DNA of 64,000 nt from Candidatus Obscuribacterales bacterium (GCA_965228855.1 CBDDIJ010000002.1:1472001-1536000); one strand, 5' to 3'; shown: positions 1-64,000, numbered from the stretch's first letter. A program made the numbers and translations. The notes: generated by a model not told the origin, from the sequence alone.

Positions 1-855
1 CAGCTCAAACACATGGAAAAAGGTTTGAGACCGCAGAAAAAAATCGCTAAAGGCAAAGGCGGTGAGCCAGTTATCGTCACTTCGCAGGTGCCCGGCGCCG
101 ATGAAGGTGAGATTGCCCTTGAATCGATGCGTGGTGGCATCTCGGAGCTTCTTCGAGAAGCATACGCGATGCCCTGTCATGGTTGTCCCGTGCAAAAGCC
201 TTGCAGCAAGCAGACCTCGCGAATCGAACAACTTGAGCGCCGCATAAAAGAGATCGGTCGTCGACTCGAAAAAGAGACTGGAAAATATTGGAGAACGTTC
301 GTGGCGCTGACGGATATACTCCGTCTGCAAGGTTATCTGGACGGTGATAAACCTTCTAAGCTGGGTCATATGGCGGCTTGCATCAGGGGGACTAACGAAC
401 TGTTCCTCACGGAAGTCGCGGTCAATGGTTTGTTCGATCACTTAAGACCTTGGGAATTGGCCGCTGTGTTTACTGCGCTCGTCCAGGAAGAGGGACGTGG
501 AAACCAGGACCTTCAGCGGGTTCGCTTGAGTCATGGTGTCGAGTCTACTCTCGAAGATGTCGGTCGTCTTGCTCGAAAAATCAAGCGTCTGCAAAAAGAT
601 TTCGACATTGATATTCCGGTCGAGTTCAATCCGCAATTCAGCCCGCTTACGGAAATGTGGGCGCAAGGCGCCACTTGGGAGCAGATTCGCCACGTCAGTA
701 GTTTCGACGAGGGCGATGTCGTGCGTTCTTTCAGAAGAACTTTGGATCTTTGCCGGCAATACATCCGGGCAGAGGGAATGAGCGACCATGTTGTAAACTT
801 GTGCCGCGATGTTGAGACCTTGATAAACAGGGACGAGGTCAAAGAGGTGTTTTAG
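1..855 (+). CDS. helY: DEAD/DEAH-box RNA helicase, HelY/Ski2-like, C-terminal part (DSHCT domain); 5' end lies outside the window
   Basis: Frame is open from base 1. 'GHMAACIRGTNELFLTE', 'WAQGATW' and 'DEGDVVRSFRRTLDLCRQ' match the DSHCT C-terminus of Ski2/HelY helicases. Confidence 0.85.
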   Translation, partial: QLKHMEKGLRPQKKIAKGKGGEPVIVTSQVPGADEGEIALESMRGGISELLREAYAMPCHGCPVQKPCSKQTSRIEQLERRIKEIGRRLEKETGKYWRTFVALTDILRLQGYLDGDKPSKLGHMAACIRGTNELFLTEVAVNGLFDHLRPWELAAVFTALVQEEGRGNQDLQRVRLSHGVESTLEDVGRLARKIKRLQKDFDIDIPVEFNPQFSPLTEMWAQGATWEQIRHVSSFDEGDVVRSFRRTLDLCRQYIRAEGMSDHVVNLCRDVETLINRDEVKEVF

Positions 856-859
856 AAGC

Positions 860-2338
860 GTGGTAACGGAGCTGACGTCGGAGCGCAAACAATGGAAGAA
901 ATTCCTTGCCTCCTTCGTGTTCACCACGGTTGGTGTCCTCCTGTTCACTGGGCTCATATCGAATCTTCATCTGGATGAGCAGGTTGCGAACATCTCGATG
1001 TTGTACCTGTTTCTGGTCATTCTTGCAGCGCTGGTGCTTGGACGCGGCGCGGCGATTTGGACTTCGGTTGCATCGTTTCTCGCGTTCAATTGGTTTTTCG
1101 TCACACCGCGGCATACATTCAACGTCACTGCGCTTACGGACTGGTCCGTGCTCGTTGTATTTCTTTTCGTTGCTACAGTGACAGGTCAGTTGATGGCTTT
1201 ACTAAAGGCGCGAGCGTGGGAAGCACGTCAACATGAGCGAGAAGCGGCTGCGCTTGCCGAAGCCAGTTGGGCTGTTGCATCGCAGTTGGATATCAATTCC
1301 GCATTGCTCGAGGTGCTTCGACAAGTTTCGAAAGTAGTCGAACTGGAGTCAGCGGCATTCGTTTCAACAGAAACTGGCGCACCGGTGGTGGTGGCGGCCT
1401 ATCCGGCCGGAGCCGATGATGTCCCGTGGTTGGAAACCGCTCACGATACACCTGATTCGCTGAAATTGCCAATCCGAATGAAGGACATCGACTTTGGTTA
1501 TGCAATCTTGAAGTTGTCTCAAAAAGGTTCGCTTACGGCCAGTCAGCAAAGAATCATCGACTCGCTTTTGGGTCATTCCGCAATCGTTTTTCAACGCGAA
1601 CACTTGATGCAGGCGGAAGCAAAAGCGCAGGCGTTAGCCGATGCTGACCGGCTTAAGACTGCTCTCCTTTCAATGGTATCGCATGATTTTCGCTCTCCGC
1701 TGACATCTATAAAGGCCAGTGTTTCGACGCTAATGGAGGGAGGTGCGCCTTTGGATGTTGAAACGAAAAAGGGGTTGCACCATGCTATCGATCAAGAGAC
1801 AGACCGGCTGAACAGAATGGTCGGAAATATTCTCGATCTTTCTCGGCTCGAAGCGGACGCATGGCATCCAAAGCTCGAGTGGACGCCCGTCTCGGAACTG
1901 ATTGGCATGACGCTGGATCAGTTTTCACCTGATAGTAATAAGCGAATTGATGTGAACATGAGTTCTTCGCTCACGGAGATAAATGTAGACTGCGTCCAAA
2001 TGGTTCAGGTCATTAAGAATCTTGTTGAGAACGCATTGAAGTATTCGAAGGCTGAAGAAAGCGTTGAAATCAACATTTTTAGGGATGAGGACACGGCAGT
2101 GATCGAAGTTCTCGATCGTGGTCGCGGAATGACCGATGCAGATCTCGAGCACTTATTCGAACCGTTTTACCGGGCAAAGGAATTGCAGGAGTCGTCTGTG
2201 CCCGGTGTTGGGGTTGGTTTAGCCGTATGTCGGGGCTTGGTCGAAGCGCATAGAGGCAGTTTAATTGCAAAAAATCGTGATAACGGTGGAGCAATTTTTC
2301 GTGTTAATCTTCCCATGCAACTTGCGGGGAACCCATGA
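860..2338 (+). CDS. kdpD: KdpD-like membrane sensor histidine kinase (DUF4118 4-TM region, GAF-like segment, HisKA, HATPase); lacks the N-terminal KdpD/Usp domains
   Basis: TM region 'ASFLAFNWFFVTPRHTF', H-box 'LLSMVSHDFRSPLTSI', N-box 'NLVENALKYS', G-boxes 'DRGRG' and 'GVGVGLAVC'. Overlaps the response regulator start (ATGA). Confidence 0.85.
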   Translation: MVTELTSERKQWKKFLASFVFTTVGVLLFTGLISNLHLDEQVANISMLYLFLVILAALVLGRGAAIWTSVASFLAFNWFFVTPRHTFNVTALTDWSVLVVFLFVATVTGQLMALLKARAWEARQHEREAAALAEASWAVASQLDINSALLEVLRQVSKVVELESAAFVSTETGAPVVVAAYPAGADDVPWLETAHDTPDSLKLPIRMKDIDFGYAILKLSQKGSLTASQQRIIDSLLGHSAIVFQREHLMQAEAKAQALADADRLKTALLSMVSHDFRSPLTSIKASVSTLMEGGAPLDVETKKGLHHAIDQETDRLNRMVGNILDLSRLEADAWHPKLEWTPVSELIGMTLDQFSPDSNKRIDVNMSSSLTEINVDCVQMVQVIKNLVENALKYSKAEESVEINIFRDEDTAVIEVLDRGRGMTDADLEHLFEPFYRAKELQESSVPGVGVGLAVCRGLVEAHRGSLIAKNRDNGGAIFRVNLPMQLAGNP

Positions 2339-3024
2339 GAGTATTAGTCATTGATGACGAACCCCAGATTCGGCGCGCCCTGCGCGCGGGTCTGGAGCGG
2401 ACGGACTACCAGGTTATGCTGGCGGCGTCCGGAGAGGAAGGTTTGGACATGGCGTCCGAGCATCCGCCCGATCTCGTTATCCTGGATCTAGCGATGCCAG
2501 GCACAGACGGCTTTCACGTGCTGAAGGAGTTGCGGACGTGGACGAAAATTCCAGTCATCGTTTTATCAGTTCGAGATCAAGAAGAAGATAAGATCAAAGC
2601 ATTGGATCTTGGCGCGGACGATTATTTGACCAAACCGTTCGGCGTGGGAGAATTGCTTGCGCGAATGAGGGCGGTACTGAGGCGCTCTGCGAATGAGGAC
2701 GAAGGACCGGACGAAACGGTTTTCGAGCACGGCGATTTGAAAGTCGATCACGCGCATCGCGAGGTCACTGTTGCCGGCGAAAAAGTTCACCTCACTCCCA
2801 AAGAATACGACCTCCTCACGTGCATGGTTCACTTTCGTAATCGTGTGCTGACCCACAGGCAGCTTTTGAGTAAGGTCTGGGGAGCAGAATATGCCGATGA
2901 TACGCACACCTTGCGTGTTCATATTGCGAATTTGCGCAATAAGGTCGAGAAGGACCCGGCCCGACCGCAGCATATTCACACCGAGACGCGGATTGGTTAT
3001 CGGTTTAAAGCGGAAGATAAATAA
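2335..3024 (+). CDS. kdpE: OmpR-family response regulator, KdpE-like
   Basis: 'VLVIDDEPQIRRAL', 'DLVILDL', 'KIKALDLGADDYLTKPF', and winged helix 'THTLRVHIANLRNKVEKDPARPQHIHTETRIGYRF'. Confidence 0.9.
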   Translation: MRVLVIDDEPQIRRALRAGLERTDYQVMLAASGEEGLDMASEHPPDLVILDLAMPGTDGFHVLKELRTWTKIPVIVLSVRDQEEDKIKALDLGADDYLTKPFGVGELLARMRAVLRRSANEDEGPDETVFEHGDLKVDHAHREVTVAGEKVHLTPKEYDLLTCMVHFRNRVLTHRQLLSKVWGAEYADDTHTLRVHIANLRNKVEKDPARPQHIHTETRIGYRFKAEDK

Positions 3025-3033
3025 TTCTCGCGA

Positions 3034-3082
3034 CTTGATAGTTTCTTGATGTCGGAGCAATTCCATTGACGCCATCTTGACT
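3034..3082 (+). promoter_or_regulatory. Two pairs of 11-bp-phased TTGA(T/C) direct repeats; candidate KdpE/OmpR-family operator
   Basis: TTGA at 3035 and 3046 (cttgatagtttcttgat) and at 3066 and 3077 (attgacgccatcttgac), between kdpE and the transporter gene. Confidence 0.5.
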
Positions 3083-3152
3083 GTTGGTCGGCTAAATATC
3101 GATCTGCCGGCACAGTTCGCTTTGGAAGGTTCAGGAAACCGAGAGATTGACC

Positions 3153-5117
3153 ATGTATTATGCAGATGGGTTTGCGCGCGCCGATCATCAAGACCGGAGA
3201 AGTCCGACAGCAGCGAATAAATTTCGTCGATGGTTTCTTGATGGTATCAGGAGCGAGCCGGATGTTCGGGCGAGTTCACCAATGCATAAATCGAAGTGGT
3301 GGAATGTCATGTGTCTTACCGGCGTGGATTACTTTTCCACGCTCGGATATCAGCCTGGAATCGCATTCCTGGCTGCCGGTTTACTGTCGCCGATTGCAAC
3401 GCTCGTAGTTGTACTTTTGACGCTATTTGGACTGGTGCCGTTGTACTCTCGGGTTGCCAAAGAAAGTCCGCATGGGCAGGGCAGTATCTCAATGCTGGAA
3501 AAGCTCATGCCTGGCTGGAGAGGTAAAACGCTTGTTCTGGTCCTGCTGGGTTTCGCTGCAACTGACTTCATCATAACCATCACACTATCGGCGGCTGACG
3601 CCACCGCGCATATAGTTCAAAATCCAATCGTCGGAGCGTATCTAAATAATCAGGTTCTGGTTACCATCTGCCTTCTGGCAGTTTTAAGCGCGATTTTTCT
3701 TAAGGGCTTCAAGGAGGCAATCGGTGTCTCAGTGGGTCTGGTCTTGTTGTATCTCGTATGTAACCTGGTTGTTCTTGGAAATGCAATCGCGCACATCGTT
3801 CAGCAACCTCAGGTTCTGCTCAACTGGCAGAACAATATGCTGGCTGCTCATCACGGTTCTATCTGGTCGGCGATTGGATTGTCGTTGATTTTGTTTCCAA
3901 AATTGGCGTTGGGTATGTCCGGTTTTGAAACCGGAGTTGCTGTGATGCCGCTTGTCGAGGGCAAGTCGACTGATACTCATGAGGACCTTACCGGACGGAT
4001 TGAAAACACTCGCAAGTTGCTTTTGACGGCGGCAATCGTTATGGCAGTTCTCCTCATGTTGAGCAGCATTGCGACTACAGTTCTCATTCCGACCGAGGCA
4101 TTTGCTGAGGGTGGTCCGGCAAATGGACGTGCTTTGGCTTATCTCGCACATACCAATCTCGGCACGTCTTTCGGCACCATATACGATATCAGTACAATTT
4201 TGATACTTTGGTTTGCGGGTGCTTCGGCAATGGCTGGTTTGTTAAACTTGGTTCCTCGCTATCTGCCGCGATATGGAATGGCACCTGCATGGGCTTTAGC
4301 TCAGCGACCGCTCGTGGTTTTCTTTACTATCGTCTCCGTTGTCGTGACTGTTCTATTTAACGCGAACGTTGACGCACAAGCCGGTGCTTATGCGACTGGA
4401 GTTTTAGTTCTGATCACTTCTGCAGCTCTGGCTGTATTCCTCGTGACGTGGAGGGAAGGTGTTCTGAAGCGGTTGGCTTTCGGAGTAATTCTGATCGTTT
4501 TCCTCTACACGTCGGTTGCGAACATGATCGAGAGACCCGAAGGTTTGCACATCGCATCATTTTTCATATCAGCGATTCTTCTTACGTCTCTGATTTCACG
4601 AGGTATTCGTTCATTTGAATTGCGCATCGATAAGGTCCACTTCGATCATAAGGCTCAAGAGATTGTTAACGAGACATTGAGAAAGCGAGGACAGATCTGC
4701 CTTCTTGCTAATCGACCTGGTAGCAATAACTACGCGAGAAAAGAGTTGGAAATTCGAACTCTTCACAAGCTCACTGAAGAAGAAGCCGCGTTTATCTTCC
4801 TTGAGGTTCTGGTTGACGACCCTTCGCAGTTCCAGGGCGACTGCCTGGATGTCACCGGTCATAATGTCGACGGTCACCTGGTTTTGCGCTGCAACAGTTT
4901 GGCTACACCCAACGCAATCGCTGCGATTCTCTTGTACATTCGAGATACGACCGGTAATTTGCCGCACGCATATCTGGGCTGGACCGAGGGAAACCCCGTG
5001 CTTTACGTCTTCAGATACATATTCTTGGGTGAGGGAGAAACGGCTCCTGTTACTCGCGAAATCTTACGCGAGGCAGAACCGGATCCGGACAAGAGACCCA
5101 AAATACTTGTAGGTTAA
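3153..5117 (+). CDS. APC-superfamily transporter (annotated-type 'amino acid transporter') with a C-terminal soluble domain; possibly a K+ transporter
   Basis: About 12 hydrophobic segments; motifs '[23 protein letters not shown]', '[11 protein letters not shown]' and 'AGAYATGVL'. ATG at 3153 chosen over TTG at 3147. Confidence 0.8.
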
Positions 5118-5231
5118 ACAGTGAAACACTGGACCGGCCGAAGGCGAACCAATGTTTCCTGTTTGATTTGCGAGGTCGAATAAAGCTACGGACGCTCGAT
5201 GAGCGCGCGGGTCTCAAGCGCTCTGATCAAT

Positions 5232-5900
5232 CTAATTTCGGTCTTGAGCATCATGCTTCTGGTTGTAGATACTTTGACTCATGCGATCCTGCATGTTGTC
5301 GAGCTTGACTCGCTCTCCGACACTCAGACCGTTTTGACGCATCTGCGCTTCTTTCGCATCGAAGCGAGCTTGTTGATTGTTCAATCGGGCGGCTTCTTGC
5401 GGAGTCAGTTCTCCAGTGCTAATGCCGTTGTAGATACGTTTATCCTGGTTTCTTTGAGTCTGGTTTATGTCATAAAGTTGATTGCCGGGCCCGGGATTAC
5501 CGACACCAGGTCTGGGACCGCCAGGAAATGGACCGTTACCGGGTACGGGGCCATTGCCTGGAATGCGGTCTTGGCTGTCGTGTTTTTGCTGATAGATATT
5601 TTGGCTCAGTTGATTTTGACGGTTTTCCAGGCGCGCCCGCTCCATTGGATTTAAACCGTTGCCGCTTGCTCGATAACGTGCTTCCGTCCTATTTAACGCT
5701 GCTTGCTGCTTGCTCAAACGGTATGCTTCGCGTCCGTTGAGCGAGCCATTGCCTACGCCACTCATAATGCGATTTGCCTGACGCTGCTGGCGGTTGTTCA
5801 CGCCGTATTTGTATTGTTTCGCGTCGGCTGCGCCTACGTTTCCAATCAGTGATGTGGCTAAGACTGCCAGCGATAGGCTTGCAAGAATTTTGAAGTTCAT
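5232..5900 (-). CDS. Secreted protein with two helical Q/R-rich repeats joined by a Pro/Gly linker
   Basis: Signal peptide 'MNFKILASLSLAVLA...ADA'. Repeats 'RI..G...G.L...EA.RL..QQA......EA..R..GL...ER..L.N.Q...SQ.IY.QKHD.QDR' occur twice. SD-like GGAGAG upstream. Confidence 0.75.
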   Translation of the reverse strand: MNFKILASLSLAVLATSLIGNVGAADAKQYKYGVNNRQQRQANRIMSGVGNGSLNGREAYRLSKQQAALNRTEARYRASGNGLNPMERARLENRQNQLSQNIYQQKHDSQDRIPGNGPVPGNGPFPGGPRPGVGNPGPGNQLYDINQTQRNQDKRIYNGISTGELTPQEAARLNNQQARFDAKEAQMRQNGLSVGERVKLDNMQDRMSQSIYNQKHDAQDRN

Positions 5901-6214
5901 GAGGCTCTCCTTCCCATTTTGGACTCTCTAAAATCTAAGACGGAGGTCGAGCGCAAAAAGTTCAAATCCTAGAATGAACTTGTGCTAATTAATCTGGGCT
6001 TGCATGCAGCCGTCAAATTCGCTGCCATTCATTTATATGCGCGATTTTACGGGTCCATTTTGCTTCGACTTAACATTGTGTTCTCCTAAATCTGAGTTGG
6101 TAACTCGTCGCATCGTTCTGAGAGCAGAAACACCGAAGCTCGGCGCTAACCGAGATTGCCTGAGCGAGCCGGTTTTAGCAAATGGCTTCTTAAATTTAAA
6201 GGTCAGGAGGACAC

Positions 6215-7072
6215 ATGGGTATCAAACAACGTAAACGTACCGCGTTAGTTACTGGTGGCGCAGGTGGTATCGGTTTTGAGTTGTGCAAATTAATCGCGGC
6301 GGACGGCTACGACCTGGTTTTAGTAGACATGAATGAGATGGGCTTGAATAGAGCAGCACGACTGCTTGAAACCGAATTTGGCGTGAGCGTTCGAACAATT
6401 TGCAAAGATCTTTCCGATCCAAAGGCGCCAGGCGAGATCGTAGATGAGCTCAATCAGCGGTGCGTTGAAACTGACTTGCTGGTCAACAACGCTGGCTTTG
6501 GACTATCCGGGAGTTTCGTCGAAATTGCGTTAGAGCCGCAGTTGACTATGATTCAAGTCAACATCAGCGCGGTAATCTCTTTGACGAGATTGTTGTTGCC
6601 GGGGATGTTGAAGCGAGATGAGGCAGCGATTCTTAATGTTGCTTCGATAGCCGCTTTTCAGCCCGGTCCCTATATGGCGGCATATTTTGCAAGCAAAGCT
6701 TTCGTCCTCTCCTGGTCGGAAGGCCTTGCAAAGGAACTGGAAGGCAGCAGCGTTTCTGTCACTGCTCTTTGTCCTCCTCCGACTGATACAGGTTTCGCCG
6801 CCCGCGCTAATTCCGGCACGTCGTTTGCGTTTCAAAAACGAGCGATGGCTTCGCCCGAAGAAGTTGCGCGCGATGCCTGGCGAGGGCTAAAAAATAAGAA
6901 GGTCATTGTTTTGCCAACTGTGATGAACAAGCTTGCAGTTTTCTCCAGCCGTTTCCTTCCGCGGAAAACAGTAACAGCCGTAGCAGGTTTAATGAACAAA
7001 CAGAGAACCGCTGTTCAGAATAAGCCCCGCGCCAGACCTACTTCCGAGTTTGCCATATCCAAGGCCGGCTAG
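6215..7072 (+). CDS. Short-chain dehydrogenase/reductase
   Basis: 'TGGAGGIG', 'LVNNAGFG' and catalytic 'YFASK'. AGGAGG SD upstream. Confidence 0.92.
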   Translation: MGIKQRKRTALVTGGAGGIGFELCKLIAADGYDLVLVDMNEMGLNRAARLLETEFGVSVRTICKDLSDPKAPGEIVDELNQRCVETDLLVNNAGFGLSGSFVEIALEPQLTMIQVNISAVISLTRLLLPGMLKRDEAAILNVASIAAFQPGPYMAAYFASKAFVLSWSEGLAKELEGSSVSVTALCPPPTDTGFAARANSGTSFAFQKRAMASPEEVARDAWRGLKNKKVIVLPTVMNKLAVFSSRFLPRKTVTAVAGLMNKQRTAVQNKPRARPTSEFAISKAG

Positions 7073-7179
7073 AATAAGGCTTTGGATACTCCATCTAATT
7101 TATGGCGAGAGTCGGTAGAAAAGGTTACGATGGGTATAAGAGACGCCTCCGGTGTTTCTAAAAGGTTCAGGAGAATTCA

Positions 7180-7728
7180 ATGAACGCGAAGTCCACACTG
7201 ATGCTTGGTGCAGTTGCCGCCATTGCAATTCAACTGCCCGCGCATGCATCCGTAATCGTTGAAGACTCAATATTTGTAAACGCCAAGCCGGCGATGGTCT
7301 GGAGAGCGCTCCGCGAGTACCAGAGAGAAGAGAAGGCGTTTCACAAGAAAGTTGTATCTTCAACATCCAATTCGGTCTCACTGAAAGAAGAGTTTGCAAG
7401 ATTGCCGGTGGTTGGAACAATGATGTTAAGCTACATTGAAGTAAACAAGCCGGAAGAGAACCGCGTCGACTATCGGTTGACAGAGAAAGGAACGTTGAAC
7501 AAGTTTGAAGGTTCCTGGATTCTCGAGGAGAATAAAACCACCGGTGGTGTCACTCTCAAATTGGTTACAGAGATCGATAGCTGGGTTCCGGCGCCGTTCA
7601 AGAACCATGTTCTGCGCAGCAATACCAAAAAGGGAATGGAAAAGCGTTTGGAATTCGTCAAGGAATACGCTGAAAATTTGAGCGGTGCAAACAAGGTGAG
7701 CGCTGACCCATCCAAGCGCAGCGGCTAG
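7180..7728 (+). CDS. Exported SRPBCC/polyketide-cyclase (START-like) family protein
   Basis: Signal peptide ending 'AHA'. 'SIFVNAKPAMVWRAL' and 'GTLNKFEGSWILEE' are typical of the SRPBCC fold. Confidence 0.65.
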   Translation: MNAKSTLMLGAVAAIAIQLPAHASVIVEDSIFVNAKPAMVWRALREYQREEKAFHKKVVSSTSNSVSLKEEFARLPVVGTMMLSYIEVNKPEENRVDYRLTEKGTLNKFEGSWILEENKTTGGVTLKLVTEIDSWVPAPFKNHVLRSNTKKGMEKRLEFVKEYAENLSGANKVSADPSKRSG

Positions 7729-9194
7729 TTTAATCCCTCTGCAGCTTGGCGCAGATTAGCACTCTTTTGAGCATCGCCACGAGCTGCGTATTGATGACTT
7801 TTCTCCAGCATTAGCGTTTGCAGTTTGCCAACTTCAGCTATCCGTGCGTCTTTGGCTGCTGGCGCCTTTGGTAGAAATTTTTCGAACTCGGATAAGCCCT
7901 CTTCTGTCTTACCGGCTGCGCATAGAAGCAGTCCCTTTGAGAGTTGGAGGTGAAGACTGTTAGCACCCGTTGATCTTGCTGCTTTGTCGTAGACTGCCAG
8001 CGCGTCGTCGAGTCGACCCATGTTTTCCAGAGCATCGGCTTTGACGATCAGCGCTTCTCCAGGGTTCTTTTCCCGTTTTAAATAAACTTCTGCCGCTTCC
8101 AGTGCTTCTTCATATCTGCCTAAACTGTTTAGCGCTGTCGCTTTAACAATGTGAGTGAACGGATAGAAATTGCTGGTATCGTATTTGATGGCGCGCTCCG
8201 ACATCTCCAGAGCTTTCTCCGGTTGGTCCATGTCCGACAGGCAAGCTGCAGCCACGCCATATGCCTGAGCGCTTTCATTGTCTAAACTTATTGCTTTCTC
8301 TGCCTGTTTCAAAGCCTCTTCTTTTTGTCCCAAACTAAGGAGGCACGTGGAAAGACCGAGCACCAGTCGAGGATCGTCCGGCTTCTTCTCAACCGCTGAC
8401 TGGAACAAGGGAAGCGCTTCTTCGAACTTCCGTTCCTTTGCCAGTTTTTGCGCCTTCTCGTCGTCTGTGCTCAGCTTTGACTTTGCAATGAAGGCTATAA
8501 CGAGTAAACCAACTAAGAAATACGAGTTCTGTTTAATTGCTCGAAAACCGCTGTCAATCAGCTGTCCAGGCGCACCGAGTACCATCGCACCAAGAGCGGA
8601 AGCGAATTGGATAAGGTCGCTGAAAGGCGGAAAGAAGAAAAACATCGCCATGATAAACAGAAATCCAAGATTTCCGAATTCGCGCGCTTTGCGCTGGATC
8701 GGGGCGGGCAGCCAGGGTTCGATTATTCCAAATCCATCGAGTGGTGGCAGCGGAAGAAGGTTTAGGATGAAAACAAAAATGTGCAGGTAGATGAGTGTGC
8801 AGGTGGCACGTGTGAAGACCTGGAATATGTGCACGTTTCCGATCAGGTCTTTGAGCAAAGGAAGAACGTGCAGAAAAATCACCAGACCGATCAGGAATAT
8901 GAAAGTGAACAGCGGGCCAGCGAAGCTAATGAACGATAGCATCGTTCGACTTTTGATACGACTGGTGTTGATCGATACGGCTGCACCTGGCAGCGCTATT
9001 CCGCCGAGCATCAGTGCCAGCACTGGTATGACCAGAGTGGTGGCAGAATTGATGTAGACGAACGGATTGAGGGTCAAATACCCTTTGTCCTTTACGGATT
9101 TATCGCCGCCCCAGTAGGCGGTTATCGCGTGACCAAATTCGTGAAAGCAAGTGGAGAAAATCCATCCGGCGATAATTAGCAGTGCAAGGTCCAT
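7725..9194 (-). CDS. Site-2 (M50) intramembrane zinc metalloprotease fused to TPR repeats
   Basis: 'HEFGH', 'AGP' and 'NLLPLPPLDG' M50 motifs, followed by several TPR-like repeats. Confidence 0.88.
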   Translation of the reverse strand: MDLALLIIAGWIFSTCFHEFGHAITAYWGGDKSVKDKGYLTLNPFVYINSATTLVIPVLALMLGGIALPGAAVSINTSRIKSRTMLSFISFAGPLFTFIFLIGLVIFLHVLPLLKDLIGNVHIFQVFTRATCTLIYLHIFVFILNLLPLPPLDGFGIIEPWLPAPIQRKAREFGNLGFLFIMAMFFFFPPFSDLIQFASALGAMVLGAPGQLIDSGFRAIKQNSYFLVGLLVIAFIAKSKLSTDDEKAQKLAKERKFEEALPLFQSAVEKKPDDPRLVLGLSTCLLSLGQKEEALKQAEKAISLDNESAQAYGVAAACLSDMDQPEKALEMSERAIKYDTSNFYPFTHIVKATALNSLGRYEEALEAAEVYLKREKNPGEALIVKADALENMGRLDDALAVYDKAARSTGANSLHLQLSKGLLLCAAGKTEEGLSEFEKFLPKAPAAKDARIAEVGKLQTLMLEKSHQYAARGDAQKSANLRQAAEGLN

Positions 9195-9243
9195 TTTGAT
9201 TGGCTCGATAGTAATGAGTCTGTCTCAGTACTATAAACCAAAT

Positions 9244-9972
9244 TTATTGCTCGACACAGAGTCGTACTATGGCGTGGACCACTTGCTCGATCGTCATGTT
9301 GTCAGTGATGATTGCAATGGCGTCGTCGGCTTGTTTGAGGGGACCGTCTGCGCGATTCGAGTCGCGGTGGTCGCGCTCTGCGATTGCTTTGCTAAGGTCT
9401 TCCAGGTCGGGGCTTTCGCCAAGCGCCTGCAGGTCCTTCAGGCGACGTTGAGCGCGAACTTCGACAGAGGCGGTCAAATATATTTTGATGTCCGCGTCTG
9501 GCATGACTACTGTTCCGATGTCGCGTCCATCCAACACGACGCCTCCGCGCTGAATCATTTCCTTCTGGCGAGCGACCATCAGTTTTCTCAGAGCTGAGAA
9601 TGTGGAAACTTTAGACACCAGGTCGCTGATTTCGTGTGAGCGAATAGCGTGGGTGATTTCTTCATCGTTGACATAGACACGCGTGCGACCTTTGGTGCTT
9701 TCGTCGCCCGGTTCCAGTCTGATTGTGGCTTCGGATGCGGCTTTTGCAATTGCCTCGCCATCTTCGGTAGAGATGCCCTGTTTGCGTGCGAGCCATGTTG
9801 CAGCCCTGTACATCGCACCTGTGTCGATATACAGAAGATCAAGATCTTTGGCGACAAGCTGCGCGACAGTCGATTTGCCGGCGCCCGCCGGTCCATCGAT
9901 TGCCACCTTTAGCAGTTTTACCGCGGCATCGTCCTTGCGCGCGGCAGGTTTCGAAGTTTCCATTTGCTGCAT
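9244..9972 (-). CDS. cmk: Cytidylate kinase
   Basis: 'AIDGPAGAGKST', 'DTGAMYRA', 'DGRDIGTVV' and 'ERDHRDSNR'. Confidence 0.96.
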   Translation of the reverse strand: MQQMETSKPAARKDDAAVKLLKVAIDGPAGAGKSTVAQLVAKDLDLLYIDTGAMYRAATWLARKQGISTEDGEAIAKAASEATIRLEPGDESTKGRTRVYVNDEEITHAIRSHEISDLVSKVSTFSALRKLMVARQKEMIQRGGVVLDGRDIGTVVMPDADIKIYLTASVEVRAQRRLKDLQALGESPDLEDLSKAIAERDHRDSNRADGPLKQADDAIAIITDNMTIEQVVHAIVRLCVEQ

Positions 9973-10069
9973 CCCGATAGCTCCATAAAAGCTCGCGCCC
10001 CGTGAGGCTGGTGCCCCAGGGAATCGTAAGCCTTCAGGCTACGCATCGCGAGGATGCATATATTATGGA

Positions 10070-10417
10070 CTACCGGACGCGGTTTCTTTCCATGAAAGAG
10101 CCGAGCCAGTCAAAAAACGAAACGGGTTTGGGTACGTCTTCGGCTGCCTTTTGCTGAGCTTCTGGCAGCGGCATACCGCTCTCCACGCCGCGAATAATGT
10201 CCAGTACTTCGTAATCTGCAGGGAATCGTCCGATTGCTTTCTTTGAAAAGATCAATGTTCCGTTGTCTTCGACCTCGAAGACGCCTCCGGAGGATTTGAT
10301 CAATTCTGACGACTCGTCCAATTTTTCTTCGAGTTCAGCTGCCAACCTGACAGCGGCGTTCTTATAGCCTCAGGCGCCGCAATAGGTGATTGTGAACCGT
10401 TTTACATTGCTTCCCAT
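10070..10417 (-). CDS. SelW/SelT/SelH (Rdx family) selenoprotein, CxxU motif, UGA at 10372-10370 read as selenocysteine
   Basis: AGGAG SD, then ATG at 10417 reading MGSNVKRFTITYCGA-UGA-GYKNAAVRLAAEL..., in frame with the tracked ORF 10070..10345, which carries Rdx motifs 'GGVFEV' and 'IFSKKAIGRFP'. Confidence 0.9.
10338..10354 (-). promoter_or_regulatory. Bacterial SECIS-like hairpin
   Basis: GCUGUCA-GGU-UGGCAGC, a 7-bp stem with one G.U pair and a G-led loop, starting 15 nt after the UGA. Confidence 0.7.
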
Positions 10418-10525
10418 TTTCGGATCTCCTCTTAGTGGGTCACCAACTGGGATATTATCGCATCCCGGAGGGTGATTCTCACAAGATAGCCTCTGTTTGG
10501 GCTGTTGATGTAACTTCTCCTCGGA

Positions 10526-11671
10526 CTATTCCAAACTCAAATACTTGAGCAACAGGCTGTGGAAGTGATGAACACCGTCTTCCCAGTGCTTCGAATAGCG
10601 CCCCCGATCGTACAAACGTGAACGAACACCCTTTTGTACGAGTTCGACAACCTGTTCATCCTCGCGCTCGGTTTTATCGATATCCGTTGGAGAATACTGC
10701 GCCATGCGGCTTTCATCCCAGATGTATGTGATGAACTTGATTCGAGTTTTGTCGATCGCCATTGGAAGAACGAGATTTATAGACAATCCCCAGGGATAGA
10801 AATTCCACATCATGTTGGGAAACAAGAAGTAGTAGTAGGCCGCGATTGACTTGCCGTAGTCCGGATGTTCCTTGGGCAGATCAAAGGCGTCACATGGATT
10901 AGCGGCGCCACCGACTTGCAGGATGGAGAGCGGTTGAATCTCGGTCGTATAGTTCTTCGTATCAAGAAGTTGAGTCAAAGATGGATGAACGTATGGAACG
11001 TGAAGACCTTCCAGGTAGTTATCGCAATACAACGCCCAATGTGCATTTACAACATAATCACGCGAATCCTTGGCTGAAAATTGTGATTGTTTAAGCGGAA
11101 GAAAACCGACTCGCTCGTTCATATCACCGATCAAATCCTCGAATGAGAAAGCCGGATGGAGCGAGGCAAAAATGAATTTGTCGAACTGTTCGATCGGAAC
11201 GGATGGAAGATTGTCTGAAGGAGCCGGGAAATTGCAGACGTCTTCAAAGCCAGGCGCAGATTGGAATTGACCGTCTAGTGAGAATCGTCTGCCGTGGTAG
11301 CGGCAGCGAATCTGTTTCAAATGGCAATCAGATTCGACGAGTAGTGCGCCACGGTGCGTGCATACATTCGACAAGCAGCGGAGTTTGTCGTCGTTGTCCC
11401 GGGTTAGCATCAGAGGTTCATTCAAACCACCTTCGCCCATCGTCCAACTGATGACTTGACCGGGCACCTTCAGGCGATCGGTTTCCGTGGCATATTGCCA
11501 GCTTCGTGCGAATACTCGTTCTTGGGCGAGCTTGTATAGTTCCGGGTCGGTGTAATACTTCGATGGTATCGTTGCCGACTTTGCTACGTCGCTGTTGATA
11601 ACTTCATCGTCGGAAAGACGCGGCTTCAGTGTCATCTCAACATCCTCCCGGGACGCTTTGGCCTCAACCAC
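10526..11671 (-). CDS. Rieske non-heme iron oxygenase alpha subunit (choline monooxygenase-like)
   Basis: Rieske ligands 'NVCTHRG...CRYHG'; mononuclear Fe site 'DNYLEGLHVPYVH' and 'ED'. Confidence 0.88.
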   Translation of the reverse strand: MVEAKASREDVEMTLKPRLSDDEVINSDVAKSATIPSKYYTDPELYKLAQERVFARSWQYATETDRLKVPGQVISWTMGEGGLNEPLMLTRDNDDKLRCLSNVCTHRGALLVESDCHLKQIRCRYHGRRFSLDGQFQSAPGFEDVCNFPAPSDNLPSVPIEQFDKFIFASLHPAFSFEDLIGDMNERVGFLPLKQSQFSAKDSRDYVVNAHWALYCDNYLEGLHVPYVHPSLTQLLDTKNYTTEIQPLSILQVGGAANPCDAFDLPKEHPDYGKSIAAYYYFLFPNMMWNFYPWGLSINLVLPMAIDKTRIKFITYIWDESRMAQYSPTDIDKTEREDEQVVELVQKGVRSRLYDRGRYSKHWEDGVHHFHSLLLKYLSLE

Positions 11672-11760
11672 AATCCAAAGATACTAGCAGAGAGCGAGTA
11701 TTATGCCACTGCGTGTTCGCACATATCTTGTACATTCCGTTATAGGCTTCGGCTGAAAAA

Positions 11761-11866
11761 TCTTATGGAGCCTTGCGGAACAAGCGCTTCCACCAGGGGA
11801 GTGCTAAAAACTCTTATGGAGCCTTGCGGAACAAGCGCTTCCACCAGGGGAGTGCTAAAAACTCTT
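11761..11866. repeat. Perfect 51-bp tandem duplication of the 3' end of the 11814..12857 gene
   Basis: tcttatggagccttgcggaacaagcgcttccaccaggggagtgctaaaaac at 11761-11811 and again at 11812-11862, followed by tctt. Confidence 0.95.
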
Positions 11867-12857
11867 GATATTGGCGGCGGTGCTCTTGCAGCGTGCGAGT
11901 CACTTCGACAAGCTCATCCTTCAAGCTGGCTGTTTGCGATGATTTTAACTCGAGCATGCGCATGGAGCCTTGCATCTCCGCTAGGAGTCGAAGATCTTCT
12001 AAGTGTTCGCGGCGCTCATCAGATAGTTCCTTCTGTACTTCATTCAATTGCCGGAGCAGGCGTTCTACCTCATCTGAACGATCTATCACGATCGTCGGAT
12101 GTTCCATATTCGATTCCATCGCGTACTCAGCAGCTCTTGCCAGCTCTGTTTTAGCTTTTTTGCCAGCCGTTTGAATCAAGCTGTTGAAGGAAAAACCTAA
12201 CAAATTTTCGGCGGTCTCACGCAGACCCAGTGGTTCGTCGCTGGGTGCAGGCCGCGATGATGCAGCTGGTTGTGCCTGTGCTGGAGCGGGTTTCTCAATG
12301 GTTTTCTCAGTCATTACTTCCGTCCTTGGCGTGCCACTTTTCGAGTGGCGTATTCTGAAACTTGGTGGCGGAATAATTCGCCATTCGTCCTGTCCGTCGA
12401 TTTTCATCTTGCGGGCTTTCCAGCCTTCGGGAAGGCGATTGCCCCATTTGCCGCTGATTCCACGCTCGATGGCGCGAATAGATTTTCCAAGAATTGTTGC
12501 GGCTTCGTCGATTGTTAGAGCTGGTCTTGGAACATCGTAGACTAAAACCGGGCCATCGACCGCCCAGGGTGAGTCACCATCTGCGGTATCAGCCTCTTCG
12601 GCGTCGACCACGTCATGCTCAATCTCCGGCTGATTTCTCGTAAGAGCCGCATCGAGTTCCAGTCCCTCATCGCCCTCGCCATCTTCGTTGTCGGCACCGC
12701 CGGTGGTGTCCCGAGAGAGTTCTCGTTCAAATCTTTCGATCACGGCGTCATCGATCTCGACTTCAGGAGCAAATGACACAGTTTGATCGATTACTTCGGC
12801 CTCTTGCGATTCCTGAACAGCGGCGCTGAAGTTTGTGTCTTGTTGTAAGTCTTTCAT
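11814..12857 (-). CDS. Hypothetical protein: acidic N-terminus, HTH-like segment, coiled coil and C-terminal amphipathic 'PWWKRLF' helix
   Basis: 'ALTIDEAATILGKSIRAIERGI' resembles a MerR/excisionase-type HTH. The C-terminal half has heptad-like repeats. Confidence 0.65.
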   Translation of the reverse strand: MKDLQQDTNFSAAVQESQEAEVIDQTVSFAPEVEIDDAVIERFERELSRDTTGGADNEDGEGDEGLELDAALTRNQPEIEHDVVDAEEADTADGDSPWAVDGPVLVYDVPRPALTIDEAATILGKSIRAIERGISGKWGNRLPEGWKARKMKIDGQDEWRIIPPPSFRIRHSKSGTPRTEVMTEKTIEKPAPAQAQPAASSRPAPSDEPLGLRETAENLLGFSFNSLIQTAGKKAKTELARAAEYAMESNMEHPTIVIDRSDEVERLLRQLNEVQKELSDERREHLEDLRLLAEMQGSMRMLELKSSQTASLKDELVEVTRTLQEHRRQYQEFLALPWWKRLFRKAP

Positions 12858-13040
12858 ATGACTTGGACCTGTAGATCTAATGCGGCCATGATGTTTATAT
12901 TCTCAGGCCAACCTGATGGATTGACAAATTATATGCTTGAAAGATTTACTGACATCCACTTGAAAGGGCTTGGATTCTAGTATTTATGCGCTTTTCCGGT
13001 TGCTCGCTTCGTTGAGATTGTTAAGCTGCTGCTCATGCGC

Positions 13041-13072
13041 AAAAAAAGGGCGATGCTCGCCACATCGCCCTT
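13041..13072 (-). terminator. Intrinsic terminator of the SOD gene
   Basis: On the minus strand, GGGCGATG-7 nt loop-CATCGCCC followed by T7. Confidence 0.85.
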
Positions 13073-13091
13073 CAGTTATTTTTTTTCGATC

Positions 13092-13718
13092 CTACTTTTG
13101 GCAGCAGGATAGGCGCTTTTCAACAGCTTCCCAATCAACGTTGTTCAAGAATGCTTCAACGTATTTCGGTCTGTCTGCCGGTTTGTAGTCTCTGAACCAG
13201 GCATGCTCCCAAACGTCCATGACGAGCAGCGGAACGAAGCCGGCAACGTTGCCCTCTTCGTGCATGCTGATCCAGTGGTTTGAAAGGGTCTGCATTTCGG
13301 GATCGTAGTAGAGTACTACCCAGCCAACGCCTCTGGCAGCGCCGAGCTTGCTGAAGTCGGTTTTCCATACGTCGACGCTCGAGTATGTTTCCGTCATCAA
13401 TTTTGCAAGTGCGCTTGATTCCTTGAGTTCGGAACCGCCAGCCTTGAGGTTGCCGAAGTAGAACTCATGCAACTTCATGCCGTTATATTCGAATCCGTAT
13501 CTACGTTTCAGTTCGGAATATTCCGGGGTTCCGGCTTTTCCGGCTTCCGTCAGTTCGATTACCTTCTCGTTGAGAACGTTGGTGTTGGTGACGTAGCCGT
13601 TGTACAGAGCAAAGTGAATCTCCAGGGTCTCGTCTGAAATACCCTTCAGACCTTTCAAATGCGAATAGTCCTTAGCCGCATATTTTTTGTACGAAATCTT
13701 TTGTTGTAGCATATTCAT
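13092..13718 (-). CDS. Fe/Mn superoxide dismutase family protein
   Basis: Metal ligands in 'EIHFALY', 'KLHEFYF' and 'MDVWEHA'; C-terminal 'YVEAFLNNVDW'. Confidence 0.9.
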   Translation of the reverse strand: MNMLQQKISYKKYAAKDYSHLKGLKGISDETLEIHFALYNGYVTNTNVLNEKVIELTEAGKAGTPEYSELKRRYGFEYNGMKLHEFYFGNLKAGGSELKESSALAKLMTETYSSVDVWKTDFSKLGAARGVGWVVLYYDPEMQTLSNHWISMHEEGNVAGFVPLLVMDVWEHAWFRDYKPADRPKYVEAFLNNVDWEAVEKRLSCCQK

Positions 13719-13934
13719 CTCCTATGCAACACAGTGGAAATGGCGGACCGATCGCCATTTGATGAGACTGTAGTTTTAGCATGAATAACTTCTCAAGAAG
13801 CGTATTTGCACATTAAACACTAATGTTTGCGCCACACTATGTAGCTTTCGGGAAGGTTGCCGCTACCTCTATCAATCAAATGATGTGAAACCGCATGCGA
13901 TGTCACTGTGCTTGTGAAACCAGATGCGATGTCA

Positions 13935-16091
<2,157 letters not shown>

Positions 16092-16281
16092 TTACTCCCC
16101 GCCGTACTAACTCGGCTTTACCGCCAAGTGTATATAGTACCTTATTTGGCTCTTGTTGATATCTTTGGCTGCTTTCAAGCAGCGCTTTTCATGTAAAAAA
16201 CTCCGACCGATATGACCAGGAATTTTCGGTCAGATTTCCTTCACTCCATGCGTTGCAAAAGGTGATATCACCTGTGGTGTC

Positions 16282-16441
16282 AAAAAGAAGAAGCCGAGCT
16301 GGAGGCCCGGCCGCTTCACATTTTTCCACTGTTCCGCCCACGTCGGGTGCGGTAACTAGCCCAATTATTTGGGTTACATGATTTGTGGATTCTCGATTGT
16401 TGGTTTGTCGAAGAAACTCCTCCGATAAACGGAACCAACAC
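16282..16441 (-). ncRNA. Candidate ~160-nt structured small RNA or leader (family not recognised)
   Basis: Sigma70-like TTTACG-16 nt-TATTTT with TG extension just upstream. Consecutive hairpins TGTTGGTT/AACCAACA, GTAAC-CCAA/TTGG-GTTAC and CCGC.CC/GG.GCGG, then a terminator-like GAAG..CCGGG/CTCGG-CTTC followed by TTCTTTTT. Confidence 0.4.
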
Positions 16442-16605
16442 TACTAAAATACCAAAAGTTTCGAAGTCGTAAACCCTTTCTAGCAAAGGATTTTGCTATA
16501 TGTCATGGAGATAACAATTGTGCCCGAATTTTGTTATACAACTTACACAAAACGCCCTGATTCGTCACGCTTTTCACGCATGCGCCAGCTGCGATTCCCA
16601 GAGGT

Positions 16606-16712
16606 GCCCGGTACAACCCTGTGATGCTCGGTCCCGGTTCTGTCCGGTTCTGCCCGGTGATGCTCGGTGTTGTCCGGTGATGCTCGGTGCTGTCAAGTGA
16701 TGCTCGGTGCTG
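16606..16712. repeat. Degenerate 10-bp minisatellite (YCGGTKNTGY) with a 20-bp higher-order period
   Basis: gtgatgctcggt at 16621, 16657, 16677 and 16697; ccggttctg twice at a 10-bp spacing. Confidence 0.8.
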
Positions 16713-16788
16713 TCCAGTCTGCCGTCTGGCAATCTTATCGGGTAGCTCTGTTTCTACTCGCTGGGTGCCTGCGTTTTTGATTGCAATT

Positions 16789-18055
16789 TTTGCAGCAAAA
16801 CCTGCAAACAAGATTGCAAGCCTCGATTTTAGCCTCGGAAAGGAGGCTTTTGAGCTTGAAAATACTGCGCCTGCAAACAAGATTGCGGTGTTTGCAGCAA
16901 AACCTGCAAACAAGATTGCAAGCCTCGATTTTAGCCTCGGAAAGGAGGCTTTTGAGCTTGAATATACTGCGCCTGCAAACAAGATTGCGGCTTTTGCAGC
17001 AAAACCTGCAAACAAGATTGCAGCCCTCGATTTTAGCCTCGGAAAGGAGGCTTTTGAGCTTGAAAATACTGCGCCTGCAAACAAGATTGCGGCTTTTGCA
17101 GCAAAACCTGCAAACAAGATTGCAGCCCTCGATTTTAGCCTCGGAAAGGAGGCTTTTGAGCTTGAAAATACTGCGCCTGCAAACAAGATTGCGGCTTTTG
17201 CAGCAAAACCTGCAAACAAGATTGCAAGCCTCGATTTTAGCCTCGGAAAGGAGGCTTTTGAGCTTGAAAATACTGCGCCTGCAAACAAGATTGCGGTGTT
17301 TGCAGCAAAACCTGCAAACAAGATTGCAAGCCTCGATTCTAGCTTCGGAAAGGAGGCTTTTGAGCTTGAAAATACTGCGCCTGCAAACAAGATTGCGGCT
17401 TTTGCAGCAAAACCTGCAAACAAGATTGCAGCCCTCGATTTTAGCCTCGGAAAGGAGGCTTTTGAGCTTGAAAATACTGCGCCTGCAAACAAGATTGCGG
17501 TGTTTGCAGCAAAACCTGCAAACAAGATTGCAGCCCTCGATTTTTAGCCTCGGAAAGGAGGCTCTTGAGCTTGAAAATACTGCGCCTGCAAACAAGATTG
17601 CGGCTTTTGCAGCAAAACCTGCAAACAAGATTGCAGCCCTCGATTTTAGCCTCGGAAAGGAGGCTTTTGAGCTTGAAAATACTGCGCCTGCAAACAAGAT
17701 TGCGGCTTTTGCAGCAAAACCTGCAAACAAGATTGCAGCCCTCGATTTTAGCCTCGGAAAGGAGGCTTTTGAGCTTGAAAATACTGCGCCTGCAAACAAG
17801 ATTGCGGTGTTTGCAGCAAAACCTGCAAACAAGATTGCAGCCTTCGATTTTAGCCTCGGAAAGGAGGCTTTTGAGCTTGAAAATACTGCGCCTGCAAACA
17901 AGATTGCGGCTTTTGCAGCAAAACCTGCAAACAAGATTGCAGCCCTCGATTTTAGCCTCGGAAAGGAGGCTTTTGAGCTTGAAAATACTGCGCCTGCAAA
18001 CAAGATTGCGGTGTTTGCAGCAAAACCTGCAAACAAGATTGCAGCCTTCGATTTT
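16789..18055. repeat. Tandem array of 12 full 102-bp units plus a 42-bp partial unit; no spacers
   Basis: Unit: tttgcagcaaaacctgcaaacaagattgc(aagc/agcc)ctcgattttagcctcggaaaggaggcttttgagcttgaaaatactgcgcctgcaaacaagattgcg(gtg/gct). Units start at 16789, 16891, 16993 ... 17912 and 18014. The unit at 17503 has one extra T. Confidence 0.97.
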
Positions 18056-18256
18056 CGTCCGTCGATTTGTCCCGCAGAGAGACGTCTGTCGAGAGGCTGA
18101 CGGGTTTTATTGACGGTTGCAACGGTCGGTGAGGAAGTCCAAAAACGTGCAGGGGGCACTCGTTTCGAGGACAACAGGGGATATATACGTATGTACACCG
18201 CCCTGGCGAGGTGTTATATAACAGCAAGAATCAGCAAACTAGCGGCAGGTTGTTGA

Positions 18257-19408
18257 ATGGACCAGGTACTTTTATCTCTTAAAAAACGAGTGGTCGTGCC
18301 GCTCATAATCGTTGCCGGTTGCTGTGCCTGGCTTATTCTCTGTCACGCTCACTATAAGAGCTACTGGTTCGGCACCATTTACAGGGTGCAAACAACTGAT
18401 TTCAACTTGTTGCACCATGTGCTGCCGCAGACGTTGTCTCAGATGATCATTGCCGGACGCGTCGACCTGATTCAAGAGACCCTGGACTCGACATTTGGAT
18501 TGTTCGGACTGGTGATCACGGATCCTTCCGGAAAGACCGTACTGTGGAAAACAGGCAAGGTCTATCATCGCGAATCTTGGCATCACAAGGCATCGCCGAA
18601 TTTGCTCAAGCTGGAAGATGAGCCCTTTGACCTTTTGACCAATCCTGTGGAGCTGGAGCCGCTCTATGCGCACGCTTCACCGCGTTCGATGCATGCAAAG
18701 CAGTTGCGCCAGCCTAAAGGTCAGGTCCTCGGCAGGCTTTATTACCTGCGAGCCGACCCCCCGGCGTTCTGGACCGATATGAAGAGTTTTCTGACGGGCG
18801 GTTTCTGGGAGGTCTCCGGAGCCAAGCGCGGATATTTATATGTAACGCTCAGCGTCACCGCGTTCTGTTTGGTGATTCTGCTGGTCTTCTGGTTGCGCAG
18901 ACGCAGTATCGAATTGAAACAGCAGGAGCTGGAGAGTGCCGAGCGAGAGTTGGAAATTCGCAGAAAGGCGCTTGAGCACTTGTCGAACGAGCTGGCTGCG
19001 CAAAGGTCGAGAAAGGTTTGGCTCGAAAAAGAAGCCGACCAGGCTTACCGACGTTCGTTGCGGTTAAAGCAATCGCTCGAAAAACTGCGCGATTCGATTC
19101 TTGGAATACCTTCCGGTCAAGAACAGTCGACGACCGGTGGCAATCAGCCGCTCCGGGTGCGCCCACCTGCCCATCCATCCAGCTCGATACTCGAAGAGAT
19201 CGAATCAATCTTGCCTGGTTTGAATGAGAACGCGAAGGTCTTGCGCCATCAAGCAGGCGTACTGCATGACTACTGTTCGACCCTGGAGCAGCGTCAACAA
19301 GAGATGCAGCGCATCGTAGACAACGCGTACAGTCAGACGATGGGACCGGCGCAAATGCCGCCTGCTCAAGCATCTCAAGCAGAGACGATAGATATGCGAC
19401 CACGGTAA
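18257..19408 (+). CDS. Hypothetical membrane protein (two TM segments flanking an extracytoplasmic domain, cytoplasmic coiled coil)
   Basis: Hydrophobic 'VVVPLIIVAGCCAWLIL' and 'YLYVTLSVTAFCLVILLVFWL', followed by an E/L/R-rich heptad region. Confidence 0.75.
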   Translation: MDQVLLSLKKRVVVPLIIVAGCCAWLILCHAHYKSYWFGTIYRVQTTDFNLLHHVLPQTLSQMIIAGRVDLIQETLDSTFGLFGLVITDPSGKTVLWKTGKVYHRESWHHKASPNLLKLEDEPFDLLTNPVELEPLYAHASPRSMHAKQLRQPKGQVLGRLYYLRADPPAFWTDMKSFLTGGFWEVSGAKRGYLYVTLSVTAFCLVILLVFWLRRRSIELKQQELESAERELEIRRKALEHLSNELAAQRSRKVWLEKEADQAYRRSLRLKQSLEKLRDSILGIPSGQEQSTTGGNQPLRVRPPAHPSSSILEEIESILPGLNENAKVLRHQAGVLHDYCSTLEQRQQEMQRIVDNAYSQTMGPAQMPPAQASQAETIDMRPR

Positions 19409-19597
19409 TCCGACCTGATTTCAAAATAAGAATTGCAGGTTTCTACGCGCTGGCTTGCTAGTCGTGCTAAGCTAATTAACTGGGAAGACTATGTGCTGCT
19501 GACCTGTGCAATCTAGGGTCAGCGAGTCGTTTGTATACGGCACGTTCGTGCGAGTTTGAGTCTTGTCGCGCGTTGTGGTGAATGGCAATCCAATTAG

Positions 19598-22500
19598 ATG
19601 AAGCCGGTCTCTAGTAACAAGAAAATCCTTTCGCTCTCCTCTGTGCAGGAAGCAAGCAGCGAGCCTGTTTACAGACGAGGAGTGCAATACTACCGTCGCA
19701 AAAAGGTTCTCAAATACGAAGAGAGTGAGGACGGTGGCACCGTAGTCGCTCTCGTAATCGGCTCTGAGCCCCAGCCCTACAGGGTCGAAGTCACAATCGA
19801 CGATGACCACAATTTTGTAGCGACCTGTTCGTGTCCTTATTTCGAAGAGGTCTGCAAGCATTCGGTTGCTGTTCTCCTGACAAACATCGCCCGCACTCAA
19901 CCTGGTGTTCGGTTCGATCTTCAAGATTCGGAGCGCAGAAACGGACCTCAGGAAAAGGTTCCAAAAGCCAAAGACTTTTTGGATGACCCGCTTGAAGAGG
20001 GTGTAACTCCGGATGCAAACAAAGATTTTGAAATCGGCATTCTGGTTCTGGAAAAACCGCTCGCGCTCATTCTTGGCGTATTGCCGGACGAGGTGAAGGG
20101 TAAGGTCAACATCCTCAAAGTTCCTCCACAGATTCTAGACACGATGGAGCCGGAATCGCGCGTCTGGAAGATGACCAAGTATTTGACGTCGCTGCCACAG
20201 ACAACCAAAGGAACAGCAGGTGGTCACCGCATTCCCCGGTTCGATGAGGGCACGGTGATCGGACATTTGAGCCTCTGTGCGAAGGTGATCAATGCAACCG
20301 ATGGTCAGGAGATAAAGTTCTCACAACAAGCCCTGACACCGCAGGCGGTGCTTTCTGAAACGGAGAACGGCGAGCTCTGTTTTAAACTTGAGGGACTGGA
20401 TGCCGATGGCAACCTGGTTTCCAACCCGGTTTTCTTTATGGGACCGCAAAGCTGGATTCTCGCCAACAACGTTTTCTATCCGATTGAACTTGGGGCACTT
20501 CATAAACTGTTCCAGTATTTCGACAGCTATGGCGAGATGACAATCAAGCTCGAACTCGTTCCAAAATTCCTGAGCGAGCTGCCGGTTCTGCGCAAGCGCA
20601 TGCAAGTTCGTCTTGATGAAACATCCGCGCCGTTCCCGATCGCTATAACCGAGCCACCAAAAGTGGTGATTGGTTTGAACGAGAAGAAGGGTGCGGCAGT
20701 GATGAATGCTGATAACGAGTCAGCTCTGGAAGTAGCTCTCGGGTTCGGCTACGGCGACCTGGTGCTGCCGTCTCGGGATGAGACCAGTGCGGTTGAATCA
20801 GAGAAATATACGCGTACCGTGTCTGACACCGGACAGAGCGTATGGGTGAAGCGTCTCTGGGAAGAAGAAAGTCAGGTACGTCTGTTCCTGACAAACCTGC
20901 AGCCCGCTCGGTCTGTCGTGGATAGATTCTTCTTCGAGGCTGAGCCGGCGCTCGAGACGCTGTTCTATTTATCGTCGGAACAGTGCAGCGATTGGGAAGT
21001 GGCAGGTTGGGAGAATCTAAAAAAATACCGAGTTCGCCGCCAGCCGTTAAACGTGAAAGCATACCTTTCGCTCAAGAAAGACTCATTCAAATTCGATTGC
21101 GATTTGCGTTGCACGTCAGATGGCGAGCCGGTCGAGTTAGAACGCGTGTTGCCGTGTCTCTTCCGCAATAAGACATTTTTGGAATTGCCGAGTGGCGAAT
21201 ACGTCAGAATTCCGACTGCGACCCTACTTGGTCTGCTCAAAGCAATCGGTCAGGGCGCCGATAGCGCAAGACCGCTATATCAGGCACTCGCAGTCCTCCA
21301 TGCGCTTGACACACATGAGATTGAAGTCGAGTGCGATGAAGGCTTCGATAACTTCATACACAAGATTCACCACTTCCAGGAATTGGAACCGATCAATATT
21401 CCGGCCGAGTTCAAAGGCGAGCTTCGGATTTACCAGAAAGAAGGCGTCAACTGGCTTGGATTCCTGCGTGAATACGGTCTATCCGGAATTCTCGCCGACG
21501 ACATGGGTCTCGGTAAAACTATTCAAGCGCTCGCTCTGCTACTGAGTCATTATAAGAACGGTGGGAAAAACGCAAATCGCGCGCCATCGCTCGTGGTGGC
21601 ACCGACTTCGGTCGTTTACAACTGGAAGAGTGAAGCCAAAAAGTTTGCGCCTGGATTGAAAACCGCTCTGTTCCTGGGTCGCGATAGGAACGAAATCCTC
21701 GCCAAGCTCCTTAAGGAAAATGCGAAGGATAAACCGGATGTGGTCTTCACTACCTACGGTATCATTCGTCGCGACTGGGAAGAGTTGAAGAAAGTTCAAT
21801 TCGAATTCTTGATCCTCGACGAAGCGCAAAACATCAAGAACCCCGAGTCGGTCGGCGCGACGGCTGCGAAGAGTTTGAACGCGTTTCACCGCCTCGCTCT
21901 ATCCGGTACCCCTGTGGAGAACCGGCTGAAAGAACTCTGGTCTCTGTTCGATTTCCTGATGCCCGATTTCCTCGGACAGTACAAGGATTTCAACGATACT
22001 TTCGAGCGACCGATCGAGTTGGGCGTAGATGGCGCCGGTCAGAAGCTCCGAAAAATTGTTCATCCATTTATCCTTCGCCGACTCAAGAGTCAAGTCGAGG
22101 CGGATCTGCCGGAAAGAACCGACATCATCCACCTCTGCGAATTCGACGACGAGCAACGTTCGCTTTACCTCGATGTGCTTGATGAGTGTCGCGCTAAAGT
22201 TTTCAACGAGATCAAGAGCCGTGGTATCAAACGCTCGCAGATTTCGGTGCTCGCCGCTCTGCTGCGCTTGAGACAAGTTTGTTGCGATCCCCGTCTGCTC
22301 AAGAACCGCGAAGATCCCACCAAGATTGCGTCTGCGAAGCTCGAGACGCTGATGCATATGCTTGAAGAAATCATCGATGAAGGTCACAAAATTCTTGTGT
22401 TCAGTCAATTCGTTGAGATGCTCACTCTCGTTCGTCGCGAGTTTGAAGCGAAGGGTATCGTCTACGAATATATTGATGGTCAGACGCCTGCGAAAGAACG

Positions 22501-22846
22501 TCTCGATCGCGTCAACAAATTCAACGCTGACGAAAACATTCCGGTGTTCCTGATCAGCTTGAAGGCGGGCGGCACCGGTTTGAACCTGACCGGAGCCGAT
22601 TACGTTATACACTACGATCCGTGGTGGAACCCGGCGGTAGAAAACCAGGCAACGGACCGGGCTCACCGTATCGGTCAAAAGCGCCATGTGTTCAATTACA
22701 AACTGATCACGCGCGGCACGGTCGAAGAAAAAATACTCGGACTGCAACAGAAGAAGAAGGAACTTGCCGAGCTCGTCATCGGTGGAGACGAAAATGTGGC
22801 TAAGGAGCTGACACAGGAAGATCTTGAATTCCTGTTCTCGTTCTAA
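19598..22846 (+). CDS. SWIM zinc finger-SNF2 family helicase/ATPase
   Basis: SWIM 'CSCP...CKH', 'LADDMGLGKT', 'DEAQ', 'SGTPVEN', 'GGTGLNL' and 'QATDRAHRIGQ'. Confidence 0.95.
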   Translation: MKPVSSNKKILSLSSVQEASSEPVYRRGVQYYRRKKVLKYEESEDGGTVVALVIGSEPQPYRVEVTIDDDHNFVATCSCPYFEEVCKHSVAVLLTNIARTQPGVRFDLQDSERRNGPQEKVPKAKDFLDDPLEEGVTPDANKDFEIGILVLEKPLALILGVLPDEVKGKVNILKVPPQILDTMEPESRVWKMTKYLTSLPQTTKGTAGGHRIPRFDEGTVIGHLSLCAKVINATDGQEIKFSQQALTPQAVLSETENGELCFKLEGLDADGNLVSNPVFFMGPQSWILANNVFYPIELGALHKLFQYFDSYGEMTIKLELVPKFLSELPVLRKRMQVRLDETSAPFPIAITEPPKVVIGLNEKKGAAVMNADNESALEVALGFGYGDLVLPSRDETSAVESEKYTRTVSDTGQSVWVKRLWEEESQVRLFLTNLQPARSVVDRFFFEAEPALETLFYLSSEQCSDWEVAGWENLKKYRVRRQPLNVKAYLSLKKDSFKFDCDLRCTSDGEPVELERVLPCLFRNKTFLELPSGEYVRIPTATLLGLLKAIGQGADSARPLYQALAVLHALDTHEIEVECDEGFDNFIHKIHHFQELEPINIPAEFKGELRIYQKEGVNWLGFLREYGLSGILADDMGLGKTIQALALLLSHYKNGGKNANRAPSLVVAPTSVVYNWKSEAKKFAPGLKTALFLGRDRNEILAKLLKENAKDKPDVVFTTYGIIRRDWEELKKVQFEFLILDEAQNIKNPESVGATAAKSLNAFHRLALSGTPVENRLKELWSLFDFLMPDFLGQYKDFNDTFERPIELGVDGAGQKLRKIVHPFILRRLKSQVEADLPERTDIIHLCEFDDEQRSLYLDVLDECRAKVFNEIKSRGIKRSQISVLAALLRLRQVCCDPRLLKNREDPTKIASAKLETLMHMLEEIIDEGHKILVFSQFVEMLTLVRREFEAKGIVYEYIDGQTPAKERLDRVNKFNADENIPVFLISLKAGGTGLNLTGADYVIHYDPWWNPAVENQATDRAHRIGQKRHVFNYKLITRGTVEEKILGLQQKKKELAELVIGGDENVAKELTQEDLEFLFSF

Positions 22847-25043
22847 CTGTTTCCTCAACTAAAACAGTCGCATCGATCTCTTGCCACAGTTTCTTATAGT
22901 CAATCACGAGTGCCAGCCAGAGTGCGAGTTCACTGCGCGTGACTTGCTCGTTCGGTGCGGACTCGACGCGCTCCGGCGATAGAACTTCGATGAAAACATT
23001 GCGGTGATGAGGTAGGCGCAAGAGTGAATTCTTCGCTGCATTCGACAGCTCTTCGATGGTCAGGTTTGCATCCGGTCGCACGTTGCCACCCCTGTCGGTT
23101 TCAAGAATGTTCTTGGAGGCACAAAAGGATAGAGCCTCATAGTCCGCGTCTTCTGCCGCGACATCGGAGAGTGTAAACTTCGAGTATTTAGTTTTGGAAT
23201 GCAAGGCTCGAATGATTGTGGCGACTTCGCGTCTGGTAATCGGGTGGTCCGGATTGAAACTGAGATGTTCCGGATGCCCTGGCATGATGCCGGATACGGC
23301 AAGCAATTGAATCTCCATAAACTGCTCGTGCCAGGTCGGCACATCATCGTACCAATATAGCGGAGAGCCTGATTCAATCAGTGTTTTTTGCAAGGAAAAC
23401 AGCAGCGATTTGTCTTCGAGAAATTTCCTGATTGGTTTGCCTCTGCTGATTGCTAGTCTTGCAAGGGCACCACAAGCGGTGCCAATAGCCCACTCGATCG
23501 GATGCAATCGGTAGGCGCCGTTTGCGATGTGACTTACTCCTATGTTTTTACAACCAGCGAGCAGGTTTTCGCAGTCCCTTGGAATCAGCGCTCCCAGCGG
23601 GATTTGAAACGGCTTGGTTCCTTGTGCGGCGCCGGCAATCTGTTTCCCATGTATATCGATAGGGTAAAGCCCAATGCCGATTGTGTCTTTAAAACGATGA
23701 GCGCGCGCACCCGGATTGAATGATTTGCCAACGTGCATTTCCGTGACCAGCGTCTCAGCCTTGATGCGCCTTGATTCACGGATGTACGGATATTTTGATA
23801 AACCGTCTTTTGTTCCCAACGTGTCAAGGCGAAGCCTGAAGTCCGGATATCCTTTGCCATCGTCATCATCGCGCGGAGCTTCGGTTTTCAACCAGTGAAG
23901 GAAACACAGGCTCTGACTTTTGGCTCTAGCCAGGCGTTTCGCCAGAGTCTCCGGATCTTGGTCGATGATATTTTCTCCGCGGAAATCATTCGCTTCCCAG
24001 TTGATCATCGAAATGTCGTTTGGAAATCGCGAATCGAAAAAGTTCTCCGCAGCGATCAGGCGGCGATACGTCCAGAAGGGAAGAAGCTCTTGCTCTGTGC
24101 CGTCGGTGAGTGTCTTCTTCGCGTTGACGTACATTTTGTAGCCGAGCAGAGACAGTTTTCCTTGTGAGTTGAATTCGTCATACTCGGCCGGCACAGGTAG
24201 TTTTTCTGGTGCGCCCGTAGACTTATCTGATAGAACGAATGGGTAGACGATGTCCTGTACCGTGTCAGGCTCCGCAGTTTCGGGAGCGTGCTCTTCACCT
24301 GTTTCAGATCTTGATTCAGCACCCGAACTGTACGGCAAATTTGCAAGTGGAAGGAGGTCACCAAGTTCGGTGGCATCTATACAGAGGTCGGGAAGGAATT
24401 CAATTGATTCGCCTGTGTCGAGATTGACCATCAATACCGACTTTATGCGAGATCTTCCATTTGAAGGTATCGTGTTGACGGCGAGCGTTTTTAACCTGTA
24501 GTGAATGTTTAAGCTGCCGGCTTCAATAGCTGGTTGAAGCATATGCTCGATTTGTTCGATGGCTACCTTGGGTTCGAAAGCGAGCCTGCTGACCCAGCAT
24601 TTGCCCGGATCGAAGTACTGCAGGTTTCCGACTTTCGAGTTCAATTTGTAATTTCTGATGTAGTGACGACGTATCAGGCTGCGTAGCCGCTGATATTCGC
24701 TGGTTGCGCCGGATGACTCTACGAGCCAGTTCTCATCGAAAGCCGAGACCCCCTGGCTGGTCGCCTGACCGCCAGGCCAATCGGTTTCTTCGGTGAGGAC
24801 AACCTTGAGCTTCTTGCGTTTTGATTTGCCAATCGTTGCATCGTCCGGAAGCAAGGTTGGAAAAACAGAGTGCAGCGCTGTTGCAATGCCTCCCAGACCA
24901 CCGCCGACAATGAGGATGTCGCAATGCTCTGTGCGCGTCGGTTTCTCTATCGTGAAGGTCTTAACAGCGTCAAGTGGTGACTGGTGATTGACGGACTGGA
25001 CATCGACAACTTTGTAAGTCTGCATAAATGACACCTGAACCAC
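22800..25043 (-). CDS. FAD-dependent oxidoreductase with C-terminal SLH-like domains
   Basis: 'IVGGGLGG', 'IDATELGDLL' and 'PYIRESRRI'; SLH-like 'GIMPG...FNPDHPITRRE'. Convergent 47-bp overlap with the SNF2 gene. Confidence 0.85.
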   Translation of the reverse strand: MVQVSFMQTYKVVDVQSVNHQSPLDAVKTFTIEKPTRTEHCDILIVGGGLGGIATALHSVFPTLLPDDATIGKSKRKKLKVVLTEETDWPGGQATSQGVSAFDENWLVESSGATSEYQRLRSLIRRHYIRNYKLNSKVGNLQYFDPGKCWVSRLAFEPKVAIEQIEHMLQPAIEAGSLNIHYRLKTLAVNTIPSNGRSRIKSVLMVNLDTGESIEFLPDLCIDATELGDLLPLANLPYSSGAESRSETGEEHAPETAEPDTVQDIVYPFVLSDKSTGAPEKLPVPAEYDEFNSQGKLSLLGYKMYVNAKKTLTDGTEQELLPFWTYRRLIAAENFFDSRFPNDISMINWEANDFRGENIIDQDPETLAKRLARAKSQSLCFLHWLKTEAPRDDDDGKGYPDFRLRLDTLGTKDGLSKYPYIRESRRIKAETLVTEMHVGKSFNPGARAHRFKDTIGIGLYPIDIHGKQIAGAAQGTKPFQIPLGALIPRDCENLLAGCKNIGVSHIANGAYRLHPIEWAIGTACGALARLAISRGKPIRKFLEDKSLLFSLQKTLIESGSPLYWYDDVPTWHEQFMEIQLLAVSGIMPGHPEHLSFNPDHPITRREVATIIRALHSKTKYSKFTLSDVAAEDADYEALSFCASKNILETDRGGNVRPDANLTIEELSNAAKNSLLRLPHHRNVFIEVLSPERVESAPNEQVTRSELALWLALVIDYKKLWQEIDATVLVEETVRTRTGIQDLPVSAP

Positions 25044-25153
25044 TTAGTGCATCCAACTATAGCGAAGTTTCGGGCGGTTCTGTCTCTTGAGTTCTCGATG
25101 TTTTAAAATAGAGACCGAAAAAATTGTAGACTTAGGCGTGGTAACGCCGAGGA

Positions 25154-25729
25154 ATGGACATGATTGAAACCAAGGAACCCGCCGTGTTTTCGGATGAAGT
25201 GCTGAAGCGCGCTTCCAAAATCAAAGTTTTGCTGATGGATGTCGACGGCGTCCTGACCGATGGGCGGCTGTATTATTTGAAGGACCATGAGGACAAAGCG
25301 GCGGAACTTAAAGCTTTCAATTCGCATGACGGCCTAGGGCTGCATTTCCTCAATTTTGCCGGAATTAAGACCGGTGTGATAAGCGGCCGAATTTCGTTTG
25401 CGACTGAGGAGCGGGCTCGCATATTGAAGATGAGTTACGTATATCAGGGTCACCTCGAAAAGATTCCGCTGTTCGAGGAAGTGCTCGCCAAAGAAGGAAT
25501 CAAAGCTGATGAGGCGGCATTTGTCGGTGACGACTTCACTGACGTTCCGCTAATGCAGAGAAGTGGACTTGGGTGTGCGGTCGCAGACGCGCGCTCTGAG
25601 GTGCGGGAGCGTGCTCATTTTGTCAGCTCTAAACCAGGTGGCAGAGGCGCGGTCCGTGAAATCGCCGAGTTGATTCTGAAGTCCCAGGGACAGTGGGAAA
25701 AAATTCTCGCGAAGTACGAGATGGTCTAA
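25154..25729 (+). CDS. kdsC: KDO-8-phosphate phosphatase (HAD family)
   Basis: 'MDVDGVLTDG', 'DGLG', 'GDDFTD' and 'GGRGAVRE'. Confidence 0.9.
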   Translation: MDMIETKEPAVFSDEVLKRASKIKVLLMDVDGVLTDGRLYYLKDHEDKAAELKAFNSHDGLGLHFLNFAGIKTGVISGRISFATEERARILKMSYVYQGHLEKIPLFEEVLAKEGIKADEAAFVGDDFTDVPLMQRSGLGCAVADARSEVRERAHFVSSKPGGRGAVREIAELILKSQGQWEKILAKYEMV

Positions 25730-25792
25730 TGTTCACGTTGTAAAACGATGCGCGCGGTATAAGCTATCGCGCGTTTTCGTTCTAAACTCGTT

Positions 25793-26383
25793 CTATTGCT
25801 TCGGCGCCTTGGTTTTGTTCACCATCAATTTTGTGACGGCTTTCAGCGTGGCAAACACGCCATAGCCTTCGATGGCGATTGCTTCAAAAGCGGGAACACC
25901 AGCGGTATTCAGCACACGATCGAGACGCTCGACAGGCATTGCGTCTGCCAGGTCGCGCTTGTTGTACTGGAGAACCCAGGGAATTTCGTCGAGCACTAAT
26001 TTGTTGTACTTCAAATTCTCGCGCATGTTTTTCATGGACTCTTCGTTTGCTTCGGCGCGCATTCGGCTTGAGTCTGCGACAAAAACAATTCCGTCGGCTC
26101 CTCGCAATATTTGCTTGCGGCTTCGATCGTATTCTTCCTGACCAGGAACGGTGTAGATCGCGATTCTCAGTTTAAAACCTGCAACAAGATCGAGCTCGAT
26201 CGGCATGAAATCAAAGAAGAGGGTACGTTCGGTTTCAGTCGCAAGTGATACCATCTCGCCACGGCAAGTCGGATTGATTTGCGCGTGAATGTATTTCAAG
26301 TTCGTAGTTTTGCCACCAAGTCCGGTGCCGTAATAAACGAGCTTGTAAGTTATTTCTCTTTTGGCGTAATTGATAAGGGGCAT
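25793..26383 (-). CDS. mglA: MglA-family small Ras-like GTPase
   Basis: 'KLVYYGTGLGGKTTNL', 'TETERTLFFDF', 'TVPGQ', 'GADGIVFVADS' and 'QYNKRD'. Confidence 0.92.
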   Translation of the reverse strand: MPLINYAKREITYKLVYYGTGLGGKTTNLKYIHAQINPTCRGEMVSLATETERTLFFDFMPIELDLVAGFKLRIAIYTVPGQEEYDRSRKQILRGADGIVFVADSSRMRAEANEESMKNMRENLKYNKLVLDEIPWVLQYNKRDLADAMPVERLDRVLNTAGVPAFEAIAIEGYGVFATLKAVTKLMVNKTKAPKQ

Positions 26384-26479
26384 GTCAAATGGTTCTGTGC
26401 GTGAGCCTTATATATTTAACACTCTCTACGCGCAAGCTGATCACTGAAAGCCACCGTAGATTGAAAAAACTTTTGAGAC

Positions 26480-28075
26480 CTAGAGTCCTTGTATGTTCTG
26501 GTAGAGTATCACAGGGGATGCCGAGGATTCAGCATGCTTCTTCGCCTCAGAGGCGGCTGATAGGAGCTGACCCATAGTTTTGCAGTTCTCCGGAATTCCA
26601 GCGATTCCGAAACACATGACAACGTTCTGCGCGGCTGGAAGTTGTGCAAGGGACTCCTGAACTTTTTGTGCAAACACCGCCGCCGAACGTGTTCCTGTGT
26701 TGGGCAGCACCACTCCGTAGTCAAACATCTGGAAGTGTCCGATCATGTCGATTGGTCGCTTGAGCGAATGAATGACGGACATTATCTCCTTGACTGCCGA
26801 AAGATCGGCTGCATTACCGTCGCTCTTGCGACGGATGCTGAAGACGACTACTGAAAGCGGCATTCCGCAGAGTTCGTAGCGGAAACATTCCTGGGCGACA
26901 AAATACTGGAAGGCTGGATAGGTGAGCACGCCTGTCTCGGGTCGCATGCAAGGTTTTAAAACCTGTTCGAGGGTTTTGATGTCGACCTGGGCGTCTAGGA
27001 GTTGGGTCTGTTTTCTTTGCTGGGGCGGCTTGTCTGAAACGCCAAGCAAATTGAGCGTAACCAGATTGAAGATGATCGGGACCCATTCGGAACGTTTCAA
27101 AGGCTTGCTGCGCAAGAGATCGAGGAGAGTTTTGTAATCGCCGACCTCGCGGTAGATCTGGCGCTGCAGCATTTCGTCTACCGGAGCGCCTCCTGAGACA
27201 ATCTGAGTGAACTCTTCGAGCGTCAAGTTGGGATTGCGCGTGATCAGATAAGCGTCTCCCGTTAGCCCTTGCTGGTCGAGGTAAGTGCTCTGGTCGACGA
27301 GCGTAACGGCTTCCATTATCAGTCCGTCGAGGCGCCTATTGATGCTGCGTTCTACGGTGCGCTCGTCAGGTATGAAACGGAATTTGCCGACGTTAAGCGT
27401 GATCATGTCGAGAATTACATCTGCACCAGTATCCACCCCGTCGGATGCATGCACGGGTTCGCCTTCGTCGAAGTAAACGTCGACTCCCCGACCCTCGCTG
27501 CGAACCGCGAGTCGACCGGTCATCTGCCCCATCTGAATTGATTGCAGAACAGTCGGCAGCTGAACTTTGGCTATGTCACCCTGAAGCACAGCCTCTGCTT
27601 CATTCTCCGATTCCTGCTGGAGCTTGAAGGAACGCGTCGAGCCCTTCGTGGTTGCGGTGCTATCCTCCGTGGTCACTCCGAGCGTTATGGACGAACCGCC
27701 GCTGAGTCCGCCATTGGAGGTTGAATTCGCTGAGATGTCGCCTGTGCTCTCCGCGAAGATGAGATTATGAATGAGCCCTGTGTCGATCGTCCTGTGCTGC
27801 CACAAAGTCGACGTGTCCATCATGTTGCTTGCCGAAAGCGTCCAGCAAGGGTCGCCCGTGTCGTCGCAGGATACTCGCAAATTCAAAAGCCTGTCCTGTC
27901 CTTCCACCGACCAGTACTGCTCGATCACGCGCCCCTGGTCTTTGTTTGCCATGCTGAGCATGGAAATCACGTTTTCCAGGGTTGGAACGACCCAGAGCTG
28001 CGGCAGCTTCAGGGACGAGGTGCTCTGGGATCGTCTGGAGGCGGAGAGCTCTTTGTGTTGGTTCGATCTGAACAT
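26480..28075 (-). CDS. DUF4388 (PATAN-like) domain plus degenerate GGDEF-like domain protein
   Basis: 'LQGDIAKVQLPTVLQSIQMGQMTGRLAV...VYFDEGEPVHA' is DUF4388-like. 'PETGVLT' and 'RPIDMIGHFQMFDYGVVLPNT' give a GGDEF fold with RxxD and a degenerate active site. Confidence 0.75.
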   Translation of the reverse strand: MFRSNQHKELSASRRSQSTSSLKLPQLWVVPTLENVISMLSMANKDQGRVIEQYWSVEGQDRLLNLRVSCDDTGDPCWTLSASNMMDTSTLWQHRTIDTGLIHNLIFAESTGDISANSTSNGGLSGGSSITLGVTTEDSTATTKGSTRSFKLQQESENEAEAVLQGDIAKVQLPTVLQSIQMGQMTGRLAVRSEGRGVDVYFDEGEPVHASDGVDTGADVILDMITLNVGKFRFIPDERTVERSINRRLDGLIMEAVTLVDQSTYLDQQGLTGDAYLITRNPNLTLEEFTQIVSGGAPVDEMLQRQIYREVGDYKTLLDLLRSKPLKRSEWVPIIFNLVTLNLLGVSDKPPQQRKQTQLLDAQVDIKTLEQVLKPCMRPETGVLTYPAFQYFVAQECFRYELCGMPLSVVVFSIRRKSDGNAADLSAVKEIMSVIHSLKRPIDMIGHFQMFDYGVVLPNTGTRSAAVFAQKVQESLAQLPAAQNVVMCFGIAGIPENCKTMGQLLSAASEAKKHAESSASPVILYQNIQGL

Positions 28076-28334
28076 CTAGGCTGGCTTTTCCTTGCTATGA
28101 GCCCATCAAACGTTCCAAAAGCGTACTAGATGGAACCGACTGCAGAGAGACTCGGTAAGTTCTGGTAAGGAGACTACAGTTATGTACCACTAATGGCCCT
28201 CAGGCCTATCAACTTAGAAGAACTATTCCCGTAACATTTGAGATCACAACTGCCGGACCGTCTACTGACCGAAGACAGTCCACCACATGACCAGTCGAAT
28301 TTTTCGGCGTTCTCATGAGCAGGCTGTCGATTGG

Positions 28335-30518
28335 TTAGACCGTCGTTACCGGAATCTGTTTATCAGAACCGTTAGTGAGCTTTTCAAGATTGCTCAGGAA
28401 CGCACGAACCTCTCGTTCGCGGCGCTCCTGGTTTGCTTGCTGTGAGTCGCTTTCATGCTGGGCGTCGCTGTGAGACGCCTTGAGAATTGACCAGGAGCGC
28501 TGCAGACTGTTTGCCATCGGCAGATTGCCAACAAGCGAAAACAGATTGATAAAGTTCTGAATGACCGACATGTTTGCTTCGATCAACGCGAGGTCGGCCG
28601 GATTGAACGAACCGCTGTGAACTCTTCCTGCAATCGCGGTCGCCATGCTCAGTGCCTGGGATACGATTGCGTCTAGATTCGCTTTTTGTGGAACATTCGC
28701 AATCGTTTTACTGACAGATCCGTCCTTGGAAACCAAGGTGCCATCACGGTAGAGCACGGAACCATCGGCGAAGTAAACATCGTTTTTCGCATTGATTTTT
28801 GTGCCGTCCGGCAATTCGACGTCGCCTGAGTCGGCAATTTTAGAGCCGTTATTAAAAGTGACCACTCCATCTTTGCGAACAAAGTCGTCCGTCTTCATGT
28901 CGAAATTCGGGCTGTCCAAATCGATTGTGGTTTTCTTGCCATCCGTCTCGGTAACAAGTTCTCCGGTCGTCTGATCGAATGAAACTTTTCTGCTCGGATC
29001 ATCGACCGTGTAGCCCTTATCGGTCAAAATAGCGACAGTGTTGGTCTGCGGCTCGCCGCTTTCATTGGGTTTGTTTGGAGCCGTGGCGATTATTTTGTTG
29101 GTGCCATCGACGATTCGAACTTCTTGACCGTCACTGAATCTGAGCGTTTCGCCGTTCTCGAGAGCTTGCAACAGATGTTTGACGATTTGTGCTTTGGGAC
29201 CGAGCGTTTTCATCAGCCGCAATTTTTGTTCGTCCGATAGCTCCTTCACCGAATTGTCTTTCGAATCGAGAATATACATTTTTCCCTGCGGCGAACGCAA
29301 GAGCTCTTGCCCGTTTCCGATGTCCATGTGAACTTCGACACCATCTTTCGAGTATTTGTATTCGATAATTTTGTTCAGATCGGGGTGTACCAATGCCGCG
29401 CCATTTTTCATAGCTATGAATGCCGGTTTATCTTCGGGCAACTCGATACCACGCGCTTTGAGCTTAGCGAGAGCGTCTGCAACCGTATCAGCCGTAGTCT
29501 CGTGCAGTAGAGTCATGGTTTCATAGTATTGAACTGAATCAGTTTTTCCTGCGATCAAGAGTGTCTGTTCGCCGCGTTTTTGAACTAGAGTGCGACCGTC
29601 AGATGAGAATTCGCCTGCCTGAAAACCAAGCCCGGCGCCGTTCAAGCGATAAATGGCTTGACCGTCTTTCATCATGGTGCGGCTGCCGTCAGGGTTTGCA
29701 AATAACTGGGTTTGATTGCCTTTGTTTGAGTCCCCGATGATCGCAGTCAGGCGCCGATCGCCGGTGCCCTCGATTCGAACAGCTTTGAGCGGGTCAGTGT
29801 AAACCAATTTACCGTTTTCAACTTTGAGTTGCGGTTGAAATTCAGGTGGGACTGTTTTCAAAAACGGATCAGAGTCCGGGCGCGAAACTTTCGGTTGACG
29901 GTTTTCGTTTGCCATCTCACCTGGTGTCGTATGTGGTGCCGATGGTTTGGAAGTTTCGGGTTTCGCTGCTGCAACTTCCGTCGGTTTCACTCCTGCCGAA
30001 GAGGCGGTATCTGAGCCGCTAATCGAGCCGAAGATAAACTCTGTCGCGCTGATAAGTGCATCGGGAATATAACCGCTAACGTCCGAAGGTTTAGTGCTTT
30101 TATTATCGGTTTTCGGCGCATCTGGTCCGGTCGCGTTCATTTTCGCTGCGTCCGTTGTTCCCTCTTGCGACTGTTCCGCAGTTTTGTTTTCGCTTGACGA
30201 TTTTGCTGTTTCCGAAGTGCCCTGTGCCAGTTTTGCCATTGCAGATGTTGCTTGCAGTGGAAGGGTCACAAGGTTGGATAGAGTTGCCGTATTTGTCCAA
30301 TTTTCGGCCAGAGTTTTAGTAAGTTGGTTCAGGTCTGAGTCGGATGCCTTCGTAGCCTTCTTCTCGAGTTCAACCCAATTAGAGGTAAGTTTGGCTGTCT
30401 GGGAGCCAGATTTCTTCGCGTCAAAATGTGAGTCAACTGTGGAGTCGAGCACTTCAATCACCGAATAATTTTTCCGCCACGCAAGGGTATCTACACGCCG
30501 CAAATAATTGTTGGACAT
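28335..30518 (-). CDS. Large hypothetical protein (S/T-rich N-terminus, repeated DG beta-turn region, helical C-terminus)
   Basis: Long ORF. ATG at 30518 preferred because the tracked start at 30638 overlaps the divergent radical SAM gene. Confidence 0.65.
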   Translation of the reverse strand: MSNNYLRRVDTLAWRKNYSVIEVLDSTVDSHFDAKKSGSQTAKLTSNWVELEKKATKASDSDLNQLTKTLAENWTNTATLSNLVTLPLQATSAMAKLAQGTSETAKSSSENKTAEQSQEGTTDAAKMNATGPDAPKTDNKSTKPSDVSGYIPDALISATEFIFGSISGSDTASSAGVKPTEVAAAKPETSKPSAPHTTPGEMANENRQPKVSRPDSDPFLKTVPPEFQPQLKVENGKLVYTDPLKAVRIEGTGDRRLTAIIGDSNKGNQTQLFANPDGSRTMMKDGQAIYRLNGAGLGFQAGEFSSDGRTLVQKRGEQTLLIAGKTDSVQYYETMTLLHETTADTVADALAKLKARGIELPEDKPAFIAMKNGAALVHPDLNKIIEYKYSKDGVEVHMDIGNGQELLRSPQGKMYILDSKDNSVKELSDEQKLRLMKTLGPKAQIVKHLLQALENGETLRFSDGQEVRIVDGTNKIIATAPNKPNESGEPQTNTVAILTDKGYTVDDPSRKVSFDQTTGELVTETDGKKTTIDLDSPNFDMKTDDFVRKDGVVTFNNGSKIADSGDVELPDGTKINAKNDVYFADGSVLYRDGTLVSKDGSVSKTIANVPQKANLDAIVSQALSMATAIAGRVHSGSFNPADLALIEANMSVIQNFINLFSLVGNLPMANSLQRSWSILKASHSDAQHESDSQQANQERREREVRAFLSNLEKLTNGSDKQIPVTTV

Positions 30519-30629
30519 CCCGGCGAAAATTTTTTGACCCTCGTTAAAAAGAGGGGAAACGCCGGCATCGCGGATATACTGAAAATTAGAAGGGAGCGTT
30601 GTTTTAGATTGCAGAGTAGAGTAAGCGAT

Positions 30630-31793
30630 ATGAGCCAAAATGACGAGCGCTCGAACCTGGCTGGTGAAAGCGTTTCAGCAAAAGATATTTCGAAACTTAT
30701 TGATCCGCAGGACCTTCCGTTCACCGTGGCGGGAAAATACTTTCATGCACTCGAGGATGGCAGATTGCACTGTGATCTGTGCCCGCGCGCTTGTGTCCTC
30801 AAAGATGGGGATCGCGGATTTTGTTTTATCCGTCAAAATGTCGACGGACATATGTATTTGACGAGTTATGGACGGTCGACCGGATTCTGCGTTGATCCGA
30901 TCGAGAAAAAACCATTGAATCATTTTCTGCCGGGAACGAGCATCCTTTCTTTCGGTACTGCGGGTTGCAACCTTGGATGCCGTTTTTGTCAAAACTGGGA
31001 CATCAGTAAGTCCAGAGAGATTGAACGATTGAGCGAAAAAGCTACGCCTGAGAATATCGCTCTTGCGGCTCAGCGACTGGGTTGTCGCAGCGTGGCGTTT
31101 ACTTACAACGATCCTGTGATTTGGGCGGAGTATGCGATTGATACGGCTAAAGCCTGTCATGAACTTGGTTTGAAGGCTGTGGCAGTGACCGCAGGTTATA
31201 TAACGGATGAAGCTCGTCCGGAGTTTTACTCGGTCATGGATGCTGCAAACGTGGATCTAAAAGCTTTTACTGAGCGCTTCTACGAGAAGCTCACACTTTC
31301 ACAACTCGAGCCTGTATTGAAGACACTGAAGTGGCTCAAGCATGAGAGCGATGTCTGGTTTGAAATTACCAACCTGGTAATTCCGGAGGAGAACGATTCA
31401 AGTGAAGAGTTCAAGGCGATGTGCGATTGGATCGTGACAAATCTCGGAGATGAAGTTCCACTTCACTTCACCGCATTTCATCCGGATTTCAAGCTCACCC
31501 ACCGCGAGGCTACGCCGCCCAAAACGCTTTTGCGGGCGCGCGAGATTGCCGTCGCCGCTGGTATCAAATATGTTTATGTCGGTAACGTGGACGATACCAA
31601 ACATCAGAGCACGTACTGTCCGTCTTGCGGAGAAATGGTGGTCGAACGAAACTGGTACGAGCTTGGCAAGTTCAAAATAAAAAATGGCAAGTGTGAAAAG
31701 TGTAAAACCGATATTGCCGGTCTCTTCGAGAATGAGCGCGGTAACTGGGGACGGCGCCGATTGCCACTGTCCTTTGGTGGACCGGCGCGCTGA
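30630..31793 (+). CDS. amrS: AmmeMemoRadiSam system radical SAM enzyme
   Basis: 'CDLCPRAC', 'VDPIEKKPLNHFLPG', 'GCNLGCRFCQNWDIS', 'AFTYNDP' and 'YVYVGNV'. ATG at 30630 chosen. Confidence 0.92.
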   Translation: MSQNDERSNLAGESVSAKDISKLIDPQDLPFTVAGKYFHALEDGRLHCDLCPRACVLKDGDRGFCFIRQNVDGHMYLTSYGRSTGFCVDPIEKKPLNHFLPGTSILSFGTAGCNLGCRFCQNWDISKSREIERLSEKATPENIALAAQRLGCRSVAFTYNDPVIWAEYAIDTAKACHELGLKAVAVTAGYITDEARPEFYSVMDAANVDLKAFTERFYEKLTLSQLEPVLKTLKWLKHESDVWFEITNLVIPEENDSSEEFKAMCDWIVTNLGDEVPLHFTAFHPDFKLTHREATPPKTLLRAREIAVAAGIKYVYVGNVDDTKHQSTYCPSCGEMVVERNWYELGKFKIKNGKCEKCKTDIAGLFENERGNWGRRRLPLSFGGPAR

Positions 31794-31826
31794 TTTTACT
31801 ATGACTGGGGGAAGACAGGGCCTACA

Positions 31827-32213
31827 ATGGTGATACGTCGCTTTCGAGGTTCGGCTATGAAGTCTTTGGGTTTAGTTGCGTTGTTCGTGGCAAGCAGCCT
31901 CAGTTTCGGTTTCTGCTCGGATGCCGATGCGTCGAATCTATGCCAGGCGACTTTGATTGCGCAGGCTGCTGACTCTGAAGCTGCTGGCACCGGCGAAGTC
32001 TCTACTGACGCTCCGCACCTCGCCACTCCGGCTGCCAGCGAGGTAGAGGGCGAAAAGTATTCGGGGTTCAGGCAATTTCTTGAAGACCAGCAGAATGCCC
32101 ATGACAAGCTGATTGTCGATCGTTTTTTACTCGGAGTCGCTGTGATTTTTGCCTGTATTGCCGCTGCCTTGTTGTTCAGCTTGCCGCCGAAACCCCGTGA
32201 GCAGAAGGAATGA
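31827..32213 (+). CDS. Hypothetical exported protein with a C-terminal membrane anchor
   Basis: Signal-like N-terminus from 'MKSLGLVALF' and a C-terminal hydrophobic helix. Confidence 0.55.
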   Translation: MVIRRFRGSAMKSLGLVALFVASSLSFGFCSDADASNLCQATLIAQAADSEAAGTGEVSTDAPHLATPAASEVEGEKYSGFRQFLEDQQNAHDKLIVDRFLLGVAVIFACIAAALLFSLPPKPREQKE

Positions 32214-32221
32214 AGTAACTC

Positions 32222-32404
32222 GTGGTTGTGGAGAGCATAATCATGTTTGTTATGGGCGCCATCTTCGTGTATGGCGGCGCTGCTTTGACGTACAACGCCT
32301 TTGACGATGCTAAGAACGTCTTGGAGAGTTGCATATTCGGACTCGGCATTGTAACCGTTGGCATGACACTGATGGTTTGGGCGTTCACTGGTCCTCCAGG
32401 CTGA
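32222..32404 (+). CDS. Small two-TM membrane protein
   Basis: 60 aa with two hydrophobic helices; fills the gap in a co-oriented run. Confidence 0.55.
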   Translation: MVVESIIMFVMGAIFVYGGAALTYNAFDDAKNVLESCIFGLGIVTVGMTLMVWAFTGPPG

Positions 32405-32429
32405 TGATAAACTATGACCTTCTCGCGTC

Positions 32430-33266
32430 GTGCAGGCGACGTCCAGGCTTAAGAGGAGGAATGTTTCGATGGTCGTGATGAACAGTCAGAAGGGCGCACT
32501 TGCGTTGATGGCAGCAGTTGCTTTTGCCATTGGTGTGGCGTTTCCAGTAAACGCGGAAGAGAGTGGTAGCGCAGCAGCTGGCTCGCAATCGGGCGCCGCG
32601 AAGGACGCCAAAGAGACTAAGGAAACGAAATCCGCGGACGACGCCAAGGACAAGAAGGGCGCAAAGAAGAGTAAAACCGAAAAAGAAGACAACAGCACAG
32701 TTACGTTGCAAGAGAAACCAGGCGTAGGAGTCGGTCGCGAGGGCAACTGGAAGAAGCATGCACAGGGCGCTCCGTCATTGAAGACCGCTCGTAAAAAAGT
32801 GGAAGACAATCCGAAGAGCGCTGACGCTCACAACGATCTTGGGTGGGCACTTCGCCAGAACGGTAAGCTGGAAGAGGCTGAGAAAGAATTGCGCCAGGCT
32901 TTGCAGCTCGACGACACAATCGCGTACGGGCACTCCAACTTAAGCGTTGTACTGCTCGACACGAGTCGCGTAGGAGATGCTGTCAAAGAAGGTGAGCGGG
33001 CTGTAGCAATTGATGGAACCTCGCCAATCTACAGAGTCGTGTATGGCAACGCGCTCTCTGCCGACGGTAAGCTCGACGAAGCGATCGCGCAATACAACGA
33101 AGCAATCAAGCTCCGCGCTGATTATGAAAACGCGCTCTACAACCTTGGTCGCGTTCTTCACATGAAGGGTAAAAACGCTGAAGCTACAGCTGTTCTGAGT
33201 CAAGCACTCAAGCTCGATCCTAATGATCGTCGCGTCATGGACTTGATGGACAAGCTCGTTCAGTAA
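32430..33266 (+). CDS. Exported TPR-repeat protein
   Basis: Signal peptide ending 'VNA', then TPRs 'AHNDLGWALRQNGKLEEA' and 'ALYNLGRVLHMKGKNAEA'. The true start is probably one of the downstream ATGs after GAGGAGG. Confidence 0.85.
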   Translation: MQATSRLKRRNVSMVVMNSQKGALALMAAVAFAIGVAFPVNAEESGSAAAGSQSGAAKDAKETKETKSADDAKDKKGAKKSKTEKEDNSTVTLQEKPGVGVGREGNWKKHAQGAPSLKTARKKVEDNPKSADAHNDLGWALRQNGKLEEAEKELRQALQLDDTIAYGHSNLSVVLLDTSRVGDAVKEGERAVAIDGTSPIYRVVYGNALSADGKLDEAIAQYNEAIKLRADYENALYNLGRVLHMKGKNAEATAVLSQALKLDPNDRRVMDLMDKLVQ

Positions 33267-33429
33267 CCACGACTGTCTGAGTTGGAAACCTGTCTCACGG
33301 GAAGCTTAAAAGCTTCGTGAGCGTGAAGTATTTTGCGTTTTGGTGATTGCCAAGAGGGTGGGTTAAGAGTATATTCGTCTCTGTTGTGTTTTCGCGAGAT
33401 CTCGCCCCCTTACCATTGCAGGTGCAAAT

Positions 33430-33870
33430 ATGCCAAATACCAGACTGCGTTTTGCGCGGATTTCTCTTTCTGTTGTGCTTATGGCGTCGCTAACAGGACT
33501 AAATTTCGTTAGTGCTCCGGCGTTCGCTCAGAAGGAAACAAATGACGGTGTTACAGTTCAAAAGAATTCCGACGGATCTGTGGAAGCTTATGATGCAGGT
33601 GGTGCCGAAGAGCTAAGCGATGATGGTGGCGCCGGTGGTGCAGCACCCAATGATGGACGCGTCCACTATCGACCAGGTACATCTCCTTACCAGAAGAAGT
33701 TTTCGGATGGCACGACTGTGCGGAGAAACTCTGACGGGTCCATTGAAACCTGGGACGAAGGAGAAACTCAGCACATCAGTGGTGGCGGTGGAAGTGCGCA
33801 CCGGCGAACGGCGAAGAAGTCGACGAAAACCGTCACCAAGAAAAAGACGACTGCCGTGAAGAAGAAGTGA
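33430..33870 (+). CDS. Small secreted protein with two 'TV.+NSDGS.E..D.G' repeats and a Lys-rich tail
   Basis: Signal peptide ending 'AFA'; repeats 'TVQKNSDGSVEAYDAG' and 'TVRRNSDGSIETWDEG'. Confidence 0.7.
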   Translation: MPNTRLRFARISLSVVLMASLTGLNFVSAPAFAQKETNDGVTVQKNSDGSVEAYDAGGAEELSDDGGAGGAAPNDGRVHYRPGTSPYQKKFSDGTTVRRNSDGSIETWDEGETQHISGGGGSAHRRTAKKSTKTVTKKKTTAVKKK

Positions 33871-33876
33871 AATTGA

Positions 33877-33903
33877 AACAGGGGCGCTCATCACGCCCCT
33901 GTT
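33877..33903. terminator. Hairpin between convergent genes, probable terminator
   Basis: aacaggggcg-ctcatca-cgcccctgtt, a 10-bp inverted repeat. Confidence 0.6.
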
Positions 33904-33934
33904 CCCTCATGTAGCCCGAGTGTGCCCCAATTTG

Positions 33935-36604
33935 TTAGTGCATTGGGGTGATGAAAATCACTTCTGACAGACGGGTCAACGCTGATAGTTTGTCGAAGGC
34001 AATCATGCCGGTGACAGTGAACTTGGTGCCCTGAGCATTAAATGAAGAGACGTTCTCCAGCCCAGCTTTCTTCAGAAGCGCCAGGATCGCTTTTGATTCG
34101 CTGGAAACGGTCACTTTGACGAATACCTTGCCGTCTTTGATTGTCAAACCGGTAATGTGTCCGTTGTTCTTCTTCAATGCTTCCTGAATGCCGACAAGAC
34201 GGGGGTCTAGTTTCGCCGAGGGGGCGAATTCTTCAACCTTCATCTCCGGTTTCGCCTTTGCATCATCAGCTTCCTTATCGACTGCGAGGCTGTTGGCTGC
34301 AATGTTGCTGCTCTTCTTGTAGGCGTGCGCTTCCTGGCTTGGAGCGAGTTGAAGTCTGCGCGCCTGTCCCCAGCTCGACTGGCTCAGGGAGCCGCGAACG
34401 GAACCCGCTCCTGGTCCACCCAAATAAGCCGCATCAGCGGAGGCGTGAGAACCAGCGCCAGCTGCGCCATAGTATGCGGTTTTACCCGGTGCGAAGTTGA
34501 AACGTGCACCGCCGCCTCCAGCCCGTGTTGCTATCATTGGTGCTGCCGGCATCGAACTCATCGATTTACCGAACACGCCTTCGCGACTTACACCATCAGG
34601 CATTTCTACTGGAACCACCTGAAGAGTCGGCTTGCCGCCTTTGGTGACGTATTGCTCTTCGACCGCGACGAACGACGTGTACTGCGTCATGATATGGTGT
34701 TCCAGCGCCGTCGCAACGATCTCGTCTTTGATTTCTTTATTAGGCTTTCCGCTCTGCGCGCCGAACCAGTCTTCAGACATGAGCCGGTCTACTTTCGCGC
34801 GAGCCCAGATCGATGCGATACCAGGATTGGTGGCATTCAGTTCAGGCAGCACGAGATTGATTGTCTGCTTGTATGGTTGTCCGGCACGCATTCCCGATAA
34901 AGTTGCCGTCGCCTTTCCACCGCTCAAATATTTCCCCTTGATATAGAGCGGCTTTTGCGCCCAGACATCCGAGACGTCTTTGGGAAAGACTTCTTTCGTC
35001 TCCACGCCAGTTATGCTCACTTTTACATCAGTAAGTACAGGTGAAGAAATTCGGTCGTAGAATTTCTTTCCGACTACGCCAGGTTCCGAGTTGAGTAACA
35101 CGAATTCGGACTCACCACCGCCTTCTCTGGCGATTCCGTCTATGAGGAAACGGTTGACGCTGTTGCCTGTGCCAAACGGAAACCATCTTGATGCACCGCG
35201 GTGTTTCTTGACCAGACCAAGAATTTCCATATCATTGCCGACATATCCGTCGGTCATGAAGGTGACTATTCGCAATCTGTTTTTGTCAGCCGGTTGATTG
35301 AAAACAGCCTCGACAGCCGGTCCCATCCAGGTACCGCCGTTGGCTTGCAATCCTTCGATGAATCGTTTTGCTTCTGAGCGTGTTTGCTCGGAATTTGCGC
35401 GCGGACGTTCGAACAAATTGGTATTTCTGTTGTTGAACGAAATGATTTGGAAGGAATCGTTTGGATTCATGTGCTCGACAATGTATGTCAAGGTCTCTTT
35501 TGCCTTCTCCAACGGCTTGCCGGATTGGGACCCGGAGCAGTCAATTAAAAATATCATCTCCTTGGGTGCCACCGTTTCCGGTGTCACTCTCTTGGGCGGG
35601 ACGAGCATCATTGTGAAGTATCCGGCCTTATCAGTTTTTGATTTCTTGTAAGTCAGGTAGCCACTCTTGATGTCTTCGCCGGCGACATCCCACTTTAAAA
35701 CGAAGTCTTTGTTTGGGATTGTGTTTTTGTCGACCAAGGTGACAGTTGCGTTTTGATCGGATTGATTGGAAACGCTTACTTCGTGAAGCGCTGATTTAAT
35801 GTTGCTGATTGGTACGCCGCCGTTGATGTTGACGCTGATTGAAATGTCGTGGCCGGCTCTGGTTCCCTCTGGTGTCACTGGTGGTGTTATGCGCGACGCG
35901 TCGGGAACCTCCGTTGTGTCGTGCGACCAGCCCGTGCCTTGCTTACCGATTGCCGGTCCGGGATTGAATCTCGGTCCAACCACGGTGGGAAACGCGAATG
36001 TGTATTTGCCGTCCTCATATGGCAGAAGGTCGATGTACTGAATAGTTATCTCGACTTCTTTTCCAGGTTCGATATTTGCAACTGATTGAGTAAAAATATT
36101 CGGACGTTCTTGATCTAGCAAGGACGCCACATTACCGCGGGCTTTGGCAGCTTCATAGATCTGTTTCGCCTCTTCTTTCTTCTTGATAGTGCCGTGGATG
36201 GTGCGCTGTCCCACTTTCATTACCATGTCATCGACAGCACCTGTGTCGGATAGCGGGAAGGTGTAGACCGCTTCGATTTTTTCTTTATATGGATTGTGAA
36301 ACGTCTGTTTAACTGTCACTCTTGAAACATAGCCGGAAACATTCGCAGTAACGCTTGTGTGTTTCAGAGGGCACTGTCCTAGTTGCTTGCCACTCGATGC
36401 CATCGCGGTGAGCTGCCCGGAGCCCTGCCCTTTGAACGTATCTTGATTCGACTCTTGTTTGGAACCGGGGCTTGCTACCGCAATTCGGGTGCTACCTTGT
36501 GCCCACGTTACCGGACTGACAGCTCCCGACAGAAGAATGGACAGCATCCCACCGGAGGCGAGCAATCGTCGAGCTGTCGTCGTGTCGCCATTTAAAATTG
36601 CCAT
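33935..36604 (-). CDS. Exported VIT + VWA domain protein (inter-alpha-trypsin inhibitor-like)
   Basis: VIT 'VTVKQTFHNP...EAVYTFPL...NIFTQSVANI'; MIDAS 'DCSGSQ' and 'MTDG'; 'TQYTSFVAVE'. Confidence 0.92.
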   Translation of the reverse strand: MAILNGDTTTARRLLASGGMLSILLSGAVSPVTWAQGSTRIAVASPGSKQESNQDTFKGQGSGQLTAMASSGKQLGQCPLKHTSVTANVSGYVSRVTVKQTFHNPYKEKIEAVYTFPLSDTGAVDDMVMKVGQRTIHGTIKKKEEAKQIYEAAKARGNVASLLDQERPNIFTQSVANIEPGKEVEITIQYIDLLPYEDGKYTFAFPTVVGPRFNPGPAIGKQGTGWSHDTTEVPDASRITPPVTPEGTRAGHDISISVNINGGVPISNIKSALHEVSVSNQSDQNATVTLVDKNTIPNKDFVLKWDVAGEDIKSGYLTYKKSKTDKAGYFTMMLVPPKRVTPETVAPKEMIFLIDCSGSQSGKPLEKAKETLTYIVEHMNPNDSFQIISFNNRNTNLFERPRANSEQTRSEAKRFIEGLQANGGTWMGPAVEAVFNQPADKNRLRIVTFMTDGYVGNDMEILGLVKKHRGASRWFPFGTGNSVNRFLIDGIAREGGGESEFVLLNSEPGVVGKKFYDRISSPVLTDVKVSITGVETKEVFPKDVSDVWAQKPLYIKGKYLSGGKATATLSGMRAGQPYKQTINLVLPELNATNPGIASIWARAKVDRLMSEDWFGAQSGKPNKEIKDEIVATALEHHIMTQYTSFVAVEEQYVTKGGKPTLQVVPVEMPDGVSREGVFGKSMSSMPAAPMIATRAGGGGARFNFAPGKTAYYGAAGAGSHASADAAYLGGPGAGSVRGSLSQSSWGQARRLQLAPSQEAHAYKKSSNIAANSLAVDKEADDAKAKPEMKVEEFAPSAKLDPRLVGIQEALKKNNGHITGLTIKDGKVFVKVTVSSESKAILALLKKAGLENVSSFNAQGTKFTVTGMIAFDKLSALTRLSEVIFITPMH

Positions 36605-36787
36605 AGTTTGTACCTCAAACTTTTACGCGCAGATGCCTGCGACTTCTAATAAAAGCCTACAGAGGTGGATGGCAATGCAACACAGGGTGATCCCTAGGGC
36701 GACGTTGGGTGGGTCACTGGAAAAGGTCCCAACTCTTTTTCAAATTCCGTACGTGGCAACCCTGAGATCTAGGAGGCTCTGCTTCAC

Positions 36788-37741
36788 CTATTGGCGCCCA
36801 AGTCTCAGCGCCACAATCTTGAAGCGCTGTTTCTCGCGGTCGAAAACAGGCTTGCCTTCCACTCCGGCGCCCCAGATTAGTGCACTGTCATAGCCGTTGT
36901 GAATGATATGGATTGTTCCAGGTTCGTCTTTCCAGTCATCCGGCATTTTGTTTCGCCACTGATTTGCCTGAGTGAAGGAAATGTTCGGGTCGGTCGTTAT
37001 TTTGATGCGCACTGAATGTGGTGGCGTTGCTGTTCCAAGCTGATTGGATTTAAACGGAGACGATGGATTGTGAAGTGGTTGTTCCGGAGGCGTGGAACCC
37101 ACTGTGCTAGCCGCTTTTCCTGCGAACGCCGCATAAGGACTGGTCATGGGAGAACCGGTTTGTACAACTCTTACACCGCCAGGCAACTCCTTTTGTTGAG
37201 AGAGAACCGCTTGCAGTTGTTTATCATCCGTGGAGTTCTGGTGCGGGTTTCCAGTATTCGAAACAGATGTATTCGGCGCGTTCGAAACCGTCGTTTGATT
37301 GGCCTGTTGAACGAGGGATTTCAACGAGTTGTTTGCTGTGGCGCCTGCGAAGAGATCTTCTTCGGAAACTTTTTCGCTGCTGGTTGTCGGTCCTCTAAAG
37401 ATAGGATTGTCTGCGTAAGGATTTTCGGCTACCAGCTGTCCCAGGCGATCAGCCAGACGAGCCGATTCCGAGCGGCTTAACGCAAGCGGGTCTTTTTGAG
37501 AACGGGATCGCATTCGATGCGATAGAACTTTTTTCAAGTCTTTTGCGACCAGGTCGATCTCTTGAAGCATTACGTCGTCTGCCTTTTGCGCAGCGATGAC
37601 TGCTTCTCTCATGTCTTTCAGGGCGACTAGTTGCAGTATTCTGAAATTTTTCGATGCGCACGCCGCCGGATCTGTCGTTGAAGATATCGACAGGGACAGC
37701 ATAGTTGCGATCAGCGTATATGTTTTAAGTCTGGACATCAA
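36788..37741 (-). CDS. Hypothetical secreted protein
   Basis: 317-aa ORF with a signal-like N-terminus and low-complexity middle. Confidence 0.6.
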   Translation of the reverse strand: MMSRLKTYTLIATMLSLSISSTTDPAACASKNFRILQLVALKDMREAVIAAQKADDVMLQEIDLVAKDLKKVLSHRMRSRSQKDPLALSRSESARLADRLGQLVAENPYADNPIFRGPTTSSEKVSEEDLFAGATANNSLKSLVQQANQTTVSNAPNTSVSNTGNPHQNSTDDKQLQAVLSQQKELPGGVRVVQTGSPMTSPYAAFAGKAASTVGSTPPEQPLHNPSSPFKSNQLGTATPPHSVRIKITTDPNISFTQANQWRNKMPDDWKDEPGTIHIIHNGYDSALIWGAGVEGKPVFDREKQRFKIVALRLGRQ

Positions 37742-37806
37742 AAGAGCACCGCGTGTGTCTAGTGTACGGTGCTCTCGATGTTTGGTGTGATGTTCGGAAT
37801 TAAAAA

Positions 37807-38052
37807 CTAATGTGCGCGGACCTTACCCTCTTCGAGGTCTTCGATCCAGTTGTGAGGCACTTCCACTCGGTCTGTGCCTTCCATCAGGGCGCGTTCTTTC
37901 AGGTCCCAGAGATATTCAAAGAGACCAGCTCGTTCAAGCGTCCTGTGTGATGTATAAATCTTGTTGAGTCGCTCTTTCAGCGCGTTCACTTCTACTGAAA
38001 CGAGTTTGCTGTCTTTTTCTTTGGCGGCAAGCGACGAATAAGAATTGCCCAT
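37807..38052 (-). CDS. Small hypothetical protein
   Basis: 81 aa, GGGAGAG SD before the ATG, protein-like composition. Confidence 0.65.
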   Translation of the reverse strand: MGNSYSSLAAKEKDSKLVSVEVNALKERLNKIYTSHRTLERAGLFEYLWDLKERALMEGTDRVEVPHNWIEDLEEGKVRAH

Positions 38053-38199
38053 GGTGGACTCTCCCCGAAAGCGATTTTGTATGTTCTTCTTCTTCTATTC
38101 CCTGGCGATTAAAGAATTCACAGAAGAGCTGCATGTCAAGTGATTAAACGTGTGTCTTGGCAACGGCGCGTTGTGTGGATTGTTTGAAAAACAGGCAAC

Positions 38200-38228
38200 A
38201 AAAAAGCCCGGTATCAACTGCCGAGCTT
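38200..38228 (-). terminator. Intrinsic terminator downstream of rpsU
   Basis: On the minus strand, GCTCGG...CCGGGC stem followed by T6. Confidence 0.7.
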
Positions 38229-38297
38229 GATTTCAGAATGAGGTTTAAACCGAATCACAGCCCCAGAGGACTGCAGACTGTTTCAACAGAACCGCAA

Positions 38298-38471
38298 TTA
38301 CGAACGACGCTTGCGTGCTGCTTCAGCTTTGCGTTTTCTTTTTACTGAGGGTTTCTCATAACGCTCACGGCGTTTGATCTCTGACAAGATGCCAGCCTTC
38401 TGAATCTTCTTCTTGAAGCGCTTCAGAGCCTGTTCGATGCTCTCTCCCTCTGCAACTCTAACTTCCGACAA
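38298..38471 (-). CDS. rpsU: 30S ribosomal protein S21 (57 aa, TTG start; absent from the ORF track)
   Basis: Manual translation [64 protein letters not shown] upstream. Confidence 0.97.
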
Positions 38472-38811
38472 GGGTCCTCCCCCCTGGATTTACCAGAAAA
38501 CGATCTATCCGCCGCTTGCGCGGCTCCACTGTACCGTCGGCAAAGCAACATACACTTACCTATGGTCGTTGCCATATTATCACGCGATGCTGAGTCCTAA
38601 CAATCGCCCTTGGGCTGAACGAGGACATTGCTTAACGATCAAAACATAGCTGAAAGACGGCTTGGCGCGAGCGTCCTCGGTGACAATGCTTGCGTTAGTA
38701 GCGTTTTATTCCCACTCCGTTCGGCTGATAACGTTATCCTTAGAGGCTTTCCGGAAACTAGTGGTCGTTTACAATCGCAGCTTTCAGACGAAAACACGCC
38801 CCATTCACTGT

Positions 38812-40893
38812 TTAATGCGCTAGTTCCGCATGGACCCTGGCGGTTGATATCAACTGTTGGGACACTGAGGGCGGGACGGCGGCGAGGTGATCGAACTGCC
38901 ATTCGTAATAGGCAAGCCCTTGAGTACTGGTCCGCAGCTCGATGATGTAGTCCCAGAGCTCCGCCTGGGGAAAATGAGCCGTGATAATGTCCCAACGTTG
39001 CCTGTCCGGATTTGCTCCGAAGCCAAGAATTTGACCTCTCCTCCCTGTGATGTGGCTCAGCACCGTCGAGGTGTATTCGTTTGGAACGTAAATTTTCGCT
39101 TCTGCAATCGGTTCCAAAATTATGGGCTGAGCTTTGACCATTCCCTCTTTCATGGCGAGGATTCCAGCCATTCGGAAGGACATCTCGTCGGAATCGACAT
39201 CGTGAAATTTGCCGTCATATAGGTTCACCGACACATCTACAACTGGAAACCCAGCAAGCGGTCCGTGTAAGAGAGCCTCCATCACTCCCTTTTCGGTGCC
39301 TGGAATGTATTGTCTCGGGACAGAACCGCCAACGATGGTTTCGGTAAATCTGTTGCCGGCTCCGCGCTCTAAAGGTTCGATACGAAGGAAAACTTCGCCG
39401 AATTGCCCTTTGCCACCAGTCTGCTTCTTATGGCGTCCGTGTGCGTCTACGGCGGTAAGGATCGTCTCCTTGTAAGAAATTTGCGGACGATTGCTATCGA
39501 GCTCGATGTGATATTTTCGCTCCAGGCGGTGTCTGCTGATCGAGAGATGGACCTCGCCCTGCCCATAGAGACAGTATTCATGCGTATCCGGGTCACGGTC
39601 AACTTTCAGAACAGGATCTTCTTCAATCAGTTTCCCAAGGAGTGTCGACAATTTCGCTTCATCCGATCGTGATTTTGGCGAGATGGCCAGAGAGTAGAAC
39701 GGAAGAGGACGCGGCGGTGTCGGCATCACATAGTTGCCTTCCGAGACAAGAGTGTCGCCGGTTCTCGGCGTCTCCATTCTTGCCAGCGCAACGATGCTTC
39801 CAGGTCCGGCGTGATCTATCGGGTCCTGCCGCTTGCCCTGAAGTGCATACAAACCGCCCACGCGTTCCTTGTGTCCGCTCTTGCTGGCGTCAAACAGTTG
39901 AGTGTCATGCCGGATTGTGCCGGAGAAAACTCGCACTATCGAGAGCTTGCCGGACTGCGGGTTGACGTAGGTTTTAATCACCTGCGCAATCACTGGTCCA
40001 TCGTCCTTCTGCGTAATTACTTGGCCGTCTCGATCTTTGATCTCCCGCTCCCCAGGTGACGGACAGAGGGATATGATTTCATCGAGAAGTGAAAATAAGC
40101 CTCCGTCAGTCACTGCTGAACCTATAAGAATCGGCACGAACAGTCCATTCTGGACTGCCGATTTGAGCTCTTGTTCCAGCATGTCGATCGATGGCTCTTC
40201 TCCTTCGAGAACCATTTCAAGTAGCCTGTCATCAGTGTCTGCGAGGCTCTCAATTAGTTTCTCACGAGCGCTGTTAACGGTTTCAGTCAAATCGGCCGGC
40301 ATCTCAATCTTAGATAGTGAGCCCTTTTCGCCAAATTTGTACGCTTCTTGTTTTAAAACATCGACAAATCCGGTGAACGATTCGCCCGTTCCAATCGGGT
40401 AATGCAGTGATGCGAAAGGGCGCGGTGTGTTTTTTCCTGGAATGTCCTTGAGTGCAGCGAGCGTTTCATCAAGCGGCAAATCATGTTTGTCCATTTTATT
40501 TATTATCAGAAGCCTTGCTATGCCCAGGTCTTCAGTGAAATTTAGCAGCGAGTCCAATTGAATCAATCTGTGAGGATCTGGTTCCACAACGAAAATCGCC
40601 GCGTCGACGCCCATTAATGCCAGTTTGACCTCTTCGGTGAAGTCTATGAATCCCGGGCAATCGAGAATATTGAATTGAACGTCTTTGTAGGTAGTATGAG
40701 CGAATGACACCTGGGTCGACAATTGACGTTCGACGGCTTCGGGTTCGTAATCGGTGGTCGTGTGCCCGTCGGCGATTTTGCCTCGACGGTTGTTGGCACC
40801 GGTTATGTGCAGGAGAGCCTCGATAAGGCTCGTCTTTCCACTCTTGTTGATTCCTATGAATGCTACGTTTCGTATATTGGCGGGACTTGACAC
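38812..40893 (-). CDS. fusA: Elongation factor G paralogue (EF-G2-like)
   Basis: 'IRNVAFIGINKSGKTSL', 'DCPGFIDF', 'NKMD', 'HKKQTGGKGQFGEV' and 'DGKFHDVDSDEMSF'. The P-loop diverges from canonical AHIDAGKTT. Confidence 0.9.
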   Translation of the reverse strand: MSSPANIRNVAFIGINKSGKTSLIEALLHITGANNRRGKIADGHTTTDYEPEAVERQLSTQVSFAHTTYKDVQFNILDCPGFIDFTEEVKLALMGVDAAIFVVEPDPHRLIQLDSLLNFTEDLGIARLLIINKMDKHDLPLDETLAALKDIPGKNTPRPFASLHYPIGTGESFTGFVDVLKQEAYKFGEKGSLSKIEMPADLTETVNSAREKLIESLADTDDRLLEMVLEGEEPSIDMLEQELKSAVQNGLFVPILIGSAVTDGGLFSLLDEIISLCPSPGEREIKDRDGQVITQKDDGPVIAQVIKTYVNPQSGKLSIVRVFSGTIRHDTQLFDASKSGHKERVGGLYALQGKRQDPIDHAGPGSIVALARMETPRTGDTLVSEGNYVMPTPPRPLPFYSLAISPKSRSDEAKLSTLLGKLIEEDPVLKVDRDPDTHEYCLYGQGEVHLSISRHRLERKYHIELDSNRPQISYKETILTAVDAHGRHKKQTGGKGQFGEVFLRIEPLERGAGNRFTETIVGGSVPRQYIPGTEKGVMEALLHGPLAGFPVVDVSVNLYDGKFHDVDSDEMSFRMAGILAMKEGMVKAQPIILEPIAEAKIYVPNEYTSTVLSHITGRRGQILGFGANPDRQRWDIITAHFPQAELWDYIIELRTSTQGLAYYEWQFDHLAAVPPSVSQQLISTARVHAELAH

Positions 40894-41129
40894 GACACTT
40901 CTCCTCTCGATGGGAAAGAAGGGCTTCCTGGGGCTCTGGGATAATTCATTCGGCTAGAGTTCAAACTTCACTTCCTTTTGCTGATGACAACTTGCGTTTT
41001 TCGACAAGTGGCAGTGGGAGCCGATAGCCGGGCTTCCACGAAATTGTCTTTAATTCGATTCTACACCTTGCGCAAAAAGATGCGCGCAACTCGACTCGGG
41101 CTGCGCGCATTGATGATTCAATCGCCGGA

Positions 41130-41654
41130 CTAGTGGTTGTATGTGTCCGTCGCTGGTCTTGCGCCTTTCGTTTGTGTCCCAAGCAGAGCGTTCTTAGGAT
41201 CTTCGTAGATTTGAGTCTGGAAGAGGCTCATGAATTTCTTGCTGGAGCGAACTGCCATCGGAAAGTTATACGTCAGAGGAGGCGAATAGGTAATTGCAGC
41301 CGGTTTGCTGGTGTCACCGCCAGTCACGATCCAGTTGATGGTCTTCGTGCCTGGCAGACCGCACAGGTCGAAACCGACAACCAGCAAAGGTATCGCTGTC
41401 AGAAAGAACAGCGGTCCGACAAACATGTGGCAGAGCAGACCCTGCTTGACCTTAATGAGAGAGCGTTCGCCAGGCGGTAAATGGATGAACCACGGCGAAA
41501 CCAAGGTAAATGGCAAAAATCCAGACCAGTAATGGATGCGACCGAGCACGACCGCGTTCCAAGCTTTGTAGCAAAATGAGCCGCCAAGAATAATTAGGAC
41601 GACGCCAATCGCGATCAAGGCTGGTGGAGGTAGTTGAGATAGGGCGTATTGCAT
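41130..41654 (-). CDS. Hypothetical membrane protein
   Basis: 174 aa with 2-3 hydrophobic segments. Confidence 0.65.
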   Translation of the reverse strand: MQYALSQLPPPALIAIGVVLIILGGSFCYKAWNAVVLGRIHYWSGFLPFTLVSPWFIHLPPGERSLIKVKQGLLCHMFVGPLFFLTAIPLLVVGFDLCGLPGTKTINWIVTGGDTSKPAAITYSPPLTYNFPMAVRSSKKFMSLFQTQIYEDPKNALLGTQTKGARPATDTYNH

Positions 41655-41814
41655 AGTAAGTTTGGTCCTGACGAGTTGATTAGCAAGAACTTGTCTAAAA
41701 CAAGTCTACAACGTTTCATGATGCTTATTATCATACCCAAGACTCTTGACGTGCGAGATACAATACAGCCTTAATTCGACATATGGGATCCGTACAAGGG
41801 GCAATCAGAAGGGT

Positions 41815-43611
41815 ATGAAACGAAGCATTGGCTGTGGGCGCTTGTCCCTCGACGATCTGGACAAAGAAGTTTGTGTAGCAGGCTGGGTCAACGTTAGACG
41901 CGACCTGGGCGGTTTGATTTTTCTCGAGCTCAGGGATCGTTCAGGTCGTTTGCAGTTGGTCGCCGACCCGAACAAGAACAAAGACGTTCACGAAAAATTT
42001 GTAACCTTGCGCAATGAATTCGTGATTATCGCCAAAGGAAAAATTAGTCGCCGCCCGGAAGGGACCGAGAAGCCGGACCAGCCGACTGGAATGATTGAAC
42101 TCTATCCGGATGAGATGGAGTTGTTGAACACGAGCCGTCCTCTGCCGTTTCAATTGGAACTCGGTCAGCAGGTCGACGAGTCGCTCCGGCTGAAATATAG
42201 ATATTTAGACCTGCGCCGTCGCGAAATGCAGCGCAACCTTATTCTGAGAAGTCGCGTAACCATCGCCATTCGCAAGTATCTTGACGAGAATGATTTCCTC
42301 GATGTTGAAACGCCCATCCTCACGAAAGCTACACCGGAAGGGGCTCGCGACTTCCTCGTTCCGAGCCGTTTAACTCCGGGCAGCTGGTATGCGTTACCGC
42401 AGTCGCCGCAGTTGTTTAAGCAAACGCTCATGGTCAGTGGTCTCGAGCGCTACTACCAGGTCGCGCGTTGTTTCCGCGATGAAGATTTGCGCGCCGATCG
42501 CCAGCCTGAGTTTACTCAGGTTGATATCGAGATGTCATTCATCAACGAAGAAGACATTTTTGAAATCTCTGAAGGGCTTTTGCAGCGTGCGTTCAAAGAG
42601 GCGGACGTTGACATCAAGGGACCTTTCCCCAGATTGACTTACAAAGAAGTAATGGATCGCTTCGGCAGTGACAAGCCGGACTTGCGCTTCGAGATGGAAA
42701 TTAAGGATTTGACCGAGGTTGCGAAGACCTGCGAGTTTCGCGCGTTTAAAGAAACCGTTGCCGCTGGTGGCGTTCTCAAAGCGCTCTGCCTCAAGGGGAT
42801 GGCGGAGAAAAGCTCGCGCAAAGATCTGGATGGCTGGCAGGAGGTTGCTAAAGGTTTCGGTGCAAAGGCGCTTGCCTGGCTGACTTTCAAATCTGAAGGT
42901 GTCAAATCTTCCGGCATCGACAAATTCTTTAAACCTGAAGAAATCGAACAGATGCGCCAACTCGCCGGAGCCGAGACCGGTGACATCGTGCTTCTGGTGG
43001 CCGATACCTATAAGGTCGTCACCAATGTGCTTGGACGCCTGCGTCTGAAGCTGGCAGAAGACCTCGGTCTTGTAGATGAGAGCAAGCATGCGCTTCTGTG
43101 GGTCATCGACTTCCCGGTATTCGAGTGGAATGAGGATGAGAACCGGCTTGAAGCAGTGCACCATCCATTCACAAGTCCGAGATTGGAAGATCTGGAAAAC
43201 TTTGACACGCAGCCGGAACTGGCGCGTGCCAGAGCGTACGACTGCGTATACAACGGTTGCGAAATCGGCGGCGGTTCAATCCGGATTCACTCCAAGGATG
43301 TGCAGTCCAAGGTCTTCTCGAAGATCGGCTTGACAGAAGAAACCGCTCGCGAAAAATTCGGATTCCTTCTGGACGCGCTAGATTCGGGCGCACCGCCCCA
43401 CGGAGGGATTGCTTTCGGACTGGACCGTCTGGTCATGCTCCTAGCGGGTTGCAAGTCGATAAGAGACGTGATCGCGTTTCCGAAAACGCAGTCCGGCGCT
43501 TGCCTCTTGACCGATGCACCATCGGCGGCACCAGACGAGCAACTCAAAGAATTGCAGTTGAAGCATGAAGCACCGAAACAACCAGCAAAAGTGACGGCAG
43601 ATAAAAGTTAG
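41815..43611 (+). CDS. aspS: Aspartyl-tRNA synthetase
   Basis: 'GWVNVRRDLGGLIF', 'RLKYRYLDLRR', 'ALPQSPQLFKQ', 'FRDEDLRADRQPEFTQ' and 'GAPPHGGIAFGLDR'. Start uncertain (ATG 41815; frame open from 41746). Confidence 0.97.
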   Translation: MKRSIGCGRLSLDDLDKEVCVAGWVNVRRDLGGLIFLELRDRSGRLQLVADPNKNKDVHEKFVTLRNEFVIIAKGKISRRPEGTEKPDQPTGMIELYPDEMELLNTSRPLPFQLELGQQVDESLRLKYRYLDLRRREMQRNLILRSRVTIAIRKYLDENDFLDVETPILTKATPEGARDFLVPSRLTPGSWYALPQSPQLFKQTLMVSGLERYYQVARCFRDEDLRADRQPEFTQVDIEMSFINEEDIFEISEGLLQRAFKEADVDIKGPFPRLTYKEVMDRFGSDKPDLRFEMEIKDLTEVAKTCEFRAFKETVAAGGVLKALCLKGMAEKSSRKDLDGWQEVAKGFGAKALAWLTFKSEGVKSSGIDKFFKPEEIEQMRQLAGAETGDIVLLVADTYKVVTNVLGRLRLKLAEDLGLVDESKHALLWVIDFPVFEWNEDENRLEAVHHPFTSPRLEDLENFDTQPELARARAYDCVYNGCEIGGGSIRIHSKDVQSKVFSKIGLTEETAREKFGFLLDALDSGAPPHGGIAFGLDRLVMLLAGCKSIRDVIAFPKTQSGACLLTDAPSAAPDEQLKELQLKHEAPKQPAKVTADKS

Positions 43612-43751
43612 GTTGACCGGTATTAGTGCCGGAGAAATGTAGGTTTTTCACCAGCCTGGAATTCTGGCGGATCGTGCTAGAATGCCATCAGCTGGATGCT
43701 TTGCCGACATCCTCGCTGCAATCACAGACTTGTTACTGCAATGAGCAATTC

Positions 43752-44624
43752 ATGTCACACGGAAACTCAAAACTGAACTTCGCTTTGAACGGATCGACCG
43801 CGCTTTCCGGCGGTCGTGCTCGCAAGGTTGCTTTTTCGGTCTTGAGTTTTTCTCTGGCTGCCTTCTGTTTAACCTCTTGTGCATCTAATTCCTCATCTAA
43901 TTCTGCTACCTCCGATGGACAGAGTCTTGAGTCGGCTCCGTTTGAGTTCAAAACTTCAACCGAGCATTTGTTGGAAGGCAACAACTATTTTAAGAAAGGC
44001 GATTATGCCAAAGCAGAGATCGCTTATCGCAAGGCTTTGAGGAAAGACCCGAACAATCCGACCGCGAAAAATAATCTTGGCGTCATTCTAAATGAGCTCG
44101 GCAAGCCGGACGAAGCGATTCCGATTTTGCAGGAAGCTATCAAAACTGACAATAAGAACGCAATTGCGCACTATGTCCTCGGAAAGGCTTTGAACTCGAA
44201 GCAGAGATTCGACGAGGCGTTTACGGAAGCGAAAGTGGCTACGGAACTCGACCCGACCGATCCAATTAGCTGGAGAACTCTAGGCGAGGCGGCACTTGGA
44301 AGGGGAGATATCGATACTGCAATTAGCTCTTTCAAACAAGCACTGATCATTGACGACACTCATGACCTCAGTCATCATAGATTGGCTCAGGCTCTGGCAA
44401 TCAAGGGTGATGTCGAAGGACAGATCGAGGAAGAGCGGAATGCGCTCGAACTAAATCCCAACAACATCGACGCTCGATTATCGCTGGCTATTGCGCTGAC
44501 GAATCAGGGCAAGCGCGATGATGCAATTGCTGAGTTGAAGGAGGTCCTGGAGATGGACCCGCGAAACAACACCGCTCAGAATCTCTATAAGCAAATAAGC
44601 CAGCAGCCAGCTAAAACGAATTAG
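43752..44624 (+). CDS. TPR-repeat lipoprotein
   Basis: Lipobox-like 'LTSC' after a hydrophobic stretch, then about six TPRs. ATG at 43752 chosen. Confidence 0.82.
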   Translation: MSHGNSKLNFALNGSTALSGGRARKVAFSVLSFSLAAFCLTSCASNSSSNSATSDGQSLESAPFEFKTSTEHLLEGNNYFKKGDYAKAEIAYRKALRKDPNNPTAKNNLGVILNELGKPDEAIPILQEAIKTDNKNAIAHYVLGKALNSKQRFDEAFTEAKVATELDPTDPISWRTLGEAALGRGDIDTAISSFKQALIIDDTHDLSHHRLAQALAIKGDVEGQIEEERNALELNPNNIDARLSLAIALTNQGKRDDAIAELKEVLEMDPRNNTAQNLYKQISQQPAKTN

Positions 44625-44908
44625 GCTCTAAGCCTCCTCCGGAACTAAGATGGCTAGTCCGTCGTGAGCTGGTCGTGATGTGCTCTTGTCAAATTGCAGC
44701 GAAAGTTCAAAATAGACTATTGAATCGATGTTTCTGCAAGTGTGGAAACTCTCTGAGCGATTTCGTGAAGACGCTGATTTAATCAGCGTTTTAGACGATG
44801 TTACTTTGCGTGCTCTCAAGTATCATGCGATTAGTCAAACGAACTAGGTCGGACTCGACTTCGTTTGTGACCAGCAGGTCAGTGACGTGATCCGACGGAG
44901 GGCGTCCA

Positions 44909-46513
44909 ATGTTTTCGCGCGTATTGTCCGGTGGCATCATCGGAGTTGATTCATACAAATTAGAAGTTGAAGTTGATTGCTGTGGCGGGATAGGTCAGAT
45001 TCAGGTAGTCGGATTGCCGGACGCTGCCGTCAAGGAATCACAGGAGCGTGTGAGGTCGGCCATTAAGGCGTGCGGGTTCATGCTGCCGCCTGCGAAGAAG
45101 TGGGTGGTAAATCTGGCTCCTGCCGATACCAAGAAAGAAGGACCGGCTTACGACCTGCCAATTGCTATCGGGATTCTGGCTTCATGCAGTCTTATACCGA
45201 CGCACAATTTAGATCGACTCTGGATGGTTGGAGAGCTGGGTTTGGACGGTAGCGTTCGCCCCGTGTCCGGCGTGCTACCTCTGGCAATTGCTTGCTTGCA
45301 GAGCGGTGCCTCAGGCATCATCGTGCCGGAAGCAAACGCAGAGGAAGCGGCACTGGTGGAGAAGCTGAAGGTCTTTCCTGTGAGTCATCTCCGACAGGCG
45401 GTTCTCGCGGTTGAGAGTTTGAAAAACGTTGCTGAGTTCGACTGTAACTTTAGAGAAACGTTTTCTCGAGAGGTATCGAATGCGATACCATCGACAAATT
45501 TTAGCGAGGTGAAAGGACAGGGCATGGCCAAGATGGCTCTGGAAGTCGCCGCCGCAGGGCGGCACAATGTGTTGATGGTCGGGCCTCCCGGAGCAGGCAA
45601 GTCGATGCTGGCGGAGAGATTGCCGACGATCATGCCACCTCTCGAATACGAGGAAGCTATAGAACTAACTAAGTTGTACAGCGTTGCGGGACTTCTGGAA
45701 AACGGTTCCGGTCTGGTGAAACAGCGACCTTTTCGAGCACCGCATCACAGCTCATCTGTGGCGGGGCTGATAGGAGGTGGCACGTCGCCGAAGCCGGGAG
45801 AAATCTCGTTGAGCCACCTGGGAATTTTGTTTCTGGATGAGTTGACCGAATTTTCCAAGTATCATCTAGACAATCTGCGGCAGCCTCTGGAAACGCGGAA
45901 AGTCACCATCAGCAGAGCCATGCACAGTCTTACATATCCTGCTTCATTTTTGCTGGTTGCAGCTTGCAATCCTTGTCCATGCGGATACAAAAACGACATC
46001 GCAAAATATTGTATTTGTACACCCGGACAAACGGATCGATACTGGTCGCGATTATCGGGACCGCTTCTCGATCGAATCGACATTCAGGTCACAACCCGTC
46101 GTTTGTGCGAAGAGGATTTGGCGCGGACGGAACCGGCGGAATCGTCTGAGTCGATAAGAGCTCGGGTTCAAAGGGCCGTTTACAAGCAGATGGCTCGCAA
46201 TATAGTTCAACCTAAGGTTGGCGATACCAGCACCAAACCGACGTTTTTCTACAACGCTCAGATTCCCAGCCGGATGCTCGGTGAAATCTGCCACATAAGC
46301 GAGTTTCAGCGGCGCTGGTTGGCCAGAGAAGTATCGAACCGCGGATTTACCGCCCGAGCGTTCGACCGAATCCTCAGATTGGCTCGCACTATCGCTGACT
46401 TGAAAGATTGCGATCAAATAGAGCACGGACATCTGCATGAAGCACTTCGGTACCGAACCCTCGAGGAGAGCACAAGTTCATCCTGGGGGGGTTCAATGAA
46501 GGCGTCTACCTGA
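44909..46513 (+). CDS. comM: YifB/ComM family Mg-chelatase-like AAA+ ATPase
   Basis: 'VGLPDAAVKESQERV', 'VNLAPAD', 'GPPGAGKS', 'PFRAPHH', 'LFLDE' and 'SGPLLDRID'. Confidence 0.92.
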   Translation: MFSRVLSGGIIGVDSYKLEVEVDCCGGIGQIQVVGLPDAAVKESQERVRSAIKACGFMLPPAKKWVVNLAPADTKKEGPAYDLPIAIGILASCSLIPTHNLDRLWMVGELGLDGSVRPVSGVLPLAIACLQSGASGIIVPEANAEEAALVEKLKVFPVSHLRQAVLAVESLKNVAEFDCNFRETFSREVSNAIPSTNFSEVKGQGMAKMALEVAAAGRHNVLMVGPPGAGKSMLAERLPTIMPPLEYEEAIELTKLYSVAGLLENGSGLVKQRPFRAPHHSSSVAGLIGGGTSPKPGEISLSHLGILFLDELTEFSKYHLDNLRQPLETRKVTISRAMHSLTYPASFLLVAACNPCPCGYKNDIAKYCICTPGQTDRYWSRLSGPLLDRIDIQVTTRRLCEEDLARTEPAESSESIRARVQRAVYKQMARNIVQPKVGDTSTKPTFFYNAQIPSRMLGEICHISEFQRRWLAREVSNRGFTARAFDRILRLARTIADLKDCDQIEHGHLHEALRYRTLEESTSSSWGGSMKAST

Positions 46514-46542
46514 TGTCGTATGAGGTGTTATCATGTTTGGCT

Positions 46543-46947
46543 ATGCACAAAATCAGTCGACAGATTCAATTTTGCTACGGGCACCGCCTACTCAACTATG
46601 AAGGCAAGTGCAAAAATCTGCATGGTCACAACGGCGTTGCCGTAGTCACCCTGGAGTCCAGAAGTCTTGACGATCTAGGTATGGTCGCGGATTTCTCAGA
46701 TGTTAAGAAAGCCGTCCTGCCCTGGATCGATCAAGAGTTCGATCATCGCATGCTACTGCACAAGGACGATCCACTGGTGCCGTTGTTGAAAGCTCAGGGC
46801 GACCCCGTGAAGGTACTCGATGTTAATCCGACAGCTGAAAATATTGCGCGTTTGATTTTCGACCACGTGAAATCTGCCGGCTTCCCGGTATCGGATGTGG
46901 TGCTATGGGAAACCCCGAATTGTTCGGCATCGTACTCCGGCGAGTAA
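46543..46947 (+). CDS. queD: 6-carboxy-5,6,7,8-tetrahydropterin synthase
   Basis: 'YGHRL...CKNLHGHN', 'DF', 'DH', 'NPTAENIA' and 'WETP'. Confidence 0.9.
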   Translation: MHKISRQIQFCYGHRLLNYEGKCKNLHGHNGVAVVTLESRSLDDLGMVADFSDVKKAVLPWIDQEFDHRMLLHKDDPLVPLLKAQGDPVKVLDVNPTAENIARLIFDHVKSAGFPVSDVVLWETPNCSASYSGE

Positions 46948-46954
46948 GGATTTT

Positions 46955-48340
46955 CTATTTCGCGCTTGCGGTCGCGAACAGCGCATTATGCAGTTGTTTC
47001 ACAGCCCTGTCAGCATCCTGGTTTGCGACTACGAAGCTCAGCGTGATATCGGACGCCCCACCTGAGATCATCACGATGTTGATGTCTTTAAGTGCGGCAA
47101 AAACCTGACCGGCAATTCCACTTTGAGCGCGGAAATGAGTCCCCACAACGGTGACGATAGCCACGTCATGCTGGACGCGCACATCGCAGAGTTCGTGCAG
47201 GCTTTCCAGAATCGACTCGATGTTGTCTTTGTTGTCGATGGTAACTGAGACCGATACTTCGGATGTCGCGATCAAGTCGATAGGCGTTCTGTACTTGTCG
47301 AAAACGGAGAAAACCTTAGCGAGAAATCCATGCGACATCAACATATTGAGTGAGTTGAAGAAGAGCGCGGAGATGTTCTTCTTGGAAGCGATCGCATAGA
47401 GTGGCTGCTCGTCGCTGGCCTCTTCGATGACGGTGCCTTTGCTTTCCGGGCGCAGAGTGTTTAGAATCCGAACGGGAATGTTTTTCTCGACGGCGGGCTT
47501 GATAGTAAGTGGGTGAAGAACTTTCGCACCGAAGTACGCGAGTTCCGACGCCGCTTTGAATGATACCGTTTGTAGTACCTGCGCTTCCGGAACGATTCGC
47601 GGATCGGCAGTCATCATGCCGTCTACGTCGGTCCAAATTTGAATTTCGTCAGCTTCGCAAGCGACGCCGAGAATGGCAGCGCTATAGTCGGAACCGCCGC
47701 GACCCAATGTTGTGGTAATACCACTGGCGGTGCTGCCAATAAAACCTTGCGTGACCACAACTCGTTCGTCTGCTAGCTCGGGAAGTATCGTCCCCTGTGC
47801 TTTAGCGGCCGTAGTTTCCCACAGGGGGTTGGCTTTGCCGAATACATTGTCGGTGACCAGAAATGTTCTTGCGTCCACCCAGGAAGATTCGACGCCTTCT
47901 TTCTCTAATAGGGTCGCAAAAATCAAGCTCGAAAGAAGTTCTCCGAAGCATGAGATGGCGTCGAGCGATCGTTTGGTCAGCTCACCAAGATAGCTTACGC
48001 CGCGCAGGATGATGTCGAGCTTGTTCAGGTGGTTTTCGAGCTGTTCAACCAGTTCGTCCACAACCGATGCCTGTTGGAATAACGTGTAAATGCAGTCTTT
48101 GTGTTTCTCGTGAATCTTATCGAGAATGTCGAGGGCAGCATCCAGGTCGCGTTCCTTGGCTGCGTTGGCCGCATTGATGAGCATGTCCGTCACCCCGGAC
48201 ATCGCCGAAAGCACGACTATGGGCGCGCCGTCCTTTTCTTTGGTAGCCTTGACGATCTCGAGGACGGATGTGAGCCTTTCGGCCGAGCCGACTGAAGTAC
48301 CGCCGAATTTCATCACGATCATAGAAGTGCCAGTCTCCAT
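46955..48340 (-). CDS. lysC: Aspartate kinase
   Basis: 'VMKFGGTSV', 'TTLGRGGSDYSA', 'WTDVDG' and 'FGAKVLHP', plus two ACT domains. Confidence 0.93.
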   Translation of the reverse strand: METGTSMIVMKFGGTSVGSAERLTSVLEIVKATKEKDGAPIVVLSAMSGVTDMLINAANAAKERDLDAALDILDKIHEKHKDCIYTLFQQASVVDELVEQLENHLNKLDIILRGVSYLGELTKRSLDAISCFGELLSSLIFATLLEKEGVESSWVDARTFLVTDNVFGKANPLWETTAAKAQGTILPELADERVVVTQGFIGSTASGITTTLGRGGSDYSAAILGVACEADEIQIWTDVDGMMTADPRIVPEAQVLQTVSFKAASELAYFGAKVLHPLTIKPAVEKNIPVRILNTLRPESKGTVIEEASDEQPLYAIASKKNISALFFNSLNMLMSHGFLAKVFSVFDKYRTPIDLIATSEVSVSVTIDNKDNIESILESLHELCDVRVQHDVAIVTVVGTHFRAQSGIAGQVFAALKDINIVMISGGASDITLSFVVANQDADRAVKQLHNALFATASAK

Positions 48341-48486
48341 GGTTGGCTCAGCTGCACAATTTCGTCGTTGAGGCAGTGATTAGCTGCGTGTCAAACAGAA
48401 ACAGTCTATTGAGCCTTCCAATTTTACCCGGCATCAAGCCGGAATAGATTGAGTATTGCGAACACTAACCGATTCTCAGGCTAAGC

Positions 48487-48516
48487 AAAAAGGACTGCGC
48501 GACGCGCAGCCCTTTT
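48487..48516 (-). terminator. Intrinsic terminator after murA (A/T tracts on both sides)
   Basis: aaaaagg-a-ctgcgc-gac-gcgcag-c-cctttt. Confidence 0.75.
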
Positions 48517-48544
48517 CAGATGATTCAGATGCCGATGCTCAGGC

Positions 48545-49861
48545 TTAGCGGCGCCAGATCTCAGCTCCAAGTGATCTGAGCTTTTCTTCGAGGCGATCGT
48601 AACCACGGTCAAGGTGTCTCAACCCGGTGACTTCGGTGATGCCTTCGGCGCCCAGACCGGCAACGATTAGTGCAGCTCCGGCTCTCAGATCGCTCGCTTT
48701 GACTTCAGCTCCCATGAGCTTGTCGACGCCTTTGACCACTGCGGCATTGCCCTTGATCACTACGTCGGCACCCATGCGTCTTAGTTCGGCAGCGTGCATG
48801 AAACGGTTTTCGTAAATGGTTTCTTCGATTATAGAAGTGCCATCTGCAACTGCCATGATCGGCATGAAAGGAGCTTGCAAGTCCGTGGGGAAGGCTGGAT
48901 AAGGCAAAGTTGTGATATCGGTGCCTTTGAATCTGGTGCCATCGCAGCGGACCCGGAAGACATCAGGTGCGTAAATCGCAACTTCTGCTCCCATCTCCTG
49001 GCACTTGCTGATCACTGCATAGAGGTGGTCGGCATGAGCGCCTTCGATCATAATTTCGCCGCCGGTAGCCATACATGCGAGCATGAAAGTACCGACTTCG
49101 ACGCGATCGGGAATGGTGTCGACAACCGCACCATGCATCTCTTCGAAGGGCACACCTTCGATTGTGATCTGGTAGGTGCCGGCGCCGGTAATTTTCGCGC
49201 CCATTGCGTTGCAGCAATCAGCGAGGTTTACGATTTCCGGATCTTGAGCGGCGTTTTCAATTGTTGTGGTGCCTTCTGCGCAAACTGCAGCAAGCATGAT
49301 GTTTTCTGTCGCACCGTTGGATGGACGATCGAGATAGATTCTGGAACCAACAAGCTTCTTCGCACTCGCTGAGACATAACCGTGATCGATTCTGACGTCG
49401 GCGCCAAGAATTTTCAAACCACGCTCGTGCAAGTCGAGTTTGCGTTCGCCGATGGAGCAACCACCGGGGAGTGAAACTTTTGCTTCGCGGAAGCGGCTGA
49501 GAAGAGGTCCGAGAACAACGAACGAAGCGCGGAGATGGCTAACCAGCTCGTAAGGTGCTTCCCAATCGTTGACACCCGATGCGTCGATGATGACTTCTTC
49601 GTTCTGGATGGTTACTTTAGCGCCGAGGTGGCGAAGAATCGCAGCCATCATGTGCACGTCGGTAAGATTCGGAACGTTGCGGAGAATGGTTGTATCTTTC
49701 GCAAGAAGAGCTGCCGCCATCATTTTGAGCACAGCATTCTTAGCGCCACCGACCTTTACAGATCCGTGCAGCTGTCTGCCGCCCTTGATGATAATGCGGG
49801 AATCGTCTTCAGGATTATTCTGAACGTTGGGAGGATCGACTCGGGTTGTCTTTGATTGCAT
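48545..49861 (-). CDS. murA: UDP-N-acetylglucosamine 1-carboxyvinyltransferase
   Basis: 'GAKNA', 'LPGGCSIGER' (catalytic Cys), 'FPTDLQ', 'ENRFMH', 'DLRAGA' and 'RGY'. Confidence 0.97.
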   Translation of the reverse strand: MQSKTTRVDPPNVQNNPEDDSRIIIKGGRQLHGSVKVGGAKNAVLKMMAAALLAKDTTILRNVPNLTDVHMMAAILRHLGAKVTIQNEEVIIDASGVNDWEAPYELVSHLRASFVVLGPLLSRFREAKVSLPGGCSIGERKLDLHERGLKILGADVRIDHGYVSASAKKLVGSRIYLDRPSNGATENIMLAAVCAEGTTTIENAAQDPEIVNLADCCNAMGAKITGAGTYQITIEGVPFEEMHGAVVDTIPDRVEVGTFMLACMATGGEIMIEGAHADHLYAVISKCQEMGAEVAIYAPDVFRVRCDGTRFKGTDITTLPYPAFPTDLQAPFMPIMAVADGTSIIEETIYENRFMHAAELRRMGADVVIKGNAAVVKGVDKLMGAEVKASDLRAGAALIVAGLGAEGITEVTGLRHLDRGYDRLEEKLRSLGAEIWRR

Positions 49862-50218
49862 TTAGTTACCGCCGCTTCTATAAGAGCTTTCCGCATGTTT
49901 CGATGGACTAGCAGAGTTGTTGTACGGTTTTGATAGTAAGAGTAGGACCGAGCGCTATGCGCTTCCGCGCTTCGTGTATAGTTATTCGGTCCGCGCCTTG
50001 TCTCTCTGCTTTACTACACCTAAGTAGTGCATAGCGCGCCACACTACTAACTTTACACAATAAAAGTAAATACGGTGTTAAGCAGATAATATCGAGTGTT
50101 TAAAGCAGATGTTTCCATGTGGCAGAAACAATCGAATTTCAACATATCAAGCGGTTCGAGGCGATCGGATATAGGGATGTTAAACTGTCGTAAAACTTGG
50201 CTGCCAAGGCGTTCATAT

Positions 50219-50605
50219 ATGTCTCGCATACTCAAAGTAATCATGTTGATGGTCATTGTCGGTGCTACCACCGGTGGTTGTGCCATGTCCGAAGAAATTC
50301 GACGAATCGAAGAACAACAGAAGGTGACCCAGCGTCGCGAAAAGCAGATGACGACTGACTTGTCGGGGCCGCAAGTCTTTATTCGCAGCTGCAATTCTTG
50401 TCACCCGGGTGCGAAGGCCGGAATGGGACCTGCCCTGGACAAGCTCGGTGAGCACTTTCCCACAGACGATAAACTGAAAAAGTTTATTCGCCAGGGTGTT
50501 GGAATGATGCCACCACAACCCAAGGAAGCGCTCGATGACGTAGAGCTGGACAGTCTTGTGCAGTATCTGCGCGGTCTGAAGTTTGAGGAAGAAAAGAAAA
50601 AATAG
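50219..50605 (+). CDS. Mono-heme c-type cytochrome, probable lipoprotein
   Basis: Signal ending 'TGGC', heme motif 'CNSCH', axial Met in 'GMMP'. ATG at 50219 chosen. Confidence 0.85.
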   Translation: MSRILKVIMLMVIVGATTGGCAMSEEIRRIEEQQKVTQRREKQMTTDLSGPQVFIRSCNSCHPGAKAGMGPALDKLGEHFPTDDKLKKFIRQGVGMMPPQPKEALDDVELDSLVQYLRGLKFEEEKKK

Positions 50606-50753
50606 TTTCTCGGTGATTTCAAAAACGCATCTTAACGCCTTTTGAAATCGCCTTGAACACTTCTTTTCCACGAATTCTTTCTATCGCACCTTTCAGCAAA
50701 GGAGCCGAAACCATTGGGCGTTCGATCGCCGTGTCTCGATCTGATGCCGTCAA

Positions 50754-51329
50754 TTATGGAGTGAGCAGATAGAAGAACCAGATCACCAGTATGAAGAGGA
50801 TGGTGAACAAGATAATCCAGGAAACCAGCGCCGGACTCTTCACGATAATCGCTTGAATAGGGCAATATCGAAGGAAGGACTTCATTACCTGATCGCGCTC
50901 CGCCAGATAAATCGATAATATCGGCATCGGCCATACTCGCTTCGACTCGGCTTTGGGGCGATATAACACGAGGATCAGCTCCGGGCTGAGATATACTCTG
51001 GACACCTGATCCCAGTTGACGGTTTTTCGCTGAATCCAGTACGGTCCGCGATATTTAATTCCGCGCGCGCTTATCTGCAGGCTTGACGGAGCCGTATATG
51101 GTCGTGCCCCGATCAAGATGGCGACTACGGCTACGGTCACGAAGAAGCCTTCGACGTTGAATAACAGTTTCCAGCTTTTAGTCAGGTAGAGCGGCGTCCA
51201 ACAAAATTTTGCCAGTCCGAGGTAGGCGGAGGCGAGGAGAAGGCAGAAAATCAGCTCGCTCGGTTCTTTGCCCTCGACAAAATTGTCTTGGGCTTCATTT
51301 TCCAGGTCCTGATTGGTGGCATTGGTCAT
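50754..51329 (-). CDS. Hypothetical membrane protein
   Basis: Three hydrophobic segments around a small soluble beta-rich domain. Confidence 0.7.
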   Translation of the reverse strand: MTNATNQDLENEAQDNFVEGKEPSELIFCLLLASAYLGLAKFCWTPLYLTKSWKLLFNVEGFFVTVAVVAILIGARPYTAPSSLQISARGIKYRGPYWIQRKTVNWDQVSRVYLSPELILVLYRPKAESKRVWPMPILSIYLAERDQVMKSFLRYCPIQAIIVKSPALVSWIILFTILFILVIWFFYLLTP

Positions 51330-51409
51330 CGGACGCTTGAGCTAGAAGAAACTACCAACCTCAGAGTAACGGATATTCGGACTGCCTTTCAATGGTATTT
51401 TTGCCATAC

Positions 51410-53071
51410 TCAGTCTAAACCGAATAATTCTTCCCGCGCCCGTTTTCCGCGTGATTTGACGGTTCCGCCGGCATCCGGGTCCATCGACAGGTGGCGCGGG
51501 GTGACGGCTCTGTAAAAGTCGGTATCGAAAGCTCTGGTTCGTACTACAACAGGCATCGGTACGGCATATCCGAGCACGAGCGCCTGTTGTTTCGGGTCAA
51601 GCTGAGCTAAAACCGTTCGCAAGGTTTGACTGCCGCTCACTCCAGTGAAGACCGCATCGATGTCTTTGTCGTCATTCAGCAACGCTGTCACCCTTGTCCC
51701 TATCTGACTGAGCACCTCCGGATCGATGCCACTGGGGCGCTGATCGACGATTAGCAGGGTGACGAAATACTTGCGCATCTCTCTGGCGATAATACCGAAT
51801 ATGGTTTGCTTCGCAACTTGTGGCGAAAGAAATTTATGAGCCTCTTCAATTACTATCATCAGTTTGCGAGGCGCTTCTACGCTTTCCGGATTGGAGATGT
51901 ATTTTTCCGAGCGTCGCACATATTCTGCATGTATTCGACGAGTGATTACATTGGTCGCGAGCATGTAAGAAAGCAAGTTGTTCTGACGCCCGAATTCCAG
52001 CACGATATGCTTGCCCGCCTGGATGTGTGCAATGATCTCAGCCACATAGTCGTGATTGACTCGTGGTTTCAAATACGGTGTCTTTTGAATGATAGTGTTC
52101 AGTCGTCGCTGAAGAGTTTTAAGCGCTGTCGGATGTCCCTTGTACATCTGTGTGAACTCTTCGATTTCCTCGCCGGACATGTCTATCAGTGTGCTTATCC
52201 AGTCCTGTCCCAGCTTCTCTTTCACGATATAGGCGTTTTCCAGCGTCGCCTCAGTGAGGGCGAGTTCCGTTTTCAACAGCTCCAGATCCTCGATTTCGAT
52301 CTGGTTGTAGCCGATGGAGAGTTCGTGTGCATCAGGAAGTCCACGCGTTCTCGACGACTCTGCGTCTAAGCTGAACACCACGACTTTGTGACCGAATAAT
52401 TGTTTTAAACCTTTGACGCGCGGCGCCGATTTGCTTTCCGACATGGCCTGCCAACCGTATTCGTTGTGCATGTCGAAAACAAGCATGGATGCTACGTCGC
52501 GGTGAATTATGCCGCTCAAAAATATGCGTGTGAGAAACGATTTGCCGGTTCCGGATTTGCCAAAAATGCCGTTCGATCGCTCAATGAATCGACCGAGGTC
52601 GACGCATACGGGTGTTTCCATATTGAGCGGTTTTCCGATGTTGAAGTGAAGGTTGTCTGAACTGTTCTCGTCTTCTTCTCCGAAGACAAGCGCAAAGTCT
52701 GAGTTTGTCGCCTCATAGACGGGTGAGAAGTGGTGCGGAATTGTTTTTACCGGCAGAAGTTCGTGCTCGCCGTCGCGCTCCATCATGAGCATGGGCTGAA
52801 CTTTGACTGTTCCGAACGTCGAGCCACCTGATAGAACATCCATGAGGAAATCGTCTTCGGCAGGTGGGTTCAGCAGAATCGATTGATTCGCCGCCGAAAG
52901 TTCGACGTCGGTGAGCATACTGAAGAAGCGCGAGCGTCTGCCCTCCACAACTACAAATCGGCCCACGCGCAAGTCCTCGACCGAGTGATCCGGGTCGAGT
53001 CGCATCTCGAGACCGCCGGACAGCGACCCCTGCGTGATTATTCCAAGATGACCAACGCGAGAGCGAGCCAA
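51410..53071 (-). CDS. HerA-like (DUF87) ATPase with N-terminal HAS-barrel-like region
   Basis: Walker A 'GKSGTGKS', 'FDMHNEYG', Walker B 'IVIEEAHKF', 'AREMRKY' and 'DQRPS'. Confidence 0.88.
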   Translation of the reverse strand: MARSRVGHLGIITQGSLSGGLEMRLDPDHSVEDLRVGRFVVVEGRRSRFFSMLTDVELSAANQSILLNPPAEDDFLMDVLSGGSTFGTVKVQPMLMMERDGEHELLPVKTIPHHFSPVYEATNSDFALVFGEEDENSSDNLHFNIGKPLNMETPVCVDLGRFIERSNGIFGKSGTGKSFLTRIFLSGIIHRDVASMLVFDMHNEYGWQAMSESKSAPRVKGLKQLFGHKVVVFSLDAESSRTRGLPDAHELSIGYNQIEIEDLELLKTELALTEATLENAYIVKEKLGQDWISTLIDMSGEEIEEFTQMYKGHPTALKTLQRRLNTIIQKTPYLKPRVNHDYVAEIIAHIQAGKHIVLEFGRQNNLLSYMLATNVITRRIHAEYVRRSEKYISNPESVEAPRKLMIVIEEAHKFLSPQVAKQTIFGIIAREMRKYFVTLLIVDQRPSGIDPEVLSQIGTRVTALLNDDKDIDAVFTGVSGSQTLRTVLAQLDPKQQALVLGYAVPMPVVVRTRAFDTDFYRAVTPRHLSMDPDAGGTVKSRGKRAREELFGLD

Positions 53072-53215
53072 AGTGTTCCTCTTATATGGATTCTATGAGG
53101 CACCAGATCGGTTCTCGAAGAGCCGACTACTTTAGCTAGTGTACTTAAAGCGCGGCAAATTTGCGAAGGTTTTCGGCGGTCGCAGCTGTTTCCTTCCGGT
53201 TGAACCGTGAGGTGG

Positions 53216-53485
53216 TTAAACGTCAAAGCCGATGGCGCGCGCGAACTGTTTCACCGCCTCATCACGCTGTTCTCCGTCAAAGTTCGATTCGCCGAGGATC
53301 GCCGATTCGTCGTCGCCTTTGTACTCGGTGATTTTGTAGGTCGTGGGGGGTTGCAGACTTCGCTCCAAACGATAAAGATTGCCGTTTGACCCTGTTGCAC
53401 CGACAACACCCCAGACGCCGTCCAGGGATTTGGTTATATCTTGAACTGTGTGCGGCCATTGGGCTCTCTGTTGAAATAGATTCAC
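53216..53485 (-). CDS. Small hypothetical protein
   Basis: 89 aa, GTG start after GGAAGG, globular-looking composition. Confidence 0.65.
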   Translation of the reverse strand: MNLFQQRAQWPHTVQDITKSLDGVWGVVGATGSNGNLYRLERSLQPPTTYKITEYKGDDESAILGESNFDGEQRDEAVKQFARAIGFDV

Positions 53486-53589
53486 TGTTTACCTTCCAGT
53501 TTGTTTCAGTGTTCGGCGAGCGTTGCGGCGTTCAAGAATCCGACCTGCCGCCGCTGGGCATGTCATCAGTTTTACTCAATTAGAAAGAG

Positions 53590-53670
53590 TGTCCGGAGAG
53601 GGACTTGAACCCTCATGGCTAAGCCACACGCCCCTCAAACGTGCGCGTCTACCAGTTCCGCCATCCGGAC
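53590..53670 (-). tRNA. tRNA-Leu(GAG), CCA not encoded
   Basis: GTCCGGA acceptor stem, D-loop GGCGGAACTGGTAGACGC, anticodon arm CACGT-TTGAGGG-GCGTG, variable arm TGGC-TTA-GCCA, T-arm GAGGG-TTCAAGT-CCCTC. Confidence 0.97.
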
Positions 53671-53751
53671 TAGTGTCTAGGGGGCCATTGCCAGTGAGAG
53701 GTCGTGGCAATCGTTTGAGGTGGTTTGGAACACCTCAAAATCTAGACCTTT

Positions 53752-53782
53752 AGTTTAGCAATGAAGGGGCAGTTCGTGTCAA
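53752..53782 (-). promoter_or_regulatory. Sigma70-type promoter for tRNA-Leu
   Basis: TTGACA-19 nt-TAAACT with an extended -10 TG. Confidence 0.55.
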
Positions 53783-54027
53783 TAGAGTGCGCTTGTGTCA
53801 ATTCATGTATCAGCGTTTACAGATAGTGCTATAACTAGAGTATGGCAAATGCCGCTCAACATCACGTTTTAGACAATCCCTGCTGCGGATAATTAAAGTA
53901 CGAAGCAAATAAACACGAGCCGTCCGGGGAATAATTAGCTGTGGCGAGTATTTAGGTTTGTAACGTAAAATGATTTGAAAGTCTGTTGGCAAGCCAGTGC
54001 GATGAGGACATCGGTGTAGTCGGAATC

Positions 54028-54534
54028 ATGATCGAAATGCATGTAGCAGGAATCGCACTGGATGCTCGCAACGGGCATCCAATTGTTGTTCTTAACGACA
54101 GTACCAAGCGACGCGCACTACCTATATGGATTGGGGTTGCAGAGGCGCAAGCAATCGGCAAGGCGCTTGACAATCACAAGCCCGACAAACCGATGTCTCA
54201 CGACTTCTTACTAAATCTGATTACAGCCTTTGGCTACAAAATCGACCGCATTGAGATAAACGAACTCTCGTCTAACACATACTTTGCCACCATACGGCTA
54301 ATAATTGAAGATTCGCGTGTGGACGAGGCAAAGGCTATCGATTCGCGCCCGTCCGATGCGATTGCGCTGGCTCTGCGCGCTAAGGCGCCGATATTTGTTT
54401 CCGCTCAGGTCGTCGCTGACGGCACGATTCCAGCCGATGTCGAGCGCGACGAAGAAGAGACGAAAGAGTTCAAAAAGTTCATTGATAATTTGAAGGCGTC
54501 TGATTTCAAAAAAATGGGCGGCGCCGAGTCTTAG
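54028..54534 (+). CDS. Bifunctional nuclease family protein (DUF151)
   Basis: 'LPIWIGVAEAQAI', 'PMSHD' and 'IDSRPSDAIALALR'. ATG at 54028 chosen. Confidence 0.9.
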   Translation: MIEMHVAGIALDARNGHPIVVLNDSTKRRALPIWIGVAEAQAIGKALDNHKPDKPMSHDFLLNLITAFGYKIDRIEINELSSNTYFATIRLIIEDSRVDEAKAIDSRPSDAIALALRAKAPIFVSAQVVADGTIPADVERDEEETKEFKKFIDNLKASDFKKMGGAES

Positions 54535-54600
54535 CGCCGAGTGTCGATCGCGGAGAGAGGTCAGACGCTAGCTTTTGCTTTGTCTTTGCTTGCCGCACAT

Positions 54601-54969
54601 TCAAGCTTCGGATTTCTTTTTTGCTTTGTCCAACGCCGACTTTAACGCGATCTCCAGTGTCTGGATCTTCGCTTCTAGTTGTTTCTCTTTGTCCGATTGA
54701 ATCTCTTTGGCGAGCTTCTCATCTTGCTTTTGCCAGGTTAGCTGGTTCTGCTCGCTCTTTGCGTCTTTGATTGCTCTGGTGGCGTTGAACGAAGCTGCGG
54801 AGGCCAGACCAAGGGCGAACCCGATGAGCACTAGCGTTCCGACTGTGGTGGAAACAGTCGCGCCGAATAAATTCAGTGCCACCGCCGTACTAATGTTCAT
54901 GAAACCAAGCACGGCTGCAACTATTAGAAGAACAGCAGATATTATGAAAAACAGATTGCGCGGCATCAT
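54601..54969 (-). CDS. Two-TM membrane protein with C-terminal coiled coil (LapA-like topology)
   Basis: Two hydrophobic helices followed by a charged heptad region. Confidence 0.65.
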   Translation of the reverse strand: MMPRNLFFIISAVLLIVAAVLGFMNISTAVALNLFGATVSTTVGTLVLIGFALGLASAASFNATRAIKDAKSEQNQLTWQKQDEKLAKEIQSDKEKQLEAKIQTLEIALKSALDKAKKKSEA

Positions 54970-54975
54970 GTCACC

Positions 54976-55956
54976 TCAGTGTCGAAGCTTCTCCAGCAGT
55001 GCCTGATAGTCTGCCGGAAGCGGTGCTCTGAACTCTAGCGCTTCGCCGGTTTTAGGGTGAGTAAACGAGAGTCTGGCGGCATGAAGTGCATGCCCGTGCA
55101 GTCCCAGTTTCGCCCGCGCTTTTTCAGAGCCGGAAGTTTTGCGATTGTACACGAGATCGCCGACCACGGGAAAGTTCAAACTCGCCATGTGCACGCGGAT
55201 CTGGTGCGTGCGACCGGTTTCGAGTTGACATTCCAGAAGAGTGAAGTTTCGATAACGTTCTACAACTTTGTAATGTGTGACGGCGCGGCGACCGTTCTCA
55301 ACCACCGCCATCTCCTTGCGGCGCACCGGGTGTCTGCCTATTGGTTTGTCGACTGTTCCGCTGTCCGGTCCGACAATGCCGTCCACGAGTGCGAAATAGT
55401 TCCTCTTCACCTCGCGAGATGAAAGACGCCTGGACAGCTCTTTGTGCGTAGAATCTTCTTTTGCGACAACCAGTAAACCAGATGTGTCTTTGTCCAGTCG
55501 GTGAACGATTCCAGGACGCTCGACTCCCGATATGCCGGATAACGAGCCCTTACAGTGGTGCAAAAGTGCGTTGACCAATGTCCCTGAGCGGGTTCCAGCG
55601 CCCGGATGTGTAACCATGCCCGCGGGTTTGTTCACAACCACAAGAAACTGGTCCTCGAATATTATGTCGAGTGGTATCGCCTCTGGTTGCGCATCAAGAG
55701 GTTCCGACGGCGGAATTTTGACGGTGATAGTCTCTCCACCTTTCAGGCGCAGAGAGGATTTGGCAATTTCTCCGTTGACGGAAACCAGTTGGGCATCGAT
55801 TAGTTTTTGAACTTGAGCGCGGCTCAAATCCGGAAGAGTTTTTGAAATGAAATTGTCGAGTCGCGGTTTATCATCGGCTGATGCTTCAGTCGGATCGTAG
55901 ACTAACTCTACTTCTTCGAAAGGCTCAAATGAGTCGAATTCTTCTTGCTCATTCAT
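54976..55956 (-). CDS. rluD: RluA/RluD family 23S rRNA pseudouridine synthase with S4 domain
   Basis: 'RLDNF...SRAQVQKLI', 'NKPAGMVTHP', 'HRLDKDTSG' and 'TGRTHQIRVH'. Confidence 0.92.
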   Translation of the reverse strand: MNEQEEFDSFEPFEEVELVYDPTEASADDKPRLDNFISKTLPDLSRAQVQKLIDAQLVSVNGEIAKSSLRLKGGETITVKIPPSEPLDAQPEAIPLDIIFEDQFLVVVNKPAGMVTHPGAGTRSGTLVNALLHHCKGSLSGISGVERPGIVHRLDKDTSGLLVVAKEDSTHKELSRRLSSREVKRNYFALVDGIVGPDSGTVDKPIGRHPVRRKEMAVVENGRRAVTHYKVVERYRNFTLLECQLETGRTHQIRVHMASLNFPVVGDLVYNRKTSGSEKARAKLGLHGHALHAARLSFTHPKTGEALEFRAPLPADYQALLEKLRH

Positions 55957-55958
55957 AA

Positions 55959-56564
55959 TCAGGCTTTGTCGTTCGGCGCGAGAGCGTCATGCTTCCGCTC
56001 ATCCTCTCGCGGTGTCGCAGGCGATCCGGCAGTTATATCGCTGGAAACTGCTTGCTCTCTGGTTTTCGGTCCTGTTTCTTCCGAAGGGAAGAACCAGATA
56101 GCGATAAAGAGAAACGCGATGCCAACATCGATCAATGCATCCGCGACGTTGAAAACTGGAAACTGCATGAACGCAAACTCCAGGAAATCAGTCACCTTCC
56201 CGTGATTGAAGCGGTCTATCAAATTCCCAACTGCACCACCAAAGATGCAAGCCATGCCAATCTGTTCCACCACCGGTAGTGGCGCGGTTGATGCGATCCG
56301 TTTAACAATCCAACAGCAAATCGCTATTGAGAAAACTGTCGCGACGAGTCCCATAAGTTGGCCATTATCGCTTCCGAGCGAGAAGGCGGCGCCTGGATTG
56401 CTGAGCAGATTTAGACGGAGCAGACCAGGAATGAATTCTTGCGGCTGGCCCATTGTAAGGTTTCTTACGGCCCACTGCTTACTCAACTGATCTGCAGCGA
56501 TACAACAGAAGACCACAAATGCGATCAGGACGCTACGGGCGCCTACCTGCTTAAATCGTGTCAT
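55959..56564 (-). CDS. lspA: Lipoprotein signal peptidase II
   Basis: 'DQLSK', 'NPGAAFS', 'GAVGNLIDR', 'VTDF' and 'FNVAD'. Confidence 0.95.
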   Translation of the reverse strand: MTRFKQVGARSVLIAFVVFCCIAADQLSKQWAVRNLTMGQPQEFIPGLLRLNLLSNPGAAFSLGSDNGQLMGLVATVFSIAICCWIVKRIASTAPLPVVEQIGMACIFGGAVGNLIDRFNHGKVTDFLEFAFMQFPVFNVADALIDVGIAFLFIAIWFFPSEETGPKTREQAVSSDITAGSPATPREDERKHDALAPNDKA

Positions 56565-56598
56565 TCTGCGGCTCCGCGTCGGTACTCTCAGCTCGCCG

Positions 56599-57762
56599 TT
56601 AAGGCTTTACGTCGCCCGAGGGATCGTCTTTCTTCTCTTCTTCTTTTATCTCAGTTGAAGGAATGGGCGATGCGTCTTGCAACTTCTGCGGATCAGGTTT
56701 TGGCGCGTCCGGTGTCAGCTTGATCGGTGAGGTGTCGTCATCATCGACTGTTGCTGTTTGAACGGCTTTGGGCTCTGGCGGCGCCTCTTTGGTTTGAGGA
56801 ACGACGTTCAATCTTCGCGTCAAATACGTCAACCCTTTAAGATTTGAACGCGACTTGTCGGTTATACCGATTGTCGCCATCAGAAGTTCGTTGTGATTCG
56901 ATGTGTTCGCGTGAATAATCCGCTCCAGGGTTTGATTATCAATCGGCCTCCAGAAATCTTTGTGAGGCGGCTGCGGATAGCGGAGCGGCTCGCTCGTGAT
57001 TGAGCCGACAGCGATCAAATCGGAAGGCAAGTCGACTTTTAAACGAGCGGAGTATTCTTGCCCCGATTTCACTTGCTCTGGCGCGATGAAGGAGGTGTCG
57101 AGCTCCTGCGCAAGTCCGAATGCCACGCGAACTTTTTCGTAGTCGATTCGGTCGCCGACGATTTTCCATTCCTTGCCCATCTTTCTCAGATAGAGCTGAC
57201 CTTCAGAGATCGATGAAAGCGAACCCCTGGTGCCGATTCCCGGCATAACTTTGTCCGTATTTCCGACTGCTTTGTCTCGAGACTCCACGGTTGCGAATTT
57301 ACCTTCGACGCGAACTTGTTTCGTCTTCGAAATTGATTTTGCGTCCGGGTAGGTTTTCCAGAAGTCCTTGGTGAGCTCTTTGACGGCGTTTTTGTCTAAA
57401 CCGTCGTTGTTGACGTAGTCATCGTGATAGAAGCCCATAACCGCATCGAGATTGTGAGCGTTCCACTGTGTCTCGATGTCATTGAGGAAGGCTTCTACTT
57501 CCTGGCGTTCTGTCTTGTACTTCTCGTGGTCGGGTTCCAAACCGTCTGATTTTGTTTCTTCCGAAGCGGTCGGTGTAGACCCGGTCGCTGTGGCGGCTGC
57601 TGCGCTTAGAGTCAGCGTTGAGGTCGTGGTGAGCGCCATCAAAAGTGAGAGCGCCAAAAATCCATCAACTTTTGCACGCAATGTTTGCCGCCTGGTGAGC
57701 GCTTTGTACATCACCGATCGCCTCCACGATGTTTCGAAATCGAATAGGTTTGAACCTTTCAA
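56599..57762 (-). CDS. Exported NTF2/SnoaL-like domain protein
   Basis: Signal-like stretch, then 'WNAHNLDAVMGFYHDDYVNNDGL...WKTYPD' and 'WKIV'. Start uncertain. Confidence 0.7.
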   Translation of the reverse strand: MKGSNLFDFETSWRRSVMYKALTRRQTLRAKVDGFLALSLLMALTTTSTLTLSAAAATATGSTPTASEETKSDGLEPDHEKYKTERQEVEAFLNDIETQWNAHNLDAVMGFYHDDYVNNDGLDKNAVKELTKDFWKTYPDAKSISKTKQVRVEGKFATVESRDKAVGNTDKVMPGIGTRGSLSSISEGQLYLRKMGKEWKIVGDRIDYEKVRVAFGLAQELDTSFIAPEQVKSGQEYSARLKVDLPSDLIAVGSITSEPLRYPQPPHKDFWRPIDNQTLERIIHANTSNHNELLMATIGITDKSRSNLKGLTYLTRRLNVVPQTKEAPPEPKAVQTATVDDDDTSPIKLTPDAPKPDPQKLQDASPIPSTEIKEEEKKDDPSGDVKP

Positions 57763-57903
57763 GTTGCCATTATAGCCTCACTGGCGTCTCCAAACCGCGA
57801 TCCGTTAAGAGTTGCTGCCGAAACTGTCGCATCTATTCGCACTTGACTAGGGGCGGGTGGCTTAGAAAATGCGGGCGGTGTCCAACTCACGACTCGAATA
57901 AAA

Positions 57904-60789
57904 ATGCGCTTATCCTGGCTCTGTCCGCCTTCGCGAAGCGTTCGCGGTTTCTGTTTCGAGCACAGACTGATACCATGGAATAGGTCGCGGGTCGCAGTTG
58001 CGGCGGGTTTCGAAGTGAGCGGCAACGATACTACAAATTTTGACAACGACACGAGCGGCAATCACGGCGTTCCGTTTGATACGTCGCCGGACCTATCCGG
58101 TGACCAGGGGCGCTTTCGGGGACCTCACCCTGAGGACACGATGCAGGACTCCACGCGAAGTCGCGGGTTTCAGCCTCTGGGGCACGGTACGGATGCAACT
58201 CAGAAAGATATTCCGGACGAGACGCAGCAGGAATTTCATTCACCGAGTGATGGGGAAACTCAACGCGACTATTCCGCAGATAGAACCGAGCAGGACATTC
58301 GCAATCAGAAAACAGCCGATCACGGTGGACAGAAAACCGATCAGGACATTGGGGCTGGTCAGCAGAAGGTTTGGGCCGACCCATTTCAAAACACGCAACC
58401 AACTGATTGGGAGCCGCTTGACGGTTCGAAATCGACGGCAGGAGAACCAAGTGCATCGCCACTTAAACACTCGCGTTCGTCGGCTTCACAGCCACCACCA
58501 TCTCAACAAATCGGACCGATAGGTCGTTTTCGAATCGGCGATATGTTCGCAAATAAATACGAGATAACCGGACACATCGGACAGGGCGGCATGGGAACAG
58601 TCTACAAGGCACTCGACCTTGTGCTTGGCCGCTCGGTCGCGATCAAGTTTTTGAAAACGAAGAGCATCATCGATAAAACAGTAGTTTCACGCTTCCAGCA
58701 AGAAGCAGTCGCTATCGCCAGTTTAGATCATCACAATATTATTCGCGTTCACGAGATGTCGGTGACTTCGGATGGTGATCCGTTTTTTGTCTTGGAGTAC
58801 ATCCAGGGAAATTCGCTTTCAAACGAGATCCGCGGTTTAAAGAGTCTTCCGCTAGAACGTGCGCTTGCAATCGCCGAGCAAATTTGTGATGCGCTACAGC
58901 ACGCGCACGATCATGGAGTGGTGCATCGTGACTTAAAGCCAAGCAACCTCATGCTCGTGAAACACGGCGAAGTGGAAGTCGTGAAGTTGTTGGATTTTGG
59001 AATAGCCAAGCTCAATCCAATGGATGAGGAAACACTTCTGCGTTTAACCAAAACAGGTGAACTCTTCGGAAGCCCACACTACATGAGCCCGGAGCAATGC
59101 AGTGGAGAAACCGTGGACGCACCGAGCGACATTTACTCTCTCGGAATCGTGCTTTTCGAGATGTTGACAGGTAAACCACCATTCTCTGGTAATAGTCCAT
59201 TCGCCACGATAGAGATGCATAAACTTGCAGCAACACCATCGATCGTCGGCTCAATTGATGAAGGTAGTGCGAAACTTCTTGATCCCATTCTCGCTAAAAT
59301 GATGGCGAAAAATCCGTCGGATCGCTACGAGAAACCAGCAGACGTAAAAGCTGAACTGCAATCATTGGGTCGCGCACTATTCGCGCCCGCAACGCAGGTC
59401 AGTATACAGTTGCCAGTCGACGATGGTTATGAGAAACGGAAGAAGAATTTAGCCTTGATCACGCTCGGAGTTGTTGCTGTTCTCGGATCTGGAGCCGCGA
59501 TAGGTTTGTCTCTTGGTTGGAATGTCGCACCGCCCGTAGTGGCGGCGAAAGTAGATAAAACTCCCTGGTCTAGCTATGATTACAAAGGTCAGCGGATGTT
59601 TGACGTTGGCAATTACAAGGATGCATCCGAGTATTTTCACAAGGCGCACGAGAGGGCATTGACAGTCTCCGAGCCGCGTCGATCCATTCTTGTAGACCGA
59701 AGTCTGCGAGAACTGCGAATGATCAGTTCGGTTCTTAAGGATAAAGCGGGTGTAGAATCGGCGAACAAGCTTTTGCTCAACCTTACGCTCCAAGAAAAAG
59801 TTACTTCGACCGACTTCTCGGAACTTCAGCGGGCGGTGGCTTCCGCTATCCACGCTGAAGACAGTAGTGAACTTCAAACGCAGCTAGATCTGCTTCACCG
59901 CGCATTACCAAAACTCAGAGCGCAAGGGATAGATGTTCTCCAGTATTTGTCATCGCTGGAAAAGAAACTGATTCTGTCGGAACGTCTTCAACTGTCCCTC
60001 GTTTATGTCCAGCTTCTATCGGCAGCCGTGCAAATTGAAAACGAGAATGATGACCTACCGCAGCTTGCAAGCATAATTGACGCAGCCTCCAAGTTTGAAG
60101 GCCGACTTTCGCCGACTCAAGCCTATCTGGCAGGCGATTTGAGCATGCGAGTGCGGGGCTCTAGCAATCTCACAGAGCACTTATTGCAGTACGCGTATGA
60201 TTACGGTGACCAACTAGTTCAAAGTAAAGCTGTTTTAGTCCAAGCTCGGTTGTATTTTGAGACAGGCCGCAAAACAGCCGCGATCAATAGATTGAGCGCT
60301 GAGTTAGGTCAGTTAGAAAAACGCAGTACCACCGAATTTGCGTGGTTGTACGTAATTTTGCTGGACCTTTCGTCCATGCTCGCGCATAACGCAGAGGCAG
60401 AAAAGGCCTTGCCGCTTTTGATAAGAGCAAGGTCCATTGCGCAGTACGAACTTGACGATTTTCGATTCTATAGCGGGGGCAGCTCTAAAGATTTGATCGA
60501 TTACAGACTCGTAAACTTGTACACCGATTTGAATGACTTCGATTCGGCGATTGACCTTCTAGACTCGATGGCGGGTTCTATAAGTGATGCCGAGGCCGGT
60601 GATTTACAGAAAGTCCGATGGTATGCCAAGTATGGACGTGTGCTTTGTAAGCAACGCCGCTTCGATCAGGCAATAAAGCGTTTGAAACAAGCAGAAGAAT
60701 TAATAGCAAAGCAGAAGCAACCCAATGGAGAGATGCGTTTTATTTCTCAGCAGGTTTCCGAGGACTTAGCTCTGATTGCTTCGCATTAG
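57904..60789 (+). CDS. Hanks-type Ser/Thr protein kinase with TM helix and C-terminal TPR-like helical region
   Basis: 'IGQGGMGTVY', 'VAIK', 'HRDLKPSN', 'DFG' and 'GSPHYMSPE'; TM 'LALITLGVVAVLGSGAAIGLSL'. The true start is probably downstream (e.g. GTG 58015). Confidence 0.92.
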   Translation: MRLSWLCPPSRSVRGFCFEHRLIPWNRSRVAVAAGFEVSGNDTTNFDNDTSGNHGVPFDTSPDLSGDQGRFRGPHPEDTMQDSTRSRGFQPLGHGTDATQKDIPDETQQEFHSPSDGETQRDYSADRTEQDIRNQKTADHGGQKTDQDIGAGQQKVWADPFQNTQPTDWEPLDGSKSTAGEPSASPLKHSRSSASQPPPSQQIGPIGRFRIGDMFANKYEITGHIGQGGMGTVYKALDLVLGRSVAIKFLKTKSIIDKTVVSRFQQEAVAIASLDHHNIIRVHEMSVTSDGDPFFVLEYIQGNSLSNEIRGLKSLPLERALAIAEQICDALQHAHDHGVVHRDLKPSNLMLVKHGEVEVVKLLDFGIAKLNPMDEETLLRLTKTGELFGSPHYMSPEQCSGETVDAPSDIYSLGIVLFEMLTGKPPFSGNSPFATIEMHKLAATPSIVGSIDEGSAKLLDPILAKMMAKNPSDRYEKPADVKAELQSLGRALFAPATQVSIQLPVDDGYEKRKKNLALITLGVVAVLGSGAAIGLSLGWNVAPPVVAAKVDKTPWSSYDYKGQRMFDVGNYKDASEYFHKAHERALTVSEPRRSILVDRSLRELRMISSVLKDKAGVESANKLLLNLTLQEKVTSTDFSELQRAVASAIHAEDSSELQTQLDLLHRALPKLRAQGIDVLQYLSSLEKKLILSERLQLSLVYVQLLSAAVQIENENDDLPQLASIIDAASKFEGRLSPTQAYLAGDLSMRVRGSSNLTEHLLQYAYDYGDQLVQSKAVLVQARLYFETGRKTAAINRLSAELGQLEKRSTTEFAWLYVILLDLSSMLAHNAEAEKALPLLIRARSIAQYELDDFRFYSGGSSKDLIDYRLVNLYTDLNDFDSAIDLLDSMAGSISDAEAGDLQKVRWYAKYGRVLCKQRRFDQAIKRLKQAEELIAKQKQPNGEMRFISQQVSEDLALIASH

Positions 60790-60803
60790 TGAGCCACGTT
60801 TGA

Positions 60804-63800
60804 TTAATTTCCGGCGGTCAGCTCAACACCGCCATTAAATAGCACTGAGCCTTTTTTTCCGCCATTTGTAATCTCGATATTCGCGTTGTTCGCAGTGAAG
60901 GTGTTGGTTGGCTGAGCGTCCGAAGGCGGTTTTCCGTAGGTAAGAATTTCACCGTTGCCGTTTTCTACCCGAACTGTGTATAGGGGTACCCAGTCGAATA
61001 TCCTATATCCACCTTGAAGAGTTGGCGTAGGCACGACACCTCGACGTCCCTGTAGGCCTGGACGAGGCACACCTTTGAATGCTTTCTGATCTAAGTTTAT
61101 GGAGATAATTCCGACACCCCCGGGACCCGGAGTTCCAGCGGCAGTTGTACGCATTCCACTATTCAGATCTAGGATTAACGTTGGTTTCAAATTGTTTTTG
61201 CTTCCATTGGTGACTTCGATTGCTGTGTTGGCGATTATGTCGGCGTTATCATCCAGAAGGAAATTACCGCCTTGGTTTTGAAGTCGAACGGCTCCGTTGG
61301 TAGAGGTGATTGTGCCTTCCACTGTCAGCTTGCTGTTCGTATAGAGATTCAGAGTGGATACAACCGTTGAAGTGTTTAACTTTAAATCCGTAGACATTTG
61401 TCTAACAAGGTTTACCGAAGCACCTGCGTTCAAAATTAAGTCGGTTGTGCCGTTAGGATTTTTCTTCGCGATTGATTTTGTGAAAGGCTTGTTGAAGCCT
61501 TGAATGACGAACTCTTGACCAACATCTCCGATGTTGCCAGCCGCTGCGGTCAGGTCAATTGTGGCGTCAACCTTTGTCATGAACAACGTCGAGGTTGGCT
61601 CAAAGCCGTCGTACGCTTGGACGATACTTTGACCCGCTGCTAGCGTGACGTCGCCTCCGACTCGGGTGACACCACCAGCGAAACCAATCGAAGCATTCGA
61701 AGTGACCGCACTGCCGATTAACAATCCGCCAGCAGCGCGGGTTCCATCAGCATTGTAAGTGACGGAAGGTCCGCCGGTGATCGTGGGCTGCGATGTCGAT
61801 ACGAACAGGTTGCCACCGCCACCGGTGCCGCCTGATGTATTCATTGCTCCGATTTGAATTGCGGTACCAAGTGCAACGCTATCTACTCCACCGCCGATCA
61901 TTGTGATGTTGCCGTTTGTTCCAGTGCCTGCTCCGCTTGTTACGATCGTAGCGTCGTTGGCGTCAATTCTTCCGGACGTCGGGCTGGTTCCTTTGAAAGC
62001 GTATAGGTTTACGTTGCCACCGTTGCCCTGAGTACCGGTGGGATTGGTGAGTACCGAGCCGGTGCCTAACGTAATAGAGCCTCCATTTGTTGAGGCACCG
62101 TCCAGGGTGACGGATGCTCCTGTTGATCCAGGCAAGTTAGTGCCTGTGCCGGGAGTCGTAATATTGGCACCCGCGATCATCGTGACGTCATAACCTTGGG
62201 TTCCGTTTCTTGCTTCGACCGAGAATCCATTAATTCCGATGATATTGCCCGTGCTGATGAATACGATGTCTTCTGCAAAAGTTACAGTGCCGCTGATAGA
62301 TATTTGGCTTCCATTGTTGTAGAAAGTCGGGTCCCCGGTGAAGCATGTGTCGCCGATTTGAAGGTTATCCGTGGCTGTGCTTACGTGACCTGCCGAACCC
62401 GTCTGCGAGAGCAATCCGGTCAATTGATTGACGACCACTTCGTTTGTTGCATTGCCGGCGAAGAGGTTCACTTCCTTCGACAACAAGTCACCGCCTGTGA
62501 TGTTGTTGTTGAAAGTGCCCTTGTAGTCTGCGTTGCGAACATTGATGGCGCCGTTCAGTGCGGAGATAGTACCGTTTGTGTTGTTGACGTTGATTGCGAG
62601 TGTTGGCGATCCGTTGATGCTGACGGCACCGTTCACGGCGGTGATGGTTCTGCTATTGTTCACGTTGTTGGCAGTGATGAACACGGAGTCTTGAGCGGAA
62701 ATCGTTCCAGAGTTGGTGAGTGTGGAGCCAACTTGTGGCGATGTATTCGAAACGGTAGGCACCAATTGCGATACCAGAGTCAAATTTCCGCTCGATTCGA
62801 TCGTTCCTAGGTTTGTTAGTTGACCGCGAGCGTTCAGTTCCAAATCAACCTTTGAAGCGTACGAGCCGCCCAATAGATTGCTTGGGAGGACGGAAGAAAT
62901 CAACGCACCCGACTGATTCGTGATGTCATCTGCGCGAATCGCTCCGCCGCGGGCGCTGTTCGTGCTGGAGACCGCGTAGATCGAACCGTAGTTGTTGAGA
63001 TCGCCTTTCAAAATGAAATTCGAGTTCTTTCCAAAGTCACCGTATGTGGTGACTCCGGATGCGACGGTCAAATTCGCCGCACGCATTGGATCATTGTTGC
63101 CGGTAATTGCTGTGAGATCTAAACTGCCACCACGTGCGATACCGCTTCCGTCGATGACTAATTTTTGTCCATTGCCGAATAGCGCTTGCTTGATTGCGAT
63201 GTACTCTGCCGCAGTGACTTTGGAGCCGGCGCTGTATGTTTCAGTTTGTCCACCAACTGTGATTTCAACTGAAGAATTTATGCTGCTAAACAGGTTAGTT
63301 CCAAGAACGATGTTGCGATCCGCTGAAGTGAGATCAAGGTCGACGCCGCTGTTTAGGCGGACAAGATTTGTGCCGATTTGCTGAACACCGATGCGGTCAA
63401 GCTTGGCTTGGAGCCCGCGTTTTATGACGTCGTTGTTCTGAAGTTCCGCATGGCGAATGATTGCGGCTTCGAGGCGTTGTTGTTTCAGTTCCATTCTTGG
63501 TGGAAGCGAAGCGCCAGTCGCGGAGCGGGCATTGTATGTGTTTTTAAATAATTCGCGGGCTTCGCGACGAGTGAGGTCTGTGTGGATCTCGCGAAACTCT
63601 CTCATAGAGGGGCGGTCTTCGGGTGCGGCGATTGCTGTTTGAGCCGCGGAGATAAAGAGCGTGCCACAGACAAGAGCGGACGTTCGTCTGATGGCTGTGC
63701 GCCAATCCTGCTGCCGTATGGATTCCGATGATTTCTTCCCCGAACCTGATTTCATGATCCACCTCTGGAGTGCGTTGTCGCGTGTAAGAATTCCCTGCGG

Positions 63801-63875
63801 ATGCATCCCACTCTGCCAGGATTGCTGAGTGATTCCGCGAAGGTTAGTTGAAAGTGATACCAGTAAAGCTACCAA
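60804..63875 (-). CDS. Large secreted G/N/T-rich beta-helix (filamentous haemagglutinin-like) protein
   Basis: Signal-like 'ALVCGTLFISAAQTAIA'; repeats such as 'LTNLGTIESSGNLTL', 'LTNSGTISA' and 'GNGGNVNL'. ATG at 63755 is a likelier start. Confidence 0.75.
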   Translation of the reverse strand: MVALLVSLSTNLRGITQQSWQSGMHPQGILTRDNALQRWIMKSGSGKKSSESIRQQDWRTAIRRTSALVCGTLFISAAQTAIAAPEDRPSMREFREIHTDLTRREARELFKNTYNARSATGASLPPRMELKQQRLEAAIIRHAELQNNDVIKRGLQAKLDRIGVQQIGTNLVRLNSGVDLDLTSADRNIVLGTNLFSSINSSVEITVGGQTETYSAGSKVTAAEYIAIKQALFGNGQKLVIDGSGIARGGSLDLTAITGNNDPMRAANLTVASGVTTYGDFGKNSNFILKGDLNNYGSIYAVSSTNSARGGAIRADDITNQSGALISSVLPSNLLGGSYASKVDLELNARGQLTNLGTIESSGNLTLVSQLVPTVSNTSPQVGSTLTNSGTISAQDSVFITANNVNNSRTITAVNGAVSINGSPTLAINVNNTNGTISALNGAINVRNADYKGTFNNNITGGDLLSKEVNLFAGNATNEVVVNQLTGLLSQTGSAGHVSTATDNLQIGDTCFTGDPTFYNNGSQISISGTVTFAEDIVFISTGNIIGINGFSVEARNGTQGYDVTMIAGANITTPGTGTNLPGSTGASVTLDGASTNGGSITLGTGSVLTNPTGTQGNGGNVNLYAFKGTSPTSGRIDANDATIVTSGAGTGTNGNITMIGGGVDSVALGTAIQIGAMNTSGGTGGGGNLFVSTSQPTITGGPSVTYNADGTRAAGGLLIGSAVTSNASIGFAGGVTRVGGDVTLAAGQSIVQAYDGFEPTSTLFMTKVDATIDLTAAAGNIGDVGQEFVIQGFNKPFTKSIAKKNPNGTTDLILNAGASVNLVRQMSTDLKLNTSTVVSTLNLYTNSKLTVEGTITSTNGAVRLQNQGGNFLLDDNADIIANTAIEVTNGSKNNLKPTLILDLNSGMRTTAAGTPGPGGVGIISINLDQKAFKGVPRPGLQGRRGVVPTPTLQGGYRIFDWVPLYTVRVENGNGEILTYGKPPSDAQPTNTFTANNANIEITNGGKKGSVLFNGGVELTAGN

Positions 63876-64000
63876 ATTCTACAGCATGCTTCGTGTGTTG
63901 TCGGATAGATTCAATATTTCTAGGAAGCCTTACGCGTGTGGTACCGAAATGAAATGTCAAGTGGGCGGCTGGTTCGATAACAGTTTCGCTTTGTTCTGCA

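Follow-up and report, generated by a model that had tools for sequence, protein, structure and literature searches.

The window analysed here is a stretch of 64,000 nucleotides from a Candidatus Obscuribacterales genome (G000:C2:1472001-1536000; the genome, 8.2 Mb in six contigs, is 95% complete). It holds, between two divergent genes (Table 1), a tandem array that TRF places at 16788-18055 with a period of 102 bp, 12.4 copies and 96% matches. The initial annotation, made from the sequence alone, had described about 12.4 units of 102 bp with a repeated 17-mer, two dimorphic sites in all four combinations, a C-to-T change in unit 6, an extra T that shifts the open frames and a degenerate copy edge near 16765. 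All of these were recovered. When the array is split into units, the 17-mer is present 25 times, the four combinations and the unit-6 change are seen, and one 103-bp unit appears whose run of five T shifts the open frames; the degenerate edge is a core scoring 54.2 on the repeat-family matrix (C2:1488769). What changed is the phase of the unit. The 17-mer falls within an 18-bp palindrome, CTGCA-N8-TGCAG (hereafter box), and the true unit is a 51-bp core, two boxes set 33 bp apart, plus a 51-bp linker.

The array is supported by read depth and by a relative. In contigs assembled from the short reads of run X1, possibly the source sample itself, the array unit stands at depth 103-109 and the flanks at 12-16; none of these contigs spans the array, and both the precise number of copies and the extra T are assembly values. 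The sister genome G007 carries an orthologous array of nine exact cores, with one 33-bp duplication, where G000 has 13 cores. Units of 103 bp are found in other arrays of the repeat family too.

Table 1. Features of the array, its flanks and its candidate partner gene (window positions unless a contig is given)
Feature	Position	Strand	Basis or remark
Left flanking gene, MshEN-type c-di-GMP-binding repeat protein, bystander	13935..16091	-	NCBIfam NF053729, E 1.8e-34
Non-coding block with genus-wide conservation (69-78%), bounding the ancestral short intergenic region on the left	16275..16535	.	
20/10-bp tandem repeat, gained with the array	16645..16715	.	More copies in G007; absent from five aligned congeners
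Whole array, 13 double-palindrome cores (first degenerate), 12 linkers of 51-52 bp	16769..18055	.	
First core; of its boxes the left is degenerate and the right (16802-16819) intact	16769..16819	.	Matrix score, box list
First 51-bp linker, holds AGCCTC/GAGGCT hairpin; array-specific, stem not conserved in G007	16820..16870	.	
First complete 51-bp core: two 18-bp boxes around a 15-bp T-tract/A-tract spacer	16871..16921	.	
103-bp unit, extra T (17541-17545) and one further substitution	17503..17605	.	Assembly sequence
Last complete core; an 11-bp stub of linker follows	17994..18044	.	
Conserved motif upstream of right-hand gene	18187..18225	+	
Right flanking gene, 383-aa protein without Pfam family, bystander	18257..19408	+	
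Candidate cognate gene, 287-aa PLD/HKD nuclease with HipB-like HTH	G000:C2:1042618-1043481	minus	
Repeat clusters on C2 (nine)	145k, 170k, 219k, 318k, 573k, 908k, 1041k, 1044k, 1489k		

In five aligned congeners no array is found at the window locus, which holds just a short intergenic region; the array was thus gained in the lineage of G000 and G007. The conserved block at the left edge occurs in all seven congeners and in one other genus (69-78% outside G007) and has several stems; it has no Rfam match and, lying upstream of the MshEN-type gene, is a candidate leader or small RNA. The motif before the right-hand gene sits a few hundred bases from this block in array-less congeners. The left-hand gene product has 718 aa, four MshEN-type c-di-GMP motifs and a Gln/Gly-rich tail whose coding sequence has 27-bp repeats (14260-14565).

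The initial annotation took the array as its best candidate for an undescribed element. The search of the unit and 17-mer through the genome and its relatives that it had proposed returned arrays in G007 and 11 in G000, the window array being the longest; besides those on C2 there are two on C5 and none on C3, the 3.76-Mb terminus contig, so that every array is on the side of the replication origin. Genome-wide there are 43 exact cores (46 by matrix), the exact ones sitting between long ORFs. On C2, C3 and C5 the 16-bp core palindrome is found 77 times with its 4-bp centre, against 2-12 times for each other centre length (n = 11), and box-to-box spacings are dominated by 33, 69-70 and 102-103 bp. 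Mean identity between the 11 arrays is 0.85 for boxes, 0.56 for the central spacer and 0.36 for the linker, and linker length stays at 50-52 bp despite this sequence decay. Box arms and spacing are thus kept while box centres, central spacer and linker drift, as the geometry of protein-bound DNA would predict, unlike RNA or protein. A second repeat family, of 54 bp, has members no more than 160 bp from four of the arrays. In a GTDB scan the repeat arrays were confined to Candidatus Obscuribacterales records. Among the pattern matches from GTDB (at least 111 loci of about 140, from 55 of 64 parts) and IMG/VR (37), only the G007 arrays scored above 31 on the family matrix; the others were single matches.

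The dnaA gene at C2:793 kb coincides with the GC-skew minimum; both lie 695 kb from the array, whose identity as an oriC or iteron was therefore rejected. Since contig C4 of G007 crosses the junction between C5 and C2, array-origin distances could be computed. Their mean is 566 kb (P = 2e-6 against uniform placement), and the origin-side palindromic sites spread over +/-0.8 to 1.5 Mb.

Array sites turn over between G000 and G007, whose flanks are about 95% identical. Ten sites can be compared, six of them shared and four differing by presence or absence (the flanks of the 145k and 318k arrays are absent from G007, and the 170k and 219k arrays were left out). The three polymorphic sites inspected in sequence held another repeat array, small ORFs, or a gene between other repeats, and in none of them was a clean empty site, a duplicated target or a junction left by excision seen. 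The C2:145k unit of G000 is matched by a G007 unit from a non-orthologous site (z = 10, best of 91 pairs, of which 24 exceed z = 3). Since this match extends over the linker, core and linker likely travel as a single unit, to judge from sequence similarity.

The initial annotation had seen no nuclease or transposase nearby. This holds for the flanking genes, but a likely partner, which would act in trans, is encoded 430 kb from the window array. The candidate gene is bracketed by two arrays inverted to each other, one 262 bp upstream (1041k and 1044k are the clusters concerned) and one 1.7 kb downstream. Among the ORFs within 3 kb of it no methyltransferase was recognised (the Pfam scan covered the GH130 neighbour), and no HipA kinase toxin was seen among its neighbours. 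The inverted arrays (L180/L179, G000 C2:1040793-1044099) also enclose the GH130 phosphorylase gene, an arrangement that resembles a composite element with cargo. In 104 host-family genomes the exact repeat pattern occurs in two, and only those two hold a 99-100% orthologue of the protein; the remaining matches of the orthologue search are at 40% identity or less. This co-occurrence is one lineage event. A metagenome contig carries a 95% orthologue with two cores upstream.

The 287-aa protein consists of a PLD-like domain followed by an XRE HTH. Its predicted model has a pLDDT of 84.7 (an earlier AlphaFold model, from seven sequences and with pLDDT 54, was set aside). The N-terminal domain of the model matches SauUSI (Z 14.6), NucT (14.5), Nuc (13.8) and BfiI (12.2), with rmsd 2.2-2.7 over 130-133 aligned residues, and the C-terminal domain matches HipB and C-proteins at Z about 9 (HipB profile, E 4e-11). 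The top Foldseek match of the model is TrmBL2, a chromatin protein of archaea whose fold is PLD-like (Z 11.4). The HxKxxxxD motif is present at 30 of 30 loci with a match, and H102, K104, D109, G116 and N119 are invariant in 30 sequences that are mostly 22-32% identical. By motif search and predicted model the protein thus has both marks of the PLD superfamily, the fold and the HxKxxxxD...GSxN motif. C57, H95, C151 and C154 are also invariant in the 30 sequences and could form a metal site between the nuclease and HTH domains. By PADLOC the PLD domain weakly resembles MkoB/MkoC (E 3e-6).

Prediction of a homodimer scored 0.46, against 0.00 for the best control, with an interface at residues 170-246; 20 of 30 paired chains passed the mark used for this score, as did 1 of 23 single ones. 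Contact agreement in the dimer runs was at least 82% and pLDDT at least 79. The pass may rest partly on likeness to solved HipB dimers. Contacts between PLD domains fall outside the confident dimer contacts, which does not argue for their absence.

Four more PLD-HTH paralogues are encoded on C2, at 67k, 103k, 918k and 1002k. A double box with 33-bp spacing, resembling the 54-bp repeat family, adjoins the 103k paralogue. The window repeat differs from the 54-bp repeat in box sequence, in the paralogue it adjoins, and in forming tandem arrays of fixed period. A further repeat family lies upstream of the 67k paralogue (G000 C2:66448-67145), with a similar-looking 106-bp array at C2:163997-164265; this paralogue and its upstream repeat are likely a third enzyme-repeat pair. 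The 918k paralogue (G000 C2:917966-918772) is without the HKD motif and is the tree sister of the 1002k paralogue; it could act as a regulator or dominant-negative partner. Short tandem repeats like that beside the window array also occur next to the 573k array and the 67k and 918k paralogues, and are possibly scars of the same process.

The association of gene and repeat was then scored in other genomes of the host family. The flanks of 27 homologue loci were scored for two similar palindromes 30-36 bp apart within 1.5 kb (L209 was dropped as near-identical to L208, and L213 gave no tblastn match). Nine of the 27 score at least 37; among control windows, 2 of 209 on the origin side of G000 (both from the window-repeat family) and 1 of 203 on C3 do so (Fisher p 4e-8). 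Of the 27 loci, 17 score under 34, that is, have no strong double palindrome within 1.5 kb, some of them on short contigs. Boxes beside homologues differ in sequence and keep the layout, including the A/T-tract spacer. Sister proteins have boxes that look similar by eye (G104 and G111; G041 and G043, plus G016 in the same larger clade). At five loci the boxes are situated 9-64 bp past the stop codon, at others they are upstream, and at some they are on both sides; boxes just past a stop codon or on both sides of a gene do not fit a plain operator.

Nine of these box pairs, drawn from the best-scoring loci (eight of the nine scoring at least 37, plus L208; L191 was left out), were used as search patterns with 2-3 mismatches. 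For eight, the gene-adjacent pair is dispersed elsewhere in its own genome, with 5 copies in G041, 4 in G016, 4 in G104, 15 in G043, 5 in G070, 3 in G086 together with 5 in G087, and 3 in G077; the G049 repeat is on 13 contigs and also builds tandem arrays. In G111 the pattern was found solely beside the gene. Searches of the patterns in non-cognate genomes gave 0 matches in 40. In the complete genome G041 all five copies are found 0.4 Mb or less from dnaA (P = 9e-4 with the gene-adjacent copy excluded); in G016 three of four lie 1.0-1.3 Mb from it, so that the origin bias is not always tight. The PLD-HTH profile collects 362 clusters at 50% identity (E up to 1e-30) and matches 59 of the 104 host-family genomes at E 0.001, some as PLD-only matches in longer frames. 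No relatives were found at E 1e-25 in 300 other genomes of the phylum, none of them from the host family, or in the viral contigs searched. Leads from the ESM Atlas were all under 0.9. The PLD-HTH tree does not follow the host genera.

The repeats and enzyme were compared with known systems. REPINs consist of paired short palindromes that recur in extragenic DNA of a genome (PMC3116915, PMC3337134), their family-specific sequence is matched to a single-copy enzyme gene flanked by repeats, several families can share a genome, copies are present or absent between close relatives, and tandem clusters include flanking DNA; REPIN-RAYT repeats also form nested clusters with unrelated repeats (PMC3116915). 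All of these features have a counterpart here. The differences are that the partner here is a PLD nuclease with a HipB-like HTH, that the distance between boxes hardly varies across genera (31-34 bp), that copies are few (3-46) and origin-biased, and that the doublet may not need to pair as a long hairpin: its arms are complementary by symmetry, while the box centres pair in 11, 8, 3 and 15 of 15 units. Membership of the REPIN-RAYT class itself was rejected, since the Y1 (HUH) transposase family PF01797 has 0 matches in the 95% complete G000 (control found in 6 of 14 genomes).

With BfiI, Nuc and NucT the protein shares the PLD fold (Z 12-15) and one HxK motif per chain, and with BfiI also an N-terminal nuclease and C-terminal DNA-binding domain (PMC2853115, PMC2475615). 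It differs from them in its HipB/XRE-like DNA-binding domain, in that no methylase is seen beside the gene, and in a host chromosome with dozens of likely sites. The HipB operator is TATCC-N8-GGATA (PMC3376134), and the boxes resemble it and C-protein boxes, being 18-bp palindromes of the form 5-N8-5 in tandem; to judge by this shape and by the HTH similarity to HipB, they would be of the hipBA operator type. Here, in contrast, the sites are dispersed, arrayed and often downstream, and the HTH is fused to a nuclease. TrmBL2 likewise joins an HTH and a PLD-like fold in one chain. It has the opposite domain order and a different HTH class, whereas PLD-HTH proteins keep the invariant HKD motif and have sequence-specific boxes beside their genes. 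A CRISPR array was rejected because there are no unique spacers, the linkers being near-identical within the array; no cas genes were found among the flanking proteins scanned. parS/ParB was also rejected: origin-side palindromes are present, but no chromosomal ParB CTPase was found, the search with PF02195 giving a single match in the 95% complete G000, a 727-aa frame on its contig C4.

The boxes are very probably binding sites of the predicted 287-aa PLD-HTH protein. This agrees with one option of the initial annotation, about 25 protein-binding DNA sites, since arms and spacing are kept and a candidate binding protein was found. We take the array to be non-coding and, very likely, a set of protein sites within an undescribed nuclease-repeat system. 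On balance we regard the array as the largest member of this protein's family of binding sites, spread to new intergenic sites by the protein itself. The reading that accounts best for the observations, and one we think somewhat better than an even bet, is a repeat-plus-enzyme system like REPIN/RAYT in which a PLD nuclease replaces the tyrosine transposase. RAYT enzymes are thought to spread REPINs, and we propose much the same role, by analogy, for the PLD-HTH protein. To our knowledge there is no PLD-family transposase.

The proposed mechanism is as follows. The protein would dimerise through its HipB-like domain, as modelled, and one dimer would read one 18-bp box. Dimers on both boxes of a core would stand three helical turns apart on the same face. 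By analogy with PLD chemistry, one HKD motif per chain would mean that an active site needs two chains; the nuclease domains of two dimers could pair over the A/T-tract spacer, or across the linker. The occurrence of boxes in fixed pairs would then be explained, since single-HXK nucleases need two chains and two dimers would provide the active site over the spacer. Cutting would go through a covalent His-DNA intermediate, again by analogy. Single-HXK PLD nucleases have an active site built from two subunits and a phosphohistidine intermediate (PMC2853115), and BfiI can resolve its covalent intermediate by transesterification (PMC2475615), a possible route to strand transfer. Strand transfer from the His-DNA intermediate would move the whole unit of core plus linker; alternatively, a break could be repaired, or copied by break-induced synthesis, with another copy as template. 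Slippage or unequal exchange would later expand and homogenise the array, which would give the four-way mixing of variants that is seen. A difficulty for cutting is host survival, since the 46 cores would be cut sites on the host chromosome. The weakest step is the one that would account for the origin bias, namely that extra chromosome copies near the origin make breaks survivable.

Among the alternatives, the one that survives best, although we consider it unlikely, is that the boxes organise the chromosome. As a factor specific to this lineage, the protein would serve the nucleoid or segregation in the manner of parS or TrmBL2; its PLD domain would oligomerise on the arrays, marking the origin-side domain, and the arrays would be kept for multivalent loading. 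The origin-side clustering in G000 and G041, the fixed spacings of 33 and 102-103 bp and the fold resembling TrmBL2 all fit, as does the failure to find a free-standing ParB, ParB_N being present only in the 727-aa frame on a small contig. Against it stand the invariant catalytic residues, and with this query the gene was not found in 45 of the 104 host-family genomes. The five divergent paralogues in one genome, several with their own repeats, the turnover of sites between 95%-identical genomes and the departure of the protein tree from the host genera also speak against chromosome organisation.

Less likely again is a self-limited toxic nuclease of the addiction or defence kind, which would repress its own gene through the double box. 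The dispersed copies would be titrating decoys, spread by ordinary recombination, and arrays would have grown because more decoys lower toxicity. The kinship of the HTH to HipB antitoxins and restriction-modification controller proteins, the weak likeness of the PLD domain to MkoB/MkoC and the boxes upstream of the gene at several loci are in keeping with this idea, but the five loci with boxes directly past the stop codon are not. No methylase or toxin partner is seen beside the G000 gene, the tested neighbour being the GH130 phosphorylase, and new sites and a fixed unit length are left unexplained.

A neutral VNTR, in which single cores are relics and the array has grown by slippage with no present function, we hold to be improbable. 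It is favoured by the variable copy number (13 cores in G000 against nine exact cores and one 33-bp duplication in G007) and by the mixing of variants along the array, and it may explain why the window array is the longest. It does not account for box arms that are 85% identical beside linkers of 36% identity and constant length, or for an architecture that recurs, with other sequences, beside the same gene family.

The initial annotation preferred a repeated structured RNA, either a sponge or a precursor of processed 102-nt units, and described two hairpins in each unit. We consider this very improbable. Folding z-scores reach -2.7 and terminator-like stems number 19 where 4.3 are expected, but the z-scores are similar on both strands (-1.3 to -2.7) and the two hairpins are not kept: the second hairpin is intact in one of eight G007 linkers and the first in one of 11 arrays (first units tested). 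Box centres fail to pair across the core, most clearly at the third column (3 of 15), a sigma-70-like promoter is absent from 16000-18300, and Rfam gives only chance-level miRNA and C4 matches far below their gathering scores. Its last option, a 34-aa repeat protein with a homopolymer sequencing error, is hardly credible: the unit has four open frames, in one of which each dimorphic site stays inside a codon, and the G007 duplication measures 33 bp, but other arrays of the family have a period of 103 bp or are closed by stops in every one of the six frames (clearly so for 4 of 11, the rows for 170k and for C5 885k, with its 101-bp first unit, not being counted), open frames differ between arrays, congeners have only the short intergenic region at the locus, and there is no credible Pfam match, four repeat ORFs giving repeat-inflated E-values with no stretch passing.

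If the REPIN/RAYT-like reading is correct, the PLD fold would become one of the few chemistries by which DNA elements are moved or copied. The lifestyle of REPIN/RAYT would have arisen a second time, independently, and the persistence of repeat populations could be compared across two unrelated enzymes. A wider claim, to which we give somewhat less than an even chance, is that the divergent PLD-HTH enzymes of the Obscuribacterales, several hundred in number, each evolve together with a double-palindrome element of their own, which they copy by phosphohistidine strand transfer. Element and enzyme would constitute a new class of non-autonomous element with a domesticated mobiliser that uses none of the DDE, HUH, serine and tyrosine chemistries, and the enzymes would form a natural collection of reprogrammed proteins that cut or join DNA at two sites. 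No description of such a nuclease-repeat system was found in the open-access PMC and bioRxiv literature. Since nine protein-site pairs can be read from the genomes, the recognition code and the two-site activation model are open to direct test. Even if the sites organise the chromosome instead, they would represent an undescribed system for marking the origin domain, in a lineage in which no free-standing ParB was found.

Some other repeats and genes were seen along the way. A second 14-16 bp palindrome occurs at 23 loci in tight clusters on C3 (0.75-1.75 Mb) and C5 (1.0-1.25 Mb) and is absent from C2; it may be a family of sites in its own right, or repeats of a CRISPR-like kind. G000 also holds about 1,700 copies of a 4-N6-4 palindrome, spread evenly over C2, C3 and C5 (a count made without spacer-length control); this palindrome recalls the highly iterated palindromes of cyanobacteria. 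In the window, a 51-bp tandem repeat of 2.3 copies (11752-11866) overlaps the end of the gene at 11814-12857, and its pattern is unrelated to the array core. From their sequences, we take 25793-26383 to encode an MglA-like small GTPase and the adjoining 26480-28075 a DUF4388 protein with a degenerate GGDEF-like tail.
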